In this document: positions 1 to 15,551 of the stretch, one piece after another
How positions within the stretch are numbered: the first letter of the stretch is position 1
Layout: the number at the start of each line of letters is the position of its first letter
Source of the DNA: a virus
Lineage: Duplodnaviria; Heunggongvirae; Uroviricota; Caudoviricetes
DNA: 15,551 bases
Virus record (IMG/VR): IMGVR_UViG_2675903575_000009
Span: 1 to 15,551 of that record
Direction: 5' to 3' (one strand)
The notes under the pieces: generated by a model
Database searches by the model: none
What the model was told of the DNA's origin: nothing
The model's input: only the letters and a program-made list of their open reading frames with translations
Made by a program: the position numbers and the translations under genes

Positions 1-723
1 TTACGGGGTAATGCCAACCGCTGCCGCCACTTTGTCGCCACTAGTGCTTTGTTTTTCGAATTCATCTAAGGCTCTTTCAACATCAGAAAGATACTCTTTG
101 AATGAGTTCAAGATCATGCTTAACGAGCCCCCCATAAATAGGACCTGTTTTCCATCTTTTTTAAAAAAATCAGGATATTTTTCTATAAGTTCAATAATGC
201 TTTTAATATTTTGCCCATCGTTTTCTAAGTATTTTGCATCATTATGCGCACAACTGTTTCTTAATTTTGTTATTTTTTTGATATTCGAATAGTGGGATGT
301 TGACTTCATCCCTATCATTTTTTTGATAAATAGATGGCTCCTCTCAAATCCACTTCCTTTGAGATCTGAAACATTTATAGGAGAATGATGTCTATTAGCA
401 AAGTTGTTACAGAATTTTTCTATTTCGTGTTCAAAAATTCCGAATATAGTTAAGAATACTGACCTGCGGATAATACTTGGGTAGTATTCTAAAAACATTT
501 CATCGAGATCTAGCGATGAGCTGGTGAGTCCCATGTAATGATCAATTGACTGATATACACCATCTTCCGGAGATATTTCAATTATATATTCTTCAGGTCC
601 TTTGTCTTTATATTCTGCTATGCCCTTAGCGATTGATGATTCGCTATGAGTGATTAACGTCTCGATAATATCAAATGTTAAGGAGAAGTCGAATATTGGG
701 AATTGAAACAAAAACTTAACCAT
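1..723 (-). CDS. Hypothetical AT-rich cargo protein immediately downstream of int; contains an R-x4-H motif (RNSCAH) reminiscent of HEPN-type RNase/abortive-infection proteins
   Basis: Six-frame ORF 1..756 (251 aa) with stop at 1-3; I prefer the internal Met at 723 (weak AAGG about 9 nt upstream) over 756 (no RBS). Markedly AT-rich compared with the neighbouring int. Motif KLRNSCAHN fits the Rx4-6H HEPN signature, but one short motif is weak evidence. Confidence 0.5.
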   Translation of the reverse strand: MVKFLFQFPIFDFSLTFDIIETLITHSESSIAKGIAEYKDKGPEEYIIEISPEDGVYQSIDHYMGLTSSSLDLDEMFLEYYPSIIRRSVFLTIFGIFEHEIEKFCNNFANRHHSPINVSDLKGSGFERSHLFIKKMIGMKSTSHYSNIKKITKLRNSCAHNDAKYLENDGQNIKSIIELIEKYPDFFKKDGKQVLFMGGSLSMILNSFKEYLSDVERALDEFEKQSTSGDKVAAAVGITP

Positions 724-733
724 GCTTGAACCT

Positions 734-1765
734 TTAAGAATCTGATTTAGTAACATCCAAAGTTGCTAGTGGATTGAAACGAAGAGCTGTCTCTAAGTGA
801 TCAGGTGATAGATGAGCATAACGCATAGTCATTTTTATGTCGTGATGTCCGAGGATTTTTTGCAAAGCAAGGATGTTTCCACCCGACATCATGAAATGCG
901 CCGCAAACGTATGACGCAGAACGTGTGTAAGTTGACCGCGAGGGAGCACGATAGACGTTTTTTCCATCACGGATAAAAATTGAAAATAGCAGTCTGTGAA
1001 GAAATTGAACCCATCAAGCGCCATGATCTCTTCATAAAGCTCTTTACTGATAGGGATGCTTCTGTTTTTCTTCCCCTTCGTTCTTACAAAGGTAATTCGG
1101 TATTTGGTCACCTGTGATCGGGTAAGGTTTATTGCTTCTCGCCAGCGTGCGCCTGTGCTTAAGCATATCTTGACTACCAGTGCCAGAATTGGGTCCTGAC
1201 GTTTGCAATCATCCAGCAGTTCAACAATCTGCTCATGGGTAAGCCATGCCATCTCTTTTTCTGCGATGGTGAATTTTCGCATGTTCTCCAGTGGGTTTGG
1301 ATACGACCATTCGCCCAGGCGGGATAGTTCGCTAAAAACACTACTTAGATAGCTTTGCTCCAGGTTAATGGTGACCGGGCTGGCCCCTTTCTTCCATTTC
1401 TCGCTGAAGTAGATCTCACCTGTCAGTCGTTTATCTCGATAATGGGCAAACATTTTAGATGTGAGATCGGTTGCAAGGGGATTGCCCAGAGCGTCAACCA
1501 TCAGCAGCAATTTGTCATAGACATGCTGCCCAGCAGTCAGAGATTTACCATGTAGTTTGAACCATAGCTCAACCACGTCTTTCAGGGTTCGACGATCTAC
1601 TGATTCGCCCAGCCAGGGCTTTGCTTCGGTTTCTTCCATCGTGTGACGCTCAAAAGCCAGTGCTTCGCCTTTGGTGGCGAATTGTTTACGCACACGACGC
1701 CCACTACGTCCGGCGGGGTAACATTCGCAAAGCCATTTTCCTGTGGTGAGTTTTCGTACTGCCAT
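734..1765 (-). CDS. int: Tyrosine site-specific integrase (P2 Int-like)
   Basis: N-terminus MAVRKLTTGKW...RSGRRVRKQFATKGEALAFE closely parallels the P2 Int N-terminus; C-terminal catalytic region HVLRHTFAAHFMMSGGNILALQKILGHHDIKMTMRYAH carries the R...HxxR...Y tyrosine recombinase signature. The ORF track extends to 1843, but the conserved start is the Met at 1765, preceded by GGAGGG (1774-1779 on the minus strand). Confidence 0.92.
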   Translation of the reverse strand: MAVRKLTTGKWLCECYPAGRSGRRVRKQFATKGEALAFERHTMEETEAKPWLGESVDRRTLKDVVELWFKLHGKSLTAGQHVYDKLLLMVDALGNPLATDLTSKMFAHYRDKRLTGEIYFSEKWKKGASPVTINLEQSYLSSVFSELSRLGEWSYPNPLENMRKFTIAEKEMAWLTHEQIVELLDDCKRQDPILALVVKICLSTGARWREAINLTRSQVTKYRITFVRTKGKKNRSIPISKELYEEIMALDGFNFFTDCYFQFLSVMEKTSIVLPRGQLTHVLRHTFAAHFMMSGGNILALQKILGHHDIKMTMRYAHLSPDHLETALRFNPLATLDVTKSDS

Positions 1766-1794
1766 AAAAAATGCCCTCCAATAGAGAGTATTTT

Positions 1795-1818
1795 TACTGT
1801 ATGTATAACCAGTGTCAA
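1795..1818 (-). promoter_or_regulatory. Candidate LexA (SOS) box overlapping a sigma70-like promoter directly upstream of int
   Basis: TACTGTATGTATAACCAGTG (1795-1814) fits CTGT-N8-(A/C)CAG with an AT-rich spacer; the CCAG right half is the variant I recall from the uvrB box. On the minus strand a perfect TTGACA -35 (1813-1818) lies 17 nt from AAAAAT (1790-1795), so the box covers the spacer. 17 of 20 positions match the box at 8016-8035. Confidence 0.4.
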
Positions 1819-1951
1819 TGTATGAAATCTTGCGACCATACATCTCACTGAAGCCATAATGAAGTTGGCTATTTTTTGCTATGTGAGTATGTGACTTTTG
1901 CGGTTAGCCTGCGGCTCATTGTTATATTAGGCGCAGATATAAAAGCAAAAA

Positions 1952-2143
1952 TTATCGCGAGTTTTTAGTACAGATTTTTTTTGATTTACTAATAGTTCCA
2001 TCATTGCAAACGAACTTTCCATCGGAGGTACAGTGAGAGACACCTCCCTTTTTCCCAGAACAAGGATAATTTTTAGCATAGGTAGTTAGTGGGTTTAATA
2101 ACAAAGAGCATGATAAAACCACAAAAAATACCTTACCAAGCAT
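1952..2143 (-). CDS. Small (63 aa) AT-rich secreted or lipoprotein-like Cys-containing protein between cI and int
   Basis: Strong RBS GGAGG about 7 nt upstream of ATG (minus strand, around 2150-2155); N-terminus [23 protein letters not shown] looks like a signal peptide (possible lipobox VLSC); the mature part has 4 Cys. AT-rich relative to the flanking cI and int. Confidence 0.5.
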
Positions 2144-2158
2144 AGTTTCCTCCCGGTA

Positions 2159-2728
2159 TTACCTAACGTACTTAATTGTTAAACTTATAATTTTTCCAAT
2201 TATTTCAACATCTTCTATCTTGCACTCGAAGGCTCTGTTTCCACCTTCAACGAAGATTCTTCCACCGGGTAAACGAGTAATGTCGCGGATTGTTATTTCG
2301 CCATCAATACTTATTACCCATTTACCATCACGTATATCATCAAATTCTTTATCACAAATAAATTCAGAATTGTTATCTGTGATGACAAAAGGTTTTTTAA
2401 ACGTAGAGGGTAGAAATCCCTTATCAAAAATATAAAAACCGTCTTCACGCAAGGCACCATCAGATAATACATATTTAGCAACTTCCATCGTATTTGTATT
2501 ACCTGAAGTTTGCTTTGAACCATGTCCAGTTGTGAGCCAATTAAGCGAGGTGCCCGTTTCAAGGGCGCACTGGATTACCCATTCTGCTGGGAATGAGTCA
2601 CGCATGTAGCGTGTAGCGAGTGTACTTTTAGAGATTCCTAAATGATCGCACAACGCCTGTCGAGTTTTGAATCCATAAGCTTCTACCATGCGCTCTATAG
2701 CGCCTCGTCCGCCTTTCTCCAAATTCAT
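2159..2728 (-). CDS. cI: Phage CI-type immunity repressor (186 CI-like, HTH N-terminal domain)
   Basis: About 190 aa, the size I recall for 186 CI rather than the roughly 99-aa P2 C; N-terminal HTH-like segment KTRQALCDHLGISKSTLATRYMR; divergent from the cox/apl-like early operon. Start taken as ATG 2726-2728 (GGAG 5 nt upstream); the ORF track begins two codons earlier at a GTG. Confidence 0.8.
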   Translation of the reverse strand: MNLEKGGRGAIERMVEAYGFKTRQALCDHLGISKSTLATRYMRDSFPAEWVIQCALETGTSLNWLTTGHGSKQTSGNTNTMEVAKYVLSDGALREDGFYIFDKGFLPSTFKKPFVITDNNSEFICDKEFDDIRDGKWVISIDGEITIRDITRLPGGRIFVEGGNRAFECKIEDVEIIGKIISLTIKYVR

Positions 2729-2752
2729 GGTCACTCCAAGTGAACTTTTATC

Positions 2753-2781
2753 TTGACGATTTCATCGTGCGATCGTATGTT
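2753..2781 (+). promoter_or_regulatory. Candidate early lytic promoter (pR/Pe-like) with overlapping operator-like palindromes
   Basis: TTGACG (2753-2758), 17-nt spacer, TATGTT (2776-2781), about 70 nt upstream of the cox/apl-like start. The spacer holds the palindrome ACGAT-TTC-ATCGT (2756-2768) and CGATCG (2771-2776); a related ACGAtccgtatTCGT lies at 2803-2817. Confidence 0.4.
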
Positions 2782-2853
2782 TATGGTGTTCACAAAATAC
2801 AAACGATCCGTATTCGTCCTGATTAATCATCATTAAACGAGGAATGTTGCATC

Positions 2854-3075
2854 ATGAGACCTAACATTTCAATCACTCTTACCACGCCTCATGTGACTAT
2901 TGAACGCTATAGCGAGCTGACAGGACTGTCCATCGATACCATCAATGACATGTTGGCTGATGGACGCCTTATCCGTCACCGTTTGCGCAAAGATAAAAAA
3001 CGCGAAAAAGTGATGATCAACATAGCAGCCATGACCGTTGATGCGCTTTCAGAATGCAATCTAAACCTTAATTAG
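2854..3075 (+). CDS. Cox/Apl-like excisionase and transcriptional regulator (small HTH protein, first gene of early operon)
   Basis: 73 aa, divergent from cI, GAGGA RBS 10 nt upstream; sequence [28 protein letters not shown] resembles the P2 Cox / 186 Apl HTH region; position is diagnostic in P2/186 phages. Confidence 0.65.
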
Positions 3076-3101
3076 TTCGATTCTGAAATACATCAGAGGC
3101 A

Positions 3102-3617
3102 TTGACCATGTTTGATTACCAAGTTTCCAAACATCCACATTTTGATGAAGCCTGTCGTGCATTTGCACTGCGCCACAATCTGGTGCAACTGGCAGAACGT
3201 GCAGGCATGAATGTGCAGATTCTGCGGAACAAGCTGAACCCAGCTCAGCCTCATTTATTAACCGCACCAGAAATCTGGCTGCTTACCGATCTGACTGAAG
3301 ATTCAACGCTGGTAGATGGTTTTCTGGCACAGATTCATTGTCTGCCATGTGTACCGATTAATGAGGTGGCAAAAGAGAAACTGCCACATTACGTCATGAG
3401 TGCAACCGCAGAGATCGGGCGTGTTGCTGCAGGTGCGGTATCTGGCGATGTAAAAACCTGTGCCGGTCGTCGTGATGCCATCAGCAGCATTAACTCTGTA
3501 ACACGACTGATGGCGCTGGCGGCTGTTTCATTGCAGGCCCGTTTACAGGCTAATCCTGCGATGGCAAGTGCAGTTGATACTGTAACTGGCCTCGGTGCGT
3601 CATTCGGTTTGCTGTGA
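3102..3617 (+). CDS. cII: 186 CII-like lysogeny-establishment regulator
   Basis: 171 aa (186 CII is about 169 aa as I recall) immediately after apl/cox; HTH-like segment [19 protein letters not shown] near the N-terminus. Confidence 0.7.
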
Positions 3618-3624
3618 GGTGCTT

Positions 3625-3825
3625 ATGCTGACGAAAGAACCATCATTTGCATCGCTGCTGGTAAAACAAAGCCCGGCAATGCACTACGGTCACGGCTGGA
3701 TCATGGGGGAGGATGGTAAACGCTGGCATCCGTGCCGTTCACAAGATGAATTGCTGGCAGAACTATCTACGAAAAAACGGGGGAACAAATGGCTATTGAA
3801 GGCGCTGCGGCGACTGTTCCATTAA
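3625..3825 (+). CDS. Hypothetical early-region small protein (position of the 186 fil/dhr-type genes)
   Basis: ORF 3595..3825; preferred start ATG 3625 with GAGGTG RBS 4 nt upstream, just after the cII stop (3615-3617). Confidence 0.45.
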   Translation: MLTKEPSFASLLVKQSPAMHYGHGWIMGEDGKRWHPCRSQDELLAELSTKKRGNKWLLKALRRLFH

Positions 3826-4130
3826 GCCCCGGTGAACGCCTGAATGGACTTAACCATATTGCGGAGTTAAGGGCGAAAGTATTTGGCCTGAATATTGAGT
3901 CAGAGCTTGAGCGGTTTATTAAAGATATGCGTGAACCACGGGATATCAATAACGAACAAAATAAACGGGCACTGGCTGCTATATTCTTTATGGCAAAAAT
4001 TCCAGCTGAACGTCATAGCATCAGCATTAATGAGCTGACCACTGACGAAAAGCGGGAGTTGATTAAAGCAATGAATCATTTTCGTGCAGTGGTGAGCTTA
4101 TTTCCAAGACGGCTAACCATGCCGAATTAA
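3789..4130 (+). CDS. Hypothetical early-region protein (113 aa)
   Basis: ORF with GGGGGA-like RBS upstream; overlaps the 3' end of the preceding ORF in another frame; phage-like GC content. Confidence 0.5.
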   Translation: MAIEGAAATVPLSPGERLNGLNHIAELRAKVFGLNIESELERFIKDMREPRDINNEQNKRALAAIFFMAKIPAERHSISINELTTDEKRELIKAMNHFRAVVSLFPRRLTMPN

Positions 4131-4197
4131 CCAACTAATGAAATTAATGGCGTAAACCCGCCGGGTATCCCTTTATCTAAATTCAGGAGAATTGATT

Positions 4198-4431
4198 ATG
4201 CGTAATATTGAAACCCTCACGACTAAAACCGGACCGGATGATGCAGGGCTTAATATTTTACTGACAGAGGCTCGTCTGGAAGAACGCCGGGCAAGGGCTG
4301 AAGCAATGGCAGCTCGCCTTGATAGCCTGGCGTGTCATATCACATCCCGCCAGCTAAACCACGTCGAAGCAGCAGAACTACTGCGTGTAACTGCTGAAGC
4401 AATCCAGAACGAAGCGCAGGAGATCCACTAA
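4198..4431 (+). CDS. Hypothetical early-region protein (77 aa)
   Basis: AGGAG (4185-4189) 8 nt upstream of ATG 4198; stop overlaps the start of the next gene (TAATG at 4429-4433). Confidence 0.5.
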   Translation: MRNIETLTTKTGPDDAGLNILLTEARLEERRARAEAMAARLDSLACHITSRQLNHVEAAELLRVTAEAIQNEAQEIH

Positions 4432-4658
4432 TGGCTGATGCAATGGATCTTGTACAGCAGCGCGTTGAAGAAGAACGCCAGCGCCATATCCGTGCTGCCC
4501 GTGCCAAAACGCCGGGCGTGTCCCGCGTGCTTTGCATTGAGTGTGAAGCGCCAATTCCGCCAGCACGCCGCCGCGCCATTCCAGGTGTGCAGCTTTGCAT
4601 TACCTGTCAGGAAATCGCAGAGCTGAAAGGCAAACATTACAACGGAGGTGCTGTATGA
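4431..4658 (+). CDS. TraR/DksA-family C4 zinc-finger protein
   Basis: Cys pattern CIEC-x17-CITC (CxxC-x17-CxxC) is the TraR/DksA C4 spacing, not the Ogr/Delta CX2CX22CX4C spacing; 75 aa; start overlaps the previous stop and its own stop overlaps the dam start. Confidence 0.7.
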   Translation: MADAMDLVQQRVEEERQRHIRAARAKTPGVSRVLCIECEAPIPPARRRAIPGVQLCITCQEIAELKGKHYNGGAV

Positions 4659-5512
4659 GCACCATCCTGAAATGGGCGGGAAATAAAACCGCCATTATGT
4701 CCGAACTGAAAAAACACCTTCCTGCTGGCCCGCGACTGGTTGAACCTTTCGCGGGTTCCTGTGCTGTGATGATGGAGACGGATTACCCCAGCTATCTGGT
4801 TGCGGATATTAATCCTGATTTAATCAACCTCTATAAAAAGGTTGCCGCTGATTGTGAATCGTTTATATCTCGCGCCAGAGTTTTATTTGAGATCGCAAAC
4901 AGGGAGGTGGCTTATTACAACATAAGGCAGGAGTTTAATTACTCCACTGAAATTACTGATTTCATGAAAGCGGTATATTTCCTGTATCTCAATCGTCACG
5001 GTTACCGTGGTTTATGTCGCTATAACAAGAGCGGGCATTTCAACATTCCCTACGGTAATTATAAAAATCCGTATTTCCCTGAAAAAGAAATTCGCGCATT
5101 TGCAGAAAAAGCCCAGCGGGCAACGTTTATCTGCGCCAGCTTTGATGAAACGCTGGCGATGTTGAAGGCGGGGGATGTGGTGTATTGCGATCCGCCGTAT
5201 GACGGCACGTTTTCCGGTTATCACACTGACGGCTTCACTGAAGATGACCAGTATCACCTGGCATCCGTTCTTGAACATCGGTCATCAGAAGGACATCCGG
5301 TCATTGTTTCTAACAGTGACACATCCCTGATCCGTTCGCTGTATCGCAATTTTACTCACCACTACATCAAGGCAAAACGCAACATCGGTGTGGCAGCTGG
5401 CGAGGGTAAATCAGCAACAGAAATCATTGCTGTTTCCGGGCCGCGCTGCTGGGTGGGATTTGATTATTCGCGTGGCGTGGACAGTTCTGCCGTGTACGGA
5501 GTACGTGCATGA
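4655..5512 (+). CDS. dam: DNA N6-adenine methyltransferase (Dam family), phage-encoded orphan MTase
   Basis: N-terminus [11 protein letters not shown] and FAGSCAV (AdoMet-binding motif I region) plus catalytic DPPY ([10 protein letters not shown]) are Dam-family hallmarks; GGAGG RBS at 4644-4648; ATGA overlap with upstream and downstream genes. The ORF track start at 4595 is an unlikely 5' extension. Confidence 0.9.
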
Positions 5513-7923
5513 GTCATGCCGATATGAACAACTGCTGCGGCTTTAACGAGGCTGCCGCAGCATTCTCATGGAACAGCCCGAAAAAGGCCATTAACCCTTA
5601 TCTGGACCCGGCGGAAGTTGCGCCGGTTTCTGCGCTTTCAAACCTGATCACTCTGTACGCTGCCGATAACGAGCAGGAACAACTGCGCCGCGAGGCACTG
5701 AGTGATCAGGTCTGGGAGCGTTATTTCTTTAATGAATCCCGTGATCCTGTCCAGCGCGAAATGGAGCAGGATAAGCTAATTAGCCGGGCAAAGCTGGCGC
5801 ATGAGCAGCAGCGTTTTAATCCAGACATGGTCATTCTGGCGGATGTCAACGCCCAGCCTTCCCATATCAGCAAGCCGCTGATGCAACGTATTAAATACTT
5901 CAGCAACCTGGGCAGGCCAAAGGCTTATTCCCGCTATTTGCGTGAGACGATTAAGCCATGCCTGGAACGACTGGAGCATGTACGCGACAGCCAGCTATCT
6001 GCATCTTTTCGTTTTATGGCAAGCCATGAAGGGCTGGACGGTCTGCTGATCCTGCCTGAAATGAGTCAGGATCAGGTGAAACGCCTGTCCACCCTTGTCG
6101 CTGCGCATATGAGCATGTGTCTTGATGCCGCTTGTGGTGATTTGTACGCCTCCGATGATGTTAAGCCGGAAGAAATCCGCAAGACATGGGAAAAGGTGGC
6201 AGCAGAAACCCTGCGACTGGATGTCATACCGCCTGCGTTTGAGCAACTCCGCCGGAAAAGAAACCGCCGCAAACCTGTGCCCTATGAACTCATTCCGGGT
6301 TCGCTGGCGCGTATGCTGTGCGCCGACTGGTGGTATCGGAAATTATGGAAGATGCGTTGCGAATGGCGGGAAGAGCAGTTGCGTGCTGTCTGTCTGGTCA
6401 GCAAAAAAGCATCTCCCTATGTCAGCTATGAAGCCGTGATGCATAAACGTGAGCAGCGCCGTAAGTCGCTGGAGTTTTTCCGTTCTCATGAACTGGTGAA
6501 CGAAGACGGCGACACGCTGGACATGGAGGATGTGGTAAACGCCAGCAGCAGCAACCCTGCGCATCGCCGCAATGAGATGATGGCCTGTGTTAAAGGCCTG
6601 GAGCTTATCGCGGAAATGCGCGGTGACTGCGCCGTTTTCTACACCATCACCTGTCCGTCACGTTTCCATTCCACGCTAAATAACGGCAGGCCCAACCCGA
6701 CCTGGACAAATGCGACGGTAAGACAAAGCAGTGATTATCTGGTTGGCATGTTTGCTGCATTTCGTAAGGCGATGCACAAAGCCGGATTGCGCTGGTATGG
6801 CGTGCGGGTGGCTGAGCCGCATCATGACGGTACAGTTCACTGGCACCTGTTGTGTTTTATGCGCAAAAAAGATCGCCGCGCCATTACTGCTTTGTTGCGT
6901 AAGTTTGCCATTCGTGAAGACCGCGAGGAGCTGGGGAATAACACGGGACCACGCTTTAAGTCTGAGTTGATTAACCCGCGCAAAGGAACGCCGACAAGCT
7001 ACATCGCGAAATATATCAGTAAGAACATTGACGGGCGTGGTCTGGCTGGCGAGATCAGCAAGGAAACGGGTAAATCCCTGCGTGATAACGCTGAATACGT
7101 GAATGCCTGGGCGTCTCTGCATCGTGTTCAGCAATTTCGCTTCTTTGGCATTCCGGGGCGTCAGGCTTACCGTGAACTGCGATTGCTGGCTGGTCAGGCG
7201 GCAAGGCAACAGGGTGACAAAAAAGCAGGTGCGCCGGTACTGGATAACCCGCGGCTTGATGCAATCCTGGCTGCTGCTGATGCTGGTTGTTTTGCCACCT
7301 ACATCATGAAGCAGGGCGGCGTACTGGTTCCCCGTAAATATCACCTCATCAGAACTGCTTATGAAATCAACGAAGAGCCGACCGCCTATGGCGATCACGG
7401 CATTCGTATTTATGGCATCTGGTCACCTATTGCAGAGGGCAAGATCTGCACTCATGCCGTGAAGTGGAAAATGGTTCGTAAGGCCGTTGACGTTCAGGAG
7501 GCGGCAGCCGACCAGGGCGCTTGCGCCCCTTGGACTCGTGGCAATAACTGTCCCCTTGCTGAAAATTTGTACCAACAAGGGAAAGACAAATCAGCTGATG
7601 GAGATACCAGAACGGATATCACCCGCATGGATGACAAGGAGTTGCACGATTACCTGCACAGTATGAGCAAAAAAGAGCGCCGGGAACTGGCAGTAAGGTT
7701 ACGCCTGGTGAAACCGAAACGGCGTAAAGACTACAAACAGCGAATTACAGACCATCAGCGACTGCAGCTCGTGTATGAACTGAAGTCCAGGGGATTTGAT
7801 GGCAGCGAGAAAGAGGTCGATTTACTCCTTCGCGGCGGCAGTATTCCGTCAGGAGCAGGCCTGCGTATCTTCTATCGGAACCAGCGTTTGCAGGAAGATG
7901 ATAAGTGGCGAAACCTGTATTAA
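5509..7923 (+). CDS. A: Replication initiation endonuclease (P2 gpA / 186 A-type rolling-circle initiator)
   Basis: 804 aa; [11 protein letters not shown] metal-binding motif and paired-tyrosine active site YIAKYISK (YxxKY) typical of P2 A-family nickases; canonical position after the early genes. Confidence 0.9.
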
Positions 7924-8015
7924 TTACGCGGGTTAACAATTCGTGCTCTTAATAATACCAGGCATATCAGGCTGATGAGCGTAAAAAAACGTTTTACATC
8001 AGTAAGATTATTATA

Positions 8016-8035
8016 TACTGTAAATATAAACAGTG
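8016..8035. promoter_or_regulatory. LexA (SOS) box upstream of the tum/dinI-like module
   Basis: TACTGTAAATATAAACAGTG is a perfect CTGT-N8-ACAG with AT-rich spacer, about 40 nt upstream of ATG 8076, overlapping promoter-like hexamers (TTTACA 7993-7998, TATACT 8014-8019). Confidence 0.6.
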
Positions 8036-8075
8036 GTTATGTATACAGTATTGCTTTGGTGTCATAGGAGGAAAG

Positions 8076-8264
8076 ATGCAGGACTATTTTTTGGAGTCTT
8101 TGAAGCTCCAGCGCATTGATTTTTTTCTTAAGCTTGTAGCGGCTAGTGAGTGTAGTGATGAAGAGAAGGGGCTGGCTCTGCAGTGGGTTTCTGAACTGAC
8201 AGATGAACTCATGGCAAAAATCAGAACCCACGAATACAACCGCTCAATGGATGTCATCAGCTGA
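8076..8264 (+). CDS. Hypothetical 62-aa protein, first gene of the LexA-controlled module (possible Tum N-terminal-equivalent)
   Basis: Perfect AGGAGG RBS 6-7 nt upstream of the ATG; directly downstream of the LexA box; stop 10 nt before the DinI-like start. Confidence 0.55.
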   Translation: MQDYFLESLKLQRIDFFLKLVAASECSDEEKGLALQWVSELTDELMAKIRTHEYNRSMDVIS

Positions 8265-8274
8265 GGTGACTTTT

Positions 8275-8508
8275 ATGCGCATTGAAATAATGATCGATAA
8301 AGAGCAGAAGATTAGCCAGTCTACACTGGACGCCCTTGAATCCGAGCTTTACCGCAATCTGCGCCCCCTGTATCCCAAAACGGTAATTCGTATCCGCAAA
8401 GGTAGCTCTAACGGTGTGGAACTTATCGGATTGCAACTGGACGAAGAAAGAAAACAAGTGATGAAAATTATGCAGAAGGTGTGGGAAGACGACAGCTGGC
8501 TGCATTAA
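8275..8508 (+). CDS. DinI-family protein (186 Tum C-terminal-like / DinI-like)
   Basis: 77 aa; MRIEIMIDKEQKISQSTLDALESEL...IMQKVWEDDSWL parallels E. coli DinI (MRIEVTIAK...ETWESADDWF) in length and conserved ends; GAGGTGA RBS 5 nt upstream. The ORF track start at 8203 is a 5' extension in the same frame. Confidence 0.8.
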   Translation: MRIEIMIDKEQKISQSTLDALESELYRNLRPLYPKTVIRIRKGSSNGVELIGLQLDEERKQVMKIMQKVWEDDSWLH

Positions 8509-8719
8509 GAAACGTTGCTGGCGTCTGAACCTGCTTCTGGCGTCAGCAAGGTTGAACCGCGAGCCTTGAGAGGCGTTAACCATAAGTAAAAAGACAGTAA
8601 TCACTTGATTATCTATCAGGGCGAGACCTATGCTGCACTTTTAGTTATAACTCATAATGTATTGAAATTATTATAATATATGTCATTCTTAAAATGTGTA
8701 TGCTTATCAAGGAGCAAGA

Positions 8720-9592
8720 ATGAAACGTGGCATTGTAGCTAATCCTAATGAAATGAGTTTTCATAGAAATAATAGTACGGTCTATCTTGGGGCAGGTTTA
8801 ACTGAGCAGGATATTAATTATTTCTGCTTTTACTGGGATGATGTGGTTATTCTAGATAGTGAAAATATTCACTCGATTGTGCCTAAAGAAAAAGAATTAT
8901 TAGATAATGGGGTATTACGTAGACCTATTATGAAACATGATGGGATGCTGAATATCCAAGACTTTCCATTTTTATATACGGAATTTCAGTTGCAGACATT
9001 GGATGAATTCAGGAAGAACGAGCCTGCTACTTATTGGCACTTTCATCAAACAGGGGAAAATTTAATATATGATAAAGAACAGAAAACGGCCCTTCAGTTG
9101 AGATTGGAGTTGTTTAATGTTCTGAGAATTCCTGATAAAGATGCTCATATAGAAGATATATTACGTTTTAAAGATGATTGTCAGGATGATCTTAATGCGT
9201 TACATGAGTACTTAGAAAAACTGTATACTGAAGTCCTTTATTCTAGAGACCCTAATCTAACGAGGGCTAAAAATTTTTCTTTATTACAAGAGGCTGTAGT
9301 TAATCTTGATAAAGCTATCGAAGGGAAATGGAGAAATCCTATCAGAATGGGAGTCAAAGCCAATCCAGAAGTAGATGGTGGGCAGGTTCTGGAATTTTTA
9401 AAACCGTTGTACCATGCTGCTATTGCTGGTTATTCAGGCGGTATTATTCCCGGTATGGTTACAGCCTTGGCAACCGCAATTCCAAGTTTTATAAAATTCC
9501 AACCAGAATGGGTGGGCTTTAGAGATAAGGGGCCTAAAGAATTAGCTTATCTTACCAAAGCAACGCATAAGGGGTTGATTAAGAGAGCTTAA
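8720..9592 (+). CDS. Hypothetical AT-rich accessory protein (290 aa) with a C-terminal hydrophobic segment; candidate anti-phage or abortive-infection gene
   Basis: ORF 8696..9592; preferred start ATG 8720 with GGAG about 6 nt upstream. Strongly AT-rich against the GC-richer phage backbone; no family recognised by eye; C-terminal AAIAGYSGGIIPGMVTALATAIPSFI looks like a membrane helix. Location between A/tum and cos corresponds to the P2 tin/old accessory locus. Confidence 0.6.
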   Translation: MKRGIVANPNEMSFHRNNSTVYLGAGLTEQDINYFCFYWDDVVILDSENIHSIVPKEKELLDNGVLRRPIMKHDGMLNIQDFPFLYTEFQLQTLDEFRKNEPATYWHFHQTGENLIYDKEQKTALQLRLELFNVLRIPDKDAHIEDILRFKDDCQDDLNALHEYLEKLYTEVLYSRDPNLTRAKNFSLLQEAVVNLDKAIEGKWRNPIRMGVKANPEVDGGQVLEFLKPLYHAAIAGYSGGIIPGMVTALATAIPSFIKFQPEWVGFRDKGPKELAYLTKATHKGLIKRA

Positions 9593-9693
9593 GACATTTT
9601 AATCGATTTTCGCAACTATATTCCTTCGTAACCACACAAGTGCATGACTATGCCGCATGAATCCGCATGATCGTTTGAGGATCGTTTTAGCTG

Positions 9694-9723
9694 AGGCCCG
9701 CTAGGAATGGCGGGCCTTTGCTT
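9694..9723 (+). terminator. Rho-independent terminator-like hairpin downstream of the 290-aa gene
   Basis: Perfect 8-bp inverted repeat AGGCCCGC / GCGGGCCT (9694-9701 and 9710-9717) with an 8-nt loop, followed by TTGCTT. Confidence 0.5.
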
Positions 9724-9764
9724 ATGTCATGCAGGCGCATGAAAACCACTACATAAAGCGGGCA

Positions 9765-9783
9765 GGCGTGGCGGGGATACGAG
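9765..9783. other. Candidate cos (cohesive-end) site of the phage
   Basis: GGCGTGGCGGGGATACGAG: the first 13 nt match the G-rich start of the 19-nt P2/186 cohesive end as I remember it (GGCG[A/T]GGCGGGGA...); it lies where cos is expected, between the A-side accessory genes and the portal gene Q. Match is from memory and the 3' part diverges. Confidence 0.4.
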
Positions 9784-9807
9784 CGCGCGCTTAAGGATAA
9801 ATTGAAG

Positions 9808-9836
9808 TTGATTTAATTTTTCGACATGGATAATCT
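9808..9836 (+). promoter_or_regulatory. Candidate sigma70 promoter for the 353-aa cargo gene
   Basis: TTGATT (9808-9813), 17-nt spacer, TAATCT (9831-9836), about 70 nt upstream of ATG 9910. Confidence 0.3.
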
Positions 9837-9909
9837 TAACTACGTATGATTATTGATAAAAAATAAACATAAACAATTGTAGCGGATCTTAAAACTTATT
9901 AGGATTAGT

Positions 9910-10971
9910 ATGCTTAAAACAAATAAGGTATTTATTGACACACAAACGTACGTAAAGGCTGGTCTTCATTTTGAGGGGGTAGCATTTAAAGCTTTCCATG
10001 AATTATGTGCGAAAGGTGATTTAGTCTTAATTACAACTACAGTTGTAGAGAGAGAAGTAAAAGGTAAAATAGAGGAATCAATAAAGGATGCTCTGCAGGC
10101 TATAAACACAGTACAAAGAAAAGCTAGGCTTTTGAATAGTATTGATAATGGACCGCTCCATGGTTTTTTTCAGCAATTTAACGAACATGAAATTCACGAA
10201 GCAGCACAAAAAGTTTTTGATGATTTTTTGAAAGGATGTCACGCCAAATTAGCTACAATAGAAGTGATAGATCTTAATGAGGTTTTAGATAAATACTTTG
10301 GCAAAGAACCACCATTTGGGCAAAATAAGAAAAAAAGTGAGTTTCCTGATGCAATCAATTTAGCTGCGGTAGAGCGATTTGTTAATGATGAAGATGTGTA
10401 TATCATTTCTGAGGATAGTGACTTAAAAAATTATTGTGATGGTAAAAACAATCTTCATCAAATTGATTCACTTGATAAGTTTCTAGGTGAATACAATACG
10501 CATACAAACGAATTAAGTAATAAATTGATGCAGTTTATCGAAAGCAAACGTGAAGACATAAGAGCGGACGTAATTGCCCAACTCAATGATGCCGATGGAT
10601 ATAACGTTTCAACTTGGGAAGACGCTGAATTGGATTCATTTGAAGTCGTCAATATTGATGACTTTGAACCATCAATAATTAAGATTGACAATAATTATTG
10701 TCTAGCGACCTTCTCTGTTTCTGTAGATTTTGAAGTTACTGTTTCTGGTCCAGACTTTAATAATGGGTATTGGGATAGCGAAGATAAAGTAATGATTCCA
10801 ATGGAGACAACCACACGAACTGAAGTTCAAGAGATTAGTTTCGATATTGAAATTGAAGTTATGTATGAAATCGAGGATGGTGAATTAACAGATATCGCAT
10901 TTGATGTGAATATTGATAAGTTATCCCGAGGGATTGAGTTCTCTATTGAAGAAAATAATTTTGAATATTAA
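9910..10971 (+). CDS. Hypothetical AT-rich accessory protein (353 aa): possible PIN-like nuclease N-terminal domain plus highly acidic C-terminal domain; candidate anti-phage defence gene
   Basis: AGGA RBS 5 nt upstream of the ATG. The N-terminal ~175 aa have acidic residues spaced like PIN-domain metal ligands (VFIDTQ with D10; TTTVVEREV; FPDAINLAAVE; YIISEDSDL). The C-terminal ~150 aa are very D/E-rich with beta-like stretches. Strongly AT-rich; lies between cos and Q, where P2 has no gene. Confidence 0.6.
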   Translation: MLKTNKVFIDTQTYVKAGLHFEGVAFKAFHELCAKGDLVLITTTVVEREVKGKIEESIKDALQAINTVQRKARLLNSIDNGPLHGFFQQFNEHEIHEAAQKVFDDFLKGCHAKLATIEVIDLNEVLDKYFGKEPPFGQNKKKSEFPDAINLAAVERFVNDEDVYIISEDSDLKNYCDGKNNLHQIDSLDKFLGEYNTHTNELSNKLMQFIESKREDIRADVIAQLNDADGYNVSTWEDAELDSFEVVNIDDFEPSIIKIDNNYCLATFSVSVDFEVTVSGPDFNNGYWDSEDKVMIPMETTTRTEVQEISFDIEIEVMYEIEDGELTDIAFDVNIDKLSRGIEFSIEENNFEY

Positions 10972-10980
10972 TTCGTTCAT

Positions 10981-11010
10981 AACGGCATCATTGTGATGCC
11001 GTTGGGTTTT
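10981..11010 (+). terminator. Rho-independent terminator hairpin shared by the convergent cargo gene and Q
   Basis: Perfect 10-bp inverted repeat AACGGCATCA-ttg-TGATGCCGTT (10981-11003) followed by GGGTTTT; abuts the Q stop codon (11009-11011). Confidence 0.6.
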
Positions 11011-12037
11011 ATAATGTATATATTTCAAAATTTATAATTTCATGACCAAGCCATCTGTTTATTTCCATGAATCTTTTTTGAAGTGGTAATAGTTCATTTC
11101 TTACGAAGACGCAGCTCGCCTTCTCCACATCACCAAAACCCCCAACATTATTCGGCAAAATTCCCATCATCTGAGGCGGTACGCGGTGTGCCGCCATCAT
11201 GTCATCACGGCTGACGTTCTTGATGTTCAGAAATTCATCCTTCGCCGCGACTTCTGACAACGGGATGATCTGAAGCCCGTCCTTTTTGCCGTTAGGCGAG
11301 TACATAAACAGGTTGCGGAAGTTGCCAGGGCCTTTGGCGCTTTTCATCGCATTGCGGAGGTTGTTCACATCCTCCTGGTTCTGCGCGGCATCGGTCATGT
11401 ACATGATGAAGCCTGCATGGCTGCCGTTAATGTAATACTTCCGGCGGAACAGCGTGGCGGACTCGTTGAGCAGGGCTGACGGAATGGCAGAAAGATAACC
11501 TGGTAGGCCGTAGATCTCCTGGTTGATGTCAGGTTCCATCAGATGAAAAATGCTGCCTTTCGTGAACTGATACGGCTGGGTTGTCATACCGTATTGCACA
11601 AACCAGTAGGTATCCAGGTCTAACCCGCGTCGGGTGTATTTTGCCAGCGCAGGCTCAAGGGCGATAACTTCACCGAAGCGGTTCGTGCGTTTCTCCAGGT
11701 AGGCGTTACCAAATACCAGGTAGTCCTGCACAAAACGTGAAAAAGCCTGCTGGCTGAGCAGCGGGTGAGGGATATAGGTACTGGTCAGAATGTTGCACTT
11801 TACTGCAATCGGGGAACTGTGATGCACGGCAGCGCGGAAGGTGCGCGCCAGTCCGTCAAAGCTGACGGGCGGCTCATACCAACGGTCCATCTGTACGCAT
11901 TCCACATAGTCCAGTAATTCTCGGCGGTCCAGAACAGGAACGGGATCGCCGAAGCTGAATGCTTCGGCTGTAGTTTGACTTTTAAGCTGGATCTGATTCG
12001 TCGCCGCAGCGCGGTTCTTCTTACTCTTTCCCATCAA
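11009..12037 (-). CDS. Q: Portal (capsid vertex) protein, P2 gpQ-like
   Basis: 342 aa (P2 Q is about 344 aa as I recall); leftward next to leftward P with a 4-bp overlap and divergent from O-N, the diagnostic P2 head-gene arrangement. Confidence 0.88.
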   Translation of the reverse strand: MMGKSKKNRAAATNQIQLKSQTTAEAFSFGDPVPVLDRRELLDYVECVQMDRWYEPPVSFDGLARTFRAAVHHSSPIAVKCNILTSTYIPHPLLSQQAFSRFVQDYLVFGNAYLEKRTNRFGEVIALEPALAKYTRRGLDLDTYWFVQYGMTTQPYQFTKGSIFHLMEPDINQEIYGLPGYLSAIPSALLNESATLFRRKYYINGSHAGFIMYMTDAAQNQEDVNNLRNAMKSAKGPGNFRNLFMYSPNGKKDGLQIIPLSEVAAKDEFLNIKNVSRDDMMAAHRVPPQMMGILPNNVGGFGDVEKASCVFVRNELLPLQKRFMEINRWLGHEIINFEIYTL

Positions 12038-13800
12038 AAAATCTCCACAATATTGCTGGCATTGGCGGATTCGCCCTGCAGCGGTTCGTTAAACAGTGCG
12101 TGCATCGTTGCCCAGGCCAGATCGGCGTGGCTGGCTTCTTCGCTGCGGCTGGCTTCATAGGTCGGGCGGTTGCCGCTGGCGGTGGTAGCGCGACGGATTG
12201 CCATAAATGATTGCGCAATGTCGGTGTGCCCGGCGTCAAACTCCAGACGGCGGTGGCTGATAATGTCGTAGGCCTTGAGCACCAGGGCGTTTTTAACGTT
12301 GGGGTTGTAGACAAACTCCCGGACGGCAGGAAAGAATGCTTTCACGTTCTCGTAAACCCCGTGACCAACGCCGGTTGAGTCGATACCGATATAAGTCACG
12401 TTGTACTGTTCGGTCAGTTTTTTGATGGCGTCAGCCTGAGCGCGGAAGTCCATCCCGCGCCACTGGTGACGCTCAAGAATGCGGAATTTACCGCCCGGTA
12501 CGGCTGGCGGTGCCACCACCACGCATCCGGCACTGTCGCCGTTCTGAGTACCTTTTGCGGGGTCATAACCGATCCATACTTCGCGCCAGCCAAACGGGCG
12601 CAGGGCCAGTGCATGAAAGTCGGTCCAGACTTCCCAACTGTCCACCATGCACGCCTGCAGTTCGCTGAGCGGGAACACGGACGCGAGATCGTCCACGAAC
12701 TCACACATCAGCAGGTTCTGGTATTCGTCCGGGCTGTATTCCATGCGCAACTGGTCAAGGTCGAACAGGTTACAGCCGCCGCGCACCGCATCTTCCACGG
12801 TGACTATCTGGCGGTATTGTCCGTCTGCGCACAGCAGGCCGGGGGCCAGATTGCTGTGGGACAGGTCGATGTCCACCTTATCGGCTTTGTTGCGCCCACG
12901 GTTGAACAGCGCACCGGACCAGAACGGATAAGCACTGTGTGTCAGGCTGGATGGCGTGGAAAAATAGGTCTGTCGCCATTTTTTGTGAATAGCCATACCG
13001 GAAGCCACTTTGCGCAGCTCCTGGAATTTCGGTATCCAGAAATATTCATCCAGATACAGGTTGCCGTGATAACTCTGGGCCGTGCGGGCATTGGTGCCGA
13101 GGAAGTAAAGCGTGGCCCCGTTAGGAAGCACCATCGGATCGCCTTTCAGCTCCACCTCCACTTCTTTAGCGAAGTCGATGATGTACTGCTTAAAGACGTG
13201 GGCCTGTGCCTTACTGGCGGAAAGGAAAATCTGGTTACGTCCGGTAAGCAGAGCGTCAATCAGGGCTTCACGGGCAAAGTAAAAGGTCGCGCCGATCTGG
13301 CGTGACTTCAGCAGGTTGCGGATGCGGTTGGTTTTTCCGGCTTCCCACCAGTGGCGCTGATAGTTGAACATGGAGGAATGGAAGATTTCTTCCAGTTTCT
13401 CAATCTGCTCATCGGTGAAAACATTCTTTTCCGGCTGACGGCGCGGGCCTTTGTTGCGGTTGGCGACGTTAGGGTTTAAGTCGGCTTCGTTGCCGCCATT
13501 GTTAAACTTGCCGATCCGCGCATGGCGCTCCGACTGGCGCGCCAGCAGGTCAATCTCTTTGAAATCTTTCCCTTCTTTGTGCTCCTTCATAATGAGCTGG
13601 CAGTAGCGTGCGGCGGTGGTGAGCTGCATCTGATCCAGCGGCCCATAGTCACCCCACTTGTCGCGTTTTTTCCAGCTGTGAACGGTTGCAACTTTCTCGC
13701 CCAGCATTTCAGCAATGCGGGCTACGCGGTATCCCTGAAAGTACAGCAGCATGGCCTGCCGACGGGGATCGAGATCTGCGGGTGTCAGTGTGGTGTTCAT
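12034..13800 (-). CDS. P: Terminase large (ATPase) subunit, P2 gpP-like
   Basis: 588 aa (P2 P is about 590 aa as I recall); N-terminus MNTTLTPADLDPRRQAMLLYFQGYRVARIAEMLG typical of P2-family terminase ATPase; synteny with Q, O, N. Confidence 0.9.
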   Translation of the reverse strand: MNTTLTPADLDPRRQAMLLYFQGYRVARIAEMLGEKVATVHSWKKRDKWGDYGPLDQMQLTTAARYCQLIMKEHKEGKDFKEIDLLARQSERHARIGKFNNGGNEADLNPNVANRNKGPRRQPEKNVFTDEQIEKLEEIFHSSMFNYQRHWWEAGKTNRIRNLLKSRQIGATFYFAREALIDALLTGRNQIFLSASKAQAHVFKQYIIDFAKEVEVELKGDPMVLPNGATLYFLGTNARTAQSYHGNLYLDEYFWIPKFQELRKVASGMAIHKKWRQTYFSTPSSLTHSAYPFWSGALFNRGRNKADKVDIDLSHSNLAPGLLCADGQYRQIVTVEDAVRGGCNLFDLDQLRMEYSPDEYQNLLMCEFVDDLASVFPLSELQACMVDSWEVWTDFHALALRPFGWREVWIGYDPAKGTQNGDSAGCVVVAPPAVPGGKFRILERHQWRGMDFRAQADAIKKLTEQYNVTYIGIDSTGVGHGVYENVKAFFPAVREFVYNPNVKNALVLKAYDIISHRRLEFDAGHTDIAQSFMAIRRATTASGNRPTYEASRSEEASHADLAWATMHALFNEPLQGESANASNIVEIF

Positions 13801-13846
13801 GGCACAAACCTACAGCCTTGAATGAAGGCTTTCCCCGCCTGCGGTT

Positions 13847-13864
13847 TGTGTGGTTGTCGGTACA
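13847..13864. promoter_or_regulatory. Late-promoter activator site (TGT-N12-ACA dyad) in the P/O divergent region
   Basis: TGTgtggttgtcggtACA matches the TGT-N12-ACA element bound by Ogr/B/Delta activators at P2-family late promoters; centred about 55 nt upstream of a plausible O transcript start and about 88 nt upstream of ATG 13943. Confidence 0.45.
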
Positions 13865-13942
13865 AATACCGCGCATTGTTTCACTGCCCCCATCACCGCA
13901 ACCATAAGGCTCCAGTAAGTTTTTTCTAACGGAGCACGGCTC

Positions 13943-14776
13943 ATGACAGTGAAAGCAAAGCGTTTTCGCATCGGGGTGGAAGGTGCCACCACCGACGGAC
14001 GCGAAATCCAGCGTGAATGGCTGGAACAGATGGCAGCCAGCTACAACCCGGCGGTGTATACCGCGCTGATTAACCTTGAGCACATCAAGTCTTATCTGCC
14101 GGACAGCACCTTTAACCGCTACGGCAAGGTGACGGCGCTGTTTGCTGAAGAAATCACGGAAGGTCCGCTGGCAGGCAAGATGGCGCTGTATGCCGACGTT
14201 GAGCCAACGGAGTCCCTGGTGGAATTGGTGAAAAAAGGCCAGAAATTATTCACCTCTATGGAAGTCAGCCCGAAGTTTGCTGATACGGGCAAAGCCTACC
14301 TGGTCGGCCTGGCTGCCACTGATGACCCTGCCAGTCTGGGCACTGAAATGCTGACATTCAGCGCCAGTGCAGCCCATAACCCGCTGGCAAACCGCAAGCA
14401 GAATCCCGCCAATCTTTTTACCGCTGCAGAGGAAACGGTGATCGAACTGGAAGAAATCCAGGATGACAAACCGTCCCTGTTTGCCCGTGTCACGGCGCTG
14501 TTCACCAAAAAAGAGCAGTCCGATGACGCCCGGTTCTCTGATGTGCATAAGGCCGTGGAACTGGTCGCCACTGAGCAGCAGAACCTGAGTGCGCACACCG
14601 AAAAATCCCTGTCTGAGCAGGAAGAACGCCTGTCTGAGCTGGAGACTGCCCTGCAGGCACAGCAGACCGCCTTTAACGAACTGGTGGACAAGCTGAGCCA
14701 TGAAGACAGCCGCCAGGACTACCGCCAGCGTGCAACAGGCGGTAACGCCCCCGCTGACACTCTGACCAATTGCTGA
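13943..14776 (+). CDS. O: Capsid scaffolding protein, P2 gpO-like
   Basis: 277 aa; N-terminus MTVKAKRFRIGVEGATTDGREI typical of P2 O; GGAG RBS 8 nt upstream; followed directly by the N-like capsid gene. Confidence 0.85.
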   Translation: MTVKAKRFRIGVEGATTDGREIQREWLEQMAASYNPAVYTALINLEHIKSYLPDSTFNRYGKVTALFAEEITEGPLAGKMALYADVEPTESLVELVKKGQKLFTSMEVSPKFADTGKAYLVGLAATDDPASLGTEMLTFSASAAHNPLANRKQNPANLFTAAEETVIELEEIQDDKPSLFARVTALFTKKEQSDDARFSDVHKAVELVATEQQNLSAHTEKSLSEQEERLSELETALQAQQTAFNELVDKLSHEDSRQDYRQRATGGNAPADTLTNC

Positions 14777-14792
14777 TGGAGCACAAAACCTG

Positions 14793-15551
14793 ATGAAGAA
14801 GAATACCCGCTTTGCTTTTAACGCTTACCTGCAGCAACTGGCGCGTCTGAACGGTGTGGCAGTTGAAGAACTGTCCAGCAAGTTCACCGTAGAGCCGTCC
14901 GTGCAGCAGACATTGGAAGACCAGATCCAGCAGTCCACCGCTTTCCTGACGCTGATTAACGTCACGCCAGTGACTGAGCAGTCCGGTCAGCTGCTGGGGT
15001 TGGGAGTTGGCAGCACCATTGCCGGAACCACTGATACCACCGCGAAAGAGCGTGAACCTGTCGATCCGACGCTGATGGTCGATGTGGAATATAAATGCGA
15101 GCAGACCAACTTTGACACGGTACTGACCTACGCGAAGCTGGACCTGTGGGCGAAGTTTCAGGATTTTCAGGTGCGTATCCGTGACGCCATCGTGAAACGT
15201 CAGGCACTGGACCGCATCATGATCGGCTTTAACGGCGTGAAGCGTGCGAAAACCTCCAACCGTAGCGAAAACCCGCTACTGCAGGATGTGAATAAAGGCT
15301 GGCTGCAGAAAATCCGTGAGGATGCACCGGATCACGTCATGGGCAGCACCACCACGGGCGGTGAAACCACACCGGGTGCGGTGAAAGTCGGGAAAGGTGG
15401 CGAATATGCCAACCTGGACGCCGTGGTGATGGATGCCGTCAATGAGCTTATCGACGTGGTCTACCAGGACGATGACGATCTGGTGGTGATTTGCGGGCGT
15501 GAACTGCTGTCTGACAAGTATTTCCCGCTGGTTAACAAAGAGCAGGAAAAC
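14793..15551 (+). CDS. N: Major capsid protein, P2 gpN-like (5' partial; runs off the window end)
   Basis: Open frame from ATG 14793 to the window end (253 codons, no stop); N-terminus MKKNTRFAFNAYLQQLARLNGV; downstream of O as in P2. Not listed in the supplied ORF track because it is truncated. Confidence 0.85.
   Translation, partial: MKKNTRFAFNAYLQQLARLNGVAVEELSSKFTVEPSVQQTLEDQIQQSTAFLTLINVTPVTEQSGQLLGLGVGSTIAGTTDTTAKEREPVDPTLMVDVEYKCEQTNFDTVLTYAKLDLWAKFQDFQVRIRDAIVKRQALDRIMIGFNGVKRAKTSNRSENPLLQDVNKGWLQKIREDAPDHVMGSTTTGGETTPGAVKVGKGGEYANLDAVVMDAVNELIDVVYQDDDDLVVICGRELLSDKYFPLVNKEQEN

What the first reader, a model, noticed from the sequence alone, without database searches (positions are those of the whole stretch)
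1..756. AT-rich cargo gene fused onto the 3' end of int, with an Rx4H (HEPN-like) motif
In P2/186 the integrase 3' end normally abuts the attachment site. Here a 240-251-aa AT-rich ORF begins within 11 bp of (or overlapping) the int stop, so it is probably co-transcribed with int. It carries RNSCAH, matching the Rx4-6H motif of HEPN RNases common in abortive-infection and toxin systems. A toxin-like gene tied to int expression would be a notable moron.
Basis: partly seen in the sequence, partly recalled or inferred. Interest (0 to 1): 0.6.

Follow-up and report, generated by a model that had tools for sequence, protein, structure and literature searches.

The report
Solo HEPN gene inserted in integrase tail
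A P2/186-like prophage carries one extra AT-rich gene, spliced into the last codons of its integrase gene, that encodes a stand-alone HEPN-type (predicted RNA-cutting) protein; it is most likely an anti-phage "moron" sitting in an already described minor cargo hotspot, so it is an interesting but not unprecedented find.

Summary
Window 1..723(-), or 1..756 from an upstream ATG, is a real 240-aa gene at 33% GC, against 47% for int. It is under purifying selection (dN/dS 0.08) and starts 10 nt after the int stop.

New here: the ~719-bp cassette sits inside int, about 14 codons before the ancestral stop. The ORF's last 13 codons (SGDKVAAAVGITP*) are therefore the old Int tail. Four unrelated cargos use the same breakpoint in E. 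coli. Homologues occupy the same slot in Enterobacter and Serratia prophages, and also P4-like satellites and plasmids.

There is no partner gene. attL, in the rybB terminator, lies 60-80 bp beyond the stop, followed by host rcdA.

Best reading: a solo HEPN RNase acting in abortive infection, expressed with int, analogous to HepS. Function is untested. The int-att hotspot was already published in 2026.

The parts
1..723 (-). HEPN-like cargo gene, 240 aa. RefSeq annotates 1..756, 251 aa, from an upstream ATG.
   Evidence: ORF list. The MVKF start is conserved in homologues. An AAGG Shine-Dalgarno sequence lies 7 nt upstream. dN/dS is 0.08. The AF2 model has pLDDT 86.3.
44..761 (.). Inserted AT-rich cassette of about 719 bp, 33% GC, relative to cargo-free relatives.
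   Evidence: blastn breakpoints against phage 4LV2017, and junction sequences. GC content.
1..43 (-). Remnant of the ancestral int 3' end (codons SGDKVAAAVGITP plus stop), now read in frame as the C-terminal tail of the HEPN ORF.
   Evidence: It is identical to the int 3' end of 4LV2017. The tail has pLDDT below 50 in the model. The same remnant lies out of frame or non-coding after the other cargos, and after the HEPN stop in L010, L013 and L018.
244..261 (-). RNSCAH, the putative catalytic Rx4H motif (R155, N156, H160).
   Evidence: Invariant in alignments A1 and A2. It sits at the end of helix 145-161 of the model, the position given for HEPN helix 3 in PMC3710099.
424..483 (-). Conserved PSxxRRSxFLTxFGxxEHE block (P82, R86, E98 nearly invariant) in the long helix 73-111. 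E98 is the candidate helix-2 acidic residue of the HEPN active site.
   Evidence: Spatial proximity to the motif was not measured.
724..736 (-). int stop (TAA, 736-734), overlapping AAGG ribosome-binding site (734-731) and 7-nt spacer before the ATG at 723. No terminator or promoter match lies between the two genes.
734..1765 (-). P2/186-type tyrosine integrase, 343 aa, intact. Its C-terminus after ...NPLATL is replaced by the cassette-derived DVTKSDS*.
   Evidence: Pfam Int_N 2.7e-32 and Phage_integrase 4.1e-22. C-terminus comparison.
1790..1818 (-). Sigma-70-like site (TTGACA-17-AAAAAT) upstream of int; a possible int/cargo promoter in addition to read-through from cI.
   Evidence: Consensus scan only: L001 7818-7790 corresponds to window 1818-1790. 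The number of promoter-like sites in the region is no higher than in shuffles.
2159..2734 (-). CI-type repressor gene heading the same-strand gene string cI, orf63, int, HEPN.
   Evidence: ORF list. RefSeq annotation of the identical region.

Best explanation
The gene encodes a stand-alone, expanded HEPN-domain protein, predicted to be a metal-independent RNase with R155/H160 as the catalytic pair. It is carried as accessory cargo by a complete P2/186-like prophage integrated in the terminator of the sRNA gene rybB.

The cassette entered int about 14 codons before its stop. That leaves the attP arm intact: two AAAACAATAAGTTAG repeats and the core hairpin lie immediately downstream. It gives Int a new short tail and leaves the HEPN ORF reading into the old Int tail.

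The gene is most likely translated as the last cistron of the lysogenic cI-orf63-int transcript, and so made in lysogens. Transcription would end at the hairpin plus T-run that spans the att core.

By analogy with solo HEPN defence proteins such as HepS, it is probably kept inactive until an infecting phage triggers it. It would then cut tRNA or other RNA and abort the infection, protecting the lysogen population.

Shown here: the gene, the insertion anatomy, hotspot use, HEPN-type motif conservation and predicted fold, and solo status. Inferred: co-transcription, RNase activity, trigger dependence and an anti-phage role.
For: HEPN identity:
- All profile hits are HEPN families: Pfam RiboL-PSP-HEPN and Abi_2; PADLOC HEC-01A (family not identified here), Cas13a and RTasHEPN.
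- Among relatives, 93 of 117 hit PADLOC RTasHEPN (best 4.8e-10) and 24 of 117 hit Pfam HEPN_RiboL-PSP (best 4.2e-8).
- One homologue is named a Cthe-2314-like HEPN protein by UniRef.
- R155 and H160 are the only invariant columns in 117 diverse sequences.
- The model has pLDDT 86 and pTM 0.81, with the motif at the end of helix 3.

Cargo and hotspot:
- Four unrelated inserts share the same breakpoint.
- One alternative insert matches defence candidate PDC-S31 at 4e-23.
- Homologues 44-58% identical sit in the same slot in Enterobacter, Serratia and metagenomic P2-like prophages.
- Others sit in the primase-att slot of P4-like satellites, once next to a DUF4238 gene.
- The literature names int-att as a minor P2 defence hotspot.

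Solo status: there is no neighbouring partner in any context examined.

Selection: dN/dS is 0.08. The HEPN gene stays intact where int is frameshifted.

Expression: the genes are on the same strand with a 10-nt gap and an SD sequence. No promoter-like or terminator-like site lies in the int-HEPN junction. The best terminator match (9-pair stem) lies at the att core just past the stop.

Precedent: HepS is a solo HEPN abortive-infection protein encoded by a prophage.
Against: - No experiment supports any step of the proposed function.
- The protein itself is below every curated family threshold: 17.4 bits against 28.4 for PF18735, and only E 0.005-0.02 in PADLOC.
- NCBIfam gives nothing.
- No deposited phage genome among 50,697 carries a homologue, so transfer within viable virions is not documented.
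- Some distant family members sit in non-defence-looking neighbourhoods.
- Co-transcription rests on consensus scans and on knowledge of phage 186 recalled from memory.
Confidence: 0.55

Rival explanations
1. It is the toxin half of an addiction (toxin-antitoxin) module that stabilises the prophage. The antitoxin would be unrecognised: a small RNA, a small ORF, or Int itself.
For: Many HEPN proteins are TA toxins, and the best structural matches include HepT toxins. The gene persists in decaying prophages with frameshifted int.
Against: No MNT or other conserved neighbour is present in any of about 10 contexts. The only candidate small ORF, orf63 between cI and int, is also present in prophages lacking the HEPN gene. 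No Rfam hit or tandem RNA repeats were found. The next gene to the left is host rcdA.
Confidence: 0.12
2. It serves the phage itself rather than the host. Examples: an RNase that processes or retro-regulates the int/attP transcript, modulates host RNA during induction, or acts against satellites, plasmids or host defences.
For: It is tightly coupled to int and its transcript would run through attP. Homologues also lie in the leading region of a conjugative plasmid, near psiB and ssb, and in P4-like satellites.
Against: About 60% of related prophages in the 60-row sample have no cargo at all, and others carry unrelated cargo at the same site. It is therefore not part of int regulation. The same family occurs away from integrases.
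Confidence: 0.15
3. It is a HEPN-fold protein that is not an RNase (for example a ligand- or protein-binding module), or a largely neutral passenger.
For: Some HEPN domains are non-catalytic. Family thresholds are not reached.
Against: R and H of the motif are invariant, and N156, E98 and R86 are nearly invariant, across a very divergent family. Strong purifying selection is seen. A broad spread of 2,129 cluster representatives keeps one architecture.
Confidence: 0.1
4. It is an annotation artefact: a chance ORF in AT-rich DNA downstream of int.
For: AT-rich sequence; the motif is at chance level on its own.
Against: dN/dS is 0.08 with saturated synonymous sites. There are hundreds of full-length homologues and a confident fold prediction.
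Confidence: 0.01

Closest known systems
HepS (STM14_3211) of Salmonella prophage Gifsy-1, a solo HEPN abortive-infection protein (PMC13043305)
   Different: No detectable sequence homology: a profile search of PDB sequences finds nothing at E <= 10. The host phage type and locus differ, since HepS sits in the lambdoid replication/antirepressor region. The trigger, oligomeric state and RNA target of the window protein are unknown.
HepT toxins of MNT-HepT toxin-antitoxin pairs (HI0074, SO_3166, PDB 7ae2/8xdj)
   Different: HepT proteins are about 130 aa and always paired with an MNT nucleotidyltransferase. Here the protein is 240 aa, has large inserts (beta-hairpins at 44-63 and 187-196, an extra helix at 125-137), and has no MNT neighbour.
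Pfam RiboL-PSP-HEPN (PF18735), with Cthe_2314-like HEPN (PF18730), Abi_2/AbiD-AbiF (PF07751) and PADLOC RTasHEPN
   Same: These are the closest sequence profiles. The match is centred on the RNxxxH helix, and relatives of the window protein reach 4.2e-8 (PF18735) and 4.8e-10 (RTasHEPN).
   Different: The window protein is below the curated cut-offs: 17.4 against 28.4 bits, and 14.7 against 25.6 bits. No homologue carries a precomputed Pfam domain. No reverse transcriptase or L-PSP gene is nearby.
Accessory and defence hotspots of P2-like prophages (tin/old, Z/fun, and the minor int-att hotspot; PMC9122126, PMC13586616)
   Same: Variable, AT-rich, mostly single-gene cargo lies at a fixed position inside the element. 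[quoted passage not shown]
   Different: The passages read did not mention this HEPN family, nor that the breakpoint lies inside the int coding tail. Current PADLOC models do not call this protein.

Membership tests
HEPN superfamily | All-alpha core of four helices (two alpha-hairpins), often with inserts between helices | tested here: met
HEPN superfamily | [quoted passage not shown] | tested here: met
   RNSCAH is at 155-160, at the end of helix 145-161. R155 and H160 are the only invariant columns in 117 homologues. The position criterion is taken from PMC3710099.
HEPN superfamily | Conserved acidic or polar residue in helix 2, close to the motif | tested here: inconclusive
   E98 is nearly invariant and lies in helix 73-111.
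HEPN superfamily | Dimer-built composite active site and metal-independent RNase activity | not testable with these tools
   No multimer prediction or biochemistry was available.
Pfam HEPN_RiboL-PSP (PF18735) | Score at or above the gathering threshold of 28.4 bits | tested here: not met
   17.4 bits, E 0.0043, matching only residues 141-188. 24 of 117 relatives match at E < 0.01.
Pfam Abi_2 (AbiD/AbiF) | Score at or above the gathering threshold of 25.6 bits | tested here: not met
   14.7 bits, E 0.038.
MNT-HepT toxin-antitoxin | Adjacent minimal nucleotidyltransferase (MNT) antitoxin gene | tested here: not met
   The neighbours are int on one side and attL plus host rcdA on the other. None of the homologue contexts pairs the gene with an MNT. 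In L022/L025 an MNT-HepT pair lies about 1.1 kb upstream, with another gene in between.
HepS family | Sequence homology to HepS | tested here: not met
HepS-like 'solo HEPN' defence (functional class) | Single prophage gene, no partner, anti-phage activity dependent on the HEPN motif | not tested
   Solo status and prophage location are met. Anti-phage activity and motif dependence need experiments.
P2-like int-att cargo hotspot | [quoted passage not shown] | tested here: met
   The cassette lies between int and the core AACAAAAAACCCAT shared with rybB. Four unrelated cargos share one breakpoint. The hotspot is named in PMC13586616.
PADLOC RTasHEPN (DRT-associated HEPN) | HEPN protein encoded next to a defence reverse transcriptase | tested here: not met
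   No RT is present in the window neighbourhood or in the homologue contexts. The protein itself scores only E 0.023.

The most novel reading that the evidence does not exclude
The protein is a founding member of an uncharacterised, widespread family of self-contained sensor-plus-effector HEPN RNases: at least 2,129 cluster representatives at 50% identity, with no Pfam or NCBIfam model and no PADLOC call. This family would be a new single-gene abortive-infection system that shuttles between the P2 int-att slot, the P4 primase-att slot and plasmids. The int-internal breakpoint would reveal how cargo is swapped without damaging attP. A more speculative add-on is that the captured 13-residue Int tail gives this allele a functional link to Int or the intasome.
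Probability: 0.3. Interest if true: 0.55.

Novelty: new member of a known kind. Interest (0 to 1): 0.4.

Why it matters
If the protein is an active defence RNase, it adds a new sequence family to the small set of single-protein HEPN abortive-infection systems, for which HepS is the only mechanistically dissected example I found. It would also supply a concrete, easily cloned candidate that current defence finders do not call.

The insertion anatomy is useful in its own right. It shows that the P2 'int-att' hotspot is really a breakpoint inside the dispensable C-terminal tail of int, with the last 42 bp of int kept next to the attP arm. That explains how cargo can be exchanged next to a recombination site without destroying it. 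It also gives exact flanks for mining further cargo: in a 60-row sample of about 1,135 E. coli genomes carrying this integrase type, roughly 40% carried something there.

It is not a new principle. Prophage morons, solo HEPN defence and this hotspot are all published.

Tried and rejected
- NCBIfam gave no hit.
- PDB sequence searches with the single protein and with the family profile gave only spurious coiled-coil or Mediator hits.
- Foldseek against PDB gave nothing significant; HEPN toxins appear only at E about 0.4.
- Foldseek against BFVD gave one uncharacterised metagenomic Myoviridae protein, E 2.4e-4.
- The afdb50 library was unavailable.
- A profile search of the 5.8-billion-protein set with A2 added no Pfam-labelled relatives.
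- Partner or antitoxin search: the left flank holds only attL and host rcdA. orf63 between cI and int was rejected as a specific partner because it is present in prophages without the HEPN gene. There were no Rfam matches and no meaningful tandem repeats.
- An N-terminal 'sensor domain plus C-terminal HEPN' architecture was considered. I judged it less likely than one expanded HEPN domain, because helix 14-41 and helix 73-111 fit HEPN helices 1 and 2, and the profile matches cover residues ~120-220.
- tblastn against 50,697 deposited phage genomes gave no match, so I could not show the cargo in a virion-derived genome.
- The antisense ORF 11..292(+) was dismissed as a by-product of the AT-rich coding strand; I judged this from its position only and ran no test on it.
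- A literature search for 'RiboL-PSP' gave nothing useful.

Full report
**1. The observation**

The minus strand of window 1..756 carries an open reading frame of 251 aa that ends exactly at base 1.
- The integrase gene upstream (734..1765, minus strand) has Pfam Int_N (2.7e-32) and Phage_integrase (4.1e-22) domains.
- The minus-strand junction reads ...CGT TTC AAT CCA CTA GCA ACT TTG GAT GTT ACT AAA TCA GAT TCT TAA AGGTTCAAGC ATG GTT AAG.
- The int stop is therefore at 736-734. An AAGG ribosome-binding site overlaps it, and an ATG at 723 follows after a 7-nt spacer.
- All close homologues start MVKF at this ATG, and relatives have no in-frame ATG further upstream. I therefore take 240 aa as the product. 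RefSeq annotates the 251-aa version.
- The insert is 32.9% GC against 47.1% for int.
- RNSCAH is at residues 155-160, window 261..244.

**2. Is the motif more than chance?**

On its own it is not. Rx4-6H occurs in 46% of shuffles of this protein, although RNxxxH occurs in only 0.7%. Conservation is what makes it meaningful.
- In 28 homologues from Enterobacterales, R155, N156 and H160 are invariant.
- An exhaustive profile search found 2,129 cluster representatives at E <= 1e-3, nearly all 200-250 aa. All but one full-length member (P0124, 222 aa) carry R[NDH]xxxH at about position 140-180.
- In an alignment of 117 of these, 19-50% identical to the query, the only invariant columns are R155 and H160. 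N156, E28, P82, R86, E98 and C105 are at least 90% conserved.
- The gene is under strong purifying selection: dN/dS is 0.08 against the Phytobacter orthologue, with synonymous sites near saturation.

**3. Is it HEPN?**

Sequence profiles:
- The protein is below every curated threshold, but every hit is a HEPN family. These are Pfam RiboL-PSP-HEPN (17.4 bits, cut-off 28.4), Pfam Abi_2, and PADLOC Cas13a and RTasHEPN, plus PADLOC HEC-01A, whose family I did not identify. PHROGs also gives an 'abortive infection resistance protein' family.
- Across relatives the signal strengthens. 93 of 117 hit RTasHEPN (best 4.8e-10) and 24 of 117 hit HEPN_RiboL-PSP (best 4.2e-8). Further hits go to pEK499_p136, MAE_28990, AbiU2, Apea and Cthe_2314 HEPN families.
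- UniRef names one homologue a 'Cthe-2314-like HEPN domain-containing protein'.

Structure:
- AlphaFold2 with the family alignment gives a confident model, pLDDT 86.3 and pTM 0.81.
- It has long helices at 14-41, 73-111, 145-161 and 200-235, a short helix at 125-137, and two beta-hairpins.
- The motif sits at the end of helix 145-161. [quoted passage not shown]
- The nearly invariant E98 lies in the helix that would be helix 2, where that paper places the conserved acidic residue.
- Foldseek is not significant.

I conclude that superfamily membership is well supported, at about 0.85. Membership of any named Pfam family is not. My inference is that the whole protein is one expanded HEPN domain.

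**4. Insertion anatomy (new relative to the finding)**

- The identical region occurs in E. coli NCTC9008 next to rcdA.
- Klebsiella phage 4LV2017 has the same integrase without cargo. Its int ends ...RFNPLATLPSGDKVAAAVGITP*.
- Window 1-43 is identical to that int 3' end. Homology resumes at about window 762.
- So a ~719-bp cassette replaced about 7 bp inside int, about 14 codons before the stop. Int now ends ...NPLATLDVTKSDS*.
- The HEPN ORF runs in frame into the old Int tail and uses the old int stop codon. The tail is disordered in the model (pLDDT below 50, residues 230-240).
- More distant homologues lack this tail and end at about ...EFEKSV. In Enterobacter ludwigii the HEPN gene keeps its own stop and the tail remnant (SGDKIAAAVGIAP*) lies just downstream in another frame. 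Similar remnants follow the gene in Serratia and in a metagenomic prophage.
- The in-frame fusion is therefore an accident of one lineage, not a family feature.

**5. A shared breakpoint means a hotspot**

A search with the cargo-free arrangement found this integrase type in 1,135 of 5,426 complete E. coli genomes. Rough shares below come from the 60-row evenly spaced sample of that search.
- About 60% are empty.
- About 25% carry a 350-bp insert encoding an 89-aa protein.
- About 7% carry a 481-bp insert encoding a 110-aa protein; BL21(DE3) is one of these.
- A few carry larger inserts.
- The HEPN allele is in 25 genomes.
- All four sequenced examples break at the same point and keep the 42-bp tail remnant. 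The new Int tails are DVTKSDS*, EV* and PTSIASF*.
- The 1.3-kb alternative (DUF2971) matches PADLOC defence candidate PDC-S31 at 4.4e-23.

A likely reason for the breakpoint, by inference, is the position of attP. Its arm starts right after the int stop: two AAAACAATAAGTTAG repeats lie at L001 5946-5982, and a hairpin spans the core. Insertion downstream of the stop would disturb attP, whereas the Int tail tolerates replacement.

[quoted passage not shown] The location is therefore known in outline.

**6. attL and the left flank**

- In K-12 the sRNA gene rybB follows rcdA.
- The lysogen and K-12 sequences are identical through ...gataacaaaaaacccat and then diverge.
- The prophage therefore sits in the rybB terminator, and the core matches the attL annotated in 4LV2017.
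- On the minus strand, AACCCGTTTACATAAATGGGTT followed by TTTTGTTATC is the best terminator match in the region. It lies 60-80 bp past the HEPN stop.
- There is no room for a partner gene, and no RNA family or tandem repeat was found.
- The NCTC9008 prophage runs from int to ogr next to ybjL and looks complete.

**7. Contexts of homologues**

- P2-like prophages with the order cI, variable gene, int, HEPN, host DNA occur in Phytobacter, Enterobacter ludwigii, Serratia marcescens and a metagenome. These use at least three different integration sites.
- P4-like satellites carry the gene just after the primase in Raoultella, where it is adjacent to a DUF4238 gene that weakly matches PADLOC DUF4238-Pers, and in Pantoea.
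- One copy lies in the leading region of a Pantoea conjugative plasmid. 136 plasmids in PLSDB carry homologues at 25-51% identity.
- The gene is solo everywhere.
- In four of the five non-E. coli P2-like loci read frame by frame (L006, L008, L010, L018, of which L006 and L008 carry the same Phytobacter-type locus), int is frameshifted while the HEPN gene is intact. This suggests selection on the cargo independent of phage viability.
- No deposited phage genome carries a homologue.

**8. Mechanism**

Shown: a solo HEPN-type protein encoded as the last gene of a same-strand string cI, orf63, int, HEPN. No promoter-like or terminator-like site lies in the int-HEPN junction, and the best terminator match lies at the att core.

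Inferred: from knowledge of coliphage 186 and P2 recalled from memory, where int is transcribed with the repressor gene from the lysogenic promoter, the protein would be made in lysogens. A sigma-70-like site upstream of int (window 1818-1790) may contribute.

By analogy with HepS (PMC13043305), I propose a latent RNase that is activated by an infecting phage and aborts the infection. HepS is constitutively expressed, has no partner, is inactive by default, is activated by a phage tail-tip protein and cleaves tRNA anticodon loops. The target and trigger here are unknown.

The rivals are a TA or addiction toxin with a hidden antitoxin, a phage-serving RNase, and a non-catalytic HEPN. They are less favoured for the reasons given in their entries.

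**9. Verdict**

The most informative additions are the int-internal breakpoint with capture of the Int tail, the multi-allele hotspot, the recurrence of the family in P2 and P4 slots, and the absence of any partner.

Novelty is modest. This is a new, unannotated HEPN family member in a published minor hotspot, and its function is untested.

Noticed in passing
L001 5897-6000 (immediately left of window base 1); K-12 locus L020 2480-2558: The prophage is integrated in the terminator of the sRNA gene rybB, with core about AACAAAAAACCCAT. The phage-side sequence rebuilds a hairpin plus T-run on the minus strand that would terminate the int/cargo transcript. Two AAAACAATAAGTTAG direct repeats, probable Int arm sites, lie between the core and the old int stop.
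   Followed up: partly
window 1952-2143 (-): A 63-aa ORF lies between cI and int (WP_001321204.1). It has a hydrophobic N-terminus and several cysteines, and no Pfam or PADLOC hit. The same cI-int slot holds large variable genes in relatives: PD-Lambda-1/SNIPE plus a 314-aa protein (Phytobacter), a 526-aa TPR protein (E. ludwigii), a 289-aa protein with a TIR-effector-like match (Serratia), and a KAP NTPase (metagenome). It is thus a second cargo slot beside int.
   Followed up: partly
window 8696-9592 (+) and 9910-10971 (+): The gpA-portal hotspot of this prophage carries a DUF6236 protein (6.5e-21) and a PIN_12-domain protein (1.1e-25). Neither is recognised by PADLOC. NCTC9008, identical to the window over 1-1900, instead has a TIR-domain protein plus hypothetical proteins there, so the window comes from a different strain or mosaic.
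   Followed up: partly
L006, L008, L010, L018 (integrase genes upstream of HEPN homologues): The integrase is split by frameshifts in prophages of Phytobacter, Enterobacter ludwigii and a metagenome, while the downstream HEPN gene stays intact. This suggests retention of the cargo in decaying prophages.
   Followed up: partly
L003 1664-1996 (BL21(DE3)) and L004 1635-1904 (ET896): Two small proteins of unknown function (110 aa and 89 aa, no Pfam or PADLOC hits) are the commonest cargos at the same int-internal breakpoint. The BL21(DE3) rybB prophage remnant carries one of them.
   Followed up: no
window 22-42 (L001 6022-6042): A near-perfect 10-nt direct repeat, TGCCGCCACT / TGTCGCCACT, lies inside the retained 42-bp int tail. 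It may be chance, or a protein-binding element that would explain why the tail DNA is always kept.
   Followed up: no
L021 15043-16794 (NCTC9008 prophage, outside the window): A 583-aa hypothetical protein on the opposite strand is inserted among the tail and baseplate genes, in the position of the Z/fun-type hotspot. It is further cargo in the same prophage type.
   Followed up: no
hit H100, NZ_CP128609.1 3029317-3029439: A 123-bp stretch 83% identical to the attL/arm region of phage 4LV2017 lies under a feature annotated as ompF in one E. coli genome. It may be a related att remnant.
   Followed up: no

Follow-up and report, generated by a model that had tools for sequence, protein, structure and literature searches.

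Does the integrase gene of a 186-like prophage have a promoter of its own and, if so, which signals would that promoter receive? In the model established for phage 186, Int is produced from the cI operon (pL/pE) and the SOS response acts only via Tum; in the 186 genome, cI and int overlap by 1 nt, no int promoter is annotated, and LexA is annotated only at p95. The 15,551-nt stretch of DNA analyzed here (the window) represents the left (int) end of a 186-like prophage of the Peduoviridae; the sequence of E. coli strain SHP24, in which the prophage adjoins rcdA, matches it at 100% identity. The arrangement that characterizes 186 and P2 lysogeny, with int at most about 30 nt from the repressor stop codon and no promoter in between, is absent from the window. 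Instead, int and cI are separated by 393 nt, which hold a ydcA-family gene (63-aa product with a signal-peptide-like N terminus and a strong RBS), a predicted promoter, and a hairpin (Table 1). An earlier note made from the sequence alone had drawn attention to a LexA-like box overlapping this promoter and had suggested that int is transcribed independently and might be repressed by the SOS system.

TABLE 1 Genes and predicted regulatory elements of the window
Feature	Position	Strand	Basis or remark
Cargo gene, 240 aa	1..723	-	Weak HEPN-like match, Rx4H motif; inserted in int 3' end
int, tyrosine integrase, 343 aa	734..1765	-	C terminus altered by cargo insertion
Hairpin in read-through RNA	1767..1795	-	5' arm 1795-1783, 3' arm 1779-1767, then U-run; pairs with SD, terminator-like
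Shine-Dalgarno (SD) GGAGGG of int	1774..1779	-	Inside hairpin 3' arm
Predicted transcription start of Pint	1782..1783	-	Promoter geometry; 186 pE half-sites at -38/-58
-10 AAAAAT of predicted Pint	1790..1795	-	Starts 22 nt past right CII half-site, as in pE promoters
Candidate LexA (SOS) box TACTGTATGTATAACCAGTG	1795..1814		Fills promoter spacer; weight matrix, chance test, conservation
-35 TTGACA of predicted Pint	1813..1818	-	ACATTGA kept in related loci
Inverted repeat ATGTATG-N12-CATACAT, predicted CII operator	1818..1843	-	Half-sites near -38 and -57 by geometry
YdcA-family small protein gene	1952..2143	-	Moron separating cI from int; annotation
186-type cI repressor	2159..2728	-	
Predicted pE -10 CAGAAT	3085-3080	-	22 nt beyond the window's pE-type CII operator
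The phage's own pE-type CII operator ATGTTTG-N13-CAAACAT	3108..3134		Overlaps cII start codon
cII	3108..3617	+	Pfam Phage_CP76 at 4e-42; 69% identical to 186 CII
apl/cox-like gene, cII, fil, other early genes, replication gene		+	
Two overlapping LexA boxes upstream of tum-like operon	8016..8050		23.5 and 15.7 bits
tum-like operon	8076..8508	+	At position of 186 tum; downstream of tum-region LexA boxes
62-aa ORF, first in tum-like operon	8076-8264	+	No family match
DinI-family gene, second in tum-like operon	8275-8508	+	

The spacer of the predicted int promoter holds a LexA-type box

We scored the window with a LexA weight matrix built from 26 E. coli LexA sites that range from 13 to 26.7 bits. 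The box at int reached 23.7 bits (heterology-type index, 4.2), which places it in the upper part of the training range and makes it the top LexA-type site of the window, ahead of the tum box (23.5 bits), the second tum box (15.7 bits), and the next best site (12.5 bits). Weight-matrix scoring was the check that the earlier note had proposed for its claim of a fit to the LexA consensus, and the claim holds, as does the resemblance that it had seen between TACTGTATGTATAACCAGTG at int and TACTGTAAATATAAACAGTG at tum (8016-8035), which are identical at 17 of 20 positions. The 16-mer core of the int box, CTGTATGTATAACCAG (1797-1812), reads CTGT-ATGTATAA-CCAG; a CCAG right half is also present in known LexA sites such as lexA box 2, uvrB, and dinB. 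The gammaproteobacterial LexA operator has been described as a 16-bp palindrome, CTGT-N8-ACAG (PMC3108266).

In 2,000 first-order Markov randomizations of the window, sites of at least 20 bits arose at a mean of 0.0015 per window, and none reached 23.5 bits. The bare pattern CTG-N10-CAG occurs 12 times in the window, compared to 3.35 occurrences expected, and only the int and tum sites among these 12 feature the AT-rich spacer of a LexA site. The int box combines a palindrome, an AT-rich spacer, and a score in the range of known sites with a location that overlaps a core promoter, where it lies in the predicted spacer, and with conservation in orthologous promoters whose flanks diverge (see below). 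Most likely, int has a dedicated promoter, which we call Pint, and the 20-mer within it is a genuine LexA operator.

The tum-region operator is itself an overlapping pair of LexA boxes, TACTGTAAATATAAACAGTGGTTATGTATACAGTA, reminiscent of the double boxes of colicin promoters. The tum-like operon behind it is split in the window into a 62-aa ORF and a DinI-family gene; 186 Tum is one protein, annotated as DinI-like.

The promoter around the int box, TTGACA-17-AAAAAT, matches the consensus at 10 of 12 positions and was the best promoter-like site returned by a promoter scan of positions 1 to 3200. It lies on the minus strand, 25 nt upstream of the int ATG (1765-1763), and the scan agrees with the original description of the box as occupying the spacer of a minus-strand TTGACA/AAAAAT promoter upstream of the int RBS. 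Two of its properties count against parts of the model proposed below. The -10, AAAAAT, is weak, with four of six consensus matches, and the -35 is the consensus, unlike that of pE, so that CII may not be needed for activity.

A repeat resembling a CII operator adjoins the -35 element

The earlier note mentioned neither the inverted repeat next to the -35 nor the hairpin in the leader of int, which pairs with the SD. Together, a CII-operator-like repeat and an anti-SD hairpin would turn a simple SOS promoter into a dual-input, insulated cassette. The phage carries a reference for the repeat at the start of its cII gene, where ATGTTTG-N13-CAAACAT is the same as the annotated CII site of 186 pE. 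Scanning 508 kb of collected loci for the motif ATGTWTN-N11-14-NAWACAT, we found it only at cII starts and int promoters, with the exception of one N14 match in locus L025 that is probably due to chance. When up to two mismatches in 14 positions were allowed, the repeat was present at the Pint position in 37 of the 40 unique loci with a box, compared to 25 of 20,000 random positions (~0.1%). Among viral contigs, the N12 spacer is wholly different between contexts while the half-sites are kept, and in several of these contexts the left half-site is where homology breaks off. As explanations of the repeat, an Int arm site, an IHF site, and a terminator had also been considered and were dropped, because the same motif occurs at the cII start and matches the annotated 186 CII operator.

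The distance between the repeat and the promoter also follows pE. The right half-site is located 22 nt from the -10 in Pint, as it is in pE of the window (CAGAAT) and of loci L002 and L019 (CAAAAT), and the distance is 21 nt in loci L051 to L060 (CATAAT) and in 186 (TAAAGT). In 186 pE, the CII half-sites are located at -38 and -58 of the start, and basal activity is negligible (PMC6593788). The repeat at 1818-1843 resembles such an operator in having inverted 7-bp half-sites approximately two helical turns apart and in residing in a phage that encodes the cognate CII. However, a pE-type promoter also has a weak -35 and negligible basal activity, and the consensus TTGACA of Pint departs from this, suggesting that Pint is pE-like in its CII geometry but no plain pE-type promoter.

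Box, repeat, and promoter keep their positions across genera

A scan with the Int protein, at one genome per species, yielded 77 int loci, of which 40 feature a box of 15 to 27 bits ending 27 to 34 nt before the int ATG (one of the 40 is reported at 81 nt because its protein match begins at residue 21). Among these loci, which are spread over Escherichia, Klebsiella, Enterobacter, Raoultella, Citrobacter, Serratia, Yersinia, Rahnella, Pantoea, Pectobacterium, Brenneria, Mixta, and other genera, Int identity ranges from 53 to 99%. In every one of them, ACATTGA or a close variant stands before the box and forms the -35. The CTG and CAGT of the box are invariant or nearly so, whereas there is variation in the spacer of the box, in the leader, and in the sequence upstream. 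Since the loci were selected by box score, this conservation profile is partly circular; the objection is answered by the fixed position of the box and by the independent selection of loci through the CII repeat. Among viral contigs with near-identical Int, the box is located at -48 to -52 in 80 of 80, and nearly all of those with enough flank carry a tum-type box 6 to 9 kb upstream of int.

Although many of these related loci share ancestry, so that the counts do not represent independent events, a conserved promoter and box at a fixed distance from the int ATG (40/77 loci and 80/80 contigs) argue for the independent int promoter that had been postulated, and so does the contrast with 186, where the overlap of cI and int goes along with the lack of an own promoter. 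Comparative evidence likewise favors the SOS-repression reading, in that CTG and CAGT stay almost constant while spacer and leader diverge, albeit in loci picked by box score. The 106-nt cassette was matched in approximately 1,118 of 5,426 complete E. coli genomes (~21%). The earlier note had called an own int promoter unusual for P2-type phages, which remains true when measured against textbook models but not in terms of frequency.

According to megablast, positions 762 to 1823 of the window share ~94 to 95% identity with the int regions of Klebsiella phage 4LV2017 and E. coli phage vB_EcoM-813R9. This homology ends at 1823/1825, a few bases upstream of the -35, and both phages carry other cargo genes between cI and int. 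In Kosakonia arachidis (L072, 2392-2500), the CII-type repeat and a terminator-like hairpin are kept and the -35 and left half of the box are deleted, which looks like a decayed copy of the cassette.

The box accompanies the separation of int from cI

The presence of the box is associated with the distance between int and the repressor gene. None of the 16 loci in which CI ends 2 to 33 nt before int has a box at int, compared to 18 of 26 loci with CI at least 398 nt upstream; 22 further loci with a box have no CI within 2.5 kb. There is no box before int in 186, Salmonella RE-2010, Aeromonas A051, and Pasteurella F108, and in the last three of these int lies directly behind a same-strand gene. 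In seven loci (L034, L039, L040, L044, L045, L046, and L073), int lies 0.5 to 2.1 kb from CI, and both the LexA box and the CII-type repeat are missing in front of it. Given that int is apart from cI yet without a box in eight loci, the cassette is not the sole solution to such a separation.

In the Vibrio P2-like phage 10N.286.54.F4_PE002 (L164), int has a perfect LexA box at 2466-2485, TACTGTTTTTATATACAGTT (25.8 bits), whose end lies 15 nt upstream of the ATG; the genes upstream are on the opposite strand, and no CII-type repeat is obvious. P2-like phages of Vibrio may thus place int under LexA control as well, albeit in another layout.

Among near-identical int cassettes, the gap between cI and int varies from ~0.4 to 2.7 kb, so that the junction resembles an insertion hot spot for cargo. 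In other phages, it is occupied by a 1,050-nt hypothetical gene or a 1,677-nt ATPase-like gene; the cargo genes found there differ between phages, and none was identified as a defense gene.

On the other side of int, the window features a cargo gene inserted into the int 3' end: positions 1 to 42 reproduce, at 100% identity, the final 42 nt of int from related phages. Before the respective stop codons, canonical Int ends in NPLATLPSGDKVAAAVGITP, Int of the window in NPLATLDVTKSDS, and the cargo ORF in SGDKVAAAVGITP. The full arrangement, with cargo in int, is present in only 24 of 5,426 E. coli genomes. Matches to the cargo protein are below threshold only (Pfam HEPN_RiboL-PSP, E = 0.004; PADLOC HEC-01A, E = 0.005), and its Rx4H motif reads RNSCAH. 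The cargo gene starts 10 nt past the int stop codon, and no terminator was predicted between the two genes. The cargo gene is probably cotranscribed with int, and it is plausible, as had been proposed, that Pint drives it; given the 10-nt distance, it may be SOS- or CII-induced together with int.

Hairpins in the leader may distinguish own from foreign transcripts

Because a MAFFT alignment of the leaders left their hairpins out of register, we folded each leader separately with RNAfold and compared it to shuffled sequences. Of the 35 unique leaders, 33 have a covarying hairpin between the -10 and the ATG (median z, -5.2), among which 22 different 5' arms were distinguished. In these leaders, the 5' arm begins 0 to 9 nt past the box, and an SD-like motif is located in or at the 3' arm without exception. 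In the window, read-through RNA beginning at 1800 folds at -10.8 kcal/mol (z, -3.7) with the SD paired, and RNA beginning at 1783 is unstructured. If transcription starts ~7 nt past the -10, which corresponds to approximately 1783 in the window, transcripts from Pint would lack the 5' arm. A true start upstream of 1788 would, by the same logic, place the hairpin in Pint transcripts as well, and insulation as proposed here would fail.

The hairpin of the window itself consists of six pairs, with G-U wobbles, followed by U6; its -10.8 kcal/mol is attained once the A/U extension is counted. Its allele, TACTCTC, is weaker than the majority allele, TGCTCTC, which counts against the model. Majority alleles of the form AGCCCTC...GAGGGCT followed by T5-7 agree with the definition of an intrinsic terminator, but families lacking the U-run do not. 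No known RNA family was detected in positions 1500 to 2300 with Rfam at E values up to 1.

The U-run follows the hairpin in 17 unique leaders from Escherichia, Klebsiella, and related genera, making it terminator-like, and no terminator precedes the cassette in these. In nine leaders from Pantoea, Rahnella, Mixta, and Pectobacterium, a strong terminator is located just upstream of the CII repeat and there is no U-run; nine leaders have the anti-SD hairpin alone. U-run and upstream terminator are never combined in one leader (17 have the first and 9 the second). Strong rho-independent terminators lie ~20 to 110 nt upstream of the box in L027, L030, L032, L033, L035, L036, L041, L043, and L050, where they occur exactly in the families whose leader hairpin has no U-run, and in L035, L041, L043, and L050 the terminator directly abuts the left CII half-site. 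Judging from these sequences, the common denominator of hairpins and terminators is the insulation of int from incoming transcription. With the SD paired and with the hairpin followed by a U-run, read-through transcripts would either terminate or stay untranslated.

A two-signal model for int expression and its alternatives

We consider it likely that these elements form a compact, mobile int cassette under LexA repression, with CII as its activator at establishment and with a derepression by SOS that it shares with tum. In the direction of transcription, the cassette would consist of the CII operator (half-sites at ~-38 and ~-57), the -35 TTGACA, the LexA box from ~-31 to -12, the -10 AAAAAT, the start at ~1783, the SD, and int. 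In a lysogen, LexA bound in the spacer would keep Pint off. RNA reading through from pL-cI-ydcA would contain the bases between the -10 and the start, which would pair with the int SD and, in the lineage of the window, form a hairpin followed by a U-run; transcripts initiated at Pint, without the 5' arm, would have a free SD. After infection, CII would bind its operator in pE geometry and thereby supply Int for integration, as at lambda pI. After DNA damage, LexA would be cleaved and Pint would fire with the LexA-controlled tum operon, yielding Int for excision at a time when Tum would inactivate CI and Apl would be made. The HEPN-like gene downstream would probably be coexpressed. What the sequences show directly is the features themselves, with their statistics, conservation, covariation, and association with an int uncoupled from cI; binding of LexA and CII, the start site, the effect of the hairpin, and this regulatory logic are what we infer from them. 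Against the model, CII would need to overcome a LexA dimer between the -35 and the -10 in an undamaged, newly infected cell; the LexA and CII inputs might be combined at Pint either by an OR or by an AND logic.

Alternatively, Pint could essentially be a CII-dependent establishment promoter, analogous to lambda pI or 186 pE, in which the LexA box trims basal activity or plays a minor role. SOS alone would then give no meaningful Int, and Int for excision would derive from CII made after Tum-mediated derepression. This is unlikely in our view, even though the CII-type repeat is conserved with pE geometry, the -10 of Pint is weak, and 186-type phages make CII from pR when induced (PMC7708051): most loci have a consensus or near-consensus -35, unlike pE with its negligible basal activity, the CTG and CAGT of the box are conserved at least as much as the CII half-sites, and the Vibrio P2-like phage combines a perfect box before int with no obvious CII repeat. 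It is less probable again that int is expressed mainly by pL/pE read-through, as in 186, with the hairpin acting as a terminator or attenuator of the moron and with a weak or vestigial promoter and box. While the lack of a strong terminator between ydcA and the cassette in the lineage of the window would fit this scenario, as would a weak hairpin allele that permits read-through, box, -35, and CII repeat hold a fixed spacing across genera in which their surroundings have been replaced. Furthermore, hairpins without a U-run still sequester the SD, so that translation of read-through RNA would be blocked, and families with a strong upstream terminator retain the cassette.

The two remaining explanations concern the box itself. 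That it is bound by a phage protein (CI, Apl/Cox, or Int) and resembles an SOS box by coincidence might be suggested by its location in a phage regulatory region and by the 186 annotation, in which Int and Apl bind DNA near int, but we regard it as quite improbable. At every critical position the box agrees with the LexA consensus, its score is like that of bona fide sites, and it is constant across phages whose CI is only 42 to 66% identical to that of the window and which are therefore probably of different immunity. Moreover, the Int arm consensus of 186 (YAYCGCCAYTY) and the Apl sites are unrelated to the box, and at tum these phages employ canonical LexA boxes. On account of this constancy despite differing CI and of the dissimilarity to the 186 Int arm and Apl sites, binding by any of the three proteins was rejected. 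Nothing except the AT-rich region speaks for a chance palindrome without function, the likelihood of which we consider close to nil: randomization (0.0015 sites expected per window) and the conservation of the box position in 120 loci both contradict it.

Relation to known regulatory systems

Components of the proposed cassette have counterparts within and outside the 186 family. The p95-tum promoter of 186 belongs to the same phage family and responds to the same host repressor, with a LexA box that overlaps the core promoter, and a p95-like double box is also present in the window (8016-8050). In 186, however, LexA controls only tum and int is part of the cI operon, whereas the window has a second predicted LexA operator at int. 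To 186 pE, the similarity extends to the half-sites (ATGTWTG/CAWACAT), their spacing (19 to 20 bp center to center), and the 22 nt to the -10, from which positions near -38 and -58 are predicted for Pint. The two promoters differ in their -35, which is poor in pE and consensus in Pint, and in what they transcribe: cI and int in the case of pE, whereas Pint would transcribe only int and probably the cargo gene. The spacer of Pint bears the predicted LexA operator, and pE shows negligible basal activity.

Lambda expresses Int for integration from its own activator-dependent promoter, the CII-activated pI, and treats transcripts of different origin differently through sib retroregulation. Both traits, an own activator-dependent int promoter and origin-dependent transcript treatment, are those proposed here for the cassette. 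CII activation of lambda int is also mentioned in PMC7708051. The CII proteins and operators of the two systems are nevertheless unrelated, and lambda int is not known to be under LexA control. Lambda discriminates at the RNA 3' end (sib, RNase III), whereas the cassette would do so at the 5' end, via an anti-SD arm upstream of the start.

LexA control of the integron integrase promoter is said to have been described by Guerin in 2009. In this promoter (also named Pint), which belongs to a tyrosine recombinase gene, an E. coli-type LexA box lies over the promoter, and recombination is licensed by SOS (Cambray 2011, PMC3108266). The overlap of a LexA box with the promoter of a tyrosine recombinase gene is thus common to integrons and the window. 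Integron intI differs in recombinase clade and type of element, in having no known CII input or anti-SD insulator, and in that its box lies over the -10, whereas that of the window lies in the spacer. For insulation, the parallels come from insertion sequences. IS10 is subject to fold-back inhibition, with a pairing arm upstream of the native start. In IS200, a left-end terminator and an SD-sequestering stem-loop block expression from outside transcripts (PMC4513863). As in the proposed cassette, a recombinase gene is shielded at its 5' end by a terminator and/or a stem-loop that sequesters the SD, but these elements are not phages and are not known to be under LexA or CII control.

The cassette would join known kinds of regulation, namely, those of lambda pI, of LexA-controlled integron intI, and of IS200-type insulation. 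In the accessible literature, including a review dedicated to P2-like regulatory regions, we encountered no report of P2/186-like phages with an int promoter under the control of LexA or CII, which is absence of evidence only since this coverage was partial.

Implications for 186-like prophages

A broader claim can be made, about which our confidence is evenly balanced: that int is carried by a portable, self-insulated cassette responding to two signals (CII and LexA cleavage), with the 5' arm of its anti-SD/terminator hairpin upstream of its own start, that this design allowed the cI-int cargo hot spot, and that it is present in about one-fifth of complete E. coli genomes and across Enterobacterales. 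If the model is true, a large and common group of 186-like prophages, including those of ~21% of complete E. coli genomes as well as prophages of Klebsiella, Enterobacter, Yersinia, Serratia, Pantoea, and other genera, would wire the host SOS repressor directly to the integrase and would reuse the CII operator to supply Int for integration. The cassette would then represent a simple example of a two-input promoter with discrimination between own and foreign transcripts at the 5' end, and it would explain how variable cargo can be accommodated between cI and int without deregulated recombination. DNA-damaging antibiotics would be predicted to raise the levels of the integrase and the cotranscribed cargo directly, which would bear on how mobile these prophages are and on how the HEPN-like gene downstream of int is expressed.

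Follow-up and report, generated by a model that had tools for sequence, protein, structure and literature searches.

A YdcA-family gene behind the cI repressor gene of a 186-like prophage encodes a predicted Sec-exported periplasmic mini-protein

The YdcA-family gene and its prophage setting

The window, i.e. the whole stretch of 15,551 nucleotides that we analysed, is the left end of a P2-family, 186-like E. coli prophage, and it shares 99.9% identity with E. coli SHP24, in which the prophage adjoins rcdA. On the minus strand the order of genes is cI, the ORF studied here, int and a weakly HEPN/Abi-like ORF (1-756); the features around the ORF are listed in Table 1. The plus strand carries Cox/Apl-like, CII, Fil, DUF5347, DUF2732, TraR/DksA-like, Dam methylase and GpA replication genes, and after GpA it continues with DinI/Tum-like, DUF6236 and PIN_12 genes and then with the head genes Q, P and O. 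A pR-like promoter on this strand marks the switch region upstream of cI.

Table 1. Features at and around the YdcA-family ORF (positions in the window)
Feature	Position	Strand	Evidence
Tyrosine integrase gene int (annotated start)	734..1765	-	Pfam Int_N, Phage_integrase; phrog_1
Spacer between the ORF and int, 186 nt, structured	1766..1951	-	Terminator scan, RNA fold z-score, conservation
Promoter-like TTGACA-17-AAAAAT with LexA-box-like palindrome ACTG-N10-CAGT (1796-1813) in its spacer	1790..1818	-	Promoter/pattern scan
YdcA-family ORF, 63 aa + stop	1952..2143	-	ORF calling, NF007463, phrog_6000, RefSeq, dN << dS
Predicted mature 40-aa peptide	1955..2074	-	Composition, alignments, AlphaFold2
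Predicted Sec signal peptide (signal peptidase I type), residues 1-23, cleavage after T-Y-A	2075..2143	-	Hydropathy layout, conserved Ala at -1
Shine-Dalgarno sequence GGGAGG	2149..2154	-	Read from sequence; 5 nt before ATG
186-type CI repressor gene cI (RefSeq start 2728)	2159..2734	-	Pfam Phage_CI_repr 2.8e-33, Phage_CI_C 2e-28
pR-like promoter facing the Cox/Apl-like gene (2854-3075) and the cII-like gene (3102-3617)	2753..2781	+	Promoter scan, Pfam/PHROGs

The ORF runs from ATG to TAA over 63 codons. The original prediction described it as AT-rich and as having a strong ribosome binding site, and both descriptions hold: its G+C content is 34.9% compared to 47.2% for the whole window, and the GGGAGG sequence stands at a spacing of 5 nt from the start codon. 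The gap between the cI stop codon and the ATG of the ORF is 15 nt, and 186 nt separate the end of the ORF from the start of int. The product belongs to a family that is already known, named and annotated on this gene, and that is uncharacterised. It scored 116.1 bits against the NCBIfam model NF007463 (curated cut-off 93; residues 5-63 aligned with positions 1-58 of the 58 in the model), it matched phrog_6000 in PHROGs (E=4.6e-34; annotated there as of unknown function) and it is identical to the RefSeq protein WP_001321204.1, which is named 'YdcA family protein'. A Pfam search of the product gave no significant match in a release that predates PF27300 ('YdcA'), the family to which homologues of the product are assigned in precomputed Pfam annotation. 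The UniRef name 'conjugal transfer protein' and the gene name 'ydcA' in the gonococcal genetic island were set aside, as they look like an automatic label and a positional name, respectively.

When the predicted mature part was compared with the E. coli HS allele, we counted 9 synonymous differences and 1 non-synonymous difference (dS 0.47, dN 0.011), and in comparisons with the Hafnia, Yersinia and second E. coli alleles dS was saturated and dN was 0.03-0.09. The ORF thus codes for a protein, because synonymous differences in the mature part far exceed non-synonymous ones. For the signal-peptide segment, dN was 0.65-1.2 against alleles outside its own E. coli lineage. These comparisons indicate strong purifying selection on the mature 40 aa and free divergence of the signal peptide. 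Together with the family assignments, a real, functional YdcA-family gene is firmly supported by the sequence data.

The 251-aa ORF at the prophage end downstream of int (1-756, minus strand) has weak HEPN (RiboL-PSP)/Abi-like matches and a match to phrog_21382, making it a candidate defence cargo gene; its slot varies by strain and holds other short ORFs in BL21 and HS. Between the replication/SOS region and the head genes lie the genes for the DUF6236 protein (8696-9592) and the PIN_12-domain protein (9910-10971), a position that we take to be that of the tin/old accessory locus of P2; PADLOC gave no match for either of the two proteins. In relatives, a KAP-family NTPase gene was observed between YdcA and int (loci L006-L009, 4198-5529), and a faint KAP-like protein or a DUF4917 protein is encoded after int (L012, 5651-7207; L013, 5315-6301). 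The variable cargo near int also includes ORFs of no recognised family. The BL21(DE3) prophage has a retron St85-family effector further along (L024, 7481 onward). The flanks of int look like a cargo hotspot, and YdcA adjoins cI throughout the relatives.

Predicted export and the mature peptide

A signal-peptide-like N-terminus and four cysteines in a mature part of about 40 aa had been proposed from the sequence, and we found both. In a heuristic assessment against the usual Sec layout, which has a positively charged n-region, 10-15 residues of hydrophobic h-region and small residues at -3 and -1, the N-terminus contains a lysine at position 4 (K4), a hydrophobic h-region from V5 to L16 with hydropathy values of up to 2.7, a proline (P18), and T21 and A23 at positions -3 and -1 of the predicted cleavage site. 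Two alignments, of 31 and 40 homologues, showed that the first 20-25 residues are hypervariable yet always hydrophobic, that at least 90% of the homologues have the Ala at -1, and that the conserved domain begins directly after it. A corresponding boundary was seen across the family, as the first YdcA domain begins at residues 20-29 in 136 of 186 proteins. The predicted mature peptide consists of 40 aa (4.26 kDa, pI 9.6, net charge about +6.8). Its cysteines are exactly four, C28, C38, C46 and C58; they are invariant across homologues, and two disulfides are expected to form from them in the periplasm. The conserved motif of the family is PCSGxKGG(V/I)xxC...F(V/I)CxDGxxSxSxxxC, and all its invariant columns are present in the window protein. 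AlphaFold2 predicted a short beta-hairpin core with a pLDDT of 88-91. We regard it as firmly supported by the layout of the sequence and its conservation that the product is a Sec-exported periplasmic mini-protein, predicted to be cleaved by signal peptidase I.

Could the product be a lipoprotein instead? The segment VLSC had been read as a possible lipobox, and this reading did not survive. We tested the patterns [LVI][ASTVI][GAS]C and PROSITE PS51257, with the Cys at about positions 15-35, and neither of them matched: the Cys is residue 12, and the segment that has to be free of charge contains K4. Moreover, Cys12 is confined to a subgroup of homologues, in which F, I or V occupies the position before it, and in most homologues this segment lacks a Cys altogether, while the Ala at -1 of the mature peptide (A23) is conserved as described above. 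That the product is not a lipoprotein is likewise firmly supported by these comparisons.

Linkage to cI and predicted transcription

Among 5426 complete E. coli genomes, the cI type of the window was present in 648 and the ORF in 654, i.e. in about 12% of the genomes and near one-to-one. About 1 in 8 complete E. coli genomes thus has the gene right behind a prophage repressor. The carriers include BL21(DE3) (with an identical protein), HS, ATCC 8739, NC101 and APEC O78; in E. coli HS the single place matching the ORF is inside a P2-like prophage. In IMG/VR, at least 534 viral contigs encode relatives of the product. None of the isolated coliphages had the module, as a megablast search of cI-ORF-int against 50,697 phage records matched only the 5' end of int.

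The order cI-YdcA-int recurs beyond this lineage: it is found with a second E. coli cI type (cI 71% identical), in Hafnia (60%), in Yersinia and Pectobacterium (34-36%) and in the Haemophilus phages HP2 and S2 (32%). In phage 186, by comparison, the ORF is absent, and cI and int overlap with nothing between them. The ORF together with its 186-nt spacer is therefore an insertion relative to 186, which agrees with its earlier description as a gene inserted between cI and int. Absent from 186, atypical in its G+C content and apparently placed for expression from the prophage, the ORF is by these sequence features an accessory gene of the moron type, and its physical coupling to cI is firmly supported. 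Where the identity of cI drops to 32-36%, mature YdcA is still about 70-90% identical. A selected benefit in the lysogenic state is implied, because YdcA stays with cI across repressors that have diverged this far, and the fact that the peptide is far better conserved than its repressor probably means that it has a conserved target in the host envelope.

The family as a whole is much wider than these prophages. A search with a YdcA profile yielded 435 clusters at 50% identity and 1628 clusters at 90% identity, with relatives in 226 species of Alpha-, Beta- and Gammaproteobacteria. Most members are chromosomal, stand-alone genes in varied contexts, and cI was nearby in only 8 of the best 80 species-level YdcA loci. 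The only neighbours that recur across genera are those of the prophages, cI upstream and int downstream; among the chromosomal YdcA genes we found no conserved neighbours beyond genus-level synteny. In Moraxella and Acinetobacter phages, YdcA homologues are located among or near tail genes.

Is the ORF internal to a transcription unit that runs from cI to int, as the original prediction had it? Its location between the two genes was correct. The proposed unit, however, is interrupted by a promoter-like site of int itself, which lies about 25 nt upstream of int, and a LexA-box-like palindrome, CACTGGTTATACATACAGTA, fills the spacer of this promoter and agrees with the consensus at 16 of 20 positions. 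The LexA pattern had three matches compared to 0.17 expected, and the same scan recovered the known LexA site of the p95 promoter of phage 186. In relatives from E. coli, Hafnia and Yersinia a similar box precedes int by about 50 nt (loci L006, 5561; L010, 5325; L012, 4220), and the one in Yersinia agrees with the consensus at 18 of 20 positions. In phage 186, where int overlaps cI, the scan found no LexA box upstream of int. The int gene is thus probably transcribed from its own, predicted SOS-controlled promoter. Because int has this putative LexA-box promoter, the ORF is best described as the promoter-distal, last gene of the cI (immunity) operon and not as a gene internal to a cI-int unit. 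A second LexA-box-like site, TACTGTAAATATAAACAGT, is located at 8017-8034 of the window, upstream of two ORFs (8076-8264, 62 aa, and 8203-8508, DinI/Tum-like); this site and the downstream ORFs are likely the counterpart of the p95 SOS operon of 186.

Co-transcription of cI and the ORF is the default inference because the gap between them is 15 nt and because, in the terminator scan, the minus strand showed no candidate terminator from cI up to the int promoter. Thus the ORF is probably co-expressed with cI in lysogens. In the relatives 17-49 nt separate cI from the YdcA gene or, in HP2, the two genes overlap at stop and start codon, and further genes on the same strand follow directly. A hairpin at 1898-1914 was considered as a terminator between the ORF and int and was rejected, as it depends on G-T pairs and exists on the plus strand only. 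The minus-strand spacer from 1835 to 1945 has a more stable fold than shuffled sequences (z-score -3.15); its long hairpin is imperfect and lacks a U-run behind it, and the structured spacer after the ORF is conserved in E. coli HS and BL21. In E. coli strain a7 cI and the YdcA ORF are separated by an inserted IS5-like element, ISKpn26, which leaves the ORF truncated at its 5' end (locus L027, 3194-4338), so an intact ORF is not needed to keep the prophage in this strain.

Possible function and comparison with known systems

What could a small periplasmic peptide encoded behind a prophage repressor do? The literature on the YdcA family, phrog_6000 and PF27300 yielded nothing functional, and the clues that we have come from the composition of the peptide, from fusion proteins and from a possible remote relative. 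The 30-residue core of the family has a mean charge of +3.4, and three positions (K9, K32 and K33) are Lys or Arg in 86-91% of the sequences, i.e. throughout the family. Among 37 longer family members that we scanned, 4 have the YdcA domain right after the signal peptide and fused to a secreted nuclease; these nucleases belong to three unrelated families (Endonuclease_NS in two proteins, SNase and PLD-like), and one further protein combining PF27300 and Endonuclease_NS was found beyond the 37. Other members have two or three tandem YdcA domains, and one family member has a VasL (type VI secretion) domain. The nuclease fusions are rare, and they could equally mean that the YdcA domain is a localisation or anchoring module.

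[quoted passage not shown] Dis2 was the best sequence-profile match in the PDB (E=8.2e-5), and in a Foldseek search of 350,542 chains it took ranks 1 and 2, with 34-38% identity over 32-38 columns. Dis2 has an N-terminal signal-like segment followed by small disulfide-stapled lobes with the motif C-S-K-MGGI-x-YC...VCNNG; its two lobes resemble each other, are pinned by disulfides and lie close to the outer membrane in the Dot/Icm core complex, and its predicted 'transmembrane helix' (residues 21-38) aligns with the YdcA signal peptide. The authors of the Dis2 structure described the protein as Legionellales-specific and without structural relatives; it is dispensable. From the profile and fold matches, Dis2 may be a tandem, divergent protein of the YdcA type, a remote homology that we consider borderline. 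A PDB search with the single sequence of a tandem homologue (P0081) returned nothing, and matches to LDL-receptor class A repeats (E about 0.01-0.03) were taken as a resemblance in the pattern of cysteines and not as homology.

The explanation that we favour is as follows. From the cI operon of the 186-like prophage, the YdcA precursor would be made alongside the repressor, i.e. in lysogens. After Sec export and cleavage by signal peptidase I, it would become a 40-aa basic periplasmic peptide with two disulfides, which might act near the outer membrane as a small cationic module that binds a polyanionic or envelope ligand, DNA being the first choice. In this way the lysogen could interfere with incoming foreign DNA or phage, an exclusion-type function. 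Taken as a whole (a YdcA-family protein, exported, encoded in the cI operon and acting as a cationic binder with an exclusion-type role), we judge this explanation to be on balance probable. The functional part of it, that a cationic periplasmic binder of DNA or of an envelope component gives the lysogen an exclusion-type benefit, we put forward as a tentative proposal, possible rather than probable; the idea about the ligand is inferred from the conserved basic positions, the nuclease fusions and the similarity to Dis2. Against the explanation we counted that the family is mostly chromosomal, that the host has its own ydcA, that none of the PADLOC defence models matched the product (and PHROGs gave only phrog_6000), and that strain a7 tolerates the IS element.

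Alternatively, the gene could serve lysogenic conversion for the fitness of the host and have nothing to do with other phages: the prophage copy would boost or replace chromosomal YdcA, perhaps under envelope stress or acid/organic-acid stress. Deletion of chromosomal ydcA was reported to make E. coli W sensitive to 300 mM 3-hydroxypropionate, and the same paper cites an acid-induced, YdcI-dependent expression of ydcA. The mainly chromosomal distribution of the family and the fact that phage and host copies share the whole motif are also consistent with a role in the host. However, the 3-hydroxypropionate phenotype comes from a single report without a mechanism, E. coli hosts already have ydcA, and the tight coupling to cI across genera is left unexplained. 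We therefore consider this alternative unlikely. If stress tolerance were nevertheless the benefit, the gene would be a simple case of lysogenic conversion.

A protein-binding role without any contact with DNA appears more doubtful still. Here the peptide would be an outer-membrane-proximal adaptor resembling a single Dis2 lobe, and it would dock on, modulate or block a type IV secretion system, a secretin or a phage receptor. That Dis2 ranked best in the PDB both by sequence profile and by Foldseek, that its lobes stand beside the outer membrane, and that one family member carries a VasL domain all point in this direction, but the homology itself is borderline, the dispensable Dis2 offers no role to transfer, and no partner is conserved beside the YdcA genes.

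It is very improbable that the product excludes superinfecting phages as a lipoprotein anchored via Cys12, in the manner of T5 Llp or phi80 Cor: the Cys does lie in a hydrophobic segment with a Ser at -1, and the position of the gene predicts expression in lysogens, but this Cys is too near the N-terminus and, as described above, K4, the failed lipobox patterns, the F, I or V at -1 in close homologues and the conserved Ala at -1 of the mature peptide all speak against an anchor. It is hardly credible that the product is a secreted cationic antimicrobial or bacteriocin-like peptide, or an arbitrium-like phage communication peptide, for although it is small, cationic, Cys-rich and predicted to be exported by Sec, and although its gene adjoins the lysis-lysogeny switch, it has no companion gene for immunity, export or a receptor, its orthologues are ordinary chromosomal genes in many Proteobacteria, its domain is also the N-terminal module of larger enzymes, and Sec alone delivers only to the periplasm.

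The explanation with an exported cationic binder can also be extended to the whole family. YdcA domains, including the lobes of Dis2, might be widespread, hitherto unrecognised outer-membrane-proximal modules of the periplasm that bind DNA or DNA-translocating machinery, and P2/186-like and HP2-like phages might have wired one of them to the repressor, thereby giving the lysogen an envelope block on superinfection, conjugation and transformation. This extension is speculative, and we would give it little credence at present. If it were true, it would define a kind of exclusion factor that is new and that is tied to the immunity operon. In the literature we found no report that the coupling to cI is tight and ancient, that an ORF was overlooked in HP2 and S2, that YdcA domains are fused to nucleases or that Dis2 may be related to the family. 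Concrete, testable hypotheses follow from the prophage setting, from the fusions with nucleases and from the possible relation to Dis2, and E. coli HS is a tractable system for this ORF: deletion and cured strains as well as lexA and tum mutants have been published for its P2-like prophage 'DuoHS', which we infer to be the HS prophage that carries the ORF.

Finally, we compared the gene and its product with known systems. The closest is E. coli YdcA itself (b1419; PF27300 and NCBIfam PRK10040 models), which belongs to the same family by curated HMM and shares a signal peptide followed by PCSGxKGG(V/I)SHC...FVCNDGxxSxSKKxC with the four Cys. It has been described (in a bioRxiv paper) as a protein of 57 aa with a signal sequence, predicted to be periplasmic and of unknown function. 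While ydcA of the K-12 type is chromosomal and located between trg and cybB, the window gene is in a prophage and joined to the cI operon; between the mature parts there are 16 non-synonymous differences (dN 0.21), the window copy ends in a KNSR tail, and the two signal peptides are unrelated. In the P2-family Haemophilus phages HP2 and S2, a 60-aa homologue with the same motif lies right after cI and before int. In HP2 it occupies positions 2486-2668 of the record (locus L001, 3420-3602), its ATG overlapping the cI stop codon, and the same arrangement is present in S2. GenBank has no annotation for this homologue. Between it and int lies another ORF that looks secreted, orf1(S), which begins with a signal-peptide-like segment.

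The placement of the gene resembles that of rexAB, which accompanies cI in lambda, of old, tin and fun in P2-family phages, and of orf97 in 186, which are likewise accessory genes placed for expression in lysogens, together with the immunity repressor or alongside it; the ORF is low in G+C relative to the phage. Their products are, however, cytoplasmic or membrane proteins with known exclusion phenotypes and no sequence relation to the ORF product, which is predicted to be a 40-aa periplasmic peptide. In their site of action, P1 Sim, T4 Sp, T5 Llp and phi80 Cor are closer, as these are exported, phage- or prophage-encoded proteins that act at the envelope, as the ORF product may do. Searches in PHROGs, Pfam and PADLOC detected no homology to any of the four; they are periplasmic or lipoprotein exclusion factors, whereas the ORF product is not a lipoprotein. 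By analogy, the ORF product could work like Sim, Sp, Llp and Cor, and if it does exclude foreign DNA, it would be a very small periplasmic type of prophage-encoded protection.

What the first reader, a model, noticed from the sequence alone, without database searches (positions are those of the whole stretch)
8016..8035. Consensus LexA box in front of a Tum/DinI-like module: SOS-inducible antirepressor circuit
A perfect CTGT-N8-ACAG palindrome lies about 40 nt upstream of a two-ORF module whose second ORF is clearly DinI-like. In coliphage 186 the LexA-controlled tum gene encodes an antirepressor with a DinI-like C-terminal part, which makes the prophage UV-inducible (P2 itself is not). This window appears to carry the equivalent circuit.
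Basis: partly seen in the sequence, partly recalled or inferred. Interest (0 to 1): 0.55.

Follow-up and report, generated by a model that had tools for sequence, protein, structure and literature searches.

The report
Known SOS-controlled prophage antirepressor switch (tumA/tumB)
This is the already-characterised DNA-damage switch of a 186/Fels-2-type prophage: the host LexA repressor keeps a small antirepressor gene (tumA) and a DinI-like gene (tumB) silent until DNA damage, and a 98%-identical copy in E. coli HS has been shown by deletion to be required for induction.

Summary
TACTGTAAATATAAACAGTG lies at 8016-8035, 40 nt before a two-gene module. It matches the LexA consensus at 17 of 20 positions, and no shuffle of the window reached that. 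Equivalent sites occur in 38 of 40 related loci from more than 15 genera.

The window is a near-twin of the E. coli HS prophage DuoHS: CI 95% identical, ORF1 98%, ORF2 99%, promoter almost identical. In DuoHS, an in-frame deletion of the 62-aa ORF1 homologue ("tum") or a lexA(Ind-) allele abolishes mitomycin C induction (PMC12055606).

ORF1 is the split "TumA" form of the N-terminal antirepressor half of 186 Tum (hhalign probability 96%). ORF2 is the DinI-like "TumB". The same split is on record for PSP3 and Fels-2.

- There is a second LexA box (8031-8050) overlapping the first by one base in its 16-nt core. This is the same tandem layout as the colicin E1 operator.
- The left arm of box 1 serves as the -10 hexamer, as annotated for 186 p95.
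- A further strong LexA-like site (1795-1814) fills the spacer of a dedicated integrase promoter.

Interest is low, because this is an ordinary, previously demonstrated circuit.

The parts
7993..7998 (+). -35 hexamer TTTACA of the tum (p95-type) promoter, preceded by an A-tract
   Evidence: It lies 17 nt upstream of TACTGT. It is 97% conserved across 27 distinct Fels-2-clade promoters, whereas the 17-nt spacer is 66% conserved. The layout matches the annotated 186 p95. The generic promoter scan did not report it.
8016..8035 (.). LexA box 1 (TACTGTAAATATAAACAGTG); its left arm TACTGT (8016-8021) doubles as the -10 hexamer
   Evidence: HI 5.54. The arms are 99% and 94% conserved. A box is present in 38 of 40 loci. 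The 186 record annotates its -10 and LexA site in the same way.
8031..8050 (.). LexA box 2 (CAGTGGTTATGTATACAGTA; core GTGG-N8-ACAG at 8033-8048), whose core overlaps the core of box 1 by one base
   Evidence: HI 10.82, the third-best 20-mer in the window. The arms are 91% and 94% conserved. The composite CTGT-N9-CAGTGG-N8-ACAG is found in the window, in 18 of the related phage loci, and in the colicin E1 operator of ColE1. LexA binding was not tested.
8066..8071 (+). Ribosome-binding site AGGAGG of tumA
   Evidence: Read directly from the sequence. GGAGG is conserved in the related loci.
8076..8264 (+). tumA: 62-aa stand-alone antirepressor, homologous to the N-terminal half of 186 Tum
   Evidence: 98% identical (61/62) to E. 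coli HS ECHS_RS04495, the gene deleted as 'tum' in PMC12055606. 98.4% identical to Fels-2 STM2728. hhalign against the 186 Tum N-terminal family gives probability 96%. It falls in phrog_698, which 186 Tum also hits. No Pfam, NCBIfam or PDB match.
8275..8508 (+). tumB: 77-aa DinI-like protein
   Evidence: Pfam DinI E 9.3e-23. 41% identical to 186 Tum residues 71-145. 99% identical to ECHS_RS04500. Matches E. coli DinI structure 1ghh. Its GAGGTG ribosome-binding site overlaps the tumA stop codon.
8514..8550 (+). GC-rich hairpin just after tumB, with no U-tract; a possible partial terminator at the position of 186 t95a
   Evidence: Predicted fold; the whole-region z-score is only -1.8. The generic terminator scan did not report it. 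Its function is inferred only.
2159..2728 (-). cI: the 186-type immunity repressor and presumed target of TumA
   Evidence: Pfam Phage_CI_repr + Phage_CI_C. 32% identical to 186 CI and 95% identical to E. coli HS CI.
1795..1814 (-). Separate LexA-like box in the spacer of a promoter (TTGACA at 1818-1813) 29 nt upstream of the integrase start codon (ATG at 1765); not part of the given finding
   Evidence: HI 5.33, the best in the window. Sequence context. Conserved in four divergent phages and identical in E. coli HS. Present in 80 of 80 IMG/VR loci chosen by integrase protein, across 14 different upstream contexts.

Best explanation
The region is the SOS operon (tumA-tumB) of a 186/Fels-2-type P2-like prophage.

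In the lysogen, host LexA occupies a tandem operator. Box 1 covers the -10 hexamer and box 2 lies immediately downstream, so the promoter TTTACA-17 nt-TACTGT is shut. DNA damage activates RecA, LexA cleaves itself, and the operon is transcribed.

The 62-aa TumA then binds the 186-type CI repressor, which is not itself RecA-cleavable, and stops it holding the lytic promoter off. The prophage therefore enters lytic growth. TumB, a DinI-like protein translated from an adjacent and probably coupled start, most likely acts on RecA filaments to modulate the strength or duration of the SOS signal.

Shown here: the sequence features, their conservation, the homologies, and near-identity to an experimentally tested prophage.
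Shown in the literature for near-identical or homologous phages: dependence of induction on tum and on cleavable LexA, and antirepressor action of 186 Tum on CI.
Inferred: LexA occupancy of both boxes in this element, TumA contacting the CI N-terminal domain, and the role of TumB.
For: - Operator quality and rarity.
- Conservation of the -35, -10/box 1 and box 2 against variable spacers and flanks in 27 distinct promoters, and a box in 38 of 40 loci.
- Same promoter/operator layout as the annotated 186 p95.
- PSP3 record annotates tumA ('UV induction of prophage') and tumB.
- Fels-2 and PSP3 tum described as split by a stop codon, with the upstream gene encoding the antirepressor: PMC3121763.
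- TumA is a remote homologue of the 186 Tum N-terminal half: hhalign probability 96%, E 4.9e-9; PHROG cross-hits.
- TumB: DinI Pfam E 9e-23 and 41% identity to the Tum C-terminal half.
- CI is 186-type with no significant S24 peptidase domain.
- The E. coli HS prophage DuoHS has CI 95%, TumA 98% and TumB 99% identical, and a promoter identical except for 3 nt in the N8 of box 2. There, deletion of ECHS_RS04495 or lexA(Ind-) abolishes mitomycin C-induced lysis and virion formation (PMC12055606).
- 186 Tum is described as the anti-CI factor expressed from LexA-regulated p95 (PMC7708051).
- Box 2 has the same geometry as the ColE1 colicin operator. Colicin tandem boxes bind two LexA dimers (PMC2994835 and PMC4482635).
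Against: - No experiment exists on this exact element.
- BLASTP finds no similarity between TumA and 186 Tum. The homology rests on profile methods and a short (42-column) alignment.
- TumA has no Pfam, NCBIfam or PDB relative.
- Box 2 has a weak left arm (GTGG, HI 10.8), and its AT-rich N8 is almost as conserved as its arms. Its conservation could therefore partly reflect a promoter-proximal or 5'-UTR constraint rather than LexA binding.
- The generic promoter scan did not call this promoter.
- The window covers only part of the prophage, so I cannot tell whether the whole element is intact.
- The primary papers (Bunny 2002, Shearwin 1998) could not be read.
Confidence: 0.92

Rival explanations
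1. The LexA-controlled unit is only a DinI-type cargo gene ('moron') that tunes the host SOS response. ORF1 is an unrelated small ORF, and prophage induction proceeds by another route.
For: Chromosomal dinI and the Gifsy dinI homologues are themselves LexA-controlled (PMC8072944). ORF1 has no Pfam or NCBIfam match, and BLASTP finds nothing against 186 Tum.
Against: An in-frame deletion of the 98%-identical ORF1 alone abolishes induction in E. coli HS. Profile homology links ORF1 to the Tum N-terminal half. ORF1 homologues without any DinI gene (ESSI-2 and ESSI2_ev015) still carry the LexA box. The CI here has no significant autocleavage domain, so an antirepressor is needed.
Confidence: 0.03
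2. The palindrome is a chance AT-rich sequence, or a site for a phage regulator such as CI or Apl, and is not a LexA operator.
For: A bare CTGT-N8-ACAG turns up in 13% of shuffled windows. The region is AT-rich.
Against: The 20-mer is unmatched in 200 shuffles. Its HI lies within the range of strong E. coli operators and about 5 sd from the window background. The arms are conserved across more than 15 genera while N8 and the flanks vary. lexA(Ind-) blocks induction in the near-identical prophage.
Confidence: 0.01
3. The module is intact, but the circuit does not work in this particular element. Either the prophage is defective elsewhere, or its CI has drifted out of reach of TumA.
For: Only 15.5 kb of the element is visible. 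Phages carrying a TumA at least 98% identical to this one have CI C-terminal domains only 25-42% identical to this CI. One relative (Siccibacter, L037) has decayed boxes.
Against: The CI here is 95% identical to that of the inducible DuoHS, with an identical N-terminal domain. All visible genes are intact (int, cI, cII, A, tumAB, portal, terminase). The promoter and operators are intact.
Confidence: 0.04

Closest known systems
Coliphage 186 SOS operon (p95-tum-orf97)
   Same: Same position after replication gene A. The promoter's -10 TACTGT is the left arm of the LexA box. There is a DinI-like moiety 41% identical, an N-terminal antirepressor moiety detectable by profile methods, and a 186-type CI target.
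   Different: 186 Tum is a single 146-aa fusion protein, with internal starts that also yield the DinI-like part alone. Here the two halves are separate genes 10 nt apart. 186 has a single LexA box 18 nt from the start codon, whereas this element has two overlapping boxes. Sequence identity is very low in the antirepressor half: MAFFT gives 18% and BLASTP finds nothing. The downstream orf97 is replaced by different cargo.
E. coli HS prophage DuoHS tum (ECHS_RS04495) and Salmonella Fels-2 STM2728/STM2726.1
   Same: Essentially the same module. TumA is 98% identical in both. TumB is 99% identical in HS. The promoter and both boxes are identical apart from the N8 of box 2. In HS, CI is 95% identical and int has the same LexA box.
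   Different: The cargo downstream of tumB differs. The Fels-2 CI is only 38% identical overall: 67% in the N-terminal domain and 25% in the C-terminal domain. Fels-2 has no room for a separate int promoter, because cI and int abut.
Phage PSP3 tumA/tumB
   Same: The same split two-gene arrangement behind a LexA box. The record annotates it as 'similar to 5' end 186 tum; UV induction of prophage' and 'similar to dinI and 3' end of 186 tum'.
   Different: PSP3 TumA belongs to the 186-type sequence family (phrog_1993), not to the family of the window ORF1 (phrog_698). PSP3 has a single LexA box.
Colicin tandem SOS operators (e.g. colicin E1 on ColE1)
   Same: Same composite architecture, CTGT-N8-xCAG overlapping GTGG-N8-ACAG by one base. 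Box 2 of Fels-2 is identical to box 2 of ColE1.
   Different: In ColE1 the boxes lie just downstream of the -10, whereas here box 1 is the -10. The regulated genes are unrelated. This is a resemblance in operator design, not a relationship between genes.
Gifsy/Fels-1 LexA-controlled antirepressors (GfoA, GftA) and N15 AntC
   Same: Same logic: LexA represses a small antirepressor that inactivates a non-cleavable repressor. In the Gifsy phages it is co-transcribed with a dinI homologue (PMC3121763).
   Different: The protein families and repressor types differ. In the Gifsy phages the gene order is reversed, with dinI first.

Membership tests
186-type Tum SOS antirepressor module | LexA operator overlapping the promoter immediately upstream of the gene | tested here: met
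   Box 1 at 8016-8035 has HI 5.54 and covers the -10. It is conserved in 38 of 40 loci. Physical LexA binding was not tested.
186-type Tum SOS antirepressor module | Located downstream of replication gene A in a P2/186-like genome that has a 186-type CI/Apl/CII switch | tested here: met
   Pfam finds Phage_GPA, Phage_CI_repr + Phage_CI_C and Phage_CP76. The gene order matches the 186 record.
186-type Tum SOS antirepressor module | Antirepressor moiety homologous to the N-terminal half of 186 Tum | tested here: met
   hhalign of family profiles gives probability 96% and E 4.9e-9 over columns 3-44 of each. 186 Tum hits phrog_698 (E 2.4e-5), and both proteins hit phrog_8554. Pairwise BLASTP is negative, so the relationship is remote.
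186-type Tum SOS antirepressor module | DinI-like moiety, either fused as in 186 or as a separate downstream gene as in PSP3 and Fels-2 | tested here: met
   PF06183 E 9.3e-23. 41% identical to Tum residues 71-145. Here it is a separate gene.
186-type Tum SOS antirepressor module | The gene product is required for SOS induction, and induction requires cleavable LexA | not testable with these tools
   Shown in the literature for the 98%-identical E. coli HS gene, using the tum deletion and lexA(Ind-) (PMC12055606). Not shown for this element.
186-type Tum SOS antirepressor module | The protein binds CI and prevents operator binding | not testable with these tools
   Reported for 186 Tum (Shearwin 1998, as cited in PMC3121763 and PMC7708051). 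The only indirect support here is that TumA identity tracks CI N-terminal-domain identity (Spearman 0.80, n=11, not corrected for phylogeny) but not C-terminal-domain identity (0.23).
Colicin-type tandem SOS operator | Two 16-nt LexA boxes overlapping by one base, the second with a degenerate GTGG left arm | tested here: met
   Window 8018-8048 matches CTGT-N9-CAGTGG-N8-ACAG, as do 18 related phage loci and ColE1 5063-5093.
Colicin-type tandem SOS operator | Occupancy by two LexA dimers, giving very tight repression | not testable with these tools
   Known for colicin operators (PMC2994835 and PMC4482635). Box 2 here has HI 10.8, comparable with box 2 of ColE1 at 11.1.
DinI family (PF06183) | Significant match to the family profile over its full length | tested here: met
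   80.8 bits against a cut-off of 24.2, covering profile positions 1-63 of 63. Matches PDB 1ghh at E 4.9e-7. It scores below the NCBIfam equivalog cut-off for chromosomal DinI (45.5 against 111 bits), so it is a family member but not the host orthologue.

The most novel reading that the evidence does not exclude
Fels-2/DuoHS-type prophages may run a small two-promoter SOS regulon of their own. One arm is a colicin-style tandem LexA operator on tumAB, which would give tight, late, all-or-none release of the antirepressor. The other is a separate LexA box inside the spacer of a dedicated integrase promoter, which would make Int only during SOS. In addition, TumA may recognise the conserved N-terminal DNA-binding domain of CI, which would explain how one nearly invariant TumA serves repressors whose C-terminal domains are only 25-42% identical. 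I found none of these three points stated in the papers I could read, but my literature check was shallow.
Probability: 0.4. Interest if true: 0.4.

Novelty: already known. Interest (0 to 1): 0.15.

Why it matters
The circuit decides whether this prophage, which is common in Escherichia, Klebsiella and Salmonella, is released by DNA-damaging antibiotics. That matters for gene transfer and lysis in the gut.

The practical value lies in annotation rather than discovery. The key gene, tumA, is labelled 'hypothetical protein' in RefSeq and in phage records, 'unknown function' in PHROGs, and has no Pfam or NCBIfam model. Genome-based predictors of inducibility will therefore miss it unless they look for the LexA box.

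The tandem operator and the LexA-controlled integrase promoter are modest refinements that could be tested easily in the existing E. coli HS system.

Tried and rejected
- BLASTP of ORF1 against 186 Tum found nothing. Profile methods were needed.
- ORF1 has no match in Pfam, NCBIfam, PADLOC or the PDB.
- An exhaustive HMMER search returned only 66 cluster representatives, mostly 35-100 aa. The few longer ones (up to 133 aa, plus one outlier of 1,218 aa) matched ORF1 at their C-terminal end or only weakly. I saw no fused 146-aa form in this sub-family.
The single-protein query worked.
- My first composite-operator pattern had the wrong spacing and matched nothing. I corrected it.
- The generic promoter/terminator scan did not call the tum promoter. 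It reported only a weak stem-loop at 8253-8270, at a frequency no higher than in shuffled sequence.
- Bunny et al. 2002 (PMC151935) is not held, so the Fels-2 statements come second-hand from PMC3121763.
- A literature search for 'TumA/TumB' returned only unrelated papers.
- The supplement of PMC8072944 held no operator sequences. I took operators from PMC3009722 instead.
- Rfam found nothing in the window.
- The hypothesis that TumA is decoupled from its repressor was softened after splitting CI into domains: the N-terminal domain is conserved.
- The viral-contig pattern scan for the int box is biased by the pattern itself. I replaced it with a sample chosen by integrase protein, but that sample is all at least 98% identical in Int.
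- I did not attempt structure prediction of the 62-aa TumA, because it would not have changed the verdict.

Full report
**What is in the sequence.** Window 8016-8035 reads TACTGTAAATATAAACAGTG, with the core CTGT-N8-ACAG at 8018-8033. It is the only exact CTGT-N8-ACAG in the window. That 16-mer pattern alone is weak evidence, because 26 of 200 dinucleotide-preserving shuffles contain one. The 20-mer is much stronger: it matches the LexA consensus at 17/20 positions, and no shuffle reaches that. I built a heterology index from the 16 E. coli operators listed in Table 4 of PMC3009722. On that index the site scores 5.54. Known operators span 2.2-16.6, and all 20-mers of the window average 40.4 with sd 6.4.

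The 20-mer ends 40 nt before the ATG of a 62-aa ORF (8076-8264). Ten nucleotides after that ORF's stop codon comes a 77-aa ORF (8275-8508) that is a full-length DinI-family protein (PF06183, E 9.3e-23).

**Genomic setting.** The window is part of a 186/Fels-2-like member of the Peduoviridae. In order it carries:
- an integrase;
- a 186-type CI repressor (Phage_CI_repr + Phage_CI_C, with no significant S24 peptidase domain);
- an Apl-sized ORF and CII (Phage_CP76);
- the gpA replication endonuclease (5509-7923);
- the module under study;
- two cargo genes;
- portal, terminase and scaffold genes.

Its closest phage records are Klebsiella and Escherichia P2-like phages.

**Comparison with phage 186.** The 186 GenBank record annotates, directly after gene A, the SOS-dependent promoter p95. 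Its -35 is TTCACA, the spacer is 18 nt, and its -10 TACTGT forms the first six bases of a LexA site, TACTGTATGTTTATACAGTA. The tum gene follows. The window has the same layout: TTTACA (7993-7998), a 17-nt spacer, then TACTGT (8016-8021), which is the left arm of box 1.

ORF2 is 41% identical to residues 71-145 of the 146-aa 186 Tum (E 1e-24). ORF1 shows no BLASTP similarity to Tum. However, a profile of the ORF1 family aligns with a profile of the 186 Tum N-terminal family at 96% probability (E 4.9e-9, columns 3-44 of each). Independently, 186 Tum hits the PHROG of ORF1 (phrog_698, E 2.4e-5, residues 7-44), and both proteins hit phrog_8554.

ORF1 and ORF2 therefore correspond to the two halves of Tum, encoded here as separate genes. 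This split form is already on record:
- The PSP3 record annotates tumA ("similar to 5' end 186 tum; UV induction of prophage") and tumB.
- The Fels-2 record cites PSP3 TumB for its DinI gene.
- Lemire et al. (PMC3121763) state that Fels-2 and PSP3 have tum split by a stop codon, with the upstream gene encoding the antirepressor.
- 186 itself keeps an internal ribosome-binding site and a GTG start (Tum95.5) at the point equivalent to the tumB start.

**Direct experimental precedent.** The window is a near-twin of the prophage "DuoHS" of E. coli HS:
- CI is 95% identical.
- TumA is 61/62 identical to ECHS_RS04495.
- TumB is 76/77 identical to ECHS_RS04500.
- The 150-nt promoter region differs at only a handful of positions. 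Within the two boxes, the only differences are 3 nt in the N8 of box 2.

The supplement of Ortiz de Ora et al. 2025 (PMC12055606) names ECHS_RS04495 as the "tum" gene they deleted in frame. That deletion, and a lexA(Ind-) G85D allele, each abolished mitomycin C-induced lysis and virion formation. The circuit is already known.

**Conservation.** I collected 33 genomic loci encoding ORF1 relatives from Escherichia, Citrobacter, Enterobacter, Klebsiella, Raoultella, Kluyvera, Serratia, Pantoea, Erwinia, Tatumella, Siccibacter and others, plus six phage loci. A LexA-type box with at least 7 of 8 core bases lies upstream of the ORF in 38 of 40 sequences. One exception is cut by a contig end, and the other (Siccibacter, L037) has decayed boxes.

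In an anchored comparison of 27 distinct promoters of the Fels-2 clade, conservation was:

| Element | Identity |
|---|---|
| -35 hexamer | 97% |
| 17-nt spacer | 66% |
| Box 1 arms | 99% and 94% |
| Sequence after the operator | 62% |

This is the pattern expected of a functional promoter and operator.

**A second, overlapping LexA box.** In the Fels-2 clade the box lies 34-49 nt from the start codon. In 186, PSP3, ESSI-2 and the Pantoea/Erwinia clade it lies 18-23 nt away. The extra sequence is a second box, CAGTGGTTATGTATACAGTA (8031-8050). Its core GTGG-N8-ACAG shares one base with the core of box 1. It scores HI 10.8, the third-best 20-mer in the window and similar to dinG or uvrD. Its arms are 91% and 94% conserved.

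The composite CTGT-N9-CAGTGG-N8-ACAG occurs in the window, in 18 of the related phage loci, and at 5063-5093 of plasmid ColE1, just upstream of the colicin E1 start. Box 2 of Fels-2 is identical to box 2 of ColE1. [quoted passage not shown] This gives very tight repression, with expression in only a small fraction of cells (PMC2994835 and PMC4482635).

I infer, but have not shown, that the tandem operator likewise makes tum a tightly shut, late SOS function. One caveat applies: the AT-rich N8 of box 2 is nearly as conserved as its arms, so part of that conservation may have another cause.

**Mechanism.** LexA occupies the operator and blocks the promoter. DNA damage leads to LexA self-cleavage and to transcription of tumA-tumB. 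TumA then inactivates CI, which has no significant autocleavage domain. This matches what is described for 186 Tum (PMC7708051, PMC3121763).

The data also hint at which part of CI is recognised. Phages whose TumA is at least 98% identical to the window's have CI N-terminal (DNA-binding) domains 67-78% identical to the window's (100% in the near-twin DuoHS). These domains share a long invariant block, SKST-A-RY-RD-FPA-W-IQC-LETG. Their C-terminal domains are only 25-42% identical (93% in DuoHS). Across 11 phages, TumA identity tracks N-terminal-domain identity (Spearman 0.80) but not C-terminal-domain identity (0.23). This analysis is not corrected for shared ancestry, so it is only a lead.

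TumB presumably acts on RecA filaments as DinI does. The 186 record says the DinI-like truncated Tum products "modulate SOS induction". Its ribosome-binding site overlaps the tumA stop codon, and a 6-bp stem (8253-8270) whose loop alone varies between relatives covers part of it. Translational coupling is therefore plausible but untested.

**Rival explanations.**
- A pure DinI cargo gene is contradicted by the tumA deletion phenotype in DuoHS, and by relatives that keep the box and tumA without any DinI gene.
- A chance palindrome is contradicted by the statistics and by the conservation.
- The one real uncertainty is whether this copy is part of an intact, inducible prophage, because only 15.5 kb is visible.

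**Noticed outside the finding.** The heterology-index scan found an equally strong LexA-like site at 1795-1814 (HI 5.33). The strict pattern missed it because one arm is CCAG. On the minus strand it fills the spacer of a promoter with a perfect TTGACA, 29 nt upstream of the integrase start (ATG at 1765, the same start RefSeq uses in E. coli HS).

This site is conserved in four divergent phages whose upstream genes differ. It is also present, as 12 different box sequences, in all 80 IMG/VR loci chosen by integrase protein, which fall into 14 different upstream contexts. Those integrases are all at least 98% identical, so this sample shows persistence across recombination rather than deep conservation. 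I found no paper describing it in one shallow search.

**Verdict.** The finding is an already known and experimentally demonstrated circuit, so interest is low. The tandem operator, the LexA-boxed integrase promoter and the link between TumA and the CI N-terminal domain are small, testable refinements.

Noticed in passing
window 1795-1814 (box), 1813-1818 (-35), int 734-1765 (minus strand): A strong LexA-like box (TACTGTATGTATAACCAGTG, HI 5.33) fills the spacer of a TTGACA promoter 29 nt upstream of the integrase ATG. It suggests a separately SOS-controlled int gene. It is conserved in 4LV2017, KP12, 813R9 and ESSI2_ev129, is identical in E. coli HS, and is present in 80 of 80 IMG/VR loci chosen by Int protein across 14 upstream contexts. 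The ORF listing start for int (1843) is probably too far upstream.
   Followed up: partly
window 1952-2143 (minus strand): A 63-aa ORF with a signal-peptide-like N-terminus ([23 protein letters not shown]...) is inserted between cI and int. It belongs to phrog_6000 (unknown function), has no Pfam match, and is conserved in E. coli HS. It is probably a cargo gene (moron), and it may explain why int needs its own promoter.
   Followed up: partly
window 8696-9592 and 9910-10971 (+ strand): The variable cargo region between tumB and the portal gene holds a DUF6236 protein (298 aa) and a PIN_12-domain protein (353 aa). Neither hits PADLOC. Relatives carry different genes at this position: orf97 in 186, and two hypothetical proteins in E. 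coli HS. I did not determine whether these genes are read through from the SOS promoter.
   Followed up: partly
window 1-756 (minus strand): A 251-aa ORF overlaps the 3' end of int at the edge of the window. It has only a sub-threshold HEPN_RiboL-PSP hit (E 0.005) and its function is unknown.
   Followed up: no
L037 (Siccibacter turicensis) about 1410-1500: This is the only full-length relative in which both LexA boxes have decayed (TGCTGTGTATATAAGTATTT followed by gatatataatattt), although the -35 and tumA are intact. It may be a LexA-independent or defunct copy.
   Followed up: no
window cI 2159-2728 versus CI of Fels-2, 813R9, Kp4872-2, Kp4845-2, Kp4865-2: The CI repressors of phages that share an almost identical TumA are mosaic. 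Their N-terminal DNA-binding domains are 67-78% identical to the window's, with an invariant block around the helix-turn-helix. Their C-terminal oligomerisation domains are only 25-42% identical.
   Followed up: partly
window 8253-8270: A six-pair stem-loop (GTCATC-AGCTGA-GGTGAC, followed by TTTTATG) spans the tumA stop codon and the tumB ribosome-binding site. In Fels-2 only the loop differs. It could couple or attenuate tumB expression, but such stems are as frequent in shuffled sequence.
   Followed up: no
L001 (phage 186) 7281-7295: The fused 186 tum gene retains an AAGGAGG ribosome-binding site and the GTG start of 'Tum95.5' exactly where the separate tumB gene starts in split relatives. 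Many 186-type Tum N-terminal homologues in the protein database are stand-alone proteins of 63-78 aa. Together these suggest the 186 fusion is the derived state.
   Followed up: partly

Follow-up and report, generated by a model that had tools for sequence, protein, structure and literature searches.

The locus that lies between replication gene A and the cargo genes of the prophage considered here is very probably a LexA-repressed SOS operon of two genes, tumA and tumB, belonging to a Fels-2-like member of the P2/186 family. The tumA-tumB arrangement is conserved and under purifying selection, its two genes are separately initiated and have a Shine-Dalgarno sequence each, and the split and fused architectures of this regulator are each stable within their own lineage.

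Tum is the LexA-controlled anti-CI factor of phage 186 (PMC7708051) and, as the work of Shearwin et al. (1998) is summarised in PMC3121763 and PMC7708051, it binds CI, blocks operator binding and is needed for SOS induction. The division of tum into two genes is already known, as both Fels-2 and PSP3 have been described as carrying a split tum in which the upstream gene of PSP3 is the antirepressor (Lemire et al., 2011; PMC3121763); for Fels-2 that paper cites Bunny et al. (2002), and for the PSP3 antirepressor it cites a personal communication. The present analysis makes a small addition to this knowledge, namely that the second gene of the Fels-2 type is out of frame with the first and not behind an in-frame stop, a difference which the comparative data show to be immaterial.

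The original prediction described a Tum-like module split across two reading frames and offered three explanations for the split: a genuine bicistronic arrangement, a frameshift mutation or sequencing error, or programmed frameshifting. The first of these holds, but the other two are contradicted by the reading frames and stop codons of related loci and by the existence of identical copies in independent genomes, as described below.

Layout and control region of the locus

The window, by which is meant the whole 15,551-nucleotide stretch of DNA that was analysed, is a P2/186-family prophage that is most like Fels-2 and carries an integrase, a methyltransferase and a replication gene A (5509-7923). 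The gene for its CI repressor is flanked by Apl/Cox-like and CII genes; the CII product is 69% identical to 186 CII, and the CI proteins of the window and of 186 are 32% identical (residues 13-185, E 8e-38). The tumA gene is the first behind the LexA box and directly follows gene A, an order (gene A, LexA box, tumA) that is common to 186, PSP3, Fels-2 and 31 of 33 related loci. After tumA and tumB come a low-GC cargo island and then the portal and terminase genes (Table 1).

Table 1. Features of the tumA-tumB locus, its control region and associated genes in the window
Feature	Position	Strand	Description
186-type CI immunity repressor	2159..2734	-	Pfam Phage_CI_repr + Phage_CI_C; presumed TumA target
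Putative sigma-70 promoter (p95 equivalent)	7993..8019	+	-35 TTTACA 7993-7998, -10 TATACT 8014-8019, 15-nt spacer
LexA (SOS) box CTGTAAATATAAACAG	8018..8033	+	Overlaps the -10 region
tumA Shine-Dalgarno AGGAGG	8066..8071	+	Read from sequence
tumA (ORF1)	8076..8264	+	62 aa, ATG start; predicted antirepressor, Fels-2 STM2728 family (phrog_698)
tumB Shine-Dalgarno GAGGTG	8263..8268	+	Read from sequence; overlaps the tumA stop TGA 8262-8264
tumB (ORF2)	8275..8508	+	77 aa, DinI-like; homologous to PSP3 TumB and to the 186 Tum C-terminal half
DUF6236 ORF	8696-9592		298 aa; cargo island
PIN_12-domain ORF	9910-10971		353 aa; cargo island

The LexA box is the sole match to CTGT-N8-ACAG in the 15.5-kb window, where 0.14 matches would be expected by chance, and 31 of the 33 related loci have a CTG-N10-CAG box ahead of tumA. 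A LexA-type box is also present upstream in 186, ENT90, ESSI-2, Yersinia phages and PSP3, and the 186 record annotates the equivalent site as the LexA site of p95. Most of the 33 related loci keep the TTTACA and TATACT hexamers ahead of tumA, and we infer by analogy with 186 p95 that these hexamers form a putative promoter. A strict consensus promoter scan called no promoter at 7993-8019 because of the length of the spacer; an alternative -10 element for an SOS promoter, TACTGT at 8016-8021, would give a 17-nt spacer. At the start of tumA, the pattern ATAGGAGG(G/A)AA(A/G)ATG is kept in relatives.

Directly after the canonical box there is also a second, degenerate LexA-like box, GTGGTTATGTATACAG (GTG-N10-CAG, 8033-8048). 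Most relatives keep its ATACAGT half in the corresponding position, a hint of a tandem operator.

The coordinates, frames and sizes that had been reported for the 62-aa ORF and for the DinI-like ORF agree with the ORF finder and the sequence. The frame of ORF2, which is +1 relative to that of ORF1 (199 mod 3 = 1), is open from an ATG at 8203 to 8508 and would encode 101 aa from this first ATG. The original prediction therefore spoke of two ORFs that overlap at 8203-8264; the frames do overlap there, but the genes do not, with tumB starting at the ATG at 8275. What appears as an overlap is ORF1 facing 24 non-coding codons that lie upstream of tumB in the ORF2 frame. The codon equivalent to ATG 8275 marks where the DinI homology, the match to DinI structure 1GHH, PSP3 TumB and the part of 186 Tum that aligns begin, and it also corresponds to the internal GTG start that is annotated in 186 tum. 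The ATG at 8203 is an ACG in many relatives, and the 24 open codons upstream of 8275 are not above chance expectation (about 0.3 by the estimate (61/64)^24).

The tumB Shine-Dalgarno sequence stands 6 nt from the tumB ATG, within a region in which a 10-nt spacer follows the tumA stop. A fused, 186-type Tum would have both modules in one frame with no stop between them, whereas here the TGA at 8262-8264, this spacer and the +1 frame of the second module lie between the two.

Kinship of the two products to 186 Tum

TumB matches Pfam DinI (PF06183) at E 9.3e-23, with 80.8 bits against a cut-off of 24.2 and with residues 14-76 covering profile positions 1-63 of 63, and its residues 1-75 match the 1GHH structure at E 4.9e-7. 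The protein is 41% identical to residues 71-145 of 186 Tum and 78% identical to PSP3 TumB over 77/77 residues. Its score against the chromosomal DinI equivalog of NCBIfam, NF007893, is 45.5 bits and falls below the 111-bit cut-off, so TumB is a phage DinI-like paralogue (TumB type) and not an orthologue of host DinI.

Profile comparison relates the 62-aa ORF, as a remote homologue, to the N-terminal half of 186 Tum. Since pairwise BLASTP finds no similarity between ORF1 and either 186 Tum or the 60-aa PSP3 TumA, this homology rests on profiles and on intermediate sequences. Profile searches matched ORF1 to phrog_698 over its full length (E 3.6e-38), to phrog_8554 (E 2.4e-8) and to phrog_1993 (E 2.2e-3), and residues 1-69 of 186 Tum matched the same families (phrog_1993 at 1.9e-23, phrog_8554 at 3.2e-12 and phrog_698 at 6.4e-6), in every case in the same register over residues 7-44. 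An hhalign comparison of the ORF1 family with the Tum N-terminal family, for both of which the profiles are thin, placed positions 4-43 on 4-43 with a P of 8.7e-4. The alignment of the 62-aa ORF to the Tum N-terminal region, which the original prediction had put forward as a check, is thus provided by reciprocal, in-register profile matches.

Intermediate sequences point in the same direction. When either ORF1 or the Tum N-terminal region was used as a tblastn query, the same short gene was found in several Yersinia enterocolitica phages; the stand-alone proteins of ENT90 and ESSI-2 were found by one query each and are linked through shared PHROG families. Together, the stand-alone proteins of ENT90, YenM_324, 06.16-2, ESSI-2 and ev015 link the ORF1 and Tum N-terminal families in graded steps; their genes all lie immediately downstream of gene A with a LexA box in front, and the proteins align without gaps over residues 1-45. 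ORF1 and the 186 Tum N-terminal module are about 15-20% identical and have in common a motif that can be written approximately as (E/Q)R(I/V)x(hydrophobic)3(R/K)(L/M)xAxxxCxxx(D/E)(R/K)xxA(L/I)xW/L(I/V)(A/S)E(L/I).

The AlphaFold2 model of ORF1 is a helical hairpin (H2-23 and H28-61, pLDDT 89), for which a Foldseek search of the PDB returned generic helical hairpins only (best E 1.2), and Pfam, NCBIfam, PADLOC and PDB sequence searches with ORF1 found no family. These results, like the negative pairwise BLAST comparisons, could indicate that the 62-aa ORF encodes a small, unrelated phage protein and only by chance precedes a dinI-like gene, with a Tum-type antirepressor either absent or encoded elsewhere. 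This explanation is unlikely in light of the reciprocal profile matches, of the continuous series of intermediates that fill the same slot downstream of gene A with a LexA box in front, and of the third of relatives that retain tumA without a dinI-like gene. The last observation shows tumA to be the selected, LexA-controlled unit. The searchable literature contained no experiment on the Fels-2-type 62-aa protein, and literature searches on tumA/tumB and on the CI domain targeted by Tum returned nothing relevant.

In a protein database search with residues 1-69 of 186 Tum, almost all of the best 120 matches were short (63-117 aa), and several of them are named 'Tum protein' by NCBI. Full-length, 146-aa Tum was absent among these best 120 matches yet is dominant in the IMG/VR loci, which may be an effect of database ranking or clustering.

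The locus can be placed next to several known systems. In Fels-2, STM2728 (62 aa) is 98.4% identical to the 62-aa protein of the window, and the genes succeed one another as in the window: gpA, the 62-aa gene, a 10-nt gap, a 77-aa DinI-like gene (STM2726.1, which the Fels-2 record assigns to the DinI family and likens to PSP3 TumB) and cargo. The two differ by few substitutions and in their downstream cargo, which in the window consists of the DUF6236 and PIN_12 ORFs. PSP3 likewise has a two-gene tumA/tumB after gene A and behind a LexA box, and its record describes tumA as 'similar to 5' end 186 tum; UV induction of prophage' and tumB, of 77 aa, as 'similar to dinI and 3' end of 186 tum'. Unlike the window, PSP3 has a 3-nt spacer and a tumB in the same frame, so that its genes are split by an in-frame stop, and its CI (286 aa) is about 34% identical to that of the window. 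Gifsy-1, -2 and -3 (gfoA, gftA) also have a LexA-controlled operon that contains a dinI homologue and a small antirepressor gene (PMC3121763). Unlike the window, these lambdoid phages have dinI placed first and unrelated repressors, and their likeness to it concerns gene content and LexA control.

Phage 186 itself has the same two modules in the same order and genomic position and the same LexA-controlled promoter logic. In contrast to the window, its modules form one ORF of 146 aa, and 78 of 80 close 186-type relatives are fused at this length. The 186 record also annotates an internal GTG start, giving a truncated Tum product, which aligns with TumB Met1 and is preceded by AAGGAGG (4275-4295 in L001, the tum locus of phage 186). 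This internal start is consistent with fusion from a bicistronic ancestor. Because it lies where tumB starts, a free DinI-like protein can be produced under either architecture, and the outputs of the split and fused forms may be more alike than their layouts suggest.

One gene or two across related loci

The arrangement was compared across 33 homologous loci from 33 bacterial species, including members of the genera Escherichia, Citrobacter, Enterobacter, Klebsiella, Serratia, Pantoea, Erwinia and Tatumella, plus others. ORF1 is 62 codons long in 30 of these 33 species-level loci. A separate DinI-like ORF follows it in 21 of them, after a spacer of 8, 9, 10, 11 or 12 nt, which means that ORF2 can be in relative frame 0, +1 or +2, and nearly all of the relatives that bear tumB have a G-rich, Shine-Dalgarno-like motif in the spacer. 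The remaining 12 loci contain tumA without a DinI-like ORF, and unrelated cargo genes then directly follow it.

The loci listed as having tumA alone, about a third, are L012, L016, L022, L026, L030-L037 and L039; in L037 the tumA ORF is itself truncated, to only 20 codons. Truncated tumB ORFs, of 26-60 codons, are found in L011, L021 and L038.

A single +1 shift within 8203-8261 would give a product of about 143 aa by arithmetic, in keeping with the figure of about 144 aa that had been proposed, and the length of about 146 aa that had been given for 186 Tum proved to be exactly 146 aa. This similarity in size is the reason to consider that a fused, 186-type tum was broken in 8203-8264 by a 1-nt frameshift mutation or a sequencing error. 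However, four independent complete E. coli genomes contain a 751-nt segment of this sequence with 100% identity, 1125 of 5426 genomes have related copies of lower identity, and NCBI PGAP annotates two genes at the E. coli copies. In addition, the 62-aa length of ORF1 is kept across species, and Fels-2 and PSP3 are split likewise.

The pattern of substitution also argues that the end of ORF1 is maintained as protein. The pairwise nucleotide differences at ORF1 codon positions 1/2/3 number 3332/1801/9877 overall and 1798/1336/3818 within the overlap, the third-position bias persists up to the ORF1 stop, and the C-terminal tail (..AKIRxHEYxRSMxV..) is kept. Amino-acid identity is 75% in the ORF1 frame; the other two frames reach 48% and 45%. 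The peptide encoded by 8203-8274 in the +1 frame contains stops in most relatives and, from a reading of the translations, is unlike the 186 Tum linker. The identical copies in independent genomes, the conserved 62-aa length and the bias at codon position 3 together exclude a frameshift mutation or sequencing error, an explanation to which we assign a negligible probability.

A larger sample of close relatives is provided by 80 IMG/VR loci, which are the best protein matches to TumA and contain 19 tumA DNA alleles. Among these prophages, which encode an identical TumA protein, 78 of 80 have the same 10-nt spacer; the all-synonymous pattern among the 19 alleles is partly an ascertainment effect and does not constitute independent evidence.

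A related possibility is that a programmed +1 ribosomal frameshift in the overlap adds a fused TumA-TumB protein beside the two separate products. The window has an open +1 frame between 8203 and 8275, tRNA-Lys could slip +1 on GCA AAA A at 8214-8220 (with its A-AAA-A run at 8216-8220), and a fused protein is functional in phage 186. Against this, the relative frame of tumB varies among 0, +1 and +2 with its spacers of 8-12 nt, the +1 frame of two near relatives (L009 and L010) closes 3 nt short of the tumB ATG, and a third of loci have no DinI gene. The +1 frame inside the overlap contains at least one stop in 25 of the 29 relatives that have a 62-codon ORF1, and the lower amino-acid identity of this frame (48%, as against 75% in the ORF1 frame) also tells against its translation. 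The check for slippery heptamers in the overlap that the original prediction had suggested came back empty save for the A5 run at 8216-8220, at which there is no stimulator and no stop or rare codon in the A site, and the sole hairpin nearby is no more stable than shuffled sequence (z = -0.69). The variable relative frame, the stops in the +1 frame and the loci that lack a DinI gene exclude conserved programmed frameshifting, and the likelihood of a programmed shift at this locus is very slight.

The hairpin just mentioned (8253-8270) extends from the tumA stop to the tumB Shine-Dalgarno sequence and had been flagged as terminator-like. It was rejected as a coupling or frameshift device, as it is also unconserved.

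The original prediction named two things that would tell against a split Tum module: consistent encoding of two separate genes by related prophages and a 62-aa ORF dissimilar to the Tum N-terminus. Related prophages do encode two genes, but the 62-aa ORF does resemble the N-terminus of Tum.

CI pairing, cargo genes and significance

The cargo island, at 8600-11000, has a low GC content (32-39%) and lies between tumB and the portal gene, a position that in P2-like phages is known as a variable defence-gene hotspot. The DUF6236 ORF is absent from 80 of 80 close IMG/VR relatives in a search made with that ORF alone, and PADLOC models gave no match for either ORF. The two ORFs may represent a candidate defence pair that is as yet uncharacterised.

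Comparison of the prophages that share the TumA protein of the window provides information on its presumed target. Across the 80 IMG/VR prophages with a 100% identical TumA (L043-L122), CI is 38-99% identical to that of the window. At the same loci the N-terminal helix-turn-helix (HTH) domain of CI is 59-99% identical to that of the window CI, and the C-terminal oligomerisation domain reaches just 25-41% identity at about half of these loci; over CI residues 21-60 the window residue is matched in 83-86% of alleles per column. Some of the identical TumA proteins adjoin CI alleles that are only 38-55% identical to that of the window, a pairing that would be unexpected if TumA were narrowly allele-specific. 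Across the wider family, TumA proteins of the 186, PSP3 and Fels-2 types pair with three CI types whose mutual identity is about 32-34%, while TumB stays at 41-78%. Therefore, it is possible, if somewhat doubtful, that Fels-2-type TumA acts as a broad-range antirepressor which would recognise the conserved N-terminal HTH domain of CI and not an allele-specific surface.

The two-gene operon would be expected to work as follows. DNA damage would lead to cleavage of LexA and to firing of the promoter at about 7993-8021, as suggested by the conserved box and by 186 p95. TumA would then bind the 186-type CI repressor and stop its binding to operators, leading to prophage induction, a role predicted from its homology to the N-terminal half of Tum and from the assignment of the upstream gene of PSP3. 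TumB, translated from its own Shine-Dalgarno sequence, would bind RecA filaments and modulate the SOS response, functions that are inferred from its membership in the DinI family.

Beyond correct annotation the importance of these findings is slight. A 62-aa 'hypothetical protein' encoded by about one fifth of complete E. coli genomes is best regarded as the TumA-type antirepressor of Fels-2-like prophages, and the tumA/tumB locus should be marked neither as a pseudogene nor as a recoding site. In addition, Tum offers a clean case of domain fusion and fission among phage regulators, in which tumA alone, tumA plus tumB and a fused tum are all represented. Finally, the pairing of one TumA with many CI alleles could bear on cross-induction: if TumA does have a broad range, a single TumA could cross-induce co-resident P2-like prophages that carry different CI alleles.

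Follow-up and report, generated by a model that had tools for sequence, protein, structure and literature searches.

Two exchangeable cassettes flanking cos in a P2-like prophage hotspot carry a candidate PIN-domain defence nuclease and a candidate DUF6236 defence factor

The window analyzed here is a stretch of 15,551 nucleotides from a Caudoviricetes virus (IMG/VR record IMGVR_UViG_2675903575_000009). Its host element is a P2/186-like prophage of Escherichia coli, and its DNA matched E. coli chromosomal prophages at 100% identity; the genes annotated in these prophages are integrase, CI, CII, Fil, Dam, replication endonuclease, DinI-like, portal and terminase genes. Two long ORFs on the plus strand lie between replication gene A (5509-7923) on their left and portal gene Q (11009..12037, minus strand; RefSeq 'phage portal protein') on their right. 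ORF1 (8720..9592) encodes a 290-aa protein of the DUF6236 family, and ORF2 (9910..10971) encodes a 353-aa protein with an N-terminal PIN_12 (VapC-like) nuclease domain, a helical linker and a conserved beta-rich C-terminal domain. The mechanical reading frame of ORF1 opens at a GTG at position 8696; the start was set at 8720 because all homologs begin with MKRG and RefSeq annotates this position. A DinI-like gene resembling tum of phage 186 (8275..8508, plus strand; Pfam DinI, E=9e-23, also annotated in RefSeq) is found between A and ORF1 and was kept in all prophages compared. An earlier note on this DNA had described two long AT-rich ORFs of 290 and 353 aa between the replication/tum region and the portal gene, each with a plausible ribosome-binding site, and this description agreed well with our data. 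Both ORFs were intact, with AGGAG at 8710-8714 (ORF1) and AGGA at 9901-9904 (ORF2); GC content was 0.36 and 0.34, and GC3 was 0.30 and 0.25, respectively, compared with 0.57, 0.61 and 0.69 in genes A, Q and P. The promoter-like hexamers that the same note had ascribed to ORF2 could also be located (TCGACA-18-TATGAT, 9821..9850, plus strand, 60 nt upstream of ORF2), but this is a consensus match only (10/12), and the nine such sites in the region were no excess over the 11.6 expected from shuffled sequences. ORF2 is followed by a terminator-like hairpin (10980..11014, plus strand) with an 11-bp stem and then GGTTTTAT, facing the 3' end of Q. No RNA family could be identified in the window by Rfam search.

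Between the two ORFs lies the 19-nt cos cohesive-end site (9765..9783, plus strand; GGCGTGGCGGGGATACGAG). The same 19 nt are annotated as cos in Salmonella phage SEN8; the site also matches P2 cosL at 15 of 19 bases and aligns to the cos of 186 (record position 1). The adjoining conserved segment (9640..9764, plus strand), the right end of the packaged genome, contains a GC-rich hairpin (9694-9717), can be aligned with the final 125 bases of the SEN8 record and is also present in P2-like phages of Klebsiella, Salmonella and Yersinia. When positions 8600-11000 were used as a query, 1251 out of 5426 complete E. coli genomes were matched, nearly all through this cos-flanking stretch. In 10 out of 10 E. 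coli loci examined, the cos motif sat between two slots. Slot A, from A/tum to cos, has the DinI-like gene as its conserved left flank and here holds a cassette (8579..9639, plus strand) made up of ORF1 preceded by 141 bp of AT-rich DNA that belongs to the cassette. Prophages carrying different cargo were homologous up to ∼8578-8596 and again from ∼9639-9641, and strain 09-02E has ∼8 bp in place of the whole cassette, that is, an empty site. Slot B, from cos to the portal gene, has Q as its conserved right flank and holds ORF2 together with the upstream region and the terminator that belong to it (9791..11035, plus strand; the right boundary is approximate and falls within the last Q codons). 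Homology to prophages with other slot B content stopped at 9789-9790 and restarted at 11036-11058; in P2 and 186 this interval contains a terminator only and no cargo. All 16 IMG/VR homologs at least 52% identical to ORF2 were in slot B, next to a slot A of 0.2 to 3.4 kb, and in viral contigs 17 ORF2 homologs were followed, after 44-60 bp, by portals of 66-100% identity. The content of either slot differed among the ten E. coli loci, empty slots included.

ORF1 and ORF2 are two unrelated single-gene cassettes flanking cos, with sharp boundaries and foreign composition. It had been proposed that they form a single two-gene island at the position of tin and old in P2. Since cos lies between them, only ORF1 occupies that position, whereas ORF2, in the cos-Q interval, is at the other end of the packaged chromosome, and the supposed island is divided into two independently assorting cassettes. 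The suggestion that comparison of the A-to-Q interval across related prophages would reveal a variable cargo slot was confirmed by the ten E. coli loci and 16 viral contigs.

The gpA-gpQ, cos-proximal anti-phage hotspot of P2-like prophages (the old/tin locus) was defined by Rousset et al. (2022; PMC9122126) and also appears in Vassallo et al. (2022; PMC9519451). The supplementary tables of the former list the exact gene order found here, DinI followed by WP_053901735 and the PIN_12 protein WP_000920989, and both families were catalogued there with no assay, as protein clusters no. 97 (PIN_12) and no. 125 (DUF6236) (PMC9122126). Thus, the locus is not an undescribed one, as had been assumed. 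It resembles the known hotspot in lying between A and Q beside cos (as annotated in SHP24, whose DNA matched the 2.4-kb query at 100% identity) and in carrying variable, compositionally foreign cargo. On the other hand, neither protein resembles Old or Tin or matches a PADLOC v2 model, and what the literature treats as one hotspot divides here into two slots, one on each side of cos, that can be exchanged separately. ORF1 and ORF2 are ordinary cargo of a known hotspot, of which ORF2 is a reasonable defence candidate, and the existing picture of P2 hotspots is unaltered by these results. The earlier note was right that neither is a core phage protein; both were nevertheless recognizable, as members of Pfam DUF6236 and PIN_12. 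A PADLOC v2 search, which had been suggested at that time, matched neither of them to a known defence model. Sequence-profile searches of PDB with both families gave no match, NCBIfam gave no useful match, and the PHROGs matches were function-unknown entries. In the literature on DUF6236, DUF4935/PF16289 and the WP accessions, we found no functional paper and no published test of either protein.

ORF1 scored 75.3 bits against DUF6236 (PF19749; cut-off 26.2) and carries the family motifs MxRG, YWD, LPxP, FK and ALH. No known fold or catalytic/effector-like motif was matched, and its structural model predicts an alpha/beta-plus-helical fold with no counterpart. A hydrophobic Gly/Ala-rich segment (residues ∼240-258; 9437..9493, plus strand) peaked at 1.55 (residue 249; Kyte-Doolittle, window of 19 residues), under the threshold of 1.6, and a transmembrane reading was therefore rejected; this segment overlaps a low-confidence stretch of the model (residues 240-255), and homologs have comparable stretches. 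Prophages of other genera carry homologs of 60-71% identity in slot A as well. A second E. coli clade, 32% identical to ORF1, resides in lambdoid prophages, and a genome scan for DUF6236 with a narrower alignment returned two loci only. PADLOC v2 analysis of 45 DUF6236 homologs yielded one weak match, to LmuA (E=0.0011).

Evidence on the role of ORF1 points in different directions. The protein WP_053901735.1, identical to ORF1 except for at most one residue, is classified as defensive by DefensePredictor (log-odds 8.32). A homolog, WP_097421955.1 ('6236'), was cloned and scored as 'defensive = FALSE' (DefensePredictor Table S6). This protein is similar to ORF1 in Pfam family, host species (E. 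coli), length (289 vs 290 aa) and DefensePredictor score (8.56 vs 8.32), but was non-defensive on the phage panel of that study. Its cloning primers had no match in the window, in the compared loci or in complete E. coli genomes, and it is thus a different allele or locus from ORF1. We tentatively regard ORF1 as possibly defensive. It may be a phage accessory (moron) protein; it recurs near the packaging region in phages of two types, and would most likely act without enzymatic activity, in the exclusion of, or defence against, phages that the tested panels did not include.

Alternatively, ORF1 might serve the phage itself, as a counter-defence protein or an accessory of late functions such as lysis or packaging, which we consider unlikely. 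This idea is favored by the directly cos-adjacent position of ORF1 in P2-like phages, by its lack of an enzymatic or effector-like domain, by the failure of the cloned homolog to defend and by the position of a distant DUF6236 clade: of 51 viral contigs examined with limited probes, at least 31 have the gene on the strand of the late genes, with the lysis genes on one side and the gene for the small terminase subunit on the other. However, the junction of lysis and terminase genes is in its own right a classic insertion site for morons. In addition, ORF1 is present in some and absent from other near-identical prophages and so is dispensable for the phage cycle, and a degraded Hafnia prophage has retained the gene, which suggests a benefit to the host. 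The DefensePredictor score of the ORF1 variant also argues against a purely phage-serving role.

For ORF2, a match to the complete PIN_12 profile (DUF4935, PF16289; 91.4 bits vs a cut-off of 32) was observed at residues 7-171 (nt 9928-10422), placing the domain in the VapC-like group of the PIN superfamily. Both the fold and the conserved acidic metal-binding residues of PIN nucleases (D10, E49, D147 and D169) are present, together with long helical inserts and the conserved beta-rich C-terminal domain (residues ∼228-345; nt 10591-10944). Homologs of ORF2 are single genes on mobile elements, including P2 slots, ICEs and islands; those of Vibrio lie beside ABC-3C and a Gabija-like pair in a defence island. 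PADLOC v2 analysis of 38 PIN homologs returned only weak matches to PD-Lambda-5_A, in 4 of them (E about 6e-4 to 8e-4).

Two recently described systems provide the closest comparisons. DS-5, a validated defence system, consists of the PIN_12 protein WP_021513009 and a DUF5830/AcrIF4-like partner, WP_021513008, and loses defence upon D7A or E44A substitution (DefensePredictor, Science 2026; PMC13092281). Like ORF2, its PIN protein (DS-5B) has the Pfam PIN_12 nuclease domain at the N terminus and is carried in the P2 hotspot, and D7 and E44 align to the invariant D10 and E49 of ORF2. However, the two proteins could be aligned over the PIN domain only (residues 7-191; 23% identity, E=5e-7); hhalign gave a probability of 94.7% over columns 9-215, the C-terminal domains failed to align and are unrelated, and the partner gene with its DUF5830 and AcrIF4-like domains, which DS-5 needs, is absent from the window (best tblastn hit of DS-5A, E=2). 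The assignment of ORF2 to DS-5 was therefore rejected. DS-3 is a lone PIN ribonuclease that defends with no cognate antitoxin, and its authors proposed that it is autoinhibited until infection (PMC13092281). Judging by the description of DS-3, ORF2 is similar in being a single PIN polypeptide without an antitoxin.

ORF2 is a candidate self-contained defence nuclease, and we consider this assignment somewhat better than an even bet. Its VapC-like PIN domain would act as a metal-dependent endoribonuclease through the four acidic residues, while the C-terminal domain probably keeps the nuclease inactive until a cue of infection is sensed. Once unlocked, the enzyme may cut RNA of the host or of the phage, and abortive infection of this kind would protect the lysogen together with its prophage.

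A role outside phage defence, in which ORF2 would be a toxin-like or maintenance nuclease serving its mobile element (for example, in addiction, inter-element competition or processing of the element's own RNA), seems quite improbable to us. The VapC-like fold is compatible with such a role, as is the finding that homologs have a constant position in ICEs, flanked by topoisomerase III and an ICE replication gene, or reside in islands that also carry a relaxase and a serine recombinase. However, no antitoxin-sized gene adjoins ORF2: small neighboring ORFs are absent on either side, and the interval 9593-9909 contains no ORF of at least 40 aa. Moreover, VapC proteins have ∼130-150 aa, whereas ORF2 has 353 aa, long helical inserts and an additional conserved fused domain. 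Because of its size, fused domain, lack of an adjacent VapB-like antitoxin and the occurrence of homologs as lone genes, ORF2 was rejected as a VapBC type II toxin-antitoxin module. Defence genes abound both in the P2 slot and in the Vibrio island, and two other E. coli PIN proteins have been validated as defence proteins that do not behave as toxin-antitoxin systems, which further argues against a maintenance role.

Taken together, we favor, as the probable reading, two independent accessory cassettes that flank cos inside the known P2 hotspot, with ORF2 as a candidate defence nuclease and ORF1 as a candidate defence factor. The anti-phage role proposed in the earlier note is thus retained in part: PIN_12 includes a validated member and the ORF1 variant has a DefensePredictor score of 8.3, but the cloned DUF6236 homolog was non-defensive. 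It is more doubtful that both genes represent new types of defence, namely, a one-protein system of sensor and PIN RNase (ORF2) and phage exclusion by a novel fold (DUF6236). In that case the C-terminal domain of ORF2 would be a previously unknown phage sensor that unlocks the fused PIN RNase, distinct from DS-3 and DS-5, and DUF6236 would exclude temperate or other phages missing from standard panels, which would explain its recurrence by the packaging site in two unrelated prophage architectures. If ORF2 is active, a compact single-protein PIN nuclease and a new candidate sensor domain, open to study for its phage trigger, would join the defence repertoire; if DUF6236 is active, a function would be assigned to a widespread prophage family of unmatched fold.

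With regard to the relationship between the two genes, it is very unlikely that they constitute one two-component defence system, for example, a DUF6236 sensor/regulator and a PIN effector acting together in the lysogen. They are neighbors on the same strand, and among the 5426 complete genomes 22 carried the DUF6236 gene, 36 the PIN gene and 12 both, compared with ∼0.6 expected if the 22 and 36 carriers were independent over the 1251 matching genomes. However, all 12 co-occurrences were 99.8-100% identical over 2.4 kb and eight came from one chicken-isolate series; thus, they reflect one phage lineage rather than repeated association. The other gene was absent from 10 of the 22 DUF6236 carriers and 24 of the 36 PIN carriers. 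In four sampled DUF6236 carriers, at least four states of slot B were observed (empty, an AIPR gene, an ABC-three-component system and a hypothetical gene), and in five sampled PIN carriers at least five states of slot A (a HEPN gene, two hypotheticals, empty, a DUF2971 gene and a small reverse-strand ORF). Furthermore, ORF1 and ORF2 are separated by cos and a conserved 150-bp backbone segment; neither consistent co-occurrence nor contiguity free of intervening backbone, as expected of an operon, could be found, and each family occurs as a lone gene across genera, in agreement with the PIN classification paper, in which DUF4935 genes were mostly monocistronic. Since cargo in the P2 hotspot is exchanged separately in two slots around cos, neighboring genes in it should not be assumed to form one system when such loci are annotated. 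Finally, it is hardly credible that the two AT-rich ORFs have no function at present and are foreign DNA that is decaying or has been silenced: their base composition is foreign and the SHP24 prophage appears truncated after lysB, but full-length ORFs with invariant motif residues are kept in both families down to 25-40% identity, and both genes are 99-100% conserved over many E. coli lineages, ORF2 also across Klebsiella and E. albertii.

The 2.4 kb around the two accessory ORFs was a 100% DNA match to chromosomal prophages of E. coli SHP24 and N18-04097, and the prophage of the window is of the P2 family, 186 type. In SHP24, the annotated genes are integrase, CI repressor, CII, Fil, DUF2732, TraR/DksA, Dam methylase, replication endonuclease (gpA), a small ORF and a DinI-like gene on the left, followed on the right by DUF6236 and PIN domain proteins and then, on the opposite strand, portal, large terminase and capsid genes. 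ORF1 (8720-9592, plus strand; 290 aa) and ORF2 (9910-10971, plus strand; 353 aa) are both intact, with a Shine-Dalgarno sequence 5 nt upstream, and their GC3 was 0.30 and 0.25, respectively, versus 0.57-0.69 in A, Q and P. The raw observation of the earlier note, two long AT-rich ORFs each with a plausible ribosome-binding site, was correct. The promoter-like hexamers it assigned to ORF2 are also present, 60 nt upstream, with a hairpin and T-run downstream of the gene; however, because such matches were no more frequent in this region than in shuffled sequence, the site is compatible with, and no evidence for, a promoter of its own. Rfam analysis over the window revealed no RNA family.

The 300-bp spacer between the two ORFs is not cargo. 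Of 5426 complete E. coli genomes, 1251 had a match to a query around the two ORFs, nearly all via bases 9640-9800, whose conservation extends to the P2-like phages of Klebsiella, Salmonella and Yersinia. The last base in the record of Salmonella phage SEN8 aligns with 9764, and the annotated 19-nt cos that opens this record is identical to positions 9765-9783 of the window (GGCGTGGCGGGGATACGAG); P2 cosL and 186 cos align to the same position. In all 10 E. coli loci examined, the cos motif lay between two cargo slots, slot A (from A/tum to cos) and slot B (from cos to the portal gene Q). With cos at 9765-9783, ORF1 is therefore at the right end of the packaged chromosome (the tin/old position) and ORF2 at its left end, between cos and Q, an interval that comprises only about 160-190 bp plus a terminator in P2 and 186. 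The tin/old-equivalent position proposed earlier for both genes holds for ORF1, whereas ORF2 lies across cos. Within the conserved cos-flanking segment, a GC-rich hairpin at 9694-9717 (AGGCCCGC...GCGGGCCT, then TTTGCTT), also found with substitutions in SEN8, could be the terminator of the slot A transcript or part of the terminase recognition site.

For slot A, the breaks in homology to prophages with different cargo fall at ~8578 and 9640; those for slot B fall at 9790 and about 11036-11058. Strain 09-02E has ~8 bp in place of the entire slot A stretch. When the DUF6236 gene (ORF1) occupied slot A in the carriers sampled, slot B was empty or held an AIPR protein, an ABC-three-component system or a 427-aa hypothetical protein; when the PIN gene (ORF2) occupied slot B, slot A was empty or held an LA2681-type HEPN protein, two hypotheticals, a DUF2971 protein or a small reverse-strand ORF. 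The A-to-Q interval is thus a variable cargo region, as the earlier note expected. Among the 5426 complete genomes, 22 contained the DUF6236 gene, 36 the PIN gene and 12 both, which is more than the ~0.6 expected if the carriers were distributed independently among the 1251 genomes matched by the query. However, all of these 12 genomes were 99.8-100% identical across the region and eight came from a single chicken-isolate series; they are a single phage lineage, repeatedly sampled. Since slot contents vary independently and the co-occurrences represent one lineage, a single two-gene system was rejected: the genes assort separately, with the other slot varied or empty, and what had been taken for one locus is two unrelated cassettes with separate boundaries, split by cos. 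Among IMG/VR contigs, each of the 16 homologs with 52% or more identity to ORF2 was located in slot B, with a P2-type portal gene directly downstream, whereas the length of slot A varied between about 0.2 and 3.4 kb. A homolog with 42% identity (locus L059, 2227-3279) occupies slot A, upstream of cos, so one cargo family can use either slot. Insertion sequences were observed within or next to the hotspot in strain ZH177 (IS1, directly ahead of the DUF6236 gene; L005, 2730-3427), whose prophage is defective because its portal is truncated and fused to tail genes, and in strain LR-25 (ISVsa5, between portal and terminase; L010, 6685-7893).

Rousset et al. (2022; PMC9122126) defined the cos-proximal gpA-gpQ interval in P2-like phages as a hotspot of anti-phage systems, and the same hotspot appears in Vassallo et al. 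(2022; PMC9519451) and a 2026 NAR paper. The supplementary tables of Rousset et al. include a row 'hypothetical + DinI + hypothetical + PIN_12' with WP_053901735 and WP_000920989, cluster 97 (PIN_12, 33 occurrences), identical in sequence to ORF2, and cluster 125 (DUF6236, 23 occurrences), one residue off ORF1. With gene order and both protein clusters listed there, the locus was, contrary to the earlier suggestion, not undescribed. Defence was reported in that study for three P2-hotspot systems (plus old-tin), the clusters of ORF1 and ORF2 not being among them, and there was no sign of either cluster among its eight cloned systems. Cargo of the cos-to-Q interval has probably been shown to defend already, because the inserts of two validated systems of the DefensePredictor paper (Science 2026; PMC13092281), as read from the primers (Table S11), start at or just before cos: for DS-16 (PLIK), the forward cloning primer corresponds to the conserved sequence flanking cos in strain 09-02E, and for DS-39 (AAA5) it includes a P2-type cos end. 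The earlier interpretation holds in part: the genes are hotspot cargo with defence potential, but they form two unrelated cassettes that were already catalogued.

Residues 7-171 of ORF2 matched Pfam PIN_12 (DUF4935) with 91 bits. The PIN superfamily classification places DUF4935 in the VapC-like group, function unknown, as a mostly monocistronic protein of roughly 350 aa with a C-terminal alpha/beta region for which no homolog is known. We found 158 homologs of constant length across Gammaproteobacteria; D10, E49, D147, D169 and D171 were invariant in the 38 aligned, as were residues of the C-terminal motifs YNxSTWED and GPDF. Fold and catalytic residues of ORF2 are established. In the validated system DS-5, a PIN_12 protein with a DUF5830/AcrIF4-like partner, D7A or E44A abolishes defence (PMC13092281), and these residues align with D10 and E49 of ORF2. 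However, membership of ORF2 in DS-5 was rejected, as only the PIN domain aligns (23% identity to DS-5B), the C-terminus is unrelated and the partner gene is not present in the window. DS-3 is a lone PIN protein that can defend without an antitoxin (PMC13092281). Homologs of ORF2 were carried by P2-like prophages (in Pantoea, among others), where they are sometimes accompanied by a 197-aa gene and one for an HTH-M78 peptidase. They also occurred in ICEs of Salmonella and E. coli, in Pseudomonas islands that encode a relaxase and a serine recombinase, and in a Vibrio island inserted into thyA, with an ABC-3C system and a Gabija-like pair as neighbours. Family, conservation, the DS-5 and DS-3 relatives and homolog context suggest that ORF2 is a putative self-contained, autoinhibited RNase, which would work through abortive infection, and it is a reasonable single-protein PIN candidate for defence.

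Several homologs had further neighbours. The Vibrio coralliirubri island (L016, 1130-12922) splits thyA and contains an ABC-three-component system (CTD6, MC2, AAA_23), several unannotated genes and the PIN_12 homolog, the Gabija-like pair being an OLD-TOPRIM ATPase and a UvrD helicase. Beside homologs 54-56% identical to ORF2 in Pantoea (L017, 6236-9065) and two viral contigs (L049, L050), ~1.9 kb of extra DNA lies within the cos-to-portal slot, encoding in Pantoea a 197-aa protein and a 367-aa HTH_3 plus Peptidase_M78 protein. Four of the 38 aligned homologs, ORF2 not included, gave weak PADLOC matches to PD-Lambda-5_A (E about 6e-4 to 8e-4), which are above chance for one family name and may reflect remote PIN-domain kinship with that system.

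ORF1 matched Pfam DUF6236 (75 bits) and PHROG 23128 (function unknown). At E<=1e-3, the family comprises 395 cluster representatives; its members are ~285 aa long and share motifs (MxRG, YWD, RP, LPxP, FK, ALH and C-terminal YLxxA) among which no catalytic signature can be recognised. The fold of ORF1 is unmatched, and the indirect evidence on a role in defence is conflicting. DefensePredictor gave log-odds of 8.32 to WP_053901735.1, at most one residue off ORF1, whereas WP_097421955.1, a 289-aa E. coli DUF6236 protein with log-odds of 8.56, was cloned and scored non-defensive (PMC13092281); the cloning primers of the latter had no match in the sequences compared, and its likeness to ORF1 is established at the family level only. 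In Cronobacter and other Enterobacterales, P2-like prophages carry homologs 60-71% identical to ORF1 in this same slot, and a degraded Hafnia prophage still has the gene beside an AAA_15/21 ATPase. A distant clade (~30% identical), including a 289-aa E. coli protein, belongs to lambdoid-type prophages, in which the gene lies between those for lysis and the one for the small terminase subunit; limited probes showed this arrangement in at least 31 of 51 viral contigs. A defensive role of ORF1 appears possible, if tentative; that it serves the phage, in counter-defence or a late function, is unlikely.

In the Hafnia alvei remnant (L018-L020), only DUF6236, the ATPase, a portal fragment and ogr are left, and the SHP24 prophage (L001, 19121-19993) is probably defective, since lysB apparently joins directly to a partial tail-fibre gene; the cargo outlives the phage. 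A 32%-identical DUF6236 gene of Winogradskyella (Bacteroidota; L035, 2414-3280) lies between two paralogous thioredoxin-family (AhpC/TSA) genes on a contig devoid of phage genes, so the family extends beyond Proteobacteria and prophages.

Elsewhere in the window, a Dam-type DNA adenine methylase of the early operon (4595-5512, plus strand) strongly matched the PADLOC 'orphan methyltransferase' model (E=5e-111); in some related prophages (L004, L025) its position is empty or holds another gene. A third AT-rich accessory gene (4-723, minus strand; 240 aa, GC 0.34), between the prophage end and the integrase, had sub-threshold matches only, to Pfam HEPN_RiboL-PSP (E=0.004) and PADLOC HEC-01A (E=0.005). 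The 2026 NAR paper mentions a minor att-int slot, and this gene may be part of its cargo.

Follow-up and report, generated by a model that had tools for sequence, protein, structure and literature searches.

Introduction

PIN_12 proteins (formerly DUF4935) were described computationally in 2017, when Matelska et al. established that a PIN domain followed by a C-terminal region is their standard architecture (PMC5499597). Members of the family are about 350 aa long, carry an N-terminal VapC-group PIN domain with a long helical insert and 4-5 conserved acidic residues, end in an alpha/beta C-terminal region without assignment, and are mostly encoded by monocistronic genes; the survey gave no function and left the subfamilies undivided (PMC5499597). 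One PIN_12 protein, DS-5B (376 aa), is the effector of a validated E. coli defence system, DS-5, in which catalytic mutants of DS-5B lose defence and defence requires a second protein, DS-5A, with DUF5830 plus an AcrIF4-like domain (PMC13092281).

Toxic enzymes of related kinds are held in check in different ways. In VapBC type II systems, a VapB antitoxin gene lies upstream in the operon. CapRel(SJ46), a tRNA pyrophosphokinase and no nuclease, is a fused toxin-antitoxin that is reportedly released by a phage capsid protein. DS-3 is a one-protein PIN system for which auto-inhibition has been proposed (PMC13092281), and HEC-08 is a validated single-protein HEPN defence (Payne et al., bioRxiv 10.1101/2024.01.29.577857). 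Many cargoes of the gpA-gpQ hotspot of P2-like prophages have likewise proved antiviral (Rousset et al. 2022, PMC9122126), and the P2 genes old and tin mediate lysogenic conversion and exclude other phages (P2 annotation; PMC9122126).

Here, we analyze a PIN_12 gene in a P2/186-like E. coli prophage, within a stretch of 15,551 nucleotides (hereafter the window). What is new relative to Matelska et al. is the hotspot position of the gene, the conserved acidity of its C-terminal domain, a confident fold model, and fusions of that domain to HEPN nucleases. We propose, at roughly even confidence, that the gene is a moron encoding a single-protein anti-phage module of the abortive-infection or superinfection-exclusion type, an RNase regulated by its own C-terminal domain.

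The cassette between cos and Q

The open reading frame encodes 353 aa from an ATG start. Its translation is exactly that quoted in the initial annotation of this DNA and is identical to RefSeq WP_000920989.1; in E. coli genomes, genes annotated 'PIN domain-containing protein' match its DNA at 100%. The features of the region are as follows.

5509-7923: replication gene gpA
8696-9592, same strand as the PIN_12 gene: DUF6236 gene, upstream of cos
9639..9790, no strand: conserved cos block, 90.8% identity to phage vB_EcoM-813R9 (813R9) and 84.9% to a Pantoea prophage
9765-9783, no strand: cohesive-end 19-mer GGCGTGGCGGGGATACGAG, identical at 15/19 positions to the annotated phage 186 cos
9791..11045, no strand: swappable cargo cassette from the cos block to the conserved part of Q (blastn against 813R9)
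9821..9850, + strand: sigma-70-like promoter candidate TCGACA-18-TATGAT, 10/12 consensus match
9910..10971, + strand: PIN_12 protein gene (ORF list, 100% DNA match, homologs)
9928..10422, + strand: PIN_12 (VapC-group) nuclease domain, residues 7-171
10465..10590, + strand: three-helix linker, residues 186-227 (DSSP on the model, conservation)
10591..10968, + strand: acidic all-beta C-terminal domain, residues 228-353
10980..11004, no strand: hairpin with an 11-bp stem between the convergent PIN_12 and Q genes (terminator scan)
11009..12037, - strand: portal gene Q (Pfam Phage_portal, RefSeq annotation), the right boundary of the slot and outside the module

By reading and alignment, the site at 9765-9783 is a diverged 186-type cos, with flanks that align to the P2 cos junction; a search for the P2 cos 19-mer at 3 or fewer mismatches gave no match. 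The cos block forms the left boundary of the PIN_12 cassette and divides it from an upstream cargo slot. Homology to 813R9 stops at 9790 and restarts at 11046, and the intervening slot is occupied in that phage by a Hypoth_Ymh-domain gene instead. In P2 and 186 the slot is unoccupied, and the 167 bp from cosL to Q of P2 contain only the terminator tQ, which bears out the initial observation that this gene occupies a place between cos and Q that is vacant in P2. Lying between gpA and Q and beside cos, in a slot of variable occupancy, the gene sits in the P2-like gpA-gpQ hotspot. It is present in just 36 of 5426 complete E. coli genomes, in all of which it is intact and at least 99.6% identical; the surrounding 3.1-kb region matches partly in 1261. 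The P2 genes old and tin are likewise non-essential, cos-adjoining hotspot cargo, although they lie upstream of cos, at the right end of P2, rather than downstream, and their proteins are unrelated to the PIN_12 protein.

The locus itself has already been published as part of the gpA-gpQ hotspot. Table S5 of Rousset et al. 2022 names WP_000920989 itself, in several arrangements, and PIN_12 is missing from the systems evaluated in their Table S2, so that the protein was catalogued with no assay (PMC9122126).

The 1.25-kb cassette is self-contained and monocistronic, and comprises the promoter-like site, the PIN_12 gene and a terminator, plus the final 12 codons of Q. Its GC content is 34%, and that of the gene 33.6%, compared with 50-53% for Q and gpA. 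Sites like the promoter candidate occur as often as shuffled sequence would predict in a consensus scan, no better than chance; downstream of it, AGGA at 9901-9904 lies five bases 5' of the PIN_12 ATG. The hairpin at 10980..11004 is likely a bidirectional terminator equivalent in position to tQ/tW, as the annotations of P2 and 186 place terminators at the same relative site.

We found no RNA antitoxin, structured RNA or small antitoxin ORF in the cassette. The 118 bp separating the cos block from the ATG hold no + strand ORF of at least 20 aa, Rfam returned no match at E <= 1 within 9550-11100, and no tandem repeat array adjoins the gene, the sole tandem repeat being short, AT-rich and within the 3' end of Q. 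The cassette thus lacks the repeat array or antitoxin RNA that accompanies the toxin gene in type III (ToxIN-like) and other RNA-antitoxin systems. It also differs from VapBC modules: there is no VapB-like gene or conserved neighbor, and a fused C-terminal module takes the place of the separate antitoxin in a protein that is 2.5 times longer.

The nuclease domain and its relation to DS-5B

Pfam PIN_12 (PF16289) matches residues 7-171 on profile positions 1-171 of 172, scoring 91.4 bits where the cut-off is 32 (E 1.1e-25), and the N-terminal domain has the Rossmann-like alpha/beta/alpha PIN fold, in line with the PIN-like N-terminus read initially from the sequence. The acidic residues singled out in that reading (D10, E47, E49, D147, E155 and S167-E168-D169-S170-D171) are all present. 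In an alignment of 41 sequences, with homologs at 39-56% identity, D10, E49, D147, S167, D169 and D171 are invariant and E47, E155 and E168 vary, which leaves the initial choice of E47 and E155 unsupported. Judged by their sequence, the five invariant acids D10, E49, D147, D169 and D171 fit a metal-chelating center, and they are the putative catalytic residues; their invariance argues that enzymatic activity is under selection. A basic patch at K140-K142, inside the motif GxKKKSEFPDA, is also invariant.

In architecture the protein is a typical PIN_12 family member, monocistronic gene included, and a distant relative, DS-5B, belongs to the validated DS-5 system. That system (DS-5B, WP_021513009.1; DS-5A, WP_021513008.1) is, like our gene, cargo of the E. 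coli P2 gpA-gpQ hotspot, and DS-5B shares with our protein the Pfam domain, a similar length, and a basic patch ahead of the catalytic Asp (KSKKSREDIPDA versus GQNKKKSEFPDA). The two proteins are 23% identical by BLASTP (E 5e-7), limited to residues 7-191, and hhalign aligns DS-5B to our family at 95% probability over columns 9-214, covering the PIN domain and part of the linker. The DS-5B C-terminus is unrelated to the acidic domain (hhalign probability 0.3%) and less acidic, with a net charge of -16 over 147 residues, and tblastn for a DS-5A homolog in the window gave nothing better than E = 2. Because of the low identity, the unrelated C-terminus and the need for a partner, the function of DS-5B transfers at the domain level only.

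PADLOC gave no match for the PIN_12 protein, DS-5B or DUF6236, which sets our gene apart from every system with a model up to 2023. Searches of PHROGs and NCBIfam returned only noise-level matches, and sequence-profile searches of the PDB with full-length, C-domain and linker plus C-domain alignments returned nothing real.

The C-terminal domain on other effectors

The protein has 158 homologs, and among the 120 matches listed nearly all are about 355 aa long and cover 92-100% of the query. A profile of the C-terminal domain alone, searched against 1.84 billion representatives, gave 149 matches, 109 of them with a PIN N-terminus; the domain occurs in at least 229 species-representative genomes. 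The combination of PIN and acidic domains, initially flagged as an unusual pairing, is therefore better described as the fixed architecture of DUF4935, a family known since 2017 (PMC5499597).

In a few proteins, all from short metagenomic contigs, the domain instead follows a HEPN nuclease. One (P0223) carries it fused to a RiboL-PSP HEPN domain and adjoins a GmrSD_N gene. Another (P0231) has a HEC-08-like HEPN N-terminal half (PADLOC E 1.7e-61), and its C-terminal part is the acidic domain of the PIN_12 protein (hhalign probability 93.2%). Our protein has no HEPN domain, and the last 120 positions of the HEC-08 profile itself show no match to the acidic domain. The P0231 fusion indicates that the domain is interchangeable between PIN and HEPN RNase effectors. 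This reuse, together with the lack of a conserved partner gene, leads us to favor the initial suggestion of a nuclease effector with a sensor or autoinhibitory domain.

Among the remaining profile matches, five long repeat proteins (P0166, P0169, P0193, P0211 and P0253) were set aside as repeat or compositional false positives. A 266-aa protein (P0252) matches with an unrecognised N-terminus.

Structure and charge of the linker and C-terminal domain

The linker folds into three helices in the model (188-199, 202-212 and 214-227, by DSSP), carries the conserved motif LDKLLDIYN, and can be aligned to DS-5B by hhalign up to about residue 210. The domain that follows contains three conserved motifs, YNxSxWEDAE (231-240), GPDxxNGxxDxED (280-292) and GIExSxEE (341-348). 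Its extreme acidity, also noted initially, is a family trait: residues 201-353 contain 25.5% D+E and 5.9% K+R (net charge -30, pI 4.05), and residues 231-353 contain 26% D+E (net -27), compared with 10-16% D+E in other proteins of the window. In 41/41 homologs the net charge of the domain lies between -23 and -35 (mean -28.8), and 20 alignment columns are at least 80% D/E. Since all 41 homologs are acidic, including those from Pseudomonas and Halomonas, codon bias in an AT-rich gene does not account for this acidity.

The C-terminal domain is modelled as an all-beta curved sheet, and its sole fold matches are partial NTF2-like sheets, among them the CaMKII association domain and VirB8-like proteins; Foldseek against BFVD gave no match at E <= 0.001. 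Both are classic oligomerisation modules, and residues 186-353 place three helices ahead of the sheet as in NTF2-like cones, although the NTF2 matches cover the sheet only in part. VapC nucleases act as dimers. HEPN nucleases do so as well (PMC13092281). We therefore weighed an alternative in which a defence PIN nuclease uses its C-terminal domain as a constitutive scaffold for oligomerisation or substrate recognition, for example an NTF2-like dimer or ring interface or a ribosome or RNA-protein docking surface, with control exerted perhaps by expression level or a host factor. We consider this unlikely: a free RNase of the VapC type with constitutive activity should poison the cell, yet 36 complete E. 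coli genomes maintain the gene intact without an antitoxin, and a plain interface role leaves the extreme, conserved negative charge unexplained.

The same charge invites a more specific version of the favored sensor reading. Linker and acidic domain might form a previously unnamed, portable infection-sensing module, joined by bacteria and their mobile elements to unrelated RNases (PIN_12, RiboL-PSP HEPN and HEC-08-type HEPN), whose conserved polyanionic surface would serve as nucleic-acid-like bait, so that binding by a phage nucleic-acid-binding protein frees the nuclease. Candidate triggers may include SSB, an anti-restriction factor, a polymerase or a packaging factor, and the mimic would then be carried by the defence protein, the reverse of systems that sense phage DNA mimics. 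We regard this version as improbable.

Ocr and ArdA are helical charge arrays, and a net charge of about -29 is within the range of known DNA mimics. The C-terminal domain shares their high negative charge density (-27 to -29, pI about 4.05). DNA mimics are further marked by structural likeness to one another or by carboxylates spaced like B-DNA phosphates, and the domain displays neither; with an all-beta sheet that resembles neither Ocr, ArdA nor any other mimic in the PDB or BFVD, the initially suggested DNA-mimic-like module has no structural backing.

The mimic-like charge also underlies an unlikely alternative in which the protein serves the phage or mobile element against its host or rivals, either as a factor for anti-defence or takeover, with an acidic domain that titrates host restriction or DNA-binding proteins by mimicking nucleic acid, or as a nuclease against host RNA or satellite P4. 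Beside cos, the gene occupies the far left end of the packaged genome, and some homologs are carried by conjugative plasmids and an ICE-like element, both common homes of anti-restriction genes. Against this, the sheet resembles no mimic, the invariant catalytic residues imply selection for enzymatic activity, a homolog of the defence protein HEC-08 has the same C-terminal domain, and cargo of the defence type (old and tin in P2, DS-5, DUF2971, ABC ATPases) fills the slot and its neighbors.

Neighbors and mobile contexts

Homologs of the PIN_12 protein are repeatedly carried by mobile elements. In P2-like prophages of Pantoea and Desulfovibrionaceae they occupy the same slot before the portal gene. 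In P. aeruginosa a homolog adjoins AbiTii by a Pf prophage, in Salmonella one lies on an ICE- or plasmid-like element, and in Pseudomonas one lies on a relaxase island; others are found near integron integrases in integron-like arrays. On IncX4 plasmids, a distant homolog is directly upstream of AbiH, and on a Yersinia plasmid a homolog adjoins MazEF.

Carriage on plasmids, ICE-like elements and integron-like arrays, the MazEF neighbor and the VapC-type toxin domain would all suit selfish addiction, in which a fused toxin-antitoxin keeps a prophage, plasmid or integron cassette stable and contributes nothing to phage resistance. Post-segregational killing, however, depends on an unstable antitoxin that can part from its stable toxin, and it is not obvious how one polypeptide would supply this; the fast turnover of cargo in the hotspot speaks against a prophage-stabilising role. 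We judge this explanation very unlikely.

Across 78 loci from other species, no neighbor or partner family is conserved, nor does the window contain a partner gene. Upstream of cos, the cassette pairs variously with DUF6236, DUF2971, other hypothetical proteins or ABC-ATPase cargo. In the available part of the DefensePredictor results, the DUF6236 neighbor scores as a predicted defence gene (log-odds 8.3). A two-gene system of DUF6236 and PIN_12 proteins, analogous to DS-5A/DS-5B, is nevertheless extremely unlikely: the genes are adjacent, on the same strand and AT-rich (36.6% and 33.6% GC), occur together in 12 complete genomes, and recall a validated PIN_12 system that requires a second protein, but they are separated by a terminator-like hairpin and the cos block, the PIN_12 gene is at least 99.6% identical where DUF2971, unrelated hypotheticals or an ABC ATPase take the place of DUF6236, no DUF6236 gene lies beside homologs in the 78 other loci, and DUF6236 is unrelated to DS-5A (tblastn found nothing).

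Discussion

Our analysis favors a model in which the PIN_12 protein acts alone, with the logic of a fused toxin-antitoxin. The N-terminal domain would be a Mg2+-dependent VapC-type endoribonuclease, and the three-helix linker and acidic beta-rich domain would form a fused regulatory module. In an uninfected lysogen, this module would hold the nuclease inactive; upon infection, it would sense a component of the infecting phage and release or assemble the nuclease, whose cleavage of tRNA, rRNA or mRNA would halt translation. The RNA substrate, the defence activity, autoinhibition and the phage trigger are steps that we infer.

The proposed logic has precedents. DS-3 and CapRel(SJ46), like the PIN_12 protein, are single polypeptides that join a toxin to a fused non-catalytic domain, lack an antitoxin gene, and are carried by prophages or hotspots. 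DS-3 differs in belonging to another PIN subfamily (cd18690), with a PIN domain split between the N- and C-termini.

If the cassette does not defend, its gene is merely another annotated 'PIN domain-containing protein' in a catalogued hotspot. If it does, it would be an immune PIN_12 nuclease encoded by one gene, a simpler arrangement than DS-5 with its two and easy to dissect, and would supply a function for a domain left without assignment since 2017 and common to PIN and HEPN effectors. It would also mean that the P2 hotspot comprises two independent slots split by cos, which is relevant to prophage mining. A defined trigger-effector pair could yield a programmable RNase switch. Taken as a whole, the analysis suggests that the PIN_12 gene most likely encodes a defence nuclease that regulates itself, a variant of a type that has only recently been validated.

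The PIN gene and its nuclease domain

The gene under study occupies 9910-10971 (+), starts with ATG and encodes a 353-aa protein, WP_000920989.1, with the sequence quoted in the initial annotation present as stated. The PIN-like N-terminus proposed there is confirmed at the levels of sequence, fold and catalytic residues: residues 7-171 match Pfam PIN_12 (PF16289, formerly DUF4935) over the full profile length (score 91 bits, gathering cut-off 32), a full-length AlphaFold2 model built from a 41-sequence alignment is confident (mean pLDDT 87.2, pTM 0.77), and D10, E49, D147, S167, D169 and D171 are invariant in the 41-homolog alignment. We therefore regard the PIN assignment as settled; E47, E155 and E168, also singled out at first, are variable. 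A basic patch just before the putative catalytic D147, K140-K142 (motif GxKKKSEFPDA), is invariant as well, and since a patch of this type is also present in the distant PIN_12 protein DS-5B, it probably contributes to substrate binding.

A computational study of 2017 described this family, whose members join an N-terminal PIN domain to an unassigned alpha/beta C-terminal region, and gave it no function (PMC5499597). DS-5B is the effector of DS-5, a validated defense system in which its catalytic residues are required and a second protein, DS-5A, is also needed (PMC13092281); DS-5 is likewise cargo of the P2 hotspot (PMC9122126). Another validated system, DS-3, consists of one PIN protein of a different subfamily, for which auto-inhibition has been proposed (PMC13092281). 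Our protein shares 23% identity with DS-5B over residues 7-191, with the profile alignment reaching ~210, whereas its C-terminal domain is unrelated to the C-terminus of DS-5B and the DS-5A gene on which DS-5 depends was not found in the window. Set beside DS-5 and DS-3, it pairs a nuclease of the same family with another fused domain and lacks a partner.

A conserved acidic C-terminal domain

The C-terminal part is as acidic as first noted: residues 201-353 contain 25.5% D+E and 5.9% K+R (net charge -30, computed pI 4.05), and the final 123 residues contain 26% D+E (net -27), against 10-16% D+E in the window's other proteins. The gene has 33.6% GC; Q and A, which belong to the phage core, have 50-53%. 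Codon bias as the origin of the acidity is ruled out because the domain's net charge stays between -23 and -35 in 41 of 41 homologs (39-56% identity, many genera), whose alignment contains twenty columns that are at least 80% D/E; the acidity is thus no by-product of AT-rich codons. In the model, three helices (188-227) lead into long antiparallel strands (230-345), and residues 226-353 modelled alone reach a pLDDT of 90.5. With invariant motifs of its own (YNxSxWEDAE, GPDxxNGxxDxED and GIExSxEE), this is a genuine domain rather than low-complexity sequence.

Sequence profiles find no relatives of the domain in PDB or Pfam, and Foldseek finds no significant match in BFVD. Searched against 1.84 billion cluster representatives (E <= 0.001), its profile matches only 155 proteins. 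PIN N-termini precede the domain in 109 of the 149 sequences retrieved, where it lies at ~230-355, and the remainder are mostly short fragments, plus five giant repeat proteins that are false positives. The pairing, initially considered unusual, is the norm of a known family. We also considered an anti-defense or mimic function as a rival reading. No DNA-mimic protein appears among the domain's matches, and the initial suggestion of a DNA-mimic-like module finds no structural support.

Two full-length exceptions to the PIN pairing suggest that the domain is portable. P0223, a metagenomic protein of 494 aa, carries it behind a RiboL-PSP/MAE_28990-type HEPN domain (HMMER E 2.5e-5; hhalign probability 94.6%; common core G.YDSEDKV), and its gene lies directly 3' of a GmrSD_N (DUF262) gene; an arrangement of DUF262, DNA_methylase and HEPN_RiboL-PSP also occurs in the P2 hotspot (Table S5 of PMC9122126). 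In P0231 (372 aa), the N-terminal 227 residues match the PADLOC model of HEC-08, a validated defense by one HEPN protein, at E 1.7e-61 and include an Rx4H motif, and hhalign pairs 109 columns of the C-terminus with the acidic domain at 93.2% probability. This HEC-08-like protein also has a zinc ribbon; the two loci are on metagenomic contigs (L018, 132-2818, and L019, 89-1207). These fusions place one and the same C-terminal module behind two unrelated RNase folds, a reuse that favors RNA as the probable nuclease substrate. Occurrence behind both PIN and HEPN is what one would expect if the module regulates or senses. A purely structural or oligomerizing C-domain was considered as a rival reading.

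Two cargo slots around cos

The window is a 186/P2-like prophage.

Features of the window
734-1843 (-), integrase
2159-2734 (-), CI-type repressor
4595-5512 (+), Dam-type N6-adenine methyltransferase, overlapping the gpA start
5509-7923, gpA
8203-8508 (+), DinI-like, after gpA
8696-9592 (+), DUF6236 gene (Pfam E 6.5e-21; 36.6% GC), in the cargo slot upstream of cos
9639-9790, conserved cos block, 152 bp
~9695-9725, hairpin after the DUF6236 gene
9765-9783, cos cohesive-end 19-mer, GGCGTGGCGGGGATACGAG
9910-10971 (+), PIN_12 gene
11009-12037 (-), portal gene Q
12034-13800 (-), terminase gene P
13943-14776, gpO

The gpA-gpQ region beside cos is a published P2 defense hotspot, and Table S5 of the same study includes WP_000920989 ('PIN_12') with the exact gene arrangement seen here, while its table of tested systems does not contain PIN_12 (PMC9122126). 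Comparison with phage vB_EcoM-813R9 defines two slots: 8579-9638, holding the DUF6236 gene, is missing from that phage; 9639-9790 (cos) is conserved; and a Hypoth_Ymh-domain gene takes the place of the PIN cassette (9791-11045). The hotspot thus reads, from these alignments, as two independently exchanged slots parted by the 152-bp cos block. In P2 and 186 the cos-to-portal interval holds a terminator only, consistent with the initial remark that P2 has no gene there. Besides the PIN gene, the cassette contains a promoter-like site, AGGA five bases 5' of the ATG, and a hairpin with an 11-bp stem common to the PIN gene and convergent Q; no second ORF, repeat array or Rfam match was found in it.

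The cos 19-mer matches that of 186 at 15 of 19 positions (4 differ), and the sequence on either side of it aligns with the P2 cos junction. Five positions differ from P2; all but one of the differences from 186 and P2 lie within the last six bases, and the GCGCGC that follows is conserved. Because homology to related phages restarts only at 11046, 37 bp into Q, the last 12 codons of Q (11009-11045, -) move together with the cassette; an AT-rich short tandem repeat in this stretch (11008-11042, TRF) may mark the recombination boundary. The methyltransferase and DinI-like genes are conserved accessories of the 186-like lineage and are also present in vB_EcoM-813R9. At the prophage edge, a 251-aa ORF (1-756, -) without a Pfam match at E <= 0.001 adjoins the integrase gene, in the int-att region that a 2026 P2/P4 study describes as a minor defense hotspot.

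Independence and distribution

Among 5426 complete E. coli genomes, 36 carry the cassette, each as a single chromosomal copy (>=99.6% identity). A two-gene system with DUF6236 was considered as a rival reading. The DUF6236 protein of the same locus in NZ_CP148445.1 (WP_053901735.1) is a 'predicted novel defense gene' with a DefensePredictor log-odds of 8.3. The cargo upstream of cos varies among cassette-bearing genomes, being DUF6236 (12 genomes), DUF2971, unrelated hypothetical proteins or an ABC-ATPase gene. The DUF6236 protein has no match in PADLOC, and a cloned homolog (working id '6236') was given no DS name (PMC13092281), so it was apparently not validated. In some genomes, such as E. 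coli NS-NP030 (L001, 2394-3512), the replacement is a 372-aa DUF2971 protein; DUF2971 proteins of this length score highly in DefensePredictor, and a shorter one is the validated DS-45 (PMC13092281). Clustering of all flanking ORFs revealed no conserved partner gene among 78 loci from other species, the sole recurrent neighbor being an integron-type recombinase at a handful of them, and DUF4935 genes are mostly monocistronic (Matelska et al., PMC5499597).

Relatives are encoded by at least 229 of ~185,000 species-representative genomes, and several lie on mobile elements. A Pantoea P2-like prophage carries a 54%-identical homolog directly before the portal gene, behind an HTH-Peptidase_M78 gene, and a Desulfovibrionaceae P2-like element has a distant homolog ~2 kb before its portal/terminase pair. 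Others lie two genes away from an AbiTii gene next to a Pf-like prophage in P. aeruginosa, on a Salmonella element that resembles an ICE or plasmid (AcaB, TraG), on a relaxase-bearing island in Pseudomonas, and, at 25% identity, on IncX4 mcr-1 plasmids with an AbiH-family gene directly after.

The cos-Q slot of the Pantoea prophage (sp. RIT-PI-b; L003, 5236-6943) holds, in order, a 197-aa protein with no Pfam match, an HTH_3 and Peptidase_M78 (ImmA/IrrE-like) fusion, and the PIN_12 homolog, resembling the HTH/metalloprotease/PIN three-component modules predicted for other PIN families (Matelska et al., PMC5499597). On the IncX4 plasmid pEC111 (NZ_KY471146.1; L015, 4914-7056), the relative is a 393-aa PIN-domain protein (~25% identity) followed one base on by the AbiH-family gene; the PIN gene recurs on many conjugative enterobacterial plasmids, and the two may form a PIN_12-AbiH system. 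Homologs in Vibrio qingdaonensis and two MAGs (L028, L030, L076) are at most a few kb away from tyrosine recombinases of the integron type (Phage_int_SAM_4 + Phage_integrase), and some copies of the gene may therefore be cassettes of an integron.

A model for the fused nuclease

The best-supported reading, which as a whole we hold to be evenly balanced, is that of a single-protein, prophage-borne anti-phage nuclease, a PIN RNase regulated by its fused domain. Taken alone, a role in defense is probable. The specific mechanism is more tentative, somewhat short of an even chance: the fused linker and acidic beta domain would restrain a VapC-type PIN RNase by autoinhibition, and activation, presumably upon a phage trigger, would also pass through them. 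A selfish addiction module was considered as a further rival reading. The initial finding is real and its interpretation largely sound, although the pairing is a known family's norm and the locus a catalogued hotspot. What would be new to specialists is a portable acidic domain common to PIN and HEPN RNases.
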